Below, one piece after another: positions 1 to 64,000 of a DNA stretch of 64,000 nt. The stretch spans positions 108,872,001-108,936,000 of the forward strand of contig OX597822.1 of the NCBI GenBank assembly GCA_951406725.2. The letters are read 5' to 3'. Both the position numbers and the translations under genes were made by a program. The notes below the pieces were generated by a model that was given only the letters and a program-made list of their open reading frames with translations, did no database searches and was not told the DNA's origin. The DNA comes from Octopus vulgaris (taxonomy: Eukaryota). Numbering within the stretch: the stretch's first letter is position 1; the number at the start of each line of letters is the position of its first letter.

Positions 1-759
1 ACCGCAAGCTCTTTGAAATAACTGAAACCACATTAAATATTCATGTTGTATGAATATTTAATGTGGTTTTAGAGTCAAGTTTTCGCGACGTGTCCTTTTC
101 AGCTCCATGAGGCTGTTGCTCCCTTCCAAAACGATCGCTGCGAGAATCCACCACAGGTGTGCCTCTGGTGGTATCGCAGCGATCTTTATGCACCCCATCC
201 TCCTTCCTATATAGAATGGATAGAACAGATATTTTTCACCCCGACAGGGAACCACGGAGTGTTTGCCGTCCAGAGTTTCAGATTTAAAGAGCACTGAATT
301 TCCCGCAAACTATTTTTCCCTCGCTTATATACAAAATGGCGGCTATTATTTCTTTCAGTGCCCTTTCTACGTCTGCCTGGGTAACCATCTCTGGCCGCTT
401 CTTTTTTACGGAAACGAATCTGTAAAACACTTTTCTTTTTTCTTTCTGTCAACACCTCGCTGGTTGCGGATGGCGATATTAGTTGGCGCCTTTCCCAGTC
501 TTTTTAATTTAGCTGCCTTCAATTATACAGATGTCTTTCTGAAGCAGATGCATACAACAATATCCTTTGCGTCTCGTTGCTGTTGTAGCGAATGTAGTCT
601 GGTTCATATTCTTGTCATTTATTTCGGTATAATTCGTTGTACCGGTGGCGGTGATGTAGTTAGTTGTAGTCGAGAAACTGGCGTCATGTGCTGTCGTTTG
701 GTTATTCGATGTAGTTGTAGTGGTGGCAGAGTCGTCTGTGGTCATGATACTTTTCTGCT

Positions 760-955
760 CTAGGCAAAGGGCTCGAAATTTGGAGGGGAGGCAACCAATC
801 GATAAGATCGACCCCAGTACGCTACTGTTACTTAATCTATCGACCTCGAAAGGATGAACGGCAAAGTGGAATTTGAACTTAGAACGTAAAGACAAATGAA
901 ATACCGCTAAGTATTTCGCCCTGTGTGCTAACGTTTCTGGCAGCTCAACACCTTA
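760..955 (-). mobile_element. SINE family A (tRNA-derived head, GCCTTTCATCCTTTCGGGGTCGATAAA core), diverged copy
   Basis: Reverse complement aligns by eye to the cleaner copies at 38774-39170 and 55587-55820. Confidence 0.8.
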
Positions 956-1451
956 CGTGTTCTTGATACTACTGGTACGAGCGTTTTGTTTTTTTGAGTT
1001 AGAGTATTCCATTGAATTGGAGGAAATTCAGCTTCGTAGTTTCTGATGTCGCTAAAAGTATTGGTATTATGTTTTGACGTGTCTGCAATTTCGTGAGTGG
1101 GCATTTGAACACGCTGTGTGCTTGCCTCTCTTTCTATTTATGAGTAGTGGGCTGAGGCCAGTACGGCATCTTGCAACTCTCTATTTCAAAAACCTCTCAC
1201 CTCCTCTTCTATGTTCTTCAACAAGGCTGGTTTCGTTAAATGTGTTTTCTTTTTAAATCAATTTTCAAACAATAAATTTAAGATTACTGTTGATACAAAG
1301 GCCACTCACAAGACAAAGCGGCCCACCTATGCAAAGGTGGTGCTTTAGCAAAACGTTTAGTAAAAACAGTAAGCAATTAACAAATTTTGGAAAGAAAATT
1401 TTGGAGAAACACTTACGATGAGAGAAACAACTTCATTCCGTCGGGACGATA

Positions 1452-1945
<494 letters not shown>

Positions 1946-1949
1946 CCTC

Positions 1950-2140
1950 TCTAAGATAGGCAGATGACCTGAGATTTGGGGATAAAGGTCTAGTCGATCT
2001 TATGGACTCTAGTGCTTGACTGGTACTTAATTGATCGACTCCGAAAATATGAAATGCAAAGTCGACCTCGGCGGAATTTGAACTCAGAATGTAATATTGG
2101 AAGCAATGCTGCTAAATATTTTCTCCGGCACAGTAATAAG
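1950..2140 (-). mobile_element. SINE family A, diverged
   Basis: Contains AAAGTCGACCTCGGCGGAATTTGAACTCAGAA, the reverse complement of the family A B-box/core. Confidence 0.75.
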
Positions 2141-3134
2141 TTGTGTGATGCATATATGTTTTTTTCATTAGTTAGACATGAAAATTACTGCCTCTAAATC
2201 ACTCACAAGGAAACTGGCCAAATACGTCGGAGGGGGAAGTGAGGAACTCATATTTTAGGAGATAGCTGGAAATTGGAAAGAACCTCAAGAAGATTTATCT
2301 GGAAATTATTCCCCATTGCCATGAAGAATGTGCAGTTCTGTCAGGAAACAGAGCAAACTAACTGCATCTAATTTGAAGTCATGAGTCTATTCAAATATGT
2401 CAGCTATATTACTGCGTGGGACATGTAATATAACATCCGTAGCATATAATAAGAGATTTTGGTGTCCTCGTAAAGAAATTCCTTTCATAAGAGTATCACA
2501 TACATGTAGCATAATGCAAAATATGCAATATCTCAATACAATAATTGGTACACAATATTAGACAAAATTAGATATACCATTAAAAGTACAATGTGATATG
2601 TGTGTAGTTACTTACATATAATAGTTAAATGCAGGCCCACTTGCAATAGAATTGAATATTGAGTATTTATCTGATGGAAATAAAAGTATTAGTATTGTTT
2701 TCCTTTTCGCTTCGAAAGGGCTTTTGATGTTCCTCGATCGGCGATTCGGTTATAGTATTTGTATAGAACCATTTATCGGCATATTGCCCGTTACAGTTCA
2801 ATCAGCCAACAGGTAATTGAAACAGTACATGAATTACCGGTGAATTCGATTTCAAAACACGTAAGTTGATTTGCAGTGTGATAGAATTTTGATGTATTCT
2901 ATGATCACACGGCACACGGACACACATGTCTATTCATATATATATATATATATGTGTATATATATATATATATATGAATATAAGGAGAGAGAGAGAGAGC
3001 GAGATATATATATATATATATATATATAGATATATATCTACTTATATATCTGTATGTATAATGTACGTATATTTTGTGTGCGTATGTATACATATGTATA
3101 CGGATATGCATATGTATGTGTGCATGTATGTATG

Positions 3135-3223
<89 letters not shown>

Positions 3224-3252
3224 ATATGTGTATATATATATATATATATATA

Positions 3253-3473
3253 GAGGCGCAATGGCCTAGTGGTTAGGGCAGCGGACTCGCGGTCGCAGGA
3301 TCGCGGTTTCGATTCTCAGACCGGGCGTTGTGTGTGTTTATTGAGCGAAAACACCTAAAAGCTCTACGAGGCTCCGGCAGGGGGTGGTGATCCCTGCTGT
3401 ACTCTTTCACCACAATGGCGGTGCCCCAGCATGGCCACAGCTCAAGAGCTGAAACTGGAAAAACAAAAAACAA

Positions 3474-3479
<6 letters not shown>
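3253..3479 (+). mobile_element. SINE family B head joined to a CR1-group LINE 3' tail
   Basis: tRNA-like head GAGGCGCAATGGCCTAGTGGTTAGGGCAGCGGACTCGCGG...TTCGATTC; from 3414 the sequence matches the LINE end at 47313-47362. Confidence 0.8.
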
Positions 3480-3511
<32 letters not shown>

Positions 3512-4004
3512 TATATACATGTAAGTATATATACATAATCTTAGTGAATGCGTGTGTGTGTGCGTGTACATATGAGTGTGCCCGTGTGTCTGTTTCCGTG
3601 CTTGTATTTCTGTATACACACATAAGCAGGAAACAAACAATAATTTGTGATCTCAATGTTCATTTTGCCATGTTATTAGATAAATTTTAGTAATATTCCT
3701 CCCACTGCTTACGATAGAAGTTGGTGTGCAACACCACTATAATTTCATGCACCCTTAGTTCAAAACCTATGTCCATTCGCAACACTATGTCATATCTATA
3801 TTTGTGAGAAAAAAAAAATACGTCAAATGTTGTGACATATTTATCAGCAGCAGCTATCTTCGAATCGTATCCGAATTCGAGGGACAATTGCAAATACGCT
3901 CACGACTGGCGTAAAAAATTACTTGGGTAATTGTTCCATCCCGAATTTCCAGTAACGAAATATATATCAGAATATCCTTTTCCGAACGGTAGTTTATAAT
4001 TCGT

Positions 4005-4318
4005 GGGGGCACAATGGCCCAGTGATTAGGGCAGCGGACTCGCGGTCAGAGGATCGTGGTTTCGCTTCCCAGACCGGGTGTTGTGCATGTTTATTGAGCA
4101 AAAAAGCGTAAAGCTCCAAGAGGCTCCGGCAGGGGGTAGTGGTGACCCCTGTTGTACTATTTCGCCACAACATTCTCTCACACTCTCTTCCTATTTTTTT
4201 AGTAACGCTGCGATGGACTAGGGTCCCGTCCATCTGGGCGGAACACATACGCCACAGAAACCGGGAAACATGGCCCATGAGCCTGGTTAGGATTGAAAAG
4301 GGCGACGTTTTACGTTTT
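4005..4318 (+). mobile_element. SINE family B head with alternative 3' body (V-SINE-like CTGCGATGGACT...CCGTCCA motif)
   Basis: Same head as 3253 and 36870 but a different body after about 4195. The V-domain likeness is from memory. Confidence 0.7.
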
Positions 4319-4351
4319 ATATAATTCACGTAGGTATACAAGTATGCTAGT

Positions 4352-4678
4352 GAAGGCACGTGGCTTAATGGTTAGCGTACTAGGCTCAAGATCACAAGGA
4401 CGCGAGTTCGGTTTCCGTAGATGTGCTATGTCTTTCAGCAAGACACTTTGTTTCACGTGATCCAGTTTACTCGGCTATCAAAAATGAGTAGTACGTATAT
4501 TTCAAAGTGAAGTCCAGCATTGTCACATAATATGTCAAACTAAATCTCCTGATAACTACGTGAAATGTAAGCGTATCTGTGGAGTTCTCAGACACTTGCA
4601 CGTTAATTTCACGAGCCTACTTTTTCCGTTGACTGGATAAACTCGAACCCACGTCGTCTTAAGCGACGGAATGCCAGC
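4352..4678 (+). mobile_element. Older SINE with a different tRNA head but the same 3' body as family B copies 26352 and 36870
   Basis: 3' part TCTGTGGAGTTCTCAGACACTTGCACGTTAATTTCACGAG...CGTCGTCTTAAGCGACGGAATGC matches 37149-37250. Confidence 0.7.
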
Positions 4679-4737
4679 GTCACATACTTGCCAGCATGTG
4701 TATGTGTATATATTTGGTTATAGGTCTCTATAAACAT

Positions 4738-4822
<85 letters not shown>

Positions 4823-5272
4823 CTCCCACAGACATATTTAAAACTAAAGCTGAATTATTTTTCCATCCAGTGCAACAATACTGTATTATTCATCCATATA
4901 AACGGTGTTGTAAACGGTTTCGCGTCGGATATTAGATAAACGGATGATTATTTCTTAAACGCACTCTTCAGATCTGGCAGGTATATATTGCACAGGTGCA
5001 CCATTGAAATAATTCGTTGTATTTCTTTTGGTTCGTCACAATCTAGTTTCAAAGGTTGCTGAGGTCGACTTGTTTCTTCCGGCATAATGAAATGATTTAA
5101 GAGTCAAATACTGGGTTCGATGCAAGTAACTCTTAAAATTTATTTGCCTTTTGCCTAAATGTGAAACACTGCTTGTATTTGCTAAGCTTTTCAAATTTCA
5201 ACCGACATCATGATAATTTAATTTATACATACATATATATTCATATATGTACACACATATATGTGTGTGTAA

Positions 5273-5432
<160 letters not shown>

Positions 5433-8400
5433 ACGCATGTATAGGCATGTACATTTAGAATATTAGTATTTTTTATCGCTGAGCGTGGAATTTTAATTCA
5501 TTAATAGAATTTGTTCAACCTCACTCCCAAATTCATTCCATATTAATTAATTAAAATGTCAAGGCTGTCATCCACTGCCTTTTTTTTTTTTACCGTAAAT
5601 AGTCAATTAGAAAATTATTGTATTATCACCCAGTTTGAAATCTTTATTAATTAAATTTTCAACCATGCTCCGAGTTGCTGCATCCTTGTGTATGTTCCGA
5701 AGTGTAGCTACGTAGGTAAAGATATTTGCACCTGTACATGTTAGAATCTTTGTATATTCGCTCGTACATATCCACGTATTTTAACACATGTATTGGAAAT
5801 ATGCAGGCCTTTATACATTCATACGTACATAAATTTGCCGTATTGGTTCCGTAACGTAGTACACCTCGCATCACTGGGCAATCAGCGACAAAAACCGGCA
5901 ACCTTACCAAATCTGCTTAGCAAGAAAGATTATTATAGTTGGATAACTTGAAGGAAAAGAAGATAAACAATAAAAGCCCCGATCAAAAGACGGTTGAACA
6001 TAATAGAGTCAAAGGCCATCCTACAGCTAGGAGTGAGAGACCTAGTCTTTGTTTAGACATCTCTCTAAAAGAAGGAAAACTTTGTAACACCATAGACTTC
6101 GTGTGCGTCCCATGATGTACACAACGCATACGTTGATAACGAAATATAACTGGTCAAATACAGGAGAAATTGCTCACTTTCAAACGCTTCAGGCGCAGAT
6201 AACTCGTTATTTTCAACATCTCTCTTGTTATGCATTCCATGGCAAAAGCTGACCTAAACGGCCAAGTTCATAGTGAAAACGTTCATGATAAAATAATGGC
6301 ATATGTCAGCGTAGGTGGTAAGCTCTTTCGACCTGCTGTAAGAGGTGCTCCTAGTCGCCACGTTCATACGAAGTAGTTTAGCTCACTAACAGGATTGAAA
6401 ATCCGCCACCTGTGCGGATCATATTGGAATATGTGCGGATAATGGAGCGATGTCATTGCTGGGAATTGAACTGCGGTCGACCTGTATGAATGCTTGTAAT
6501 AATTTATGTAACTTACGTATATTAAGAAATTTTCTTACTGCAAACTGTAGTCGAATTTCATACACTTAAACGTTTTAACATATTACAAGTATTTTTTATT
6601 ATACTATGACTTATAATCTTTGATTTTCACATAATCTCTTGAAAGGAAATGATTCAACATGACTATATGAAAAGTTACTCACAATAAATTTTTTGTCATT
6701 TAAATTTTTTAAAACTATATTACGCATTTCACCGTGGAGAATTTACGTTTCATATGTTTTTTATCGCTATGATCTTATGTTATATTTTTATTTAAATATC
6801 AGCTTACTTTGATAAATTTTAACAGGCTTATGGAGCTTTTCGGATTTTACTTAAGCTATTTACTCTTTTTACCATCGTTAATTCACTCGTTGCGAAATAA
6901 TGCTACATCAGCTCTGAATAATCCCTACCTTGATTTGCTTGGTAAGAAATGACTCACGTTGATTAATTGTGTTTCCGCACGACATAGATATAGTCTCATC
7001 CACCTCACACTTCACCTGCGGTACAACCTATGCGTAAGAGGGGGAAGGAGACAGAGTCGTACCAGCATCTAACCAAAGCGAATCAAAATGGAGTGCTTTA
7101 CTGAAGAACACAATGCAACGCCCGGTCCATGAATGGATCCAACCAATTTAGGATTGGCTGCCGATCTACCTGAATTCTGGCCCACTCTACTTCTTGGCAG
7201 CACATTACAAGAGATCATTCATCTTCAACGTCACTGCATTCATCGAACATAATATTCTAAGATAACAAGATGGCAAAATACTTAGTGTGTTATACAAAAT
7301 GATTAACTGCATTTCTCCAGGCCCTTTATATTCCGAGTTGAAATGTTCCAGAGGTCAACTTTCCTTCCCATCTCTTCGGAGTGATACAGTAATGTATCAG
7401 AAAAGTACTGTACATGAAGAAGTCGAATAATCTCCTAAAATCCCCAGTCTTTTAATACGATTTCAAACCATTTCATACAACTACATTTTGCTATTATGAA
7501 TAAAATCGAGGATTCAAGTATGTGTCAATTTTAGGTATAGGGTGAGAAATTAAAATATATTGTGATTATGGTAATTTACATTACTTTATATGAATATACT
7601 TATATGATTTTTTTATATATGAAACCTTTCGCGTTCCAACTAGCAACAACATGTATAAGCATTCTGCTTGTTTTGTCTTCAAACTGACCAGATTCAGGCC
7701 TATCCCTCCTACCCAGCAATATCATTTTGAAAAAGAGACGCATCATCAAATTCTTGAAGCTACAGCATAGCGTATGGTGAAGTCAGAATAATTTTAGTAA
7801 ATCAGCAATACATTTTTCAGCCTTATCTGAATGCTAGAGGAGTAAAGATAATTAAAGTTCATTTCAACTCGCCCCTTAATATATGTTTCTATCCATTGAA
7901 AGTCACGGAATCTTAATTTTGCATTGCCCCATCTCAAGTTTAAGAAACAGATTTGTAATAAAGTTTTGGTGATCCCAGATTTGACTGGGTTGCGCAACAC
8001 AAATATGAATAACATTAATATTTGTCTTTTTCTTCTATAAAATTCGCTGGACATCTAAATTATCCTTCTCACCGTTGATATAATTTTCCTAGCCTTGTAG
8101 GTTACATTGTTTATCGATTTCTCCTATTTTAATTCATTAATAAGCTTGATTTACATACAAAGTTAATATTATTTAATTTATTGATATGTGTGTGAGTGTG
8201 CTTGTGTGTGTGTACATGCGTGTGCGTGCCTATTTATATATTTATGTGTATATATTGTGTATTTATTTATACCACTATGCCCTCGGTTAAATTCAAAGGA
8301 AGATGTGACTTATGATATGATTTATTTGTATCCACTTTAATTTAAGTATAATTTTATTTGAAGTGACTGTGACTTGTGGATCCTCGAAGAAATATATAAA

Positions 8401-8799
8401 TGTTTCATTTGGTGTTCAAAGTAGTTTTCTCGGTTTTTAAGAGGTTTGGCAGAAACATTAGAGCAGAACAATTATTTCTTTCAAATCTTTATTTTGAGTA
8501 CACGTTTCGCAGACGTCAACCTTGCTACTCATCTCTGCGGGATAAATACAATAAAGTACCGGTGAAGTACTGAGACTGGAAATCAATTCCATTCCCCTAA
8601 TTCATTTATTTATGGATTAATTCTTGAATGCGAAATTTATTTAAAAGTTATGTCAATCCTATGTCTTTTGATATTATTTTCTTTTATGATGTTTTGAGTT
8701 GATTTCGTAAATTTAATTATTATGGCATCTGATGCATGAAATTATTTTTGCAAATATTACACTAATTCATATCTCAAATTTATATATATATTTTAGTTT

Positions 8800-8985
8800 C
8801 GAATCTTGCCACAAGATCAACCATTTCGGGGTCGGGTTTAAGTCAAGTGGTATTCATTTTATCGTCTCCAAAAGGGTGAAAAGCAAAGTCGACCTCAGCA
8901 GAATTTGAACTAATTTAAGTAAATACGTACGAAATGCCAATGAGCATATCGCACGGCATGTTAACGATTCTGCCACCACGCCCTC
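8800..8985 (-). mobile_element. SINE family A, diverged
   Basis: GCAAAGTCGACCTCAGCAGAATTTGAAC and TAACGATTCTGCCA motifs. Confidence 0.7.
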
Positions 8986-9344
8986 TTAATCTGTTTGTAT
9001 ACTGATAACCTCTAAGACGTGTCCTTATATGGCTGAGGATTAAACGAAATAAAATCAAGGAAACGCCAAAATATCTAAAGGAAAACAACCTTAGAATTAC
9101 TTTAAAATACATCATCACTTCAAGGTCTTATGTAATGGTCCTTGTTCCCAAACAAATTCATTGTTCATGATATGAACAATAACCAAAACAAACAAATAAA
9201 ATTTATTGTACCAAAAACGTGTTCTTATGTATGGAAAACAAAGATTCCTGACCTGGTGTCAAAAACGTACCTTCTTTCCATGCGGTTGAAGAAAATTATA
9301 TGATGTATCCCCCACACACACACGCATAGATACATATATGCATT

Positions 9345-9382
<38 letters not shown>

Positions 9383-10139
9383 CATATTTATATATAGCGA
9401 GAGAGAGCGAGAGAGAGAAATAGATATAGATACATATATTTAGATTTATATAAATAAATAGATAGATACATACACACATACATACATACATACATACATA
9501 CATACATACATACATACATACATACATACATACATACATACATACGTACATACAAACATACATACGTACATACGGACGTACATATGACTGTACTTGTGGA
9601 TATTTTTAGGGAAATAAAATCAGCCTCAAGAGAAGATTGAATAACATCTCTCGACTGAAACAGTTAAATCCCTTTGCGATCTGAATCTATAAATACTTTT
9701 TTTTATCACCTGTCAATTAATTTTCGACATGGTCTGAGGCGATGACATCAAAATCAAAGCACAGACAGCATAATAACTCTTTAATACAGGTGAATATCGA
9801 TATGTATCTACCATAATTTATATTCATGGTATTTTATAAATATGAAAATTTAGGTGCTCGAAATATGTCGAGATATATGATATGCGGCAGGAATTTTGAT
9901 ATTTACAAGAAACAGAATATTAAATAAAAGTAAATATGCTAATTTGGCAGTCTGAGTTTTGGACGCTAGCTTCAGATTCGTCATTCATTACTAACACTTT
10001 GGTTGGCGCCGTTAATATATTTTATAATTTATTTCTAAGGTTTTGTCTGTGACGTAGTTTATTGTCATCAGTTCGAAATAGCTTGAACAGTAATTCATTT
10101 AAGTTGAAGTTATATACGCGTAAATCAAATTGCTTATAC

Positions 10140-10177
10140 ATATATATGCATGTATGCATACAAACATACATACTCAC

Positions 10178-10223
<46 letters not shown>

Positions 10224-10316
10224 CTATGTATATATGTATGTATGTATGTATGCATATGTATATGTATATATATGTATATATATATATGTATATGTATATA
10301 TATATGTGTATGTATG

Positions 10317-10348
<32 letters not shown>

Positions 10349-10458
10349 TATGTATGTATGTATATATGCATGTATGTATGTATGTATGTATGCATAAGTA
10401 TATGTATATATATGTATATATATATATGTATATATATATGTATATGTATATATATATG

Positions 10459-10513
<55 letters not shown>

Positions 10514-10842
10514 CATGTTAATAACCACAAACTTATCTAATCTATTTGACTACCTGCCTACCTACCTGTATATATATTCATTCATACATACATACATTCA
10601 ACCCAGCTATATACTTAACCTTTAAGTGACATATTCTTCGCTACCGAATCGAAACGATACGCCATGAAAGGGGTTACATTCAATTAAAACCCATTTATTC
10701 TGTATTGTTTAAATAAGTACAAAGCATATGGATATACAAACAAGCTATTTATCATCATCATCATCGTCGTCGTCATCGTCGTCGTGGTTATCATCATCAT
10801 CATCATCATTATTATTGTTATTATTATTATTATTATTATTAA

Positions 10843-10873
<31 letters not shown>

Positions 10874-11220
10874 ATTATTGTTATTCTTCTTAATGCATGC
10901 ATACATGTGTGTAGACAGACACAGATGCACGCACAGAAAATATACACACACATACATACAGACATGCATACATATATTCATACATTCATACATACATGCA
11001 TACATACATACATGCATACATACATACATACATACATACAAACTTACATACATACGTACATACATACAAACATACATACATACACACATACATACAGACA
11101 TACATACATACACACATACATACATACATACAAACATACATACATACATACATGTATACATACATACATACATACTTACATACATGCACACATACATACA
11201 TGCATGCATACGTACATATA
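10140..11220. repeat. Compound microsatellite block: (TA)/(TATG), (CAT/CGT), (TAT), (CATA)
   Basis: Direct reading; the source of many spurious YIYI/MYVC/HTYI ORFs. Confidence 0.9.
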
Positions 11221-11645
11221 AGAGTATCAGAGTTTAGTGGAGTGAAATATATTGCTATTTATAAAGGAAATTACATGCCTTTTATATTCATGGATATTTA
11301 AATAGAAAGACAAGGAGAAAGATGTTACATTCTGATGTCGAAGTCGATCCTTTTAACCATTATTTACACTGAGATTTATGAAAATTTATCATTAAAGAGC
11401 TGTATATACTACAGAAGAGTTTAAGCTGCAAATCTAACGCATCTATGTCGTAACAAATATGTTTCTCACGAACATAAAATTTAGATGATATCTCTTAAAG
11501 GAAACGTATTGTTTCTTTTGTGTGTCTGTGTGTGCAAGTACGAGTGCATCCGGAGGTTATTCTGGAATCACGCGGGTGCACCTCGTACTAAGTTACACAC
11601 ACACACAAAAAAAAAACACATACATATATATACACAGAGACATAT

Positions 11646-11712
<67 letters not shown>

Positions 11713-11964
11713 CACACATTCATAAATATATATATACACACATTCATAAATATATATGTGTGTATATGTATGCGCTTTTGAGTGTGTAGTACGTCTGTAT
11801 GTGCGTATTTTCTGATTTGTTTTCTCCCCCAAAATATTTTCTCCCATTGCTTCTGTAGTTTTTGTTTTTGCTATAGAATTTCTAAATTATGAATTAATTC
11901 TTCCTGAATATATGTTCCTATCACGTACTTCAATGACATGATACATGTTAGAACTATTGACATT

Positions 11965-12165
11965 TTTGGCGAGCTGGCATAATCATTGGAATGTCGCGCA
12001 AAAGGCATAGCGGCATCTTGTCTTGCTTTGTGTTCTGAGTTCAAATTCCACCAAAGTTGACTTTTCCTTTCATCCTTTCGGAGTAGATAAAATATTACCA
12101 GTTGAGCACTGGGATCGACGAAGTCGGCACACCCGACTCCAGAAAATGCTAGCCTTACGCTTAAT
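11965..12165 (+). mobile_element. SINE family A, diverged
   Basis: GGCGAGCTGGCA head, GTTCTGAGTTCAAATTCC B-box and CCTTTCATCCTTTCGG core. Confidence 0.75.
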
Positions 12166-13389
12166 TATTACTAACATTTTTGTTATGATTATTACTATTA
12201 ACCCTGTAACGTTGACTCATTCCTTATTAAGATTCTGATTAAAAATTAGGCCTGACTTCGCTTCAAGCATTTGCACAATCTCAGTAAAATAAATCGACTT
12301 ATTTGGACTGAAATTTCTAATTCAAAATGTTGCCATCAATCCATTGTCTTTTTGTCATCGAGGGCATTTATTTCGTTTGCTTGTATTTGCGCTTTTGGTC
12401 TACAATTGTTTCTCCTAGATAGCGAGTAGTTAATCCCATATATCACGCGGTAGTATCCTTACATTTATTTTCTGTGTGTCTCCAGTGCGCTGCATAAACT
12501 TGGATTTTGTGTCCATTCTTCCAAATGTTAGTGGAGCAGGTACACATTGAAAATGTCATCGATGTAATGCAGGAAACATTTTCTGGGGCAATCAGTAATA
12601 CATAAAGTATTTAGGTAACTGACAACTGCAATCATTTTAAAAAGCGTTATTATTCTTATGTTCAAAATGCAAACGTATTCCTTCGTGCACAATTTGCAGA
12701 TAAAATTTCTTGCAAACAAGTTCCTAAATGATCTGCTGCCTGAGTGAGATAGAGTGTGAATATTATGTACATTTATACATACGCACACATAATCACACAC
12801 ACACACACACACACATCTGAAGGATTGAAATTAATCAAATGACATTCTAAGTATTGTACCTGCTGGAAATAACAGTCAAATCACTAAGTAAAAATCGACA
12901 AAATACACTGATAATAACTACAGAAATCAACCATCCCAAAGTAAACAGGCTAAGACAATCATGCATTTAAGTAATTAGGATCATCTGGACTGGCATAACA
13001 GCCTCAGCATCCTCAGCAAGAGTTAAAATGATAGAAAGCGCCAACCCATCGTGTGGAAGTCAGCGCTGCAACTGTTTACTTTTGCGCCAAAATCATGGCA
13101 GCCACAAGTGTGAAAATAGTTTCAATATGGAGCAAATAATTCACAAAAAAATTATTCACTAAAAAAGTATCGAGTCCATATACTTGAATGAATATATTCG
13201 TACATATATGCATATATTCATATATACACATATACCATTGATAAATAAAAAAAATATATTGTTGAAACTAGTTTAGTTTATATATCTAAAAACAATTTAT
13301 TTAAAAACAATTACAACTTTTTTCAAATTTAGGTACACATTCAACGACAAATTTGCCTATAAATTTAATTTGGAAATACACTTCCTCCT

Positions 13390-13445
<56 letters not shown>

Positions 13446-13454
13446 GAGAAGGTG

Positions 13455-13620
13455 TAGGCGCATGAGTGGCTTCTTAGCAAGAAGCTTGCTTTCCAACCAC
13501 AAGGTTCCGGGTTCAGTCCCACTGCCTGGCACTTTGGGGAAGTGTCTTCTACTATAGCCTCTTGCCAACCAAAGCCTTGTGAGTGGATTTGGTCGACGGA
13601 AATTGAAAGAAGCTCGTATG
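13455..13620 (+). mobile_element. SINE family C, 5' half
   Basis: Matches 29661-29825 (GGTTCCGGGTTCAGTCCCACTG...GTGAGTGGATTTGGT). Confidence 0.8.
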
Positions 13621-13689
13621 CATGTGTTCCCATAAGATGCGTCCGCATCATTCTGATAGACGCCAGAGAAATAAATACCCAAACTGTTT

Positions 13690-14303
13690 ATATACTCGAC
13701 AAATGCAGTATATATGCATATATGCGTACAGGACGTCACCAACTGTGTAAACCTCATGAAATACGAAAATAAATTAGTTAAATATGCAAACAACGAGAGA
13801 AAAATGGAAAACAGGACAAAGCAACACACAGAAACGAACCTTCATCAGTTGTCGGTTGCCTATCTACTCCTCATTTCGAGCATTCAATGACAATATGAGT
13901 CTTCAAAGACAGCTGCTCCCATAAATTTTGATATAAAGTTTAAGGTTCATAGAGGGTCAATTTTGGGAATAAAAAGAGGACAAAAGAAACATGGAGGGTC
14001 GTTAGACCAGAACGAGGAAATAGTGAATGATGGCAGAAATATATTCTTTGAAAAAAGAAAAGATAGAAAAGAGAGAGAGGAAAACGCACAGCCCTTTGAA
14101 AGTCCCTGCAAGAAGAAAAGATGGTCACATGAGGAAAAGAAAGATGGACGATGGTCATGTGTGAGGAACGAGAGAGAGAAAACGAAAATGCGGGCGAAAG
14201 AGAGTGAGATAGAAAATGGTGAAAGAGGGAGGAGGAGAGTAAGGTTATTAGAGAAGGAGGAAGAAACCATTAAATAATAATATAAATAACATATATATAC
14301 ACG

Positions 14304-14336
<33 letters not shown>

Positions 14337-14385
14337 GCATATGTGGGTACAGAACGTAACGAACTGTGCAAACAACATGTATGTG
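13690..14385 (-). mobile_element. Interspersed repeat, same family as 43226-44250; probable Penelope-like pseudo-LTR unit
   Basis: Minus strand GCTCGAAATGAGGAGTAGATAGGCAACCGACAACTGATGAAGG matches 43250-43292. Purine/pyrimidine-biased spacer and a partial direct repeat (13726-13755 vs 14347-14377). Confidence 0.5.
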
Positions 14386-14504
14386 TGTGTATATATATAC
14401 ATATATATGTATATATATATGTATATATATATGTATATATATGTATATATATGTATATATATGTATATATATGTATTTTCTTTTTCTCTCCTTCTTTCTG
14501 TGTT

Positions 14505-14658
14505 TTTCTCTCTCTGTGTATCTTTCTGTTGAAGAGCGTAGGCTCGAAACGTTAAAGACTTGTTTTATTTATATTTCCTGAGCGCCATACTAATACAAAT
14601 GTTCGTTTGTTTTCCACCTGCCTTCGTCTTTTGTTTATTTTCATAAAGCTTCCCGTTA
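14505..14658 (+). mobile_element. Penelope-like terminus with degenerate minimal hammerhead motif, within (TA)n
   Basis: TCTTT-CTGTTGA-A-GAGC(GTAG)GCTC-GAAA-CG-TT-AAAGA at 14521-14558. Confidence 0.55.
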
Positions 14659-15408
14659 TATATATGTATATATATATATATACATATATATATATACTTG
14701 TATGTATGTATGTATGTATACATACACTTAAATATGTATATGTCTCTTAACGCTCCCCTAATGCACCTTTGAACGAAAGCGCACCCTGGAGCTGTAAATT
14801 CCCCCATAGACCATATGTCATCCGTCGAGAACACTTCAATACACATTACATGTTATTAGTATTGTATATAGGTTACATATTCTCCAGCCATTGCGTTGAA
14901 ATTTGATATGGGTTTTTATGGACAGAGTCAGTGTAAGACTGCAATGTTTTGTTGTTGCTATCTAGTATAGTGATGAATAATGTTAGAAAATACAGGATGA
15001 ATTTGTAGAGGTCAGGAATACTCTTATTATTCAGAATATAAATATTGATAGATTGAGATGATATCAAGTTGAGGTTGCTCAAAATTAATTATACATTTAT
15101 ATTAGCCTGATTAGGCGGGTCTTAACATTTCAAACTAATATATGAAGTGTGAGATGGATTGAAATTGGAGCTAAATTAAAAGTTTCTAAATTTAGAATTA
15201 AAGTAAACCTAGACATTAAACATTCAAATAATTCACAGAGTTTTGTGTGCTACCAAAGCAATTATGAAGTAGGAGAGAATATTAATATCTACAACATCAA
15301 TATCAATAATACCTATCTCGATAATATTCATTAAATAACTATAAAATAATATTACAAATTAATAACAGACACAACAATGACAATAACTATGGGATAATAA
15401 TAATAATG

Positions 15409-15466
<58 letters not shown>

Positions 15467-15486
15467 TTATAACAATAATAATGATG

Positions 15487-15544
<58 letters not shown>

Positions 15545-15717
15545 TAATAATAATAATAATAATAAAACGCTAAGAGGGTAAGACTCCGAATAATACTAGA
15601 ATGAAAATAAAAGATTAAAGCCTTAGAGGAATAAAACAGGATGAAATAAAATTTAAACTACATTTGAAATATTTTTAAATAATTGTAAACCCATGGATAT
15701 ATGTATATATATGTATA

Positions 15718-15792
<75 letters not shown>

Positions 15793-17574
15793 CTACAAAC
15801 ACATTGTAGACCATAAAACATTCGAAGTGTGTTATATATTGATATGTAATTATGCTAGTAACAACTTAGTTTGAATTTGAGAAGCATTAAGCAGCTTGAT
15901 GTTTTGGGTATGTTCGTTAACATTACGTGAGTCTCGCTGTAACACGTGTCGTAAGTGTAACCGAGCTACACAGGGAATTGGAGAACAACGAAAAATTCAG
16001 AAGAGATCGATATGAAAGGGGGAAAGCTTTTATTCAAAGTATCGTGAATTGGGGTTATCTATGCTTTCCGTATGTTCGAGAAGTAATCTTCAACTAATCC
16101 ACTGCAATTCAAAGGAATTTCCAGCGCTGTTTATGGCACAGATGCAGGGAAAAATCTCCTAATCAAGAGCTTAGAACTCAGCGCGGTTTTTACTGTATTA
16201 ATACTTTTCTACTTAATCCATGCAAATGAAAATTCACCACACTTAAAAATCTAAACTAGAACCATATTATGGAAGATGTAATTTTAGAAGCATCAATACA
16301 TTCATGACACGGCACGATATCTCGTCACCTCTTCTTAGACCGCAGTAATAGCTTTCGTCACTCAACTATTAGCATTTGCAAAACCTCCAGAATCTATAAG
16401 AGCGATCTTGCTTCGCGATTTACAAACCCATCTTGTTATAGTTGCTATCGGAAATCTTGTGATTAGTCCATTGGAAACTTATAACCAGCAGCATCGTTGT
16501 GCAGTACTGCATGACGGGAAAGTATGAGTAAAAATAAGAAAAAGAGAGAAGTGTTAAGTGGTTATTCAATATATATTTGCCATTTATATTTGTAGCCAAT
16601 ATCAAATGTCAATCACTGCACGTGTCATATCACATTTTCAAAAAGAGATCGAAAGCAATTTGGAAATATATCGACATTTATTGATCGCAGATGTAATAAA
16701 GAGTAAGTCGTTACCAGCGGGATTTGAACTAAGAACGTAAATAAATACTGCTAGATATTTTCTGATTTACTGCAGCGGTTTTACTACTACCAGTGTCAAC
16801 TATGTATGAGAAAGTAGTTAAATGGCTCGAAAGGACGCGGGTTATAAACCAGATGTATCACCATTTCTGCTTCGATGCAGACAGAACGAGACGTATGCTG
16901 TCTTAGTCAGACTCTTTACATATCAACTGGTATCCGAGTTAACTCATCTATTTGATGCCGCTTGCCTAATTTATTCAATCATACATTTTATCTTGCGTAA
17001 TAGCCTTGGATGTAATATTAGTTTTTGTATTTTACCGCCACGAACAGAGATAAAGAGGAAAAAATAACTGTAATAAGCATTAGAGTTCCGGATAAGTTAT
17101 AAAAAAATATGTAAAAATAACAGCATTATGGATATAAATGGATTTGGAAATGTTTCAATCATGCTGGTCACAAACTGTTAAATAAGAAATCTCACATATA
17201 AATTACATTGCATGAAACTCTCCCTCATATGTGTTCTCTGACATATGTTTACTAAGCTCATTTCACCAGGTTTCTACGCACCAACATTTAGAAATTTTGT
17301 GATAGGGTAGCACTTCTCATTATACACCCAATTTCTGTTTCCATCAGCAGTTGAACATTTCTGTTTTGATCATAGGGGAAGGTACCTATCTTCTCTCTCC
17401 ATCATATCTCTCTAATTACAATACATCTTCCTCTATAACTAGCCAAGAAGTTGATTAATGTTTACGATAGACTCAATCACTGCCAATTAAAGTGGTGCTA
17501 TGTATGGTGTTTACTATGTGTGGTGTTACCCTTTCCTTTAAATGAAATACCGAATTATAGAAAGCTCAATAGTA

Positions 17575-18799
17575 CATAGTGCTTTAGGTATTTGAGGACA
17601 TGTTAATTTTAATAGAGCAGCATATTTATCTACTGAATATTTTCTATATTTCAAAATTATCAATAATAGGCCCTATAATTACACAAGAAATCCAAAGGGA
17701 CCCAGTCATCATGGTTATAATAGCTGAACATAGCAATTTAAAAATAGCACGATTTTTATAAGTCGCTAGATCCCTCGTCTACAACATTCGCAAAAATTTA
17801 GAGGCTAAAAACGGAAATGTATCGCACATATCAAAACGTAAGAGACTGTGTAGACGCATTGATACTAAGAGAACTCCAGAGTTTATTCAACAAGTAAATT
17901 AGACCATTGATGACAATGCCAGAATATGCATGCTTGCAAACGAACACCATATGAAAGAATAAACTATCCAAATATTGTCCACAAAAACATCATATACAAA
18001 TCTTTTGCGATGAGAAAAGTCATTTCATGTCAGAAATAGTAAAAGAAAATCGCTTAATCAGATCTAAATGACTCCTGAACAAACTTAAAAAAACAGCAGA
18101 GAAAGTTGTCATTCGGTTCTTCTCAGTCGAGTAAAACTTTGATCAAGATCAGAAAATACGCAGAAGGAATGACAGATGGCTATGTACAGACCCTTAGGAA
18201 TTTCATATAATACATATAAAATTTCCTGCAACTGTCATGGTTTTGGGGGTTATCATCAATGCAGGATATGTGCTGCCTCCTCACTTCTTTCCACAAAGTC
18301 TTCGAGTAGATTCTGGTGCATACATAGAAGTTCTGAATATACAGTGGTTAAGCCAATGATCCATAGTTTACGCAACGGAAGACTTTGTGTTTCAACAAGA
18401 CTCAGCACTATCACACACGGCTACAGCAACGCAGGAATGGATGGCGGAAAATTTTCATGACCACATAACCTCCGACTTTTGACTCCCCAGATCTCAATCC
18501 ATTGGACTACTATGTATAGTGCAAAGTTGATAAAGAGATTAATGAGTACCCTCTTAATAACAAAGAGTAATGTTAGTCAGAGTAATGTCACATATGAACA
18601 CAGACCAATTGATCTTAGCATGTAGGGGATTCAGACTTCGCATAGAAGCCGTTATTGCAGCTGAAGGAGACTTTATTGAATAAAATGACGATACAATATG
18701 CTAATTCTTTTTCCTAAGTTTTTTTTCAATAAAATGGCGTTATTGTCTGTTCATTTTTGCGTAAGTATATAAATGTTCTCAAATACTTTACGCACCCTA
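17575..18799 (+). mobile_element. Full-length degenerate Tc1/mariner transposon, DD37D (maT) type; transposase pseudogene
   Basis: Broken frames give NFDQDQK..RRNDRWLC, KFPATVMVLGV, PPHFFPQ, VFQQDSA.SHTA..TQEWMAENFHDHIT, SPDLNPLDYYV and RIEAVIAAEGDFIE*. Spacing is 37 if the deleted WPPN is restored. Imperfect TIRs at 17573-17603 and 18771-18801 (about 23/31) with TA flanks. Confidence 0.85.
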
Positions 18800-20251
18800 T
18801 ATATGTGACAAACAAATGGTACCAAATTAACAAAAAAGTTACTGTATGGAATTAATGTATTTTGTTATTTGACCATGCTGTCTGAGCGGTCAGAGTTCAA
18901 GTGTAGTCATGCTAAACTTTGTTTTCGGTGTTCATAGATACTGGGGAGAGATATTTAGAGAATCGGAGAAGATGCCTTTGGGTTGTTGGGTTTTTTTTTG
19001 TGTTGAGATCAAATATTCTAACTATTGCATTTTAAATAATTTTATCACAAAACAGTGGCATCGAACCCAGAAACAAACAAAGAAATACCAAGCCACTCTG
19101 TAAGGGACTTCAATGAATAAAAAAATCTAATGTAACAAGACGTTATCAAACACCTATATTTGCGGAGGATGCAGTTCTCTATATGCGTGCCATGTGTTTT
19201 TCTCTGGATGTGTGTGGGCGTACGTGCACGTGCGTAAGAGAGAGTGAGAGAAAGTGCATATGTCAATGAGTTGTTTAATGAATATATCAATAAATGAAGC
19301 CTTATTTAAACACCACCCTGTAACGAGTCACGTGACGCAACAATATTACTAATTCTCTAAATGCTATTTCAACATTTCTTCATCCGGAGTTTTGTTGTCA
19401 GGCAACTATAGCGTCTTTCTCTTCTGTGCGACATACATTCTTTAATCTCTGATGTATTTGAGGGTTTTATTCACGCTTCTTCCTGGACATACATCTTCTG
19501 TTTGTTTTGATTTTTGATTACACACAGACATATGTACCCTTTGACTGTCTTAATCTATCACATGCAAGTGTCATCTGTATAAGGCACTATGGATTGATAT
19601 GAAAGGCAGAGATTTAACAAGAAATCTATATGCATAGTCACCACTGAGGCTGATAAAGAGATTTAGCTACCTGTTCTTGAAGAACTAGAGATTAGATCTC
19701 ACAGAAGTTACAAGGGTATGTGAAAGCAAAGAAAGCGTAGATTGGCTGATTTAGCCGCAGATAAACCGTGTTTGAAAAATGAGGCAAGATGTTCATAAGG
19801 TTAATGTAATTGGCCATAACTCTAATCCGTTAGGGATTAGTTGAATCTTAGCAACAACAACTACAGCAACGACAGCAAGAACAAGAACAACAACAACAAT
19901 AACAGCAACCATAACCAACTGACATATTTAGTTCTGCTGTCCAACTCATAACTACCATGTCCGACCTAGTGGACATCTTATTGACTAACGGTAGAAACTG
20001 TTAAAATAAGTAAAAAAAAAAAATAAATCTTATCCTTAGAGTCAATGTAATTAATGCAATTTCCCCAGTGATTGGACGGCTTAAGTCAAGTCTATGTAAG
20101 AAATGAATATTTGCATTAGTGATGCCAATGAGGTGACAGATTTGGTAACTTCTGGGACTGAATGACGTACGGGGTTTGGTTTAATATATAGCAAGAATTC
20201 AAAGTAGAGTTGCATATCTTACAGAAGCAAGAGTACAAACACACACACACG

Positions 20252-20354
<103 letters not shown>

Positions 20355-20440
20355 TTGATTTTGATTGATAAACATGAATCAAATATGTTCTGAAATCGTT
20401 CAAAATATTTCAAAGCCAAACTGTTGAAGACTTAAGAATG

Positions 20441-20504
<64 letters not shown>

Positions 20505-22829
20505 ATGTGTGTTTTTGTTTTATGTGCAGTTGAGAGTTTCCTGAAGGACTATTTTCTATTTGTTAACCGCTCCTCAGAGACGTAATCTGATATTTATATC
20601 AGTCGTATAGTAAACAAAGCCATGTGAAGATAATCTTATTTGCATATTTCTGACTATTAAAGATTGTCATTCAATAAACTCTACCTATGTCCAGCACTCT
20701 AATTTCCGTTGTGTTGTTGCATCAATATCAAATGTTATGATTTTGTATATTTAGAATTTATCAGATGCTCTTCAAAGTCAACTACTTTTATATGAATAAA
20801 TATAAAAGCACTTCATCATTTACGATCATTAATCTTCTTCTATACAAAAAAAAAAAACTCTCTTATATTTGGAAATGGAATGCTTACAGCTTTGCAGTGT
20901 TCTTTAATTTCATTTTACCAAAGACCACCTACTACATAGCTGAATTTTTTTTTTTACTTTATACTATACTTAGTGAAATAGAAGTTCTTCAAAGCGAGAT
21001 GTTTTTTTGGTAATCTATCTCATGACTCTCAGGCAATGTCTTATATGAGGTTTCCCACAATCTTTTATGCTGCATATGTTTTTGTCCTCAAATAAGTTGC
21101 ACATTTAAGATTAGAAAAGTCAAAGTTGAGGTATTTCTACTTAGATTTCATCGTAAGCTAGAAAAATATATATTATAATAATTACCAGTTGTACACTAAC
21201 AGTATGATTATGCTACAAATAACGCAAAAATGTCCAATTCTCAGGAAAGGAAATTTCATATTTATATTTATTTTAGTATATGCATATATTTTTTTATAAA
21301 AATGAAATTGTCTGCCCATTCTCTACTAAATAAAAAAGATGGTATTGTTATATATAATGAGATAGTTTTTGTGACTTTCTGAACGAAATACAGTAGTTCG
21401 AAGAAAAAAACAACTAGAAATAAATGATGTTGCAGTTCCAAAAATTTCTGAAACTCACTTAATATTCTGTAGCCAGTGGGTGACGGAATCCAAATTTTAA
21501 ACACCCGGTTGTTTTTCCTACTACTTTATTTATCTGCTTGATACTTATTTCTTCCACAGTTTTCTAAAGCTTTCTCACAATATGGAATGTTAAACAATTC
21601 ACATTCTAAAATAAATTTTTCAAGCACACTGTAATATACGTGTATGCACACATACATAAATATATATACGAGTCTGTGTGTATATGTGTGCGTGCTTTAG
21701 TGTATGTGCGTTTCTATGTGAATATGCTTCCGTGTGTATGTACTTTTTCCTATGAGTGTATATGTATCTATATTTGCATGCATATATGGGTATATGTTTG
21801 TAAGTATAAGTATTGTGGGTTTGTATCTATGTATACACGGGAATAGATAACAGCGTGAATGATATTGGCAATGTACCACAATTAATGGTCAATTAAGTTA
21901 AAGATTATGTCGTTATACAAACGGCGTACACATAATCTTTTTGGTCGTTTCATCTGCTAGAAAAAAAAGCAATATTTTACTTAATTCATATACTTACCGT
22001 TATAAAAGAAAGGACACATATCTAAGTAATGTTCCAATGTCAGCAGGATAGACAAAAAATACTTTTAAAATTACTGACCCATGCCTGGCGGGAACACCTT
22101 TAGTTATACTCATCTGTTATATGGGAATTTATTGGAAATCAATGGTCATCGATATGAAAAGTGTGACCTAAAAGATCCTATTAATGGTTGCATCGAAGAA
22201 CTTGCAATGTGGAACCCTCCATTGTCCCTTAATTGGTTCCAGATGACATGTCAGTCACTTCCGAACTACAGATTACAGTTCGCAATATGACGCGACATCT
22301 TAAATAAGTAATCATATGGCGTTGTTTATTGAAAATAATCCTATAACGAAAGTGGCTAGAAGAGTTAGATGAATGTTTAACGTTAGATAATGAACGACAT
22401 CGAACATCAACAATTACGTCGACAGCGATGACAACATGGACGACTGTGAATAAGGGACAATTCCGCTTTGCTATTTTGCTACCAAGAGAGCGTAACACAA
22501 TTCTCTAATTACAAAAACATCTTAAAATAGAGCGGCACAACTGCCATCATTATTTCTATTATATAAGAAGTGGGAATGGTTGAAGGCTTTTAATTATATG
22601 GAATTAAATAACAAGAATCGATGATTCAAAATCACGATGATATCCGTTAAGCTGCTGATGAAGGACACCCTGCGTTTCTGTTAAAGTGAATCTCATTCGA
22701 TGGTGACATGTTGTCGAAATCCAGTAAATTTTTTCCTGGTGCTTTTGTGTTTATATTTGTTTTATTTTTACATGGATAATATAAGTTAATTTGTCATTTC
22801 TAATTCTAGGTGGAATTCATTATTCATTT

Positions 22830-23048
22830 TGATCTGGGCGTCCTGAGATAGGAGGAGGTCGCAAGTGATTGCCCACGGTAGAAACAACTACTACGAAAGT
22901 GGGTAAGGTGAGGGTAAGATAAACAGGAACACGCCCCCACACAAAGGCGCCCTCGACGGAGGGAAAACCAGTAGCGCCGGCAGAGAACTCCTTCGAATGC
23001 AGTCGTTATATGCGTGTGGGCCTCTACAACCAAAGCAGACGCTGTACC
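22830..23048 (+). mobile_element. RTE-clade LINE 3' end fragment
   Basis: Frames read EEVASDCPR*KQLLRK...RRPRRRENQ...FECSR...GLYNQSRRC, the degenerate C-terminal CCHC of RTE elements. Followed by an (ATCC)/(ATCT)n tract. Confidence 0.6.
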
Positions 23049-23049
23049 A

Positions 23050-23364
<315 letters not shown>

Positions 23365-23507
23365 CCTCTCTCTCTCTCTCTGTATACAGGAGCATGCACA
23401 CACAAACATTTGAAGATGATATTAGAAATTTAGTTGCATTAACAGTCTTCTGGGTGAAAGGCAAAGGAGAAAATCGGCTGCAAATATACCGACTGCACTG
23501 AGCTGCA

Positions 23508-23546
<39 letters not shown>

Positions 23547-23847
23547 ATATATATACATATATATGTGATATATATATATATACATATATATGTGATATAT
23601 ATATATTCATATATATGTGTGTGTGTGTATGTGTGTGTATGTGTGTGTGTGTATACATGCATATATAAATACATCCATACATATGCATATATACATATAC
23701 ATTTATATACTTACATACCTACATACATGCATACATCTATATATATATCATAAATCCAAAAGAGAATCATTCTCTACAGATGGATAGACATATATACATA
23801 TAGAAACACACACAGACACACACACACACACACACACGCACACACAT

Positions 23848-23929
<82 letters not shown>

Positions 23930-24065
23930 CTTTTACTTATTTCAGTCCTTTGATTTCAGCCATGCTGGAGCACCGCGTTTAGTCGAGTAAATTGCCCCCT
24001 CTCGCAGGACCTATTCTTTGTAAGCCTAATATTTATTCTATCTGTCTCCTTTGCCGAACAGCTGT
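23930..24065 (-). mobile_element. SINE family C, 3' half
   Basis: CCATGCTGGAGCACCGC...TTCTTTGTAAGCC...TTTGCCGAAC matches the 31621-32019 copy. Confidence 0.75.
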
Positions 24066-24090
24066 GTACGCGCGCACACACACACAGACA

Positions 24091-24145
<55 letters not shown>

Positions 24146-24975
24146 ATATATATATATTCTTCTAATCTATCTATCTATCTATCTGTATATCTATCTATCT
24201 ATCTATACACACACACACACACATGCATGTCAGAATTATAGCAGAGTCATAGAATTATAGTAGGATATAAATGTTTGAATCAATGTATGTTAATATGTGC
24301 ATGCATGACTGTCTAGGAGTGTGTAATCGTACATATGCTTAAGCATCTGTTTATTTCCATCTTCATGATGTTGAACAACACACACACACACACACACACA
24401 CACGTGTGTGCGTGCACAAGCATATCCGCAGACGTGAGGGCCGATAAATAGTTCAATTTCATTTCAATCACAACCGACCGGTTTGTAAGAGTTGCCTCCC
24501 TTCGAATCTTAACTTCTTAAATTCTCGGAGAGAAAACATAAACATTGTAAATTTCGCTATACATTGACGAAGATTATTTTGCTACAGGTTTTCTTACATA
24601 TTTCTTTTTCCTATAAACAAAAAAAAACAACTTTTCCCTCTGTCTATAATTACGTTGCTTTTGAATTTCCCACTGTTAATCTGTGCCAACATTGAAAGGA
24701 AAAACGAGCGTATATATCATAAGTCTGTCGATGCAGTTTCGTTAATTTTCAGTTTTTGTTTACCTTACACGTATTTTAACTGATTTATTCATAATGTCTC
24801 TTTTTTTCTCTGTACATAATTTCCTTCCTTCCTTCCTCCCTTCCTTCCTTCCTTGTCTCACTGAATTTATCAATCTGTTCAGCCGTCTGTCTCTCTCTCT
24901 CACTTTCATATGCTCCCTACCTCTCTATCTCAGTTTGTCTATTTGTCTATATAGCTTTGTATTCGCGCATGTGTA

Positions 24976-25065
<90 letters not shown>

Positions 25066-25094
25066 CTCTCATTCTCTCTCGCTGTCTCTCCCTC

Positions 25095-25246
25095 TTCATC
25101 CCTCTCTCCATATCAATCGTTCCATCTTTTTTTTTACGATCCCTTTTGATCGAAAACCTCCTCCCTTTTTTTCTCCCTCAAAAGAAAAGCTCTACTTTGT
25201 AATTTGTCCCCTCTGTGTTCAGCCCTGTGTGACTAATAAGGAAACA
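25095..25246 (+). mobile_element. Probable L1/Tx1-type 3' UTR fragment ending at an (ATCT)n tract; second shorter tail at 25524-25553
   Basis: Ends TGTCCCCTCTGTGTTCAGCCCTGTGTGACTAATAAGGAAA, similar to the tails at 56166-56216 and 51654-51705(-). Confidence 0.5.
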
Positions 25247-25274
25247 TATCTATCTATCTATCTATCTATCTATC

Positions 25275-25333
<59 letters not shown>

Positions 25334-25335
25334 CC

Positions 25336-25409
<74 letters not shown>

Positions 25410-25420
25410 ATGTCTGACTC

Positions 25421-25491
<71 letters not shown>

Positions 25492-26036
25492 GTGTATCTA
25501 TCTATCTAATTATCTATCTCACATGTTCAGCCCTGTGTGGCCAACAAAGAAAGTTATCTCACATACTCTCTCTCTCTTTCTTGCTTTCTCTCTCTCTCTC
25601 TTTCTCTCCCTTTCACTCTCTCTCTCTCTACCTTTGAATCTCTCATCTCTAACTATATCTCCGAATGAGTTTGTTCTTGTCCACTCAAGCAAGACTTCCC
25701 CTACAGATTATAATACAACTGCAGATCCCTGATACATGCATACATAAATAATTACATACACATACATACACGTAGGCATATACACATTCAAAAATACATA
25801 TATACATATAATTATATCAAATATTAAAATACATTGTATTCTATAAATATGCTCTTCCCATATAGGCGCAGGTGTGGCATGTAAGTCAATTGTCATCTTG
25901 TATAGCATCAGGTCTAAAAAAGCTTTGTGAGTGGATTTGGTGGATGGAAACTGAACGAAACTCGTCGCATGTGTGCTTGTGTGTGTTGTAATACACACAC
26001 ACACAGAAACACAAACACACACACACAAACACAAAT

Positions 26037-26067
<31 letters not shown>

Positions 26068-26099
26068 CACACAAACACAAACACACACACAAACACACA

Positions 26100-27265
26100 T
26101 ATAAAGTAAGCAAAAAATGGAGAAATATTGATCAACCACAATTAACTAACATTAATTATTACTTTTTAATTAAATACAAATTTAACTGACCAATTATATC
26201 TAACGCTGGACTTTGGTCAATCCCATTACGGGCAATAGGTTGTTGGACTTTACAACATATCAATAAGTATATAGTTGAAATTAATTGATGGGCACTTTAT
26301 TGTGATTAACTATTAATTAGTACTATAAACATAATTATTAAGAACTAATTTGGAAGCACTCCGTCGGTTACGACGATGAGTGTTCCGGTTGATCCGAATC
26401 AACGGAACAGCCTCCTCGTGAAATTAACGTGTAAGTGGCTGAGCACTCCACAGACACGTGCACCCTTAACGTAGTTCTCGGGGATATTCAGCGTGACACA
26501 GAGAGTGACAAAACCGGTTCCTTGAAATACAGGTACAACAGAAACAAGAAATAAGAGTGAGAGAAAGTTGTGGTGAAAGAGTACAGCAGGGATCACCACC
26601 ATCCCCTGCCGGAGCCTCGTGGAGCTTTTAGGTGTTTTCGCTCTATAAACACTCACAACGCCCGGTCTGGGAATCGAAACCGCGAGTGCGCTGCCCTAAC
26701 CACTGGGCCATTGCGCCTCCTAAGAACTAATACGATTATTTCAAAATGTTATGGCACTCTCACTCCCTCTTTGTCCCGTTATTGTATTTTTTTATTTTAC
26801 ATTTTTATTTCTTATCCACCCTGTTCCGACCATCGAAAAAATAACTCACTAGTTACTATTTTAACAATAGTCATTTACCCAACGTCCCGAACCGACACAT
26901 AAGCCAAATGGTATGATTTAAATATATAAGCCTTCCATCTTCTTATTGAGGTTCTTTTCTTTCCTTTTATGTATAATTCTTCACTCTGATGAGGCTCCAT
27001 GTATTACCTAATATAATGAATACTATTTTCAGAATTTTCAATGGCAATGTCGTATAACATTGGAAGCAGAAACAGCTGTTAGACAAGATACAGTCTATTT
27101 CTATTCAATTAACAAGTTATCATGTATTTTACTTAATTGATGTTGATCAATATTTCTTCATTTTCTGTTCACTTCAAATTTGATTCCTGATAGATTCGTG
27201 CTTTATTGTTTATTACCAGTAACCCATTATCATAATATTCTTGCATAATTACTTATGTCCAGGGT
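26100..27265 (+). mobile_element. Penelope-like relic with inverted terminal segment and hammerhead-like motif, interrupted by a SINE
   Basis: 26106-26145 is an inverted copy of 27134-27173; CTGATGAG...GAAACAGCTGTT at 26986-27080. Confidence 0.5.
26352..26720 (-). mobile_element. SINE family B, full length, with 11-bp TSD
   Basis: Reverse complement of 36870-37250; TAAGAACTAAT at 26339-26349 and 26721-26731. Confidence 0.9.
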
Positions 27266-27362
27266 TAACATAGGTAATTATACCAGTAGTATATCGGATA
27301 TTTTTTATACCTTAGACGGTTATTCCAAACTCTAACTGTACTAACCTCATATATATATATAC

Positions 27363-27432
<70 letters not shown>

Positions 27433-27834
27433 TTTACACATACACATATACATACGTACATGAGTACATAAATACATACATACATATTTACATGAATATA
27501 TACATATATATAGATAGAATAATATTTTTTTAATTATTGCCTATCAAATAATTTTTAGAGGTAATAACAAATTAAGTACTTGTCTTAGAAATATTTGTCC
27601 TGAGGTCGATTCGTTAGAGTAAAATTCTACAAGGCTCTGCCCCAGCATGGCTATAGAAAACCTAATCGCGATCACAGAATATTACATCGCCTCAGTGTAT
27701 GTTTTGAGGGCATGCGTGAATGTCTTTTTGCATTTGTGCATGTATGTCTGAGTGTGTGTGTGTCTTTTGAGTTTTGTTGTTTTTGCTTTTACCCATTTCC
27801 TTGATACACGCCCTCCCCCCTAAAAGCACGCGGT

Positions 27835-28073
27835 AATATCAATAATGCTTGGATACAATTTATAAATATCTAGCGCATCGACTTGCGCACGTTTCCACAA
27901 CTCGCATGTCTCTTAATATTACAGTCCGTATTCCTGAGATACTTACAGCGCAGATCGTAGTATCTTGTAATCATTTCAAGAATACGGACTTTAAAAAGCA
28001 TGTGATTACTGGAAACGCGCGTAGCGGCGCATTAAATGATTATAAATTCGGTCCAAGGATTATTGTTATCATT
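27835..28073. mobile_element. Old foldback / palindromic MITE
   Basis: Arms of about 110 bp are diverged reverse complements (AGTCCGTATTC/GAATACGGACT, CGTTTCCA/TGGAAACG, AATTTATAA/TTATAAATT). Confidence 0.65.
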
Positions 28074-29660
28074 ACATTACACCTGCATTATATTATATCC
28101 GAAAAGCTGGTTCACCAGTCATTAGATTATGGCTGCCATAATACAAGAGGAGCTTTCTTTGCATATTCAAAGCGTTTCCCGTAAACACATTTAAAAGATA
28201 TCTATATATATATATATATATATATATAACTATATACATTCACACACACACACACACGTATACTTATGAAATTACTTCTGCATATGTGTACGTCTGTGTA
28301 TTCGTTTTCTCTTTCTGATAGGCTATTTAGTCCTTTGTTTTATTAATTTAGACATAATTACCCTCTTCACCTTGCCAATTTTCTCTACTTTTCTTTCCCA
28401 CCTTCTTTCCATTATTTATCTCCTTTCATAATGGAACTTTCTAAACAAAATCAAATCAAATTTTCTCTTTTATTCATTACCTCTTTGTATTCGTTTGCTA
28501 AATTCTGTTTCATTCTTGCACTCACTCAGTTTTTATTTATTTATTTCCATTTAAAATCCATTTAGAAGTGTCCCTTCCCTATTACTGTTATGCAGTTTAT
28601 ACATCAATACTTTTTCTTAAAAACTCACACCTACTCTTTCCCGCCTCCCCTCTCACCTGTCAGTCCTTAATTATCCATCACAATGTGACTTGCATTTATG
28701 CTTAGTTTACTTCAGTTACAGATTGAAACCAAGAAAAGTGTTACTTTAATCTGTACCTCTCATCTAACATCTGTAAGGCACAATACAAAGCCGTACATCA
28801 CCGCTGTGAAAACCAGTAGAATGAAATGTTTTTCATTACTTTTATGAGTACTGCCATTGGTTGTAATGGCGAACCAACTCTATCATATGGAAGAATAGAT
28901 AGCTGTGACTTCTGAATTCAAATTCTTTTCTCCGCCATCGTTCTATGCCATTTGCTTTCAACAGTCAAACGTAAACAATACCAATAAAAAGTTGTTTATA
29001 TAATCATGATATTACGTATACTTCGCAAAAAAACAATAAATGGCTACATGCGACGCAAATGCTGAATATTGCCATGCCTAGCGCAGAAGCTTCTATCTTT
29101 GTTCCCTTAGATGCGTTTTATTGTTACTGTTGTTGTGATGCGGTGGCGGTGGTGGTGGTTTAGCTACATTTTAACACTATTATCAATCCACCTTTTAATG
29201 TATTATGATAACGCTATAATTTCAACGCTTACATTATCCAAAATAGATATTTTTAACATAATAAGGTACGTTATTTTACAGATATTTGTATCAGAGAAAC
29301 ATGTAGACATCTTCTAGCCACAAATGAAACAGCGACATGGACTACGTTTGAACATGACAATTAACACTCTCCACTTTCGTGGTTATTGATGCTGTCATCA
29401 TATTTTGTGTTTTCACTGGTTCTGGATATTAACGATTAACAGAAATATGCTTCGTGCTACTCGCACTGTATTTCGGAGTGATTTACGTCGGTAAAGACGC
29501 AATAATTTCGTCCTTCCTATGTCACAATATCCACACATCTAGGTTGGATTGTGCGCTGAATAATTCCCTCCTGGAGAGGGAGAAATGTTTTCTAGGGATT
29601 GATATGAATTGCACGGAACATAATGATTTGAGTGAGCGCAACTCTATTAAAAAAAACACT

Positions 29661-30081
29661 AGGCGCAGGAGTGGCTGTGTGGTAAGTAGCTTGCTAACCA
29701 ACCACATGGTTCCGGGTTCAGTCCCACAGTGTGGCATCTTGGGCAAGTGTCTTCTGCTATGGTCCCGGGCCGACCAATGTCTTGTGAGTGGATTTGGTAG
29801 ACGGAAACTGAAAGAAGCCTGTCGTATATATGTATATATATATATATATATATATGTGTTTGTGTTTGTGTGTCTGTGTGTGTGTCCCTAGCATTGCTTG
29901 ACAACCGATGCTGGTGAGTTTACGTCCCCGTCACTTAGCGGTTCGGCAAAAGAGACCGATAGGATAAGTACTGGGCTTACAAAGAATAAGTCCCGGGGTC
30001 GATTTGATCGACTAAAGGCGGTGCTCCAGCATGGCCGCAGTCAAATGACTGAAACAAGTAAAAGAGTAAAGAATAAAGAGT
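29661..30081 (+). mobile_element. SINE family C, full length (tRNA-like head, internal TA/TG microsatellite, LINE-derived tail)
   Basis: Near-identical to 33965-34423, 40503-40890 and 31621-32019(-). Confidence 0.9.
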
Positions 30082-30371
30082 AAGTGTAATGAGTCTTAAC
30101 TTCCTACAAATTCATCGGCGTGCAAAAAAGTATTAAATTACTGTTTTGATATTCGAAGTCCTTCTCTTTTGCCATATGGGAGCTTCCCTACATCCGGCAT
30201 AGGTTACATACTTATGTATGTCGTGTGTACAGATTGCGACAAGAAAAATTAACTTGTATTGTTCTCTATCGGGAAAGTAAGTATTATGCATTATCCATAA
30301 ATTGTACCATACCGTTGTGTTTCTAATTGTTTTACGCCCTTTTCTTTGATTTCTAACTCTCATAGTGCATA

Positions 30372-30667
30372 CAGTTGCGGCCAAAATGTTCAGAACGGCA
30401 TTGTTTTCGCCAGAAAAGTAGGTATAAGTTTTTATCAAAGTTGTTGTATGTCCTATAATTTTTACAGACAATAAATACGATATTAGTCGTTATTGCCTGA
30501 GAGTTTAGTGAGGATAATACAAAAGTTATGGATGATTTAGTGATTTACTGCAAAACCCATGTATTTATTGACTGTGAAAATTATAGAATATAAAACAACT
30601 TTGATAAAAACTTATACCTATTTTTCTGGCGAAGACAATGCCGTTCTGAACATTTTGGCCGCAACTG
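30372..30667. mobile_element. Tc1-type MITE, 296 bp, TIRs of about 105 bp, TA TSD
   Basis: TA|CAGTTGCGGCCAAAATGTTCAGAACGGCATTG ... CAATGCCGTTCTGAACATTTTGGCCGCAACTG|TA. Confidence 0.9.
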
Positions 30668-31620
30668 TATATATTACTTACGACACACAAGCCCGGATCA
30701 CCCATCTTATTCTAGGTATATTTCTTAAATATGACTGTATTTTGGGGTTTTTTAATCCCTCATTACGATACTAGGGGGGCGATGTAGCGCAGCACTAGCT
30801 TCTATATCGTGCAATTTGAGTATTTGCAACAAATATCCAAGCTGATGGCCTGCAGAATATCGTAATTACATTTGTACATTGCTAGTGAATTATGCATGTT
30901 GTTTACTGTAAGAAGCTTTCAATAATTATTCTGTTGTTGTGTGTGTATTCTGTAACGTGTGTTTGTGTTTGTGGTGGATTTGTTAAATGACAATCTTTTC
31001 TTTTATTCTTTTTTTACCTGCAAATGGTCTCGCTGTGATTTTTCTAACGTTGTAAATGTGTTTGTATTTTTGTTCATTTGGTGTCTGTTCTGAAATTAAT
31101 GAGTTACTGCTTAGAGACGTGTTGCTGGAGTGTCGTCATAAAATATGGCATCTACGAGTGTTGAGTAGTAAAATGTAATAATTGAAAAAGATTTACTGTA
31201 GTTAGTTGAGCAAGATGCGTAAAGATAGATTTTATTGCGATGCAACCGCTTCATTTCCGTACTATCAAGAAGACTGTTTTAACCCTCGATGTGTAGTATG
31301 GACTGAATCATCTACTAAATGCGTTCACAGGAGGTCAAGAATACCTCGTTAGGATTTTTGGTAATTACTTGGTTGGTTGATTTGGGGCAGGAAGTCTAAT
31401 ATGCATGTTTAGTATTATTTGTATCTTGAATGTTGACTCACTGTGTGATAATTCATCGCTGCAAGGGACCGGAAACTCAGTCCAATTAACGAATTAAATG
31501 TTCCTATAACTTACAACTAATTTTCCAAACCAAAGGTTTCCTCTCACCATTATTTCTATTTCACATTCTTGCCCGCTCTCCTCACATTCTCCATTTAATG
31601 TTCCGTGTTTGTACGTCATT

Positions 31621-32019
31621 ACTCTTAACTCTTTTACTTGTTTCAGTCATTTGACTGCGGCCATGCTGGAGCACCGCCTTTAATCGAGCAACTCGACCCC
31701 GGGACTTATTCTTTGTAAGCCCAGTACTTATTCCATCGGTCTCTTTTTGCCGAACCGCTAAGTGACGGGGACATAAACACACCAGCATCGGTTGTCAAGC
31801 AATGCTAGGGGGACAAACACAGACGCACAAACACGCACACACACATATATATATATACATATATACGACAGGCTTCTTTCAGTTTCCCTCTACCAAATCC
31901 ACTCACAAGGCTTTGGTCGGCCTGAGGCTATAGTAGAAGACACTTTCCCAAGATACCATGCAGTGGGACAGAACCCGGAACCATGCGGTTGGTAAAGAAG
32001 CTACTTACCACACAGCCAC
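31621..32019 (-). mobile_element. SINE family C, near full length
   Basis: Reverse complement of 29661-30081. Confidence 0.9.
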
Positions 32020-32029
32020 GGCAATGATG

Positions 32030-32253
32030 ACATTATTCAGTTTTATTTCAAGATTTCTTGCCAATATAGAATGAGCAGGTGTCTAACCTAGATCCAAAGC
32101 TCCTTCATCGGAATGTCAGCACTGACAAGGGGTTTCCTTTGGATGTATGTCATTATTCAGTTTATTTCAAGATGTCTTGCCTTTAGAGAAAGAACGCGTT
32201 TCTTACCTAAATCTAAGGTTTCTACATTGGAATTTCAATATCAACAACAGGGT
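32030..32253 (-). mobile_element. Two tandem diverged units of about 110 bp beside (TATG)n; possible Penelope-like termini
   Basis: CATTATTCAGTTT(T)ATTTCAAGAT..CTTGCC occurs at 32031 and 32151. Minus strand shows CCGATGA (unit 1) and GAAA-CGCG-TTC (unit 2). Confidence 0.45.
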
Positions 32254-32636
32254 ATGTATGTATGTATGTATGTATGTATGTATGTATGTATGTATGTATG
32301 TATGTGTGTATGTATGTGTGTATGTGTGTATGTATGTATGTATGTATGTATGTATGTATGTATGTGATAGGTATGTATGTATGTATGTATGTGATAGGTA
32401 TGTATGTATGTATGTATGTATGTGTGTATGTATGTATGTATGTATGTATGTATGTATGTATGTGTGTGTGTATGTTTGTATGTATATATGTATGTATGTA
32501 TGCGTGTATGTATGTATGTATGTATGTATGTATGTGATAGGTATGTATGTATGTATGTATGTATTTATGTATGTATGTATGTATGTATGTGATAGGTATG
32601 TATGTATGTATGTATGTACGTATGTTTGTATGTATG
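32253..32636. repeat. (TATG)n microsatellite with recurring GTGATAGG interruptions
   Basis: Direct reading. Confidence 0.95.
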
Positions 32637-33667
32637 AACACATCGAGTTCTATCTTACAAATGTTGCTTTTATTAAACTGCCGTGACATAATTTGTCCTA
32701 TCTTTTCGGTATATTGTTCTAATTTTCTTTCTCACATTCTGTCTCTGTCTGTGTATCTTTCTGTCTTTCCCCGCTCTCGCTTTCCCCTTCCTTCTCGAAA
32801 GAATTACATGATAAAAGATTGTGGGTTTTGCAAAGACTTCAAGAACCGGTATGGTATATAAAGAGACACAGATCACATGGATCATGTATACATCTTTCTA
32901 TTATAGAGAGCGGTCTTAAATCTTGGGGATGGAGGTTGGCCGATTACATCACCCTCAGTACTTATTTTATTGACAAAGAAGGGGTGAATGGCAGTGATGA
33001 CATCGGCATAATTTCAACTCAGGGCGAAAACCCGACGAATTGCCGCGATGCATACTATAACATCATTTCCTTCATTTGTTGTTTCCACTTTCACTTCTAA
33101 GTATTTTTCGACATCCGGATCCCAGCAAAGACAAGTACCGTAAATCCTTGAGTACAGTCCGCCCTTGAATATAATACGCATGCGATTTTTCGGGGTTGGA
33201 CCTCCGAAAAACCTAAACCTTGTATATAATACGCACCCGTTCGCAAAATTGCGTCAAGGAGGGCTATATAACGTCCTTGGTTTGTAAAAATGTATACGGT
33301 AACGTCCTTTATTATTATTATTGTATATATAACATAATGCAAAAGTGTAGCTTTTTGTCCACTTTGTTTGCAGAAAATAAAGAAATAACAGTAATAACGT
33401 TTATTACACACATGTGAGTGAGAACACTTTGAGATATTTTTGGTATCTAACATATGTCAGATACTGCGAGCGCTGCTTCTGATTTGTCAATCCATGGTGA
33501 TGACCCGAGGTCACGGTGACAGCGCTGCTTCTCATTGGTCAATCCATGGTGATGACCCGAGGTCACGGTGACGGCACTACTTTTGTCATTCAAAGGTAAA
33601 ACTAAACGTGAAGAATTTAGTTATCGGGTTAATAAAATATGGTCGTTTATTCGTGTGTAATAACTAA

Positions 33668-33811
33668 AATACCAAACTCATTCCCTATGGATACCGTATT
33701 TATTACATGTCGTGGCTTGTAAACGTATCTAACTAGCTTTCGCTCGTTAGATACGTTTACAACCCACTCGTTGTAATAAATACAGTATCCATAGGGAACT
33801 CGTTTTGTATT
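33668..33811. repeat. Long imperfect palindrome (foldback) with TTTC loop
   Basis: TTCCCTATGGATACCGTATTTATTACA...TTGTAAACGTATCTAAC pairs with GTTAGATACGTTTACAA...TGTAATAAATACAGTATCCATAGGGAA. Confidence 0.85.
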
Positions 33812-33964
33812 CTCTATTTAATAAATGTTGCTTACTGCAAATTATGGATGATTTAAGGTACTTTCGCTCCCGACATCACAAAATGCGTCTGAATAAACGT
33901 TGCCGGACAGCAAATGGAGACTCGGACATTGCTTAGAAAATAATTTTCATTTTTAACGTCGTAT

Positions 33965-34130
33965 AGGCGCAGGAGTGGCTGTGTGGTAAGTAGCTTGCTA
34001 ACCAACCACATGGTTCCGGGTTCAGTCCCACTGCGTGGCATCTTGGGCAAGTGTATTCTGCTTTAGCCTCAGGCCGACCAATGCCTTGTGAGTGGATTTG
34101 GTAGAGGGAAACTGAAAGAAGCCTGTCGTA

Positions 34131-34203
<73 letters not shown>

Positions 34204-34423
34204 GTTTGTGTGTGTTTGTTTGTCCCCCTAGCATTGCTTGACAACCGATGCTGGTGTGTTTACGTCCCCGTCACTGAGCGGTTCGGCAAAAGAGACCGAT
34301 AGAATAAGTACTGGGCTTAAAAAGAATAAGTCCCGGGGTCGAATTGCTCGACTAAAGGCGGTGCTCCAGCATGGCCGCAGTCAAATGACTGAAACAAGTA
34401 AAAGAGTAAAGAGTAAAAAGAGT
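33965..34423 (+). mobile_element. SINE family C, full length, nested in the Tc2-like element
   Basis: Near-identical to 29661-30081. Confidence 0.9.
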
Positions 34424-34619
34424 ATATAGTACGCACTAGGGATTTTGACCTTTAAATTTTTTGGGGAAAAAAGGCGGATTATACTCAAGGACTTACGGTA
34501 TTCCTGCATCTGCCTTCTTCGCTGTTAACGGACAGCGATTAGAAAATCAAATCTTTCTCTTCATTTTATTCTTCGTCTATACAAGTTCATCTGCTGTTAT
34601 TTTGCCTCACTCTTTCTCT

Positions 34620-36055
34620 CTCTTTTACTGTTTTACTTGTTTCAATTATTTGACTGCGACCATGCTGGAGCACCGCCTTTAGTCGAGCAAATCGACGCGG
34701 TACTTATTCATTGTAAGCCTAATACTTATTCCATCGTTCTCTTTTGCCGAACCGCTATGTGACGGGGACATAAACACACCTAGCAATGCTAGGGGGGGGG
34801 GAAAGACAGACACACAGACGTACACACACACACATACACACACACACACACACATGCAACGACACTTGGCACAGTTATTAGTCTTTTCCTACATAGGAAC
34901 TACCCAGAGTAGCAGATACAGCTCTGGAGACCGTTTTGTAGAAGACCTCAGCTTGGTCCTCCAACCACTACGTGACTTCAGAAATCAAGGCTGCATCATC
35001 TGGGAAACGCTTTCCTTTCAAAATCAACTTCATGGCTGGGAAGAGGTGAAAATCAGAGGGTGCAAGGGAAGGAGTTCATAGCTGCACGCCTGTGCTTCTG
35101 ATCTGGCGACAAACGAATTGTGGACCGGAGTGTTGTCCTGCAGGAGGAGGATGCCTTTGCTGATCTTGCCCCGCCTCTTGATTTTGATAGCTTCTCTTAA
35201 TTTCCTCAAAAGTGAAGCATAATAGGCTCCTGTAATTGTGGTATCCTTTGCCAGGAAATCTGTCATCACTACTCCGTCCTGGTCCCAGAAGACTGTGAGC
35301 ATAACCTTGTCATCGGAGGGTTGCACTCTTGCCTTCTTTGGAGGAGGTGAGTCACGGTGCTTTCACTGCATTGACTGGGCTTTGGTCTATGGATCATATT
35401 GATGGACCCAGGTTTTATCCTGTGTGATCAGTCTTTTGAAAAATTTTGACTCATCTTCTTGGCACATCTCCAAATTCATCCTCGAGCACTCAACGCGTTC
35501 TTGCTTCTGGAAAGGTGTGAGCAACCTGGAAATTCATCTGGCAGACACCTTTTGCATATGCAAATGATCATGAATGATAGTTTCCACAGACCCGGTACTA
35601 ATCTTGACCTTATGGGCTATTTGGCGAATAGTTATGCGTTGACCTTCCAAAATGGCAGCCTCAAGTTGACGGACAGACGTCTCATCAACGGCAGAAGGGG
35701 GCGACCAGATCTGGGAGCTGTTTCCACAGAGTTCCGACTATGTTTCAATTCACAATGCCAGCATTTTACAAGGTCATATGATGGGGCATCATCACCATAA
35801 GTTACTTTCATTTCATCAAAAGTCTCCCGTGGTGTGCGTCCTTTCAAAAAGAAAAACCAGATCACTGCTCGACACTCAACAGGCTCCATTTCACACTTGA
35901 CTCAGTTCAAACACCTGTAAATCTGAAACCACAATTAGTTCAGAGCTGTAATTCGCCCCTTAATCTATAGAGGTATAAATAAGTGTACATGCAAAATTTC
36001 AGCTAGATCAAACAACTGCAAGTGGGTCAGGGGCATTACTTATTGAACGCCCCTC

Positions 36056-36147
<92 letters not shown>

Positions 36148-36313
36148 TTATACGACGAGCTTCCTTCAGTTTCCGCCTGCCAAGTCCACTCACAAGGCTT
36201 TTGGCGGCTCGAGGCTATAGTAGAAGACATTTCCCCAAGATTCCACGCAGTTGGACGGAACCCGAAACCATGTGGTTGGTAAGCAAGCTACCTAACACAC
36301 CAGCACTCCTGCG
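34620..36313 (-). mobile_element. SINE family C split in two (3' half 34620-34800, 5' half 36150-36313) by a mariner
   Basis: The halves are collinear, same strand, and flank the mariner at the SINE's internal microsatellite. Confidence 0.75.
34865..36056 (-). mobile_element. Mariner (DD34D-type) transposon, transposase pseudogene, 3' TIR lost
   Basis: 5' end TA|CGAGGGGCGTTCAATAAG. MEPVECRAVIWFFFLKG..YGDDAPSY..APRSGRP; KVMLTVFWDQDGVV..RRGKISKGILLLQDNTPVH; SDFHLFPAMK. Frameshifted. Confidence 0.9.
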
Positions 36314-36596
36314 TCTTGTTTATTTTATGCGCATATGCAGGTTTGTCTATGTCTTACTAACGAAGACATACATACACAAAGCATTCATACATACGTACAT
36401 ACATACATGCATATATAGATATATGCATACATACACACATACATACATACATACATACATACATACATACATACTTAGAGACAGACATATATACATACAT
36501 ATATCATACGCACATACATATTTGTATATAATTTCAAGTGCATTAATTCTATTGATTCTGAACAAACATATCGGTTTGTTGTTAACGCCACAAGAG

Positions 36597-36734
36597 TAGC
36601 CATATTTCCTAAGATGTGGAGCTGATAGCAATCCGTTGAGTTTATAAGGGGACTGTTTTGTTTGTTCTGTCTCAACCGTTTCCTTCTTTTCTGCTAATTT
36701 ATTCCACTCATGATACCATCTTACACCTCCCAGT
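36597..36734 (+). repeat. Dispersed 138-bp duplication, copy 1 (copy 2 at 42226-42363)
   Basis: Identical terminal blocks TAGCCATATTTCCTAAGATGTGGAGCTGATAGCAATCC and ATTCCACTCATGATACCATCTTACACCTCCCAGT. Confidence 0.9.
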
Positions 36735-36755
36735 ACTCGGTATGCACACACATAC

Positions 36756-36818
<63 letters not shown>

Positions 36819-36869
36819 CACACACACATACACTTACGCACTATCACTCACACCCATACATACATACGT

Positions 36870-37250
36870 GGAGGCGCAATGGCCCAGTGGTTAGGGCAGC
36901 GGACTCGTGGTCGTAGGATCGCGGTTTCGATTCCCAGACCGATCTTTCTTAGTGTTTATTGAGCGAAAACACCTAAAGTTCCACGAGGCTCCGGCAGGGG
37001 ATGGTGGTGATCCCTGCTGTACTCTTTCACCACAACTTTCTCTCACTCTTACTTCCTGTTTCTGTTGTACCTGTATTTCAAAGGGCCGGCCTTGTCAAAC
37101 TCTGTGTCATGCTGAATATCCCCGAGAACTACGTTAAGGGTACACGTGTCTGTGGAGTGCTCAGCCACTTACACGTTAATTTCACGAGTAGGCTGTTCCG
37201 TTGATCGGATCAACCGGAACCCTCGTCGTCGTAACCGACGGAGTGCTTCC
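36870..37250 (+). mobile_element. SINE family B, full length
   Basis: A-box TGGCCCAGTGG, B-box-like GTTTCGATTCC, 3' end CGTCGTCGTAACCGACGGAGTGCTTCC. Confidence 0.9.
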
Positions 37251-37372
37251 ACACACATACATACACACATTCACACACATACATACACACACACACATAC
37301 TTTAACGAAGGCAGCTATAAGCCATATAAAAAGGAAAAGGGAACATTTATTTGCCAGTAATTCTGAGTGATG

Positions 37373-37780
37373 GTGCAGAGTATCATCTACAATGCTAGAA
37401 ATAGGAGCTAAAACCCTAGGGACGCAAAGACGCAAATATCTATGTAGTTACCCCACAGTGTACAACATCATCATACTGGTCTCGTCAGTAACTACGTCAT
37501 TGCTTTGACACCTCCATTATCTTATAATTCGCACGTTAACATTTTGCTAAATCAGCCATTGTTTCATATGGTAAATATTATACAGTGACAATAGGAGCTA
37601 AGCAAACTATCCAGCGATTGAGTAGTCATAACTGATGAGCTTATAATTCGAAGCGAAACTATTTATGAAACCTGTCACTGTGGGGCAATTATCTCTCTTG
37701 TCAGGAGATATACATGTGCCTCTTTGACGCTATAAGGGCTTTTAGCTCTTATTTCTAGCTATGTAGGTGCAACCTTGCAC
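37373..37780. mobile_element. Inverted-repeat element containing a hammerhead core
   Basis: GCTAGAAATAGGAGCTAAAA pairs with TTTTAGCTCTTATTTCTAGC and CCCCACAGTG with CACTGTGGGG; hammerhead-like motif at 37626-37668. Confidence 0.55.
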
Positions 37781-37819
37781 CGTTGTCGCAATTAGTGATA
37801 ACTGAATTTTCCCTTTATG

Positions 37820-38680
<861 letters not shown>

Positions 38681-38773
38681 TATTAAGTATTTCACTTCAA
38701 TTCTGGCTGCAGAATATTTCAAAGCTTTTGTCTTCCGGCGTAGTCTGAGGTAACCGCACCAATATTTCTATAT

Positions 38774-39172
38774 TAAGGCGGTGAGCTGGCAGAAACGCTA
38801 GCACGCCGGGCGAAATGCCTAGAGGTATTTCGTCTGCTGCTACGTTTTGAGTTCAAATTCCGCCGAGGTCGACTTTGCCTTTCATCATTTCGGTGTCAAT
38901 AAAATAAGTACCAGCTACGCACTGGGGTCGATATAATCGACCTAATCCGTTTGTCTGTCCTTGTTTGTCCTCCTTGTGTTTAGCCCCTTGTGGTAAGTAA
39001 AAAGATAGGTATTTCGTCTGCCGTACGTTCTGAGTTCACATTCAGGTTAGGTCGACTTTGCCTTTCAACATTTCGGGGTCGATAAATTCAGTACCAGTTA
39101 TGCACTGGTGTCGATCTAATAGACTGACTCCGTCCCCAGATATTTCGGGCCTTGTGCCTAGAGTAGAAAATT
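38774..39172 (+). mobile_element. SINE family A dimer (full unit with Tx1-like tail, then 5'-truncated unit with standard tail)
   Basis: The core GTCGACTTTGCCTTTCA occurs twice; junction AAAGATAG|GTATTTCGTCTG at about 39008. Confidence 0.85.
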
Positions 39173-39291
39173 ATTTCTACATAAAAAAAACTATCACGTG
39201 GGTAGCCGATCAACCTGAAACTCACAGCTGCTAGTCTCACCCCAAACCATATCTTAATGTCGTAAAAAGACGGAAAAATACAGAGTGTATA

Positions 39292-39806
39292 TCTATATAT
39301 ATAAAACTGTAGTTGTGTGAGTGTCTGTCCCCTTCGATTTAGATTCCTAACTACTCCCACATTTTGCGGTGCAGTTTAACCAAATTCGGTTATCTTATAG
39401 TCGTGATTCATATCGAGCCCGTCTGAGTATTAGCGCGCGTCTACGATGAGTCTACGATTTTAAAAATAATTTAACATCATTTTTTATTCCATTTTAATGC
39501 ATAATTTTTCGTGTGTCAATGGCGGCGGAGTTGGCGTCCACGCTCAAACACCTGCACCTGTTTGCTTCTCCCCCTTCTTCCCTCCCTCGTGAAGCTGTAG
39601 GGAAGGGAGTGTAAGGAAATCAACGTCGTAAAGCGTTGTCAAGGAGACCAGCGTTCTTTTAGAACAACGACTTCATGGCTTGAAGACACCAAAACAGAAA
39701 TGGCTAAGAAAGCCCGAATTGGCATCTATAAGGGAAGTAACTCTCTAAAAATGCTTATATAGTTATTTCCCTTACAAACCCGAGCAACGCCGGGCGATAT
39801 TGCTAG
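39292..39806 (+). mobile_element. Intact non-autonomous Helitron, 515 bp
   Basis: A|TC 5' end (TCTATATATATAAAA), subterminal hairpin CCCGAGCAACGCCGGG (39779-39794), CTAG|T 3' end, no TSD. Confidence 0.85.
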
Positions 39807-40200
39807 TATATAATGTAATTATAAACCCAAAATATATGAATAACGCACAGTTTGATTCCGACTGGTAAAACTCCGGTATGGCATCTGAGAATTGTCACCA
39901 CTCCATCATGGTGGTCAGTATTTACATTACAGCTTTCACATACGTCCTGGTCTTCCTTCCGAAGCTGTCACTTCACCATCACTTTGTAAAACCCTGCTGT
40001 ATTATTATTATTTACTTCTTCATTTTCCTTTCTCTCAAACAGTCAGAATCGGCCGGATTAACACATAAACGCTAAAGAAACTACAGAAGCAACATCGTTA
40101 GTGAGACAGTCAAATCGCCTCCAAGGTGAAGTGGGTAAATCTCCTTCTTAATATACCTTATTGCCAGATTAAAAATGGCATCGCATAACGAAGTGATGTG

Positions 40201-40250
<50 letters not shown>

Positions 40251-40251
<1 letters not shown>

Positions 40252-40472
40252 TTTATTTTAAGCAGCAGAAAATTCAACAAAATCTGTTACTCTGAGTTTC
40301 TCGTTGCCGTTCATCAGACAGTTTTTGCTAAAACTGTCTGATTAACGGCAACGAGAAACTCAGAGTAACAGATTTTGTTGAATTTTCTGCTGCTTAAAAT
40401 AAAGCATATTACTCTACCACTGGTATTTGAGTACTCTTTTTCCACCTTGTTTCACATTTATGTGTTTACTCC

Positions 40473-40474
<2 letters not shown>
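40251..40474. mobile_element. Penelope-like inverted terminus: 75-bp hairpin (40251-40404) with hammerhead motif, inside (TA)n
   Basis: Arms match 74/75 around loop TGCT. Minus strand 40284-40321 reads CTGT-CTGATGA-ACGGCAACGA-GAAA-CTCAGAG-TA-ACAG. Confidence 0.7.
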
Positions 40475-40502
<28 letters not shown>

Positions 40503-40506
<4 letters not shown>

Positions 40507-40890
40507 CGCAGAAGTGGCTGTGTGGTAATTAGCTTGCTAACCAACCACATGGTTCTCGGTTCAGTCGCACTGCGTGGCATCTTGGGCAAGTGTCTTCTAC
40601 TATAGCCCCGGGCCGACCAATGCCTTGTGAGTGGATTTGGTAGACGGAAACTGAAAGAAGCCTGTCGTATATATGTCGTATGTGTGTGTGTGTTTGTGTG
40701 TCTGTGTTTGTCCCCCTAGCATTGCTTGACAACCGATGCTGGTGTGTTTACGTCCCCGTCACTGATACAATAAGTACTGGGCTTACAAAGAATAAGTCCC
40801 GGGGTCGATTTGCTCGACTAGAGGCGGTGCTCCAGCATGGCCACAGTCAAATGACTAAAACAAGTAAAAGAGATAAAAGAGAAAGAGATA
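40503..40890 (+). mobile_element. SINE family C with a short internal deletion
   Basis: Matches 29661-30081 but lacks TAGCGGTTCGGCAAAAGAGACC. Confidence 0.9.
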
Positions 40891-41422
40891 TATACGCACA
40901 AACTCACGCACTCACACACCACATGCACTTACTGATGCAAATACAGACATATATAAGTATCTGCTCTTGATGTCATTTTTATGAATTTAGAAAAAGACGC
41001 CTGGCTCATCAAAGGGAAGTTGTACTTGAAGACAAATTGGTACAAATATTCTTGAGACTCCTTCTATCACACCTATTCAATACACACACATCCACACACA
41101 CACATGTATATAAAGTATAATGGTAACAGTTGCAAAGTGTTTGATCATATGTGTTCACAGTGGGAGCAAGTTTCTATGTAAAGACGAAAATAAATATATT
41201 ATTAATATTCTTATGTATTTTTTTGTTCCAAATCCAAACAGTATGTTCCAAAATACTGTTTTTTCCTACCCAAATATTCACTGCTTTCCTTACTGCCTCC
41301 CTCTCTCTCATTCTGTGCATCAGTCTATCGCACTTATCTCAATTCTACTCGTCTTCTCTCTCTCTCTCTCGCTCACTCTTTCGCTGACTTTTATATTCGT
41401 GTTTTATATATATATAAAATAT

Positions 41423-41462
<40 letters not shown>

Positions 41463-42225
41463 ATATTACATATATACATATGTATATACGTATGTATTTA
41501 TTTCCGGCACTACCTCAATTAGGCTATTTCTCTATGCAACGCATATAGTAACTACAAATGTCCTCATTTCATTCGCAATTTGTTCAATCGACCAAGACCT
41601 ATTTAACGATTCTAATTCCAGACTACGATTCAGTGATATCATGCAGGGAGATTAACGATAGTTGTTGGCCATGCACATCTCACGACTGAAAAATATGTGA
41701 GTGTGTGTTTGTGTGTGTATGTGCGCCTTTGTATTTGTTACTGTGTGTGTGCCTGTGTGTGTGCCTGTGTGTGTGTGCATGAATATTACACATGCTAATC
41801 AATGAATGCGAATGATAAGTACAATAATGTATGTAGAGTGCATATTGCAACATGGTGAGGCCACAAGAATTAAGAAATGAGACTGCATTATATTTAAGAG
41901 TTCTTTTATGTTATTATGGATGTTTCTGTTTTGCAATAGCATCCGACCCACTTAAATTTTCGGAGTGAAATTTACTAGAGGGAAAGACTGTAGAAACCCT
42001 TCGAATTGATAACATCTGTAAATCTCTGCAAGGTGTTTGTTACGATTCAACTTTAGAACATCTCCTGGTGGACACACATGTGTGTGCATGGGTGTGTGTT
42101 TCTCTTTTGTTTAAGTTAAGTATTTATGGTATATAGTGTATATATATATATGTATATTTCATTTCCCCTTTGAAATACATAATGACACTGGTACGAATAT
42201 TTGATTGTTGTTCACATCACTAGAC

Positions 42226-42363
42226 TAGCCATATTTCCTAAGATGTGGAGCTGATAGCAATCCCTTGAGTTAATGAGGGCGCTGTTTTATTTGTTCTGTC
42301 TTATTCGTTTCTTTATTTTGTGCTAAATTATTCCACTCATGATACCATCTTACACCTCCCAGT
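42226..42363 (+). repeat. Dispersed 138-bp duplication, copy 2
   Basis: See 36597-36734. Confidence 0.9.
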
Positions 42364-42370
42364 CTTCCGT

Positions 42371-42410
<40 letters not shown>

Positions 42411-43225
42411 CCCCACCCATACATACACACACACTCACACACTAGGCCAACTTTGCCTTTCGTCATATCAAGATCGATAAAATAATTACCAGTTGAGTAC
42501 AGGCCACGATGTAAGCAACCTATCCACTCTCCAAAATACTGTCCTTGTGTCAAAATTAAGCGAACACGTGCTTAATGAATGTGGGGCAAATCTAAATTTT
42601 TAGTACCGCGAAGGTGTGGATTTCTAGAGCAATGTCCATAAATATTCTTTTTTCGCATTGATTTTCAAAGACTTCGTCATAGTCGCTGAGGAGAAAATAT
42701 CAATATCAGTGCAAATTTTGTCCTTTCACACAACTCATACTTCTTATAATTACGGTTGTGGGTTGATGTTAGTGTGGCCGGATGTAATCCACCAATCGTT
42801 CTAGTATTCAAACATTCAAATATTTGCATTTACTAGGCATCTGATATTTCTCTGCATCTTTCAAATGACAGATAGCATTGAGTAATTTATATATGTATGT
42901 GTATATGTATATATGTGTGTATGTATGTGTGAGTGTATGTATGCAGGTATTCCTAAACCTATTTTGTATGTACGATTCATATATGTGTGTAAATATATAT
43001 ATATATGTATCTATGAATGAGATAAGGGAGGGAGTTTGCATTCCTGGGTACTTACACCCATACTCACACAGGGGGGCGCACGCATAAACACATACACGTG
43101 CACACATACGCACACACTCCACAAACATGCACGCAATTACGCACACAATATATTTTTATGAATTCCAGGGCGTATCTCTGTATTTTATACGATATACGTC
43201 TTTACATTCTTTAATATATTCCATA

Positions 43226-44250
43226 GAAGGTACATTTTGTCGTGTATTACTCGAAATGTGGAGTAGATAAACAGCCGACAACTGATGAAGGGTCGTTCTT
43301 TATGTTACTTGTCTTGCTTTCCATTTGTTTTCCTCGTCGCTCACATAAAAATGCTTGTCTTCATATTTGATGTTTTTCGTATTTCGGATTTCATATTTTC
43401 GTATTTCCTGTTGTTTACGTTTTGTGAATCCTGTGCCCATATATGCATATATATACACATTTATATGTCAGTATGTAGATGTATGTATATATGCCGATAT
43501 TTTATTTATATTAATATATGACTGAACGTTACGCATCCATTTCGAAGTAAGTTTATCTTAATAATTTTGATGCGACCCTCTTCGGTACAGTTTCTTCTCT
43601 CTCACTCGCCCTTTTCGTTTCCTCTCTTTTCCTTTCACTAATTCTTTGTTTCTCCCTCGACTTTCGCTTTTTACCCATCTCATCCTTTCGTTACTTTCTC
43701 TAATTCCTTTTTACTCAACTTTGCCGTTTTCTATATGTCCTGCTCTCTCTCCCTCTCTCTCACCCTCTTCCTCCTTTACTCTCTTGTTGCTCACACGTAA
43801 CCATCGTCCAGTTTTCTTTTCTTTCGTTCTGTTGCCCAGACCAGATGCATTCTTGTCTGCCTTCTCTCCTATCATTTTTCGTGTCAAAGAATGTTTCTCA
43901 ACGTTCGCCACCTTACCTCGTCTGGCTTAGCAGCCCTCACTATTTGGTTCACTGTTCTGTTTTTGTTACCAACTTTCACCCTCCGCATATCGCAAATTTT
44001 ATTTTTGTCTGCAGGAGCAACTCTTTTCTCGAAGGCGCATATTGTCGTGAATTGCTCGAAATGTGGAGTAGATAATCAGCCAGCGACTGATGCAGAGTCA
44101 TTCTTTATGCTACTTTCTTGTTTTCTATTTGTTTCTCATATCGTTCGCATAAAAAGACATTTGTATTCGTATTTCGTGTTGTTTTTCGTATTTCGGATTT
44201 CCTGTTGTTTACGTTTTGTAAAGCCCTTTACACACATATTCATATATATA
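43226..44250 (+). mobile_element. Element with direct repeats of about 225 bp (43226-43455, 44031-44250) around a CT-rich spacer; probable Penelope-like pseudo-LTR tandem
   Basis: Both repeats contain TTGTCGTG...CTCGAAATGTGGAGTAGATAA...ACTGATG and TTTTTCGTATTTCGGATTTC; same family as 13690-14385(-). Confidence 0.55.
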
Positions 44251-44329
44251 TAGATGGGGTTTTTACTGCCCCAATTCCTGATGGAGTTTTTTTCTGTAGA
44301 GAAAAAGGCTACATCCCTTTTAATAGTAG

Positions 44330-44377
<48 letters not shown>

Positions 44378-44686
44378 GGTCCCGGGTTAACCACAGTAAA
44401 TAAGGTACTCAATACTCTCTCTCTCTCTTTCTCTCTCTCTATATATATATATGCACATACATATATGTATGTATATATGCCTATATATATTTCAGCCCCG
44501 TTTACCGAATCCAACCTCAAAAAGACATGAAAATTATAGTTTCGAAATCATGTGACTTTTATGCATGGTGAAAAGAGAATAATCTTTATAGACAATATGC
44601 CTATGAAGACATGTACATGAATGTGAGTGATCATAGCTAGTAAGAGAGAGAGAGAGAGAGAGTTTGCATTATGATCATTATTATTA

Positions 44687-44747
<61 letters not shown>

Positions 44748-44759
44748 CAACATCATTGA

Positions 44760-45325
44760 TTAACAGAGCAGTGCATCAGGGCATTTTGTTATTATTAGTA
44801 TGACTACTGAGTCATAGAGCAGTGCATGCCATCGAAGAGACACTGTCGTAAAATATACGTAGCCAGTATTCCCACTATGACTACACGTCTGATAAAAGTA
44901 CACCAGGCACATGCATGGTAAACATTTATGCGCAACATGGTTATCTTATATCAAGATAAACAATACATGACCCTGCAGTTGGGGCCCAGTTAGAATTTTC
45001 TTTCGGTTGTATAGCTCAACCTGCTGAAAAGTTCCATCAATAAGGTTCGTTTAAGGATGATGAACGAAACACCCATGTTTCCAGTGGTGAATTATTCTAA
45101 TCAACCTCCGGAGTCATGACTATCATGCTCCCCTACTATTTCTGCTCATTATCATAGATGCACATATCGTTAGCCACTAAGGGACATGCTCAGTTGGTTA
45201 AGGTCAAGCAACTGACAAGCAATTATGTGGTGTTGGGCAGAATATTTGCTGTAGCCCATCTTTGATATCAAGACAAGACAATGTACATGGTAACACTTCC
45301 ACTCAGTTAAGATGAGAAACCATGT
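44760..45325. mobile_element. Unclassified interspersed repeat between trinucleotide tracts; possibly the UTR of a (TAA)n-targeting LINE
   Basis: Flanked by (ATT)n and (CAT/CGT)n; AGAGCAGTGCAT occurs at 44766 and 44816. I recall similar sequence as a common octopus repeat; unverified. Confidence 0.35.
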
Positions 45326-46934
45326 CGTAGTCGTCATCGTCATCGTCATCATCGTCATCATCATCATCGTCATCGTCATCGTCATCATCATCATCATTAT
45401 CACCATTGTTATTATTATTATTATTGACGTTCTTATTATCATTATTATTATCTTTTCGTACAAGAATTTGTTTATTCATCATTATTTTATTTTTTCAAGC
45501 AATATTAGAAAAACTGAAGAATGTCTTTGAAAATTCCGGAGACTATTGAAATTTTCGCCCACTCAGCGTATGTATACTTGAACAAATAGACGCAGGTATA
45601 TCTGAATAAATGCATTCTATACTGGTTTATCGGGAGAGAATAGGTTGCATGCGTGCATATATCACCATGTAAGTGCACGTATATTTTCATATATATATAT
45701 ATGGTGGGGGGAGACGAAAAAGCAAGGGAAGATGAAAAAAATAGCACTCGAATACCAAAGGCAGAGTTATATGCTTTTTTTATGAAAGCTGTAAAAACAT
45801 CACATAAACAGTCTTTTCTGATGCGTTTGCAAATTAAATAAAGAAGTAATTATATATATATATATATAATACACAGACACACACACATTATGTGAAGTGT
45901 CAAGCGTGCCTGCAAGAACCTATGTAGTAGAATTACAAATTTCAGAACAGGCTGTATGTTGCGTGCAAGAAATGTCAGAAGCTGCTTCGGTTTTTAAAAA
46001 AACTGTCTGATTAATTAGGGCAACAGTCAGCCTCAGGAAGCAATTTATCCAATTACCTCCAGCGATGCCAAAGATAACAAATATAGAATCAAAACTAAAC
46101 TAAAAAAAAAATAACGTAATGAATAATATTCTTTAGTTCGCTGTTAACTCTTTACTGATTAGCGGAACTTTTATCTCGTGTATGGCAGTTTGAATGGCAT
46201 GTGAATATAGCGATAAAAGTAAAGAAAATATATTGAAAAAAGCGTCTACACACATCTCAAAGAAGACTATCGCTGTGTTATATGAAGTTAAGGAAATGTG
46301 ATTTACACACTACAGGAGAAATAAAGCGGCAATTGAAACCTGAAGCCGTGCTGCTGATCGCTGCTTGATGATGGTGTCATGCATTGTTTTGTTTGTTTTT
46401 GTTGTTTCTTTTGTCTGTTTTTGCATATAAATGTGTGAATGTGGGAACTGTACTTGATTAAATCGAGTGAAGTACTTCACTGACTGGTTTATCGACCTCG
46501 GAGAGGATTAAATGGAAAGTTCACCAGAGCGGGATTCGAATTCAGAACGTAAATGGTTGCAGTTAAAAACTACCAGTTGTTCTTTCAATTCTTGCATCTA
46601 AAATATGGTTGCTATTTCTGTTGCTATAATGCAGCAGAAATAGCCGTCATATATTGCGAAAAATCACTAATTATCTACTTAAAACTGGGAACGAATCTAT
46701 ACTATACCATAGTCCATAATATATTTTTAAAAAATACCTGTGGTCACAACTGGAAGACTGTTGCATGTAGGTGCATGCCATTGGAATGTTCATTAGAGCT
46801 AAGGACTGCTAGTAAACATAATTGAATCTTATAATAAAATATGAACAAAGTAAAGTGTGAGTAGTAGTTATAGCTGAAAATACATTTTAAACTTTGAAAA
46901 CACGAAGGAAATAATTTAAAAGATATTAGCAAAA

Positions 46935-47376
46935 TATAAACATATATTTGGAAGATCCTGGAAGGACTTGTCCCAAACTTTGGCATCGAGAGTCACACAA
47001 ATGCCAGAACCGGGCGCCACTGCGTAGTACCAAGGACTCCAAATTTGCCATCAAGATGTAGGACAAGATATTGTGATAGCCTGGGCTTCAGAGGCCCACA
47101 TCTCTTCAATATCCTCCCAAAGAACCTGAGGGACCTGCATGGTGTAGATGCGGATGTCTTTAAAGTAGGACTAGACCTCTTCCTGTCAGGTGTCCTGGAT
47201 GAACCAACTTCACGGCAGGAGGTGCAGATGAGGGCAGCTGCATCGAACTCTCTCATGCATCAGATGGCGTTTGCTAAAAAGCATCCGTGAGGTAAAATCG
47301 TGTAGCAAACCAAATGGCGGTGCCCCAGCATGGCCACAGCTCATTAGCTGAAACTGGAAAAATCAAAATCAAAATC
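46935..47376 (+). mobile_element. CR1-group LINE 3' fragment (ORF2 C-terminus, 3' tail, (AAAATC)n)
   Basis: YIWKILEGLVPNFGIESHTNARTGRHC...SLGFRGPHLFNILPKNLR...FKVGLDLFL...RAAASNSL*; tail GGCGGTGCCCCAGCATGGCCACAGCTCATTAGCTGAAAC. Confidence 0.85.
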
Positions 47377-49639
47377 ATAGCTATCGTTTAGAATAATATA
47401 ATGAAAAAAGTTACGGCAAATATAAAAGCAGCATAGAATTATGTGTCAAGGAGAATCCTAAAGGAGAAAAATAACAGTAAAACTGAAAATTAATAAGCAA
47501 GGACAAGAATTACAGAATAATTATTTCTATTCTAGTCGCAAGATTTTTAACATTTGGTTGGTGGGATGGTCAGTTACATCGACCCCAGTGCGTAAGTGTT
47601 AAGTATTTCATCGACCCCGAAATGATGAAACGAAGAGTCGATCTCACCGGAATTTGAACTCAAAGATAACAGAATAATGACCACAAGGGAATCATCTACA
47701 TTTAGTAAGTGAACATGGACCTAATAATAGTCTATGCGTCAGAGTAGTCCATAATTAAACGTAAGTATTGTTGATTGTGGCAACGGATGAGTCCTGCGCA
47801 CATGAAGCTACCAAAACTATATACGATCTGAATGTAGAGAAGTAAGTGCGGAACAATTAAATACGCTGTAAATGTGTTCACATATAAAGACCCAATCGTC
47901 ACCTGCAAGCGTAAATGACTTGGTAAAGTGAACTATACTTCCCATAATTTTTTTAAGGCCTTATGTACTCTCGAATATTCTCTGACCTTTGACCAAGCAG
48001 TTCATTAAAAAAAAGATCACAGATGAACGGAGAGCAAGCTGCATTAGCATTAGCATTAGCATCTCAGCTGAATAGACTTAAGCAACGTGAAATCAAGCGC
48101 TTTACTCAAGGACACAACTCACCCCAGTGTCAAGGAACTGAACCCAAGACATTACGATTATGATCCTAACATACTATGCGATTTTACTGCCTTCGCAATA
48201 TTTATTAGTGTGTCTATGAGAATAACGGAATTGAAACTTTTACACGTTAGCAATTACGCTAACATTATGAAGTACTAATAAAACGGTCGAATTAAGATAC
48301 AGCAGGAATTGTCTCAACGAATGAGTGATTGATTAAACAAGGGAGTTACGAATTCAATCAGTGAGAGTGTTCCGAAATTCCTTATCGAATATTCATTGTT
48401 AAGGAGCATAAATAAATGAATCTTCTTCCTATCCTAAATGATTTAATGCAATAATTATAGGAGGCGGTTTTCCCATTAATAGAAAAGTAACGCTTAGGGA
48501 ATAGCCATTTTCCTTTGTAACTATTACATGCATTATTTCATTTAGTCTTATATTCCTTGCTTGTACATGTTGTCATAAAAACAGCATGCATGTTTCTGCT
48601 TTTATTAATGATTCCATGTAATTCTTTTAAAATTTGTTCTTGGCGTGTTTAAGCTGTTTTCTGATAGATTTTTTTTTATCATTTAACTGTTTCTTCCATT
48701 ATGGCCTGCTATCTTCAGCCTCTTTGCACTTATTAGAATAACATGAACGTCGAGAAAAAGATTTTGATGTAACAATAGACTAATACTTAAGATTAAATGT
48801 GCGACAAAGGAAATAAAAACATGTCAGGTATCAGTAGCCGATGTCCAATAATATGTTATAGTTAGAATATTTTGAACTCGACACGAATTATATTAGTCTG
48901 GCTAGAGAAGGAAGGCAAAGATGACGTTTGCAATAAGTTACAGAAAATGTGACATGGAAATATATTTACAGCAAGTAAAGAGAAGTAGGCGTCATATTTA
49001 TATACAACACTATTAGGACATATCCCCCGTGCAAATACAGAAATAACTCGTAATAAATTATAACATACTATCACAATACTCGAAAAAAAAAAACGTGATT
49101 GTGAAGTGCAAGAAGCGAAGGTGAGAAGAGAGAAAGAGAGAGATACAGAAAGAGAGAGAAAGTGAGAGAGAGAAGGTGAGAGAGAACAGAATATTCAATA
49201 TCGTAGCGGATAAAAACACTCCTATCTGAAAAGTAAAATGTGTAAATGACTGTAACTGCATAATATATTGAGAATTAATTAACCATTAGACTCCGGCTGT
49301 CAAGTTTATCACGGCATCATATACACATAAGAGAGTAACGGAGGCTGGAACTTACATACACTGGACACTCTGACAGCCTTGTTAAAGGCCGTCAGAAATG
49401 AGGTGGCGGTATATAATCATACATTAGAAAATGATTCTGCGAAATGAGGAAGTGGCTACACTTTGAGATGTGGTAATATATACAGGGATAATCGACATGA
49501 TATTGTTGTCAAGGACTGTAGGAAATAAAACACCTCCTAATTGACGTTTCAGTCCAAAAAGAGATGCTTATGTGAATAAGAATTCGGAAATAGATACGTC
49601 AGTAATATGGCAGCCTTGCAAAGACAAACAATGCCTATC

Positions 49640-49684
<45 letters not shown>

Positions 49685-49861
49685 ATTCATACATATATAT
49701 ATGACTAAATATCCCGGACTAAGTGAGCACAAAGAGAAGAAAGGAAATATTAAGACCATTACTTGGGAGAATAGAGTTTCTTCAATAGAATAGAAGCCAC
49801 ATAAACTAGCACAAATGACGGTGTATGCATAGAATTTTACTATGACAATAATTTCTTCTAC

Positions 49862-49902
<41 letters not shown>

Positions 49903-50194
49903 TACTACTACAACTAATTCTACTACTACTACTGCTGCTGTTATTGTTACAGGTAATGGTGATTATGATGGTGATGATAATGATGAGGGGAACGAGGAGA
50001 TGGAGGAGGGTGCTGGAGGAGGAGGAGGAGGATTCCAGTACAGATGCAAGGCAAGAAATATGGATGGTGGAGCTATAGCGATGAACTCGACCCCAATGGA
50101 CACCTTGTACTTATTTTATCTAACCACGAATGTCGACATCGGCGGAATTTGAAATCAGAAGGTAAAGCAGTACGAAATGGCTCTAAGCATTCCC

Positions 50195-50666
50195 CATCCC
50201 CGCACACTAACAGAAAAGTACGCGTTCCAGTTTGGTCAGACGTGAACTGGGGCAAGGCACGACGGTCAGGTGATAATATATGACGGAGATGTTATGTGCA
50301 TTCGCCACCTCTGCCCGAGTTTTCATGAATAGCTTTCTCTCGGCCCACTTCTTGGCGACATTGTCCTTTCTGCTCGTCATCTCGTCCCAGTTCTTCTCCA
50401 CCAAACAAAACCCGAGTAATTTAAACGCTTCCTCCTTCTAGCCTCCCACGGTGTTCTTGGACCGCATGGACCAGCTTCTCCAGGTGCGGATCTGCAGTCC
50501 CACTTACTTTTTTTGGTTAAAGTTTGCACCTTTCATCGCCCTGTTTTCTTTTAGAGCAGTGCCGACTAAGTCTATACTACCTCTTCGAGACCATAACGGG
50601 GACGTCATCTGCATTTGCTGACATGTTTCTCCCACATCTTAGTTCATGTGGGATGCCTCTCAACGG
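50195..50666 (-). mobile_element. L1/Tx1-clade ORF2 reverse transcriptase fragment
   Basis: LRGIP...SANADDVPVMVS (YADD motif), GANFNQKK*VGLQ, KLLG..EKNWDEMTSR..WAERKLFMKTRAEVAN..VIYYHLTVVPCP..KLERVLF. Confidence 0.8.
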
Positions 50667-51533
50667 CTTAAACCTTTCGCAAGCATTATTAATCATCGTG
50701 GTATATGTTACAAAATCGTCGGACTCATTTTTCTTTAAATTTAAAGACTCCCACCGAATGTTAAATAGCGAAATTATTTCGCTAAAAATATTAGTCAAAA
50801 TATCTATTGTTTCATTAAAACAATTCCGTGGGCTTTCTCGGCAAAATAAAGTTACAAAATCTTTCGTGTTCCGGAGAGGCAAGCTTTCGCAAAAGTAGCT
50901 TTATCTTCCTTTCACTAGACCATCCCTTGCATTCCTCTCTGAATGTCTTCGTATCGTCTGTAATACGCAATAAAGGTGTTTCCTTCATCCGGTTTGTAGT
51001 GAAATTCTTCGATGGAATTTGCTACACCGCATGCTGAAAACTTTTCTGTCCTATTTCTCGAATTCAGTAACAATTCTGTTAACTCCTGTATTTGTTGCTG
51101 TTGAGCGAACGGTCTTCTCCCCAGAGCTCGCAAGATGGGAGAAGTCATAAATGTAGTCGTTTGCTATTTGTAAGACCCGTAGAAGAGAAAACAGGTCAAC
51201 CCCTGACATCGAGAGCATCGACGGATGGATAAATGCACATCCAGGCTCAGCATTTGCGTAAGAAGTCGGGGACAAGAAACAAGAAGAAATGATGAGAGAA
51301 AGTTGGGGCGTAAGAGTACAACAGGGGTCGCCACTACCCCCTACTGGAGCCTCGTGGAGCTTTAGGTGTTTCGCTCAATAAACACACGCAACGCCCGGCC
51401 TGGGAATCGAAACCGCGAGTCCGCTGCCCTAACCACTGGGCCATTGCGCCTCCACACTCTGTGCTGCTCTTGTTGCTTTACAACTGTTTTCAGTAACACT
51501 TCCATTTCGGTACTATTCAAAACCTCGTCGCCA
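50667..51533 (-). mobile_element. Ty3/Gypsy LTR retrotransposon: PBS and gag relic, interrupted by a SINE
   Basis: PBS TGGCGACGAGG (51533-51523) right after the LTR end ...TGACA. ATG at 51505; IEEFHYKPDEGNTFIAYYRRYEDI, SLFNIRWESLNLKKNESDDFVTY...INNACERFK. Confidence 0.8.
51105..51454 (-). mobile_element. SINE family B head with a fourth type of 3' body, inserted in gag
   Basis: Head matches family B; body 51105-51275 has no match to the other copies. Confidence 0.75.
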
Positions 51534-52191
51534 CTGTCATATCGCAAGTTCAGACGCAGTACCTTCACCGATGACGTGCCTTCGCTCCACTACCGACTAT
51601 TCAACTAGTGAACTCTTAACTTCCGAACTCTCGACCTCCGAACCTCGTATCTTTTTTATTCATCACTTACGCCGTAACAGAGAGGGGTCATCACAAGGAC
51701 ATACAGAACACCATAGTGGCAAATAAACATGAAAGGAATAAAAAATGGAAAAATGTACAATGAAATAGATGGTGATGAAATGGTTGCATGCCCCCCACTC
51801 ACATGTAGTATCATTTGAACCTTCTTACTTTCAATTTGTAGTATTTTTCTTTTTTCCTTATTTTTTCACTATCCACACCATTTTTTTACGCCTTTTGCTT
51901 CATTTTTTTAAACCATTTTACTTTGACTTTTTTAAATATCAGATGTAAGGATCTAGTTCCTGTAGTTCTACCATTGGTGGCAGTTAATCGAACTCCACCA
52001 CGAACCCCGGCTGCTCAACATTACACTTTTCCTTCAAGTTTATATGGATTTTTCTTTATCGATTAGGATAGCTTTGGTGTGTTCACCGTACATCAAGCAA
52101 TAAGGGTTAAGGCAACTCAACCTTATCAGTCTTTCGCTACATATGCTTTTAGCATATGTCACGAAATTCCAGCTATATTTTGTTCGTTTTG

Positions 52192-52672
52192 TAATAATGA
52201 AATTTTTGCATACAGTGCTCAGGTGCACCACAACTTGTCAGAAAGTGCATATAAAGTACATGCAGTAATGTAGAAATGTCTGGAAAGTGAACATGCTTGT
52301 GTGTGTATGGAGGGGAGAAAATCAAGTGTAGTGTTGGCGAATCTCAGGAAGCATGGAAGTCTTGAAGGATGCAGTGCTCCGACAACTAACAACCGATGCC
52401 GGCAGTTTGTTCCATGCTTCAGCAACTCTCAGCGTGAAGAAATGTTTCCTGAAGTCATGGGAGCTGTGCTGTTTTCTTACTTTGTAAATATGTCCACGGA
52501 CGTCAGATGGGTGGAGTTTGAAGAGGTGCTCAGAGTTATTGTTTGTGCGATGGTTGATAATTGTATGGGTGTCTGCCAAGTCAGCTGCCAGACGTCGGAG
52601 TTTCAATGTGTCCATGCCCAGGGGAGTAAGGCGTTCAGGATATGGCAAATGCCTGATGGAGGGTATTCTTTT
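52192..52672 (-). mobile_element. CR1-group LINE 3' fragment nested in the ORF1-only element
   Basis: KRIPSIRHLPYPERL..LKLRRLAADL..RGHIYKVRKQ..RKHFFTLRVAEAWNKLP..FK, then 3' UTR ending CATTATTA. Confidence 0.85.
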
Positions 52673-53138
52673 GGAGGGTTTTCTTGCTTGTTTGTCATGT
52701 TCCACTCTTGGCGCCACGTCCTCCATTCTGGTTAGTGTCGCCGTTTCTTCTCTTTGCTGTCCAAATGTGTTCTCTATTATGCTTGCTTCTATCTCCTCCC
52801 CCTCTTCTTCTCAACCTCCTTTTCTACCTCTTTCTAGACCTTTTTTCAAAAACCTTTCTTTTCAACCACTTTTACGACTTCCTTCTCCACCTCTTTTTCT
52901 GCTTTTTACTTTTTCTGTTTCTCCGGTGGATAGCCCAGTCTTTCTTCCCTTTTTCCCCACCTCAAATTCCTTCTCTATTCCTGTTGTCTCCTTCTCATCT
53001 TCCTGGACCACATCATTCATTTTCTCTTGTTCTTCAGCCTGTCCCATTTGTTGCTCTTTCTTTTCTCTCTTGGGGCACCTCGCCTTTATGTGGACTTTCT
53101 GACCACACAAATAACATAGGAGGCTGCAGTAACCAGCC

Positions 53139-53601
53139 AGAGTCCAGAAGCTGGCTACCCGCATGGTTCATGGTCTCAAAAATCTGTCCTATGAAGAAAG
53201 GCTGGGGACGCTCGACCTTTATTCTCTTGAAAAACGCCGCCGCCGTGGTGATCTCATTCTCGCCCACAACATCATAAGCGGAAAGTGTAACCTCTCGAAA
53301 GAGCTGTTCTTCACTCCTGCTCCAGAGCGTCGGCTGCGGGGTCATTCCGAAAAGCTCTACCTGCGACGATTTCATCTCAATCGAAGGAGAGGAGCTTTCT
53401 CCGTCCGGGTTGCGGATCCGTGAAACAAGCTGCCAGACGAGATGGTAAAGATGCCGACGACCGCTTTGTTCAAAGCCTCCCTGGACCTCAAGTGGCCTGA
53501 ACTCTTTACATGAACACCACCCTGTACTTAACTCCATGTCCCCCTACATGGCCTTGCTATTTGCTTTTGAGCCAAATTAACTAACTAACTAACTAACTAA
53601 C
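53139..53601 (+). mobile_element. CR1-group LINE 3' fragment with (TAAC)n tail, nested in the ORF1-only element
   Basis: RVQKLATRMVHGLKNLSYEERL..LYSLEKRRRRGDLI..LRGHSEKL..FSVRVADP*NKLP. Confidence 0.9.
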
Positions 53602-54610
53602 ATATTTCATCCAACTCTCGTTGTACTCTGACAACTTGCTTGCTACAGTATGTTTGTAGGAGTACCCATTCGTCTGTCTTTATGGCATCAGTGGAGTGCT
53701 TTATCGCTTCTTTGTTTGTGAATCGCAACTTCACTGTGCCAAACCTTCCTCCTCTTGTTATAAACGTGATGACCTTTTTATCTTCCTTTAAACACTTCTC
53801 AATGTCATCCATCGTAGCTATTTCTATTTACCTTGTCGATACCTTCAGTGTTTTGTATATCACTGTCTTTTTCTAAACTCGATTTGTTAAGTCAACTGGA
53901 GGCCTTCAGTTAAGTTTGTGGCCTTCCTTTTCCAATAGCTTTCCGGTTTCTTTCAGCTTTCTTGGCTCAATTCTAACTTCCCGAACTTACAAAGTTTCTT
54001 CTTCTGTTCCTATACCAGTTGTAGCCGCATAATTGTGGCTATTTGCTGGTCCAGTTTACATTTCACTTTTTCTCTCCGGCTCTCCCATAACTAGGAAGAA
54101 AAAACACAATTCGACAAAAACTCGTTATTAAAACAATTTCAACAAGTAACAAATGTGGTACACCTACGAGGGGAGATCTTTAACAATTATAACAATATCA
54201 CACTTACATCAACGGAATCGTAAAGATATCAAAAAAACACAGCCCCCCCCTCTAAATGTTCGTTGACCCACCAACCTCCGAACCTCGTGTCTTACTGGCT
54301 ATCACGTCCACTATTTATACGTAATCGACTAGCCTACTTTTCGTCTGGGGGTATCTACACAACAAAAGGAACAATAATGATTTCTGCTAAATGTACAAGC
54401 TAGACATTTTGGGGAATTACATCAACCCCAGTATTTCACGGGTACCTGATTTATCGACTCCGAAATGATGAAAGACAACGTTGACCGCGGTAGTAATTTT
54501 AACTCCTAACATAACCGGACGAAATGCTACCAAACATTTTGCCTGGAGTGCTATCGATTCTGCCAACTCTTAACTACTACTACTACTACTACTACTACTA
54601 ATACTACTAC

Positions 54611-54662
<52 letters not shown>

Positions 54663-55586
54663 CCGATAAAATATAAAGATCAGAGGTAGAAAGCTTGACG
54701 TGTGAAGTAAAACCAAAACATGGGAAAAATATAATAATTGGTATCTTATGGTATGTGATTCTTTGGTTCATATATCTTTTATAACTATTCGTATCTCACA
54801 AACATGAAAATATCACAAATTTCTTTTAATATCCAGCCACAAAATAACCATAATTTAGAGTTAACTGTCCATGCTAAAAGAACAGATAATTTCAGATGAT
54901 ACGTATTTAAAACCAAAAATTAAAAAAAAGAAAGAAATGATGGCTTTGGCCACGGATTTAGAAGTTTTAGTGAAAGAATACATAATGAAAAACAGAAATA
55001 CGAAGTAGAATAAACCCCCAAAGCAAACAGACAACATAAATATATGCATTAAAATTTGTAAACATTGAGAACATAAATCATGAAATTGACGTTGTTCATG
55101 GAAAACTAATAAAATTATTAGAAACGCAGAAATAGCAAACGTCAGCATTGTATAGAATATCGACCAGCAAAAGCTAAACTAGAACAAACCCTTGGGAAAT
55201 ATAAACTCAAATGAATATGCAAAAGACAAATTTCTGTAAAATGTTAAACATGGAAAGTTTGAATTTTACAGTAAGTTAAATGTGTTCATTTTTGGAGTTA
55301 CCAAAAGTTCTCCCAAAGAAAGCATCTATATAAAATAGGTATTGATGAAATAGCAACGCAAATATAAAGACTACTAACTGGGCTGTCAGAAATATTGGTA
55401 AAGATATTCCCATGTGTGTTCTGAGCATGGAAACAGGTAAAGTGCACATATGCATACTTAACATAATGTCTGACAACTTTTTAATCAATTCGAATTATAT
55501 CATTAATTCGGGCAGATATTATTAGCGTGTTAATGAAGTTTACTATTCGTGTGGTGAGGTAGAAATAAGATTGTAAAAATAAGACA

Positions 55587-56222
55587 AAGGCGTCGAGCTG
55601 GCAGAAACGTTAGCACGCCGGGAGAAATGGCTAGCGGTATTTTCTCTGCCGCTACGTTCTGAGTTCAAATTCCGCCGACGTCGACTTTGCCTTTCATCCT
55701 TTCGGGGTCGATAAATTAAGTACCAGTTACGCACTGAGATCGATGTAATCGATTTAATACCTATATCTGTCCTTGTTTGTCCCCTCTATGTTTAGCCCCT
55801 TGTGGGTAGTAAAGAAATAGGTATTTCGTCTGCCGCTACGTTCTGAGTTCAAATTCCGCCGAGGTCGACTTTGCCTTTCATCCTTTCGAGATTGATTAAA
55901 TAAGTACCAGTTACGCACTGGGGTCGATATAATCGACTTAATCCCTTTCTCTGTCCTTGTTTGTCCCCTCTATGTTTAGCTCCTTGTGGGCAATATAGAA
56001 ATAAGAAACGTTAGCACGCCGGGCAAAATGCTTAGCAGTATTTCATCTGCCGTTACACCCTGGGTTCAAATTACGCAGAGGTCGACTTTGCCTTTCATTT
56101 TCGGGGTCGATAAATTAAGTACTAGTTACGTACTGGGTTCGATGTGATCGACTTAATCCGTTTGTCTGTCCTTGTTTGTCCCCTCTATGTTTAGCCCCTT
56201 GTGGGTAATAAAGAAATAAGAA
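55587..56222 (+). mobile_element. SINE family A head-to-tail trimer, each unit ending in a Tx1-like tail
   Basis: Units 55587-55820, 55821-56005 and 56006-56222 each end TGTCCTTGTTTGTCCCCTCTATGTTTAGC(C/T)CCTTGTGGG...AGAAATA. Confidence 0.9.
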
Positions 56223-56939
56223 ATACGATTTAAGTGAATAAAATTTCGAGCTATGCAAGTGTGCATACAGTTCTATGTTTGGTGGCTATAATGCCAATTC
56301 CGGATTTGTTATGGTGTTAATGGGCGTTGCCATCGAAGCATATTCAACAGACGACAGCTATTAAACTGCAGAATATCTCCAAATTTATCTACTCATCATC
56401 TGAAAATAATTCATTCATTAACTCCTTTGAAATAATGACATTTATAATGCTATTCAATCTTTAATATACACAAGAACATGTCAATTAATATATGTAATAG
56501 CCACAATAGATAGCGTATATTCTCGTATAAGATCATTTAAACCGGAAAACCAACATAGAAAAACAAAAAAAACAAAAGATGGAGAAAGGAAACATAAAAT
56601 AAGAAGTTATTAAAGCGATTCAAAATAAAAATAATAAAAATATAAACAATGACCGAAATCATAGACCGCCTTCAACAAAGACTCTCTGCATTCAAAGCTG
56701 GAATTTATCTGTTGATTCATTAAATATAATGATGGGTAATATAGAATCGCTAATAATAAACAGGTGAATCGAACGTTATATTGACTAAAAATAGAAATGT
56801 TACTATCGAAATAACAACAGGAATAGCATAAACGTAAAAAAAACTATACCAACCTATTTAACCTACCCTGCAAAATTTATAACACACACACATTTATGTG
56901 TGTGTGCATGTACGTGTTTGTTATGTGTGAGGGTATGTA

Positions 56940-57130
56940 CTCTTTTACTCTGTGACCATGCTTCAAGCACCGTCTTTAGTCGAGCTAATCGACCCCAGGA
57001 CTTATTCTTTGGAAGCCTATTACTCATTCTATCTCTCTCTTTTGCCGAATCGCTAAGTTACGGGGACGTAAATACACCAGCATCCATTGTCAAGCGATGC
57101 TGGGGGGGGGGGGACAAACACAGACACAAA
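56940..57130 (-). mobile_element. SINE family C, 3' half
   Basis: Matches 31630-31830. Confidence 0.8.
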
Positions 57131-58784
57131 CATACACACACACACTCACATGTATGTATACACACACATGTATGTATATATTCCTTGCTACATTGTATTC
57201 AATGCATTATTAATTGCGATCTAAGTAAATAACGTTATATTGCGCAATAACATGACACTTCTGTAGCTATCATTGGCAAATTATATTTTGAGGTGGGGGG
57301 GAAATGTATTCAACCGATACTAAATGAGAAACTAAAAGGATTAATTAAAAATGGAAATCTGAGAAACCATATTTAATTAATGCAAGCTTTCTACCGCATG
57401 AAGTTTCAGTTCTTCTTTCTAGGCCATCATTTTGTTTGTTTACAACATACCTGTTTGTTTTCTTAGGTAATTCCTTATTTTGTGTTGTTTTACATTCATT
57501 GTTTATCACAATATTATATGCATTTTTATTGATAACATGTTTTAAATTATACTCAATATATACACATCTAATGCCACATGACATGATCTCCACAATTTAG
57601 AGAATCAAGGGCCTGTGATTCTCTAAAATATTACGTAAAATATTACCTGTTGATATAAAGTATCTGAGGCACATTTGTAAATACGAATAATAATAAGCAT
57701 TATGAGAAATTAATTACTCAAGCAATTTTTTTCTTATTTCATTAAACCTTAATTGAGATCTAACATAATTACAAACTGTAGCACGGCAATGCGGAAACTC
57801 TCTACATGAAAGTTGTGTGGTTTAGAATGTGTTTTTCTGATGTAAAACAAATAACTGTAATAATACAGTCCCTTTACATGAGAAATCTAGTAGCTCTATA
57901 TAATTTCATCTGAAACTTATTTTGTTTTGCTATTCACAGAGTGATAATGCCAACAAACGGTTGATTAAGAAACCAGTTTCTTAAGTTTAGAAACAGGAAA
58001 TATATGAAAAGCAAAACAAATACTGGAATACAATTATCCGCAAAAAAAATTACTTGGGCATTTTCCAAAATGCAATACGTGTATTCTGATAATTAAGTTG
58101 TCGACGGTTATAATTATTTTTTTTATAATCATCCATTGCTGACAGTAAAAAGTAACAACTTCGTGATATCTTTAAAAGTTGAATTAGGTGCACAGTTTTC
58201 CACTGTAACATCTTCCTAATACTTTTTAAAATGGTTGAGGTCTCTTGTTCAATTCACAGATATTTATGTTCAAGATTTTTAAAGAATAATTAAGTATTAA
58301 ACCACAAGTCAGACGAAGAAGATTTTTTTCCAATATACCAGATATAGCCATGTTAGAGACATCAGATTGAAATATAAATATTTCAGATTTTGAGACAACG
58401 TATTAGTGTGATTTTCAAGAGTTTCTCTGAATACTGTGAAATTTTGCCTGGATTAATTTGAAAACATCCCAAGTAATCACTGAAGCGATTACTTCTATTA
58501 ATGTAATGACCATTACTTTACATTATTTACAATTGACGGATATTCTTTCTATCATCATCTCTGGTTATTTTCGTAAGTAATGAAGGTATCCTCTCTTTGA
58601 TAACGTAATTCCTCATCTCTTGAATATAGAACTGAATGATCATTACGTTATGAAGTTATACCTCATAAATTTTGCTTCCTAGAAAAATCGCTCACATATT
58701 GCATTACACACGTGAGATGTCTTATTAAAATTGATAATATCGATTACTCTCCACAGTACTCAATCCACACTTATTGGTTTTGTA

Positions 58785-58990
58785 TTTTAGCACAAGGCCA
58801 GCAATTTCGGGGGAAGTGTATAAGTCAATCACATTGACTCCGGCATTCAAATAATATATATATTTTATCGACCTTGACAGAATGAAAGGCAAAGTCGTCC
58901 TCAGCAGCATTTGATATTAGAATGTTAAGTCGGAAGTATTACTGTTATGCACTTTTAGTTCTGCGTTAACGATTCTGTCAGATCGCCGCA
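58785..58990 (-). mobile_element. SINE family A, diverged
   Basis: ATGAAAGGCAAAGTCG core and TAACGATTCTG head. Confidence 0.75.
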
Positions 58991-59625
58991 GCAGTTAGAT
59001 CCGGACATATTAATATCATGAATACAATCAAATACTAACAGGATTAACAATAAAAACGATATAAATTATAGTTAAAATACACATAGCATTCTGTCTTTTA
59101 CAGAACAAATATACTTTCATATTAGTTTAGAGAGACGTAAACAGCCGATCATTAATTTGAAGAAGTACTTTATAATTACGGTGTTTTAATTAAACACAGT
59201 CGGGAAAAAATGTATTTTGCGTTGATATTTAAGTTGAAACAATATACAAAGAATATACAAATCATATAAGTTGTTTGATAAACTGTGAAAAATATATCAC
59301 AAGTATTTATGACGTTCAACAACTAAATACTAGATAGTCGATGTAGACGAACTGGCATCTAATATACGAATAAAATTTCGTTAAATCCACTTTCTGTAAA
59401 TACATAGTGTATCGTTTTCAATATATAATCAGCTAGGACTAACAATGGATTTACAACATTTATTAAGATTTTTAAGAATTTAAAGTGGTTCTAAAAGCAT
59501 GAGGACAAGGCACACACTAAGAATGAAGATACAGACCCATGATGCTTGATATCCGTATTTTTATTAAGACGAATTCAAAGTATGAAAGCCTGTGGCAACA
59601 ATAAAACTACCGAATATACTCTTTT

Positions 59626-60030
59626 TTTCTCTTTTACTCCTTTTAATCATTTGACTGAGGCCATGCTTGATCACTGCATTTAGTCGAGTAAATCGCCCCC
59701 AGGACTTATTCTTTGGAAGCCTAGTACTTATTCTATCGGTCTCTTTTGTCGAACCGCTAAGTTACAAAGACGTAAACACACCAGCATCGGTTTTCAAGCG
59801 ATGTTGGGGGGACAAACACAGACACACAAACATATACACACACATACATACATATATACATATATACGACGGGCTTCTTTCAGTTTCCGTCTACCAAATC
59901 AACTCACAAGGCTTTGGTCGGCCCGGGGCTATAGTAGAAGACACTTGCCCAAGATTACACGCAGCGGTATTGAACACGGCACCATGTGGTTGGTAAGCAA
60001 GCTGCTTACCACACACCCACTCCTGCGCCT
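59626..60030 (-). mobile_element. SINE family C, full length
   Basis: Reverse complement of 29661-30081. Confidence 0.9.
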
Positions 60031-60902
60031 CCTCCGTGAATTTTTGAAAAATTTGTTGTTATGATAAATATTGCCTTGAAGACTAACAACACAAAAAGTA
60101 AAACCAACGTAATTTGATGTACGTAGAAAACATTAACTATTGAATTAAATTTAATAAACAATTAAACATTAATGGGTATAGAGTTGCTGGGGAGATATTG
60201 TGATCTTCCTGAATAAATTAAAGTGTCAACATCGTTCCCATTTATTGTAATCGAAACGATTGATTTTTCAGCTGGATCAGAGACAGCTACTAATGTTATA
60301 AAAATGGCACATGGTGAATTATTGTTATTAGATCGGAATAGCTTTGTGCAACGACACTTTTTTCCACATGAATGATATAGAGATTCCCTTTCAAAGTAAT
60401 CCTGTCATTTATCAATCTTACCATTATTGAAAGCATCAATAATCATTCCTGATAAGAGCCAAATGAAGTGAATCATAATGACATTGATCACGTTTAAAAG
60501 CCTCTCGTTCAGAATCAACAGGATAGGATGTTGATTGTAACTTATAGCGAATAAAATTCATCTAGGAATGTAGCAATGCTGCGGATTATTTTATTGTACC
60601 ATCATACAAGAATCCACTGTTTTGAAGTGTTCCTTGGTATAGAACGTTCTACTATAAAACTGTAGTAATATTATTTCACTCACGTAAGACTTCTTTCAAT
60701 ATTCAGTTTCAGATACTACTTTAAAACAACAATTTTGCAAAGAAGGATAATACCTGTAATGGATTTTGATGTAATGGATTCTGATGAGTATTTGGTAAGA
60801 AATAGAAATTATTTCGTTTAATGGTAGGAAATCCAGTTTGAGGCTTCATATAATGAAATTCCATTGAAACTTTCTTCTACAAGTATAGTTTGTGAGAATG
60901 TA

Positions 60903-61059
<157 letters not shown>

Positions 61060-61066
61060 CACACAG

Positions 61067-61124
<58 letters not shown>

Positions 61125-61306
61125 GCATACACATATATTGACACATTGTTTATACAGAAATAACGGCTTCACAAATATAAAGGGAACCGTAACTTTAAAA
61201 GCAACTATCATTTTTTCTTTCTAAAAGTAATATAGTTTAAATGTATACTACGTTAAGTATAATGCTACGTCAACTCTCACTAAATGTTTCCCTCTTTACA
61301 CACGTG

Positions 61307-61400
<94 letters not shown>

Positions 61401-61619
61401 CACTGGTAATCACTCGGCAATGTCTCTGGCTTGTACTGTGATCAAATATATTCATAAAGCGCGTATTAGTGTCTACCGTAATTCCCAATTTCCTTAAAAT
61501 AAACTGTTAAAAAGTACTTGAAAATTACATAACAAATTTTAAAAAATTACCTGAAATATCTAAATATAGAAATAAATAAAGAAAATCAAAGAAAACATTA
61601 TACTGAATATAAAACATTT

Positions 61620-62860
61620 ACGGGTCTTGAGTACGTACAACGTATCTAACTTCTTTCTTTGGAGCATAGTTGAAGAGTTTCCAGGTGCTTCCTACTCACG
61701 AAGAACCTACATAGAATTGGCCATGTGAAAGACAGCTCTCTTCTAGATGGAGACCGACAAACTGCAGTGTCCATGTGAGTGACAGCTCTCTTCTAGATGG
61801 AGAACGAGTAATTGTAGTGTTTAATCTTGGGACTTGTTGATGGTCATTGCGTAACTGATGTTCACTCAGATTTACAATCGTTGCAAACGAAACGGGACAT
61901 CTGTTGGTATTAGCAATATTCTAGTTATAAATACGACGGGTCCCTTACCACGTCCAGAGGGGATTTGGCTTCGATAATGAGAGGCTGTATTTCAGTCACA
62001 AACATACCCATTCCACAGCACAATCTTGGCAGATCTATGTTTCTGAGAAGCATGATGACTGCATTCATCTTCAATTCAAGGCTGAGAGACGGCATAACAG
62101 TTGACTCCAGGTTGTCAAGAAATTCAATGGGATAATGTACAGTATCGTACTGTTCTACAGCTTTACGTATAGATTTACAGCTCTGGGCATCTGGGATCGT
62201 TTGTGAAAGATGTTCATTGATGGCCTTCACTGCAATGTTTTGGGGGCTACGACTAATCTTTCACACAGCCTCTCATCGTTGGGTTGGTGGATTTCAAAAT
62301 CGGTCAACACTTGATTAACTAATATATCAATGCTTTCCCTAATAGCTCAAACTCATGAAGGATCAATACATCCTTCAGTATCAAGGGATACATTACCGTC
62401 ACCAAGTTTCAGAAGCTTCTGATCAAAATCTGCGAGAACTTGATGCTGTGCCCGCATGTTATTTCTTAAGCTGAGTTTACTATGTGGCTATAAAGTTGCC
62501 GATTTCACGGAAAAGCCAGAAGGATCTGCGCATTTCCCCTTTGATATATCAAATGAAGTTTGATCGAATTTCCCAGAAAACTACCGTGATTATTCCGATG
62601 CTTGTAGTGCTGTTTATGAATAACATTCGGTGTTCTATCCAAGGGCTCCAATGTGTGTTTGTGCGCTGTTGTACATTCATCCTCCCAAATTGTCATACAT
62701 ATTTGCCATACTAGGGCATCTCCTGAATTTATCTTTAAAAGAAACATGGACATTTCATTCCAAATTGAGGGATGAATTAACAGCTGAATGAACTGCTCGA
62801 TTTCCATGTAAATTTGTAGCGCCAATTTCAGATGAAGCTACCACACACTCAAATTCATTT
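61620..62860 (-). mobile_element. Helitron RepHel relic, PIF1-family helicase domain (pseudogene)
   Basis: VASSEIGAT..HS, DECTTAHKHTLEPLDRT, LSLRNNMRA..LLKLGDG, YPIEFLDNLE..MP..LELK..IMLLRNIDLPRLC, YAMTINKSQ, HGQFYVGSS. Contains a 50-bp tandem duplication at 61721-61820. Confidence 0.85.
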
Positions 62861-63389
62861 TCCAAATAAAATGTCCATAACATGTCCATAGCATGTCATA
62901 TGTCACAATCAATGAAAAAAACACCCCAATAAATAAACACAAATAATTACCAACTCTAAGTACTGTTAGTTGTGATCAACGTACAAACATCCTTTTTTTA
63001 TAAGTAAAGAGTCTACACTTCATATACATACATGCATACTTGTATAGACACACACACACACATATACACTTTTACTCATCTATCTGTATACACATAATTA
63101 AATCCACATATATACTTCTATATATGTGTATACATATACATATGTGTGTGTCTCTGTGTGTATACATGCATACATACAGATATAGGCGCAGTCATGGCTG
63201 TACGTAGGTGCAGGCGTGGCTATGTCATAGGTGAGGCGTGGGTATGTGGCGAGAAGATTGATTCACAAACACACAGATACGGGTTCAGCTTCACGGCGTG
63301 GCAACTTGGGCAAATGTCTTCTACTAAAGCCTGGGGCCGAACAAAGCATTGAGTGGATTTGGTAGGTAGACACTGAAGGAAACCCGTCG

Positions 63390-63432
<43 letters not shown>

Positions 63433-63629
63433 ATATATATTCTTTTATTCTTTTATTTGTTTCGGTTATTTGATTGCGGCCATGCGGGAATACCGCCTTT
63501 AGTCGAACAAATTTACTACAGGACTTCTTCATGGGGAGGGGGGCAAACACAGATACAAACACATTTTCCGTAGATAGCAGGAACTCCATAGTGGCTGATG
63601 AGGTAGCAGCATTAATAAAACATTGAGAG

Positions 63630-63736
63630 AAAAATAGATTTTATTTAGTACGACGCATGTTTCCACCCGTTGTAGGTCTCTTCGGCTACATAAATGAATA
63701 AAAAATAAAAAAGTAGCACTGGAGATTAAGTTTTAC

Positions 63737-63740
<4 letters not shown>
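63630..63740 (-). mobile_element. Penelope-like terminus with degenerate hammerhead motif
   Basis: Minus 63689-63648 reads GTAG-CCGAAGA-GACC(TACAACG)GGTG-GAAA-CATGCG-TC-GTAC, then AATAAA; adjacent to (TA)n. Confidence 0.4.
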
Positions 63741-63771
<31 letters not shown>

Positions 63772-64000
63772 AATCTATGTATGTGTGCATGTATGTATGT
63801 ACGTATATGTTTGTGTGTGCGTGTCTCTGCCCGTGTGTGAGTGTGTGTGAGTGTGTGCGTGTGTGTGAAACTGAGAAACTAAATCGAAACCACAATCTTA
63901 CGATCATGATGCTGACACTCTAACCATTAAGCCACATACCTCCACCTTTTTATTAATATATAGATAATATATGTGTGTGTGTTTTTGCTCGGCACCTCTC

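Follow-up and report, generated by a model that had tools for sequence, protein, structure and literature searches.

A decayed retroposon with a Type I ORF1 in Octopus vulgaris, a candidate member of an ORF1-only LINE family

Derivatives of long interspersed elements (LINEs) that carry only the first open reading frame (ORF1) are natural tests of the role of the ORF1 protein (ORF1p) in cis: selection on ORF1 in an element that borrows its ORF2 implies that the ORF1p it uses is made from its own RNA. A 2,620-nt insert in the genome of Octopus vulgaris raises the question of whether a family of this kind has arisen in a cephalopod, or whether the insert is what remains of an ordinary LINE. The insert lies in a 64,000-nt stretch of contig OX597822.1 (assembly GCA_951406725.2, forward-strand positions 108,872,001 to 108,936,000), here called the window, in whose coordinates all positions are given. 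An earlier sequence-only reading of the window proposed a non-autonomous, HAL1-like ORF1-only family moved in trans. That proposal has gained several related copies, a probably coding source and a Type I ORF1; the lack of ORF2 is a finding on this one copy. For comparison, contigs of four sequencing runs (X1-X4, under three species labels, X1 possibly being the window's own sample) were aligned to 51460-54460 at 80% identity or more.

The insertion and its host LTR

The insert is bounded by a target-site duplication (TSD) whose 5' copy lies at 54274-54293 and whose 3' copy lies at 51634-51653. The copies are identical at 19 of 20 positions, without extension beyond 20, and the span between them is the 2,620 nt noted above. 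No further look-alike within four mismatches of either copy occurs on either strand of the 64-kb window. Pairs of 20-mers with at most one mismatch and a spacing of 1-8 kb, low-complexity pairs excluded, fall on 16 diagonals in the window; 13 of these are multi-start runs (dispersed repeats) and three are single 20-mers, the TSD among them. A chance direct repeat as the source of the TSD is ruled out by its uniqueness in the window and by this diagonal count. On the minus strand, AATAAAA (51660-51654) sits directly against the repeat, so that hardly any poly(A) follows the signal. The repeat, its span and the adjoining AATAAAA end had all been claimed by the sequence-only reading and were recovered here. 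Both hallmarks of target-primed reverse transcription in the HAL1-like class (the TSD and the A-rich 3' end) are present, with a very short tail. An origin as an LTR-type element or DNA transposon is ruled out by the A-rich end and by the lack of terminal repeats inside the insert. Self-BLAST of the window reveals no other close copy of the insert. Together with the coding evidence below, these features support the identification of the insert as a non-LTR retroposon that has a TSD and an ORF1 of Type I (RRM+CCHC) but lacks reverse transcriptase (RT) and an intact endonuclease (EN).

The host of the insertion is a putative Gypsy-type LTR on the minus strand (51535-54361), which the insert splits into 51535-51653 and 54294-54359/54361. 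The earlier identification of this host is backed by its TG...CA ends, by an adjoining PBS-like 11-mer (TGGCGACGAGG, 51523-51533) and by a gag-like DUF7083 match at 50915-51163 (E 1.1e-4). No second LTR of the host occurs in the 64-kb window. Junction-crossing contigs carry the orthologous insertion at both ends in X1 and X3, at the right end in X2 and at the left end in X4, and only the locus's own contig is found at 51619-51644 in X1, X3 and X4. We infer the empty site of the insertion; no empty-site joint appears among the 15 of 111 contig joints listed.

Anatomy of the insert and the nature of its ORF1

Read along the minus strand, the insert opens with a 185-nt 5' UTR (54089-54273), which precedes an ATG at 54088 and is covered by paralogous contigs. 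The N-terminal part of ORF1 follows (53602-54088), with the first RRM-like domain and five in-frame stops, and is supported by protein relatives and by the predicted fold of one of them, P0041. A nested CR1-like LINE 3' fragment in plus orientation with a (TAAC)n tail (53139-53601) separates it from the middle of ORF1 (52675-53138, minus), which contains a deletion junction where the second RRM is missing, a CX2CX4HX4C knuckle (53116-53075) and a frameshifted K/E-rich tail. Beyond a second nested CR1-like LINE 3' fragment (52192-52674, minus) with an (ATT)n tail lies the C-terminal part of ORF1 (51920-52191, minus), which has a frameshift near 52046, a private stop at 51986 and an end at either 51941 or 51920. 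A weak AP-endonuclease-start-like motif, possibly a remnant of ORF2, occupies 51861-51917 (minus). The final segment (51654-51860, minus) ends in the AATAAAA and is covered by paralogous contigs; the RNA fold of 51654-51925 is not unusual relative to shuffles (z=0.76). The order of 5' UTR, ORF and 3' UTR described earlier is upheld as anatomy, but ORF1 continues past the second CR1-like fragment to about 51941/51920, which leaves a 3' region of only ~270 nt.

Both nested fragments are labeled CR1 from C-terminal motifs that we take to be those of CR1; Pfam has no match for either. Their summed depth in the contigs of X1-X4 is ~10^6, versus ~55 for one contig, and pile-ups of loose contig ends at 52192, 52674 and 53139 support their boundaries. 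For the second fragment, a joint of one paralog from 52688 to 52181 (intervening letters not given) runs across it in three of the four runs. Excision of exactly 52192-52674 leaves the ORF1 frame open over 62/62 codons, and this alone of the four boundaries tested does so, which places the fragment at 52192-52674. The two fragments reported by the sequence-only reading are thereby retained, but with the second ending at 52674 rather than 52672. The first is missing from a 599-nt contig of X3 that is 97% identical to the window and joins 53611 directly to 53139. In this contig the ORF1 deletion is still present, and depth arithmetic indicates that the stop at 53830 is too; in all likelihood the contig represents the ortholog from before the landing of the first CR1-like fragment.

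The knuckle pattern CX2CX4HX4C occurs once in the six frames of the 64-kb window, starting at 53116 on the minus strand, in agreement with the decayed knuckle-bearing ORF and K/E-rich tail described earlier. With the stop-free piece 53600-53827 as query, phmmer returns 37 proteins at E<=1e-3. Alignment covers the ORF1 core in 36 of these, the exception being an ankyrin protein (P0039) matched by chance. Nine of ten relatives looked up bear the label Octopus bimaculoides or O. vulgaris. For P0041, which comes from O. sinensis, an AlphaFold2 model (34-row alignment; mean pLDDT 68.8, and 77-95 over residues 101-280) contains two beta-alpha-beta-beta-alpha-beta domains plus the knuckle. Its top Foldseek matches are tandem-RRM proteins (E ~1e-5, with low whole-chain TM), and VIA-align returns RRM/ferredoxin-like folds at a middling level (Z 7-8.8). 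Named families among the atlas neighbors are for the most part ZCCHC3-RBD/zf-CCHC (0.87-0.92; zf-CCHC clusters 0.92, ZCCHC3 RBD clusters 0.89, the latter a lead only) and DUF4283 (TM 0.53); one PRE_C2HC-containing cluster (0.88) also occurs. On the modeled fold, ORF1 is a member of an Octopus family that combines two predicted RRM-like domains with a CCHC knuckle (i.e., Type I, L1/Tx1-like). Pfam gives no match to Transposase_22 (Type II ORF1) in the insert copy or its relatives, and none between ORF1 and Pfam ORF1 families apart from a weak knuckle match.

The window copy has itself been shortened. From a WLV-like motif to the knuckle it measures 7.7 codons, versus 68 residues in all three full relatives, so the second RRM has been lost and the frame changed. 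These private deletions, which the sequence-only reading overlooked, indicate that the copy decays by deletion. The C-terminal part does not significantly match the corresponding ends of relatives and has no usable atlas match. Scanned JGI metagenome contigs gave 208 pattern matches and no confirmed ORF1 relative, and a weak ORF1-profile match elsewhere in the window (near 29,300-29,570) was dropped after inspection.

Paralogous copies and the region after ORF1

The sequence-only reading had named an absence of other copies as a result that would tell against it. Other copies are present: paralogous contigs 82-90% identical to the insert occur in all four runs and cover the 5' UTR, ORF1, knuckle, C-terminal part and 3' region. 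The numbers of contigs that have a difference from the window in common (X1/X2/X3/X4) are 11/2/7/10 at 53830, 14/8/9/19 at 53655, 8/5/8/10 at 53038, 8/7/7/9 at 51986 and 3/7/6/6 at 51821. Paralogous contigs have sense codons in place of the stops at 53830 and 51986 (2/2 stops among the 40 of 663 rows listed), and paralogs lack 2 nt at 52046, so that the frame runs on to the stop at 51941 or 51920. Paralogs also have a 3-nt insertion at 53708, where protein relatives carry an extra residue, and several other differences shift window residues toward the protein-family consensus. Since the stops are sense-coding in paralogs and the differences lean toward the consensus, the source probably coded for ORF1 and the window copy decayed later. 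Deletion appears to be a common form of that decay, given the private deletions in the window copy and skips of 88-626 nt in the paralog alignments.

Normalized per contig, depth across the unique parts is 2-22. The ratio of depth in the 3' region to that in 5' ORF1 is 0.86, 2.34, 1.20 and 1.11 in X1-X4, and the summed depth is no copy number. An autonomous LINE of 5-6 kb normally leaves a large 3' excess. The lack of one here therefore favors a short element, given this usual behavior of long LINEs. PMC2861651 describes Hebe, an autonomous LINE without 5' truncation.

Pfam detects no RT or EN family in the six frames of the insert at E<=0.1. In this respect the earlier claim of no endonuclease or RT is borne out, but it missed the weak EN-start-like motif after ORF1. 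Neither the 12 phmmer relatives scanned nor P0041 contains an EN or RT domain, which is weak evidence because gene models seldom fuse ORF1 and ORF2. A word-index search for longer, ORF1-ORF2-fused proteins found none; it is insensitive and missed P0006, a known relative of 1,041 aa.

In the frame of the ORF1 end, ~19 codons from 51917 resemble what we take to be the start of a LINE endonuclease, a resemblance that is inconclusive. The comparison set consists of 117 loci fetched by an NVNG...QETH pattern, of which 92 are in frame and open and 42 additionally have a downstream GDxN motif; Exo_endo_phos matched in 6/6 of those checked. In the 32 loci with the commonest spacing, K is found at +7 in 28, R at +8 in 28 and W at +14 in 12. 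The segment at 51861-51917 is the best among 4,260 window chunks (E 0.12-0.22), with a PSSM score of 11.4 versus at least 18.3 for true ENs. For three alleles, its score is reached by 3, 49 and 15 per 2,000 shuffles; without the selection columns N and G, at least 218 of 2,000 shuffles reach it, which is not significant. The R codon of the motif is private to the window allele, other contigs reading K at 51892, and the in-frame stop at 51902 persists in contigs of X1 and X3 among the 40 of 663 rows listed. The motif lies ~710 nt past the knuckle, and the corresponding distance is 686-908 nt in five of the seven EN loci with an upstream knuckle (25 examined). QETH and later EN motifs are absent from the region after ORF1. 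The motif matches no Pfam family, only designed coiled coils in the PDB and nothing in plasmids, and has no usable literature. The Octopus ORF1 profile has no true match in the 117 loci, only chance matches to K/E-rich sequence. The motif is either a chance resemblance or what is left of an endonuclease start that has decayed much more than ORF1. In the latter case it would demonstrate an origin by internal deletion, but not that the copies have this deletion in common. Compared with true EN starts, the sequence after ORF1 has decayed far more than ORF1 has compared with its kin, a difference that would be anticipated for a stretch no longer coding in the source; the heavy decay of the motif fits better with such a source.

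Origin of the insert and comparison with known systems

We lean, by a modest degree, toward the view that the insert is an ancient, degraded member of a HAL1-like ORF1-only non-autonomous LINE family of low copy number. The TSD, the full 5' end, the tail and the lack of RT and EN speak for such a family. It would derive from an L1/Tx1-type element that lost nearly all of ORF2 by an ancient internal deletion. The source copy was presumably transcribed from its own 5' UTR, and its Type I ORF1 protein (two RRM-like domains, CCHC knuckle and charged tail) may, by analogy with its class, have packaged its own RNA. EN and RT would have been borrowed from an autonomous L1/Tx1 element, whose enzyme would have nicked the Gypsy-type LTR at T/AAGA and begun reverse transcription at the AATAAA(A) end of the RNA, with the 20-bp TSD as the outcome. 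Decay after insertion would then have brought stops, frameshifts and the two CR1-like insertions, one of them missing from the probable ortholog in X3, and removed the second RRM. PMC13282606 reports 80 L1-Tx1 families spanning 56 Mb in O. vulgaris; recent activity is seen in 13, which account for 421 insertions of ~5.4 kb each in 2.29 Mb. This abundance makes helpers plausible, and it also raises the prior of an ordinary origin.

The most serious competitor, to which we give appreciably less credence, is that a full-length autonomous Tx1/L1 element inserted in cis with the 20-bp TSD and that this copy alone lost ORF2 in a deletion of ~3.5-4 kb, with a junction near 51830-51850; the loss would either postdate insertion or stem from a template switch as the element integrated. 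Such a one-off loss would suit the private deletions within ORF1, the EN-start-like motif at the expected distance from the knuckle and the abundance of L1-Tx1 elements (56 Mb, 80 families). Paralog alignments, in the rows listed, apparently end at the ORF1 deletion points (from_end fits 53623 and 53119). Paralog cover also breaks near 51840-51960: it amounts to 2-3 contig-equivalents at 51864-51964 but 16-22 at 51763-51863, roughly the place expected of a deletion junction, and no paralog contig links ORF1 to the terminal 150 nt among the 32 of 94,920 pieces listed. Yet similar dips in cover occur within ORF1, and one paralogous contig (depth 63.8 in X1, 6.4 in X3) is apparently colinear, on from_end values, from ~51848 across the end of ORF1. 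Against a one-off deletion also stand the 3' to 5' depth ratio near 1 in three of the four runs, an EN-like score below that of every true EN with an R codon private to the window allele, and the stop at 51902 that X1 and X3 contigs retain among the rows listed above. Both ends of a random deletion would, moreover, have to fall inside windows of ~100-200 nt. If the deletion was nevertheless a one-off, the insert is ordinary transposon debris.

Two further origins are each given little weight. A single insertion of a 3'-truncated transcript of an autonomous LINE, prematurely polyadenylated at a cryptic AATAAA ~270 nt past ORF1, agrees with a tail of AATAAA plus one to three A and with the EN-like motif; it is very unlikely, since those 270 nt should be the first 90 EN codons, yet QETH and the later EN motifs are absent and the T-rich end looks UTR-like by eye. 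Equally improbable is a parent or helper from a non-L1/Tx1 clade that has an RRM+CCHC ORF1 and makes TSDs (e.g., the I/Nimb group). No RT is present in the insert to place its clade, and the PRE_C2HC-containing atlas cluster (0.88) would be in keeping with this origin, but an L1-type EN would suit both the 20-bp TSD at T/AAGA and the A-rich end, and the named atlas neighbors are mainly ZCCHC3-RBD/zf-CCHC (0.87-0.92), with DUF4283 (TM 0.53). In addition, passages of PMC5203782 tie the RRM/zf-CCHC ORF1s of non-mammalian animals to Tx1.

An ORF1-only family in Octopus, if confirmed, would extend the rule of self-encoded ORF1p to another ORF1 class (Type I, RRM+CCHC) and another phylum, and would account for a set of Octopus gene models labeled "uncharacterised", which would be transposon ORF1s that escaped masking. 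The stronger proposal, that half-LINEs arose independently and as a long-lived radiation in a mollusc, their parent being a Tx1-type element whose ORF1 is Type I, is doubtful. The literature covered, including passages of a survey of mollusc transposable elements (PMC10294476), describes no ORF1-only Tx1 family and no ORF1-only family in cephalopods; the octopus family may already be catalogued in a repeat library (Repbase, Dfam or curated Octopus).

Among the nearest known systems is HAL1, described in passages of PMC5753468 and PMC3627910 as a non-autonomous L1 derivative that encodes only ORF1p, has arisen several times, uses ORF2 in trans and has retained ORF1 coding capacity over long periods. 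The octopus insert likewise has a single LINE ORF1 homologue and no EN or RT. However, the ORF1 of HAL1 is Type II (coiled coil, single RRM and CTD; Transposase_22), whereas that of the octopus insert is Type I (tandem RRM and a single CCHC), so the insert is not HAL1 in the strict sense. HAL1 is, moreover, found in mammals and derives from mammalian L1, while the octopus insert is from a cephalopod, has a low copy number and is known to lack ORF2 at one copy. Passages of PMC5786205 group HAL1 (L1) with HeT-A (Jockey, Drosophila) and Ag-Sponge (CR1, Anopheles) as bipartite non-autonomous LINEs in which ORF1 is present, the latter two made by internal deletion. HeT-A and Ag-Sponge resemble the octopus insert as ORF1-bearing non-autonomous elements but come from other parent clades, and HeT-A is targeted to telomeres, whereas the octopus insert is interstitial with a TSD. 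Tx1 and diverse L1 elements with a Type I ORF1 share with it the RRM+CCHC ORF1, the TSD and the A-rich 3' end; unlike them, it has no ORF2 and no RT by which its clade could be placed. The ORF1-only strategy is thus a known one, and what would be new in the octopus is the host group and the type of ORF1.

Nesting of the host locus

The gag region of the putative Gypsy-type host is broken by a SINE-like repeat (51300-51455), of which there are four further copies within the window at 80-89% identity, so that the locus is nested at three levels: the Gypsy-type host contains the ORF1 element, a decayed LINE-like insert on the minus strand, which in turn contains two CR1-like fragments (52192-52674 and 53139-53601). 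Short, imperfect CCGAAC-like tandem motifs occur in the host LTR (51605-51653) immediately to the left of the TSD that brackets the ORF1 element. Because these motifs adjoin the TSD, its left edge lies within locally repetitive sequence.

Variation among the sequencing runs

The haplotypes at 51884-51902 are discordant with the species labels of the runs. Run X2, labeled as the same species as X1, has variants in common with X4, which carries another label, and X3, labeled as yet another species, largely agrees with the window sequence. On the left side of the element, X4 record 24 (51523-51770) spans the left junction and differs from the window at 17 of 245 letters; among the matches listed, other X4 contigs over the ORF1 element differ by 1-3%. 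Record 24 could come from a haplotype that has diverged, or from another copy of the host that shares the junction. X4 record 25 (51742-52174) continues for 328 letters past 52174 that are unaligned among the matches listed, and this overhang possibly reflects a different insertion at 52174 or the absence of the second CR1-like fragment.

Related sequences in the window and in Octopus gene models

Another member of the ORF1 family, frameshifted and only distantly related, lies on the minus strand at 67-445 (tblastn E as low as 1e-9 against relatives; profile E 2e-8). This copy crosses the left edge of the window, and its 3' side is therefore unreadable within it. Elsewhere, the K/E/R-rich repeat stretches at 13700-14400 (plus strand) and 43200-44450 (minus strand) are mutually related, with similar reading frames.

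Four Octopus gene models among the protein relatives are built on the element's ORF1 family: P0004 combines two copies of ORF1, the tail of P0023 is duplicated, P0006 fuses a WD40 protein with ORF1 pieces, and P0033 is annotated as "EPM2A-interacting 1-like". All four are probably annotation artefacts of unmasked elements.

Follow-up and report, generated by a model that had tools for sequence, protein, structure and literature searches.

We propose, with a probability of roughly 40%, that a SINE subfamily, two short retrocopies and an ORF1-only element carry related TG-rich 3′ ends whose source was a single LINE lineage, probably L1/Tx1, and whose spread was a matter of inheritance and tail swapping, not of a single enzyme that reads a fixed hairpin. 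All of them lie in one window of Octopus vulgaris DNA (the whole stretch analyzed, 64,000 nucleotides of contig OX597822.1), which is microsatellite- and SINE-rich animal DNA. The original prediction was stricter, with one Tx1/L1 reverse transcriptase (RT) reading one tail in every passenger. Part of it stands: chance does not account for the relatedness of the ends, which lie 3′-terminally in insertions flanked by target-site duplications (19/20, 9/10 and 10/10 bp in three insertions), as expected for LINE-mobilized passengers, and L1/Tx1 is a sensible candidate for the donor. The single tail gave way to three variants, and the element differs from the SINE exactly in the hairpin. The compared features, with their coordinates in the window, are as follows.

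55587–56218 (+): SINE A trimer, with a tRNA-like head and shared body; all three units end in the TG-rich tail 1
56163–56215 (+): tail 1, terminal copy of the trimer; 4-bp hairpin with a CTTGT loop, directly before AATAAA
55766–55816 (+): tail 1, internal copy of the trimer; hairpin able to form
55950–56000 (+): tail 1, internal copy of the trimer; hairpin able to form with two one-sided changes
38775–39168 (+): SINE A dimer; tail 1 internal at 38952–39001 with a broken hairpin, C-rich tail 2 at the dimer end
25119–25244 (+): orphan end 1, a 126-nt 5′-truncated retrocopy; 9/10-bp duplication at 25109–25118 and 25245–25254
25525–25554 (+): orphan end 2, a 30-nt insert; exact 10-bp repeats at 25515–25524 and 25555–25564, read from the sequence
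51654–54273 (−): ORF1-only non-LTR element; decayed ORF from 54088, T-rich 3′ UTR, AATAAA and a short A run
51654–51705 (−): 3′ end of the element; first 30 nt resemble tail 1, last 22 nt not significantly alike
54274–54293 (−): target-site duplication of the element, 5′ copy, 20 bp, 19/20 identical
51634–51653 (−): target-site duplication of the element, 3′ copy, 20 bp

The predicted alignment between the element end (51705–51676, minus) and the terminal SINE tail (56163–56191) was borne out, with 25 of 30 columns alike and one gap. After this block, both ends have a 15-nt spacer, a GTG in the same register and then AATAAA. The match also withstood shuffled controls: when the last 107 nt of the element were dinucleotide-shuffled 5000 times, its local score of 33 was never reached, and each of the 1170 remaining 107-nt tiles in the window scored lower (runner-up 28, in the TG-rich interior of another SINE), the match itself having been chosen after the fact. 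Against two other SINE tails, the element end was equaled by 5 and 2 of 5000 shuffles; local comparisons with the 38952 tail and with either orphan were not significant (370, 455 and 4002 of 5000), and a whole-length global alignment with the longer orphan was equaled by 1 of 3000. A tail profile built from six tails, with the ORF1-only element left out, returned the element end as its top non-training match (E 0.014). The next match (E 0.12) was the unrelated TG-rich SINE interior, which passes global shuffles as well (21–22 of 3000). Splitting the element end located the similarity: the first 30 nt were significant against the SINE tail (0/3000), and the last 22 nt, the stretch corresponding to the SINE hairpin, were at chance level (377/3000) and marginal against the orphan (136/3000). 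The similarity between element and SINE tail is real, weak and about 30 nt long, shorter than the ∼50-nt shared tail first proposed.

The ORF1-only element sits within LTR-like DNA and has received two insertions of its own.

50791–51653 (−): DNA into which the element inserted: an LTR-like sequence (3′ part), a motif near 51530 that resembles a primer-binding site, and a gag-like ORF with a frameshift
53140–53610 (+): presumed CR1-like 3′ fragment, the younger one, inserted in ORF1; depth above 1e6 in runs X1–X3
52192–52680 (−): second presumed CR1-like 3′ fragment inserted in ORF1; joint 52181 to 52688

The 5′ part of the LTR-like host sequence lies at ∼54365–54274. The LTR and primer-binding-site labels are our assumption, as is the tie of DUF7083 to gypsy gag; the gag-like ORF matched DUF7083 in two frames at E 1e-4, below the cut-off. 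We take both inserts to be CR1-like from their translations. The insert at 53140–53610 is absent from one contig of run X5, and the one at 52192–52680 is skipped by contigs in X1, X2 and X3. At least seven insertions are nested in the region as a whole (50060–54575): SINE A, the LTR element, the ORF1-only element, the two CR1-like pieces, a SINE at 51275–51455 and an RT fragment.

Within the decayed ORF there is a CCHC-type knuckle near 53116–53072 (zf-CCHC E 0.057, below the cut-off), and its spacing, together with the AATAAA end, looks L1/Tx1-like on our assumption. ORF1 had no homologues among 1231 protein candidates and none in Pfam above the cut-off, no match in the Atlas with a shorter ORF1 piece as query, and no useful match in the PDB; its predicted model had a pLDDT of 45. 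Queries spanning ORF2 from the RT to the C-terminus gave no significant tblastn match in 51654–54273. Contigs across 51742–52170, likely from paralogous copies, pass straight from the last part of the ORF region into the 3′ UTR, which leaves no room for ORF2. A variant at 53655 was common to 12, 8, 18 and 8 contigs in four out of four runs (contig counts, not copy numbers), and another at 51821 to 3, 6, 6 and 6 contigs in four runs; at the junction positions listed, there was at most one contig per run. With several contigs on the body in each run and at most one covering the junctions, the element is a member of a small multi-copy family. Positions 51668–51673 were covered by one contig per run and by zero in X2, and coverage of the last 25 nt came from single contigs alone. 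The loose contig ends, among the matches listed, were all taken up by the CR1-like inserts. The element shows three traits of a HAL1-type element: no ORF2 before the 3′ end, a target duplication with an A-rich end, and multiple copies.

The tRNA-like head of SINE A was called by reading the sequence, and neither ARAGORN nor Rfam returned a match for it. The SINE A body matched 17 times in the window; its pattern had zero matches in contig collections from viruses and other genomes, and two body motifs were absent from one supplementary file of PMC4824008. Among 16 SINE A 3′ ends in the window, four carry tail 1, nine carry the C-rich tail 2 (assigned at ≤6 of 1000 shuffles, one of the nine being the reference copy) and three are ambiguous. 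Tail 1 is therefore not how SINE A usually ends; with so few ends carrying it and nine carrying a second tail, tail 1 is likely the mark of a SINE A subfamily with a swapped tail. All four tail-1 copies are within multimers, and three of them are internal. The dimer at 38775, which has a direct repeat of 10/11 bp (a possible target duplication), has its internal junction in common with the trimer. The second units of the dimer (39008) and the trimer (55820) begin at the identical head base, suggesting that the multimer junction likely spread as a unit.

Tails similar to the terminal one were found elsewhere in the window, at 38952–39001, 55766–55816, 55950–56000, 25203–25243 and 25523–25551. 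The hairpin ascribed to the SINE version (GCCC-CTTGT-GGGY) can form in three of the four SINE tails but is absent at the aligned place in the element, and the orphan ends break the stem. Pair counts over seven ends were not above shuffles (279–341 of 500), which gives no sign of stem covariation, and folding z-scores of single tails ranged from −1.95 to +0.32. The element has a CTTGT hairpin of its own near 51701; we rejected it as evidence, since it aligns with the SINE's upstream CTTGT, which is unable to pair, and since 4 of 134 unrelated sites likewise form four pairs.

At 39143–39155 (+) and near 58800 (−), tail 2 likewise closes the CTTGT loop seen in tail 1 with a stem of 4 bp, but of other bases. 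The stems read GCCC/GGGT in tail 1, and GGGC/GCCT and TGGC/GCTA in the two tail-2 copies. Double stem changes occur only between tail 1 and these two copies, and the full stem is kept in only two of the nine tail-2 copies. Tail 1 is composed of short repeated TGTCC/CCTTGT words, and its likeness to three tail-2 copies was weak (8, 4 and 2057 of 3000 shuffles), the third copy giving no alignment. Judging from their sequences, tail 1 and tail 2 may be variants of one signal.

That the tail has an existence outside the SINE is indicated most strongly by the orphans. The last 42 nt of orphan 1 are 83% identical to tail 1 (0/3000 shuffles), and its first ∼75 nt, which do not match the SINE A body, are likely a LINE 3′ UTR. 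Both orphans are best read as 5′-truncated copies of a LINE-like 3′ UTR. The stretch 25109–25564 holds two independent truncated insertions of the orphan type at opposite ends of one (TATC)n tract, an arrangement that hints at a microsatellite target.

An RT of the expected clade is represented in the window by a single piece.

50210–50663 (−): internal fragment of an L1-clade ORF2, spanning the YADD region through the thumb, with both sides truncated

The original prediction placed an L1/Tx1 RT fragment at 50195–50666, and this was confirmed as to clade: 50213–50663 (minus) matched protein P0001 in tblastn at E 5e-39. Both P0001 and a second protein, P0005, contain RVT_1 and zf-RVT. Compared with solved structures, P0005 matched human L1 ORF2p (E 2e-41) and R2 (1e-22), and only L1 and R2 types appeared. 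By homology, the fragment is L1-clade ORF2, likely of the Tx1 type. Named relatives of this RT family come from Argonauta hians and Octopus sinensis. Having no tail of its own, the fragment links no RT to tail 1 and shows the presence of the clade only. We also set aside its proximity to the element as evidence, as a gag-like ORF and LTR-like DNA lie between the two and the fragment abuts a tail-2 SINE. At 50060–50663 (−), the RT fragment (end 50210) runs without a break into a SINE A body that lacks its head and carries tail 2 (50191); either template switching, giving a chimera, or an insertion accompanied by a deletion may account for the fusion.

Searches for the donor end covered contigs and proteins. 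The tail pattern had zero matches in contig collections from other genomes, viruses and metagenomes. Scans of contig collections for ORF2 C-termini gave 194, 26 and 32 pattern matches, none of which was confirmed, and the orphan's open frame, used as a query, found zero proteins reading through into the tail. Among 17 ORF2 C-terminal relatives, only P0018 continues past the ORF2 end, by 50 aa on inspection. None of the three ends resembled this read-through, the first ∼150 nt of an L1/Tx1-type 3′ UTR, above background (28 of 150 shuffles against the element's UTR), and the read-through stops short of the terminus.

Tail 1 is missing from four further LINE ends in the window (scores 12–19). One of these belongs to a clear pair: a LINE fragment at 46940–47375 (+), which we take to be CR1/L2-like, and a second SINE family (30017–30062, +) have a common 3′ end (0/3000 shuffles), and the LINE end near 47365 with this SINE is a textbook SINE–LINE pair. 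Their terminal stem differs on both sides, by eye. Another LINE 3′ end, at 1560–1945 (+) and presumably R4/Dong-like from its translation, has a TAA-type repeat in common with an oppositely oriented SINE A end. Two further frames look, as we read their translations, like pieces of a mariner-type transposase (35030–35362, −) and of a Helitron helicase (61925–62260, −).

In the history that we favor, the ORF1-only element would have arisen by deletion as a half-L1-type derivative, with the 3′ UTR of its parent retained, and the orphans would be 5′-truncated copies of a related LINE. SINE A would have gained tail 1 by template switching, with multimers arising later, and for each passenger the ORF2 protein of the cognate family would have made the copies by target-primed reverse transcription. 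For the SINE subfamily, recognition was likely, in part, sequence-dependent, and the three tail variants likely answer to related, not identical, RTs. One SINE A body with two tails matches the tail exchange of mollusc SINEs described in the available parts of PMC4824008 and PMC11481361. The element in LTR-like DNA and the orphans at (TATC)n are placed as in Tx1 families, which target transposons, LTR elements and microsatellites according to the available part of PMC4494074. A broader claim, that an octopus L1/Tx1 lineage keeps sequence-specific 3′-end recognition and carries the SINE subfamily, the half-L1-type element and the truncated copies by means of the tail, is possible although we hold it rather doubtful.

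The strict form of the prediction, in which one Tx1/L1 RT recognizes one ∼50-nt hairpin tail and mobilizes all three passengers, draws on the common register from the TG-rich block to AATAAA and on the hairpin that holds in three of four SINE tails; contigs of other copies stop before the last 25 nt, and the family end might be more SINE-like. It is nevertheless quite improbable given the chance-level last 22 nt of the element, the lack of covariation, the stems broken in the orphans, the tailless RT fragment, and the mostly internal position of tail 1 (three of four copies) in a SINE whose 38775 dimer ends in tail 2. Alternatively, the tail could have come from another ORF1-bearing LINE clade with long target duplications (e.g., I/Nimb), with tails 1 and 2 as versions of one hairpin signal, since the weak likeness of the two tails means that both could come from a non-L1 partner. 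The 4-bp stems of different sequence on one CTTGT loop in tail 1 and two tail-2 copies fit such an origin, as do the bivalve Meta SINEs that use Nimb and CR1-Zenon tails (available part of PMC11481361) and the rarity of L1-clade SINE tails, 3 among >800 LINE families (PMC3747384). We consider it unlikely, however, with seven of nine tail-2 copies lacking the full stem and one of three tested lacking any alignment to tail 1. The knuckle spacing and AATAAA end, which look L1/Tx1-like, may also speak against another clade.

The two remaining explanations concern the element alone. The SINE and orphan ends could be homologous and the element's match convergent, a likeness of 3′ UTR ends that are TG/pyrimidine-rich ahead of a poly(A) signal. 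An unrelated SINE interior that scores 28 against 33 and passes global shuffles points this way, as does the build of tail 1 from short repeated words, but the clean shuffle results (0/5000 and 0/3000) and a match that comes to its end precisely where the element does, with AATAAA in register, make convergence decidedly unlikely. The direction could also be reversed, with 3′ transduction or a template switch having brought a decayed SINE A tail into the ORF1-only lineage. SINE A is abundant in the window, and a LINE–SINE fusion is present at 50210/50191; yet the match in the element has no SINE body before it, and orphan 1 has the same tail behind non-SINE sequence, leaving this route very improbable.

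LINE-tailed SINEs and half-L1 elements are already known; an animal SINE with an L1/Tx1 tail would be new. The original argument that such a tail is unusual was overstated, as shared tails are common in LINE/SINE pairs and L1-clade tails are known in SINEs of maize/sorghum and Chlamydomonas (PMC3747384). Cases are ZmSINE2/ZmSINE3 with LINE1-1_ZM in maize and SINEX-3_CR with L1-1_CR in Chlamydomonas (PMC3747384). A 2013 table of 58 SINE–LINE pairs contains no animal SINE with an L1/Tx1-derived tail, and none was found in the literature searched; Repbase, Dfam and the 1994 octopus SINE paper may hold these families. The tail motifs were absent from the relevant paper texts searched, from four of the eight supplements of PMC9115989 and from eight supplements of PMC11481361, and the available portions of PMC4758252 and PMC8967140 contain nothing on tail 1. 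O. vulgaris has 80 L1-Tx1 families, 13 of them recently active, and a SINE load of 11.6%, with one "U-L1" SINE family named in the accessible text (PMC13282606).

If the donor is L1/Tx1, there would be a natural animal pair, and a partner would be named for part of the large octopus SINE load. Such a pair would bear on the model in which L1-clade RTs ancestrally recognized their 3′ ends strictly and those of mammals and some plants gave this up, a model that so far rests on plant and algal cases (PMC3747384). If the donor belongs to another clade, the result would be one more ordinary SINE–LINE pair plus an uncatalogued ORF1-only family.

Among known systems, the closest to the element are HAL1 and other ORF1-only non-autonomous LINEs such as HeT-A and Ag-Sponge (available parts of PMC5753468 and PMC5786205). 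The octopus element is like the HAL1 type, as there described, in its single ORF1-like frame, lack of RT, A-rich end, target duplication and several copies; it differs in its invertebrate host, in an ORF1 without an L1/Tx1 match and in an end that resembles a SINE tail. ZmSINE2/ZmSINE3 and SINEX-3_CR are like SINE A in having a tRNA head, a short 3′ sequence as the putative L1-clade end and a possible hairpin (PMC3747384). In those SINEs, the LINE is identified and the stem covaries, whereas SINE A has a candidate donor, no covariation seen and an animal host. SINEU of crocodilians is, like SINE A, thought to be moved by Tx1; in the available part of PMC4494074, its link to Tx1-Mar is target preference, with no LINE found that has the SINEU-1 3′ end, whereas the link here is a shared end. 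Among molluscs, conserved-domain SINEs (MetaSINEs, with a 66-bp Meta domain after the tRNA head, and their relatives) exchange tails with CR1, CR1-Zenon, L2 and Nimb as partners and share ends of 35–61 bp at 72–95% identity with their LINEs; the term Tx1 does not occur in the available main texts of these studies (PMC4824008, PMC11481361). MetaSINEs, as described in those portions, and SINE A are alike in joining one head and body to different tails.
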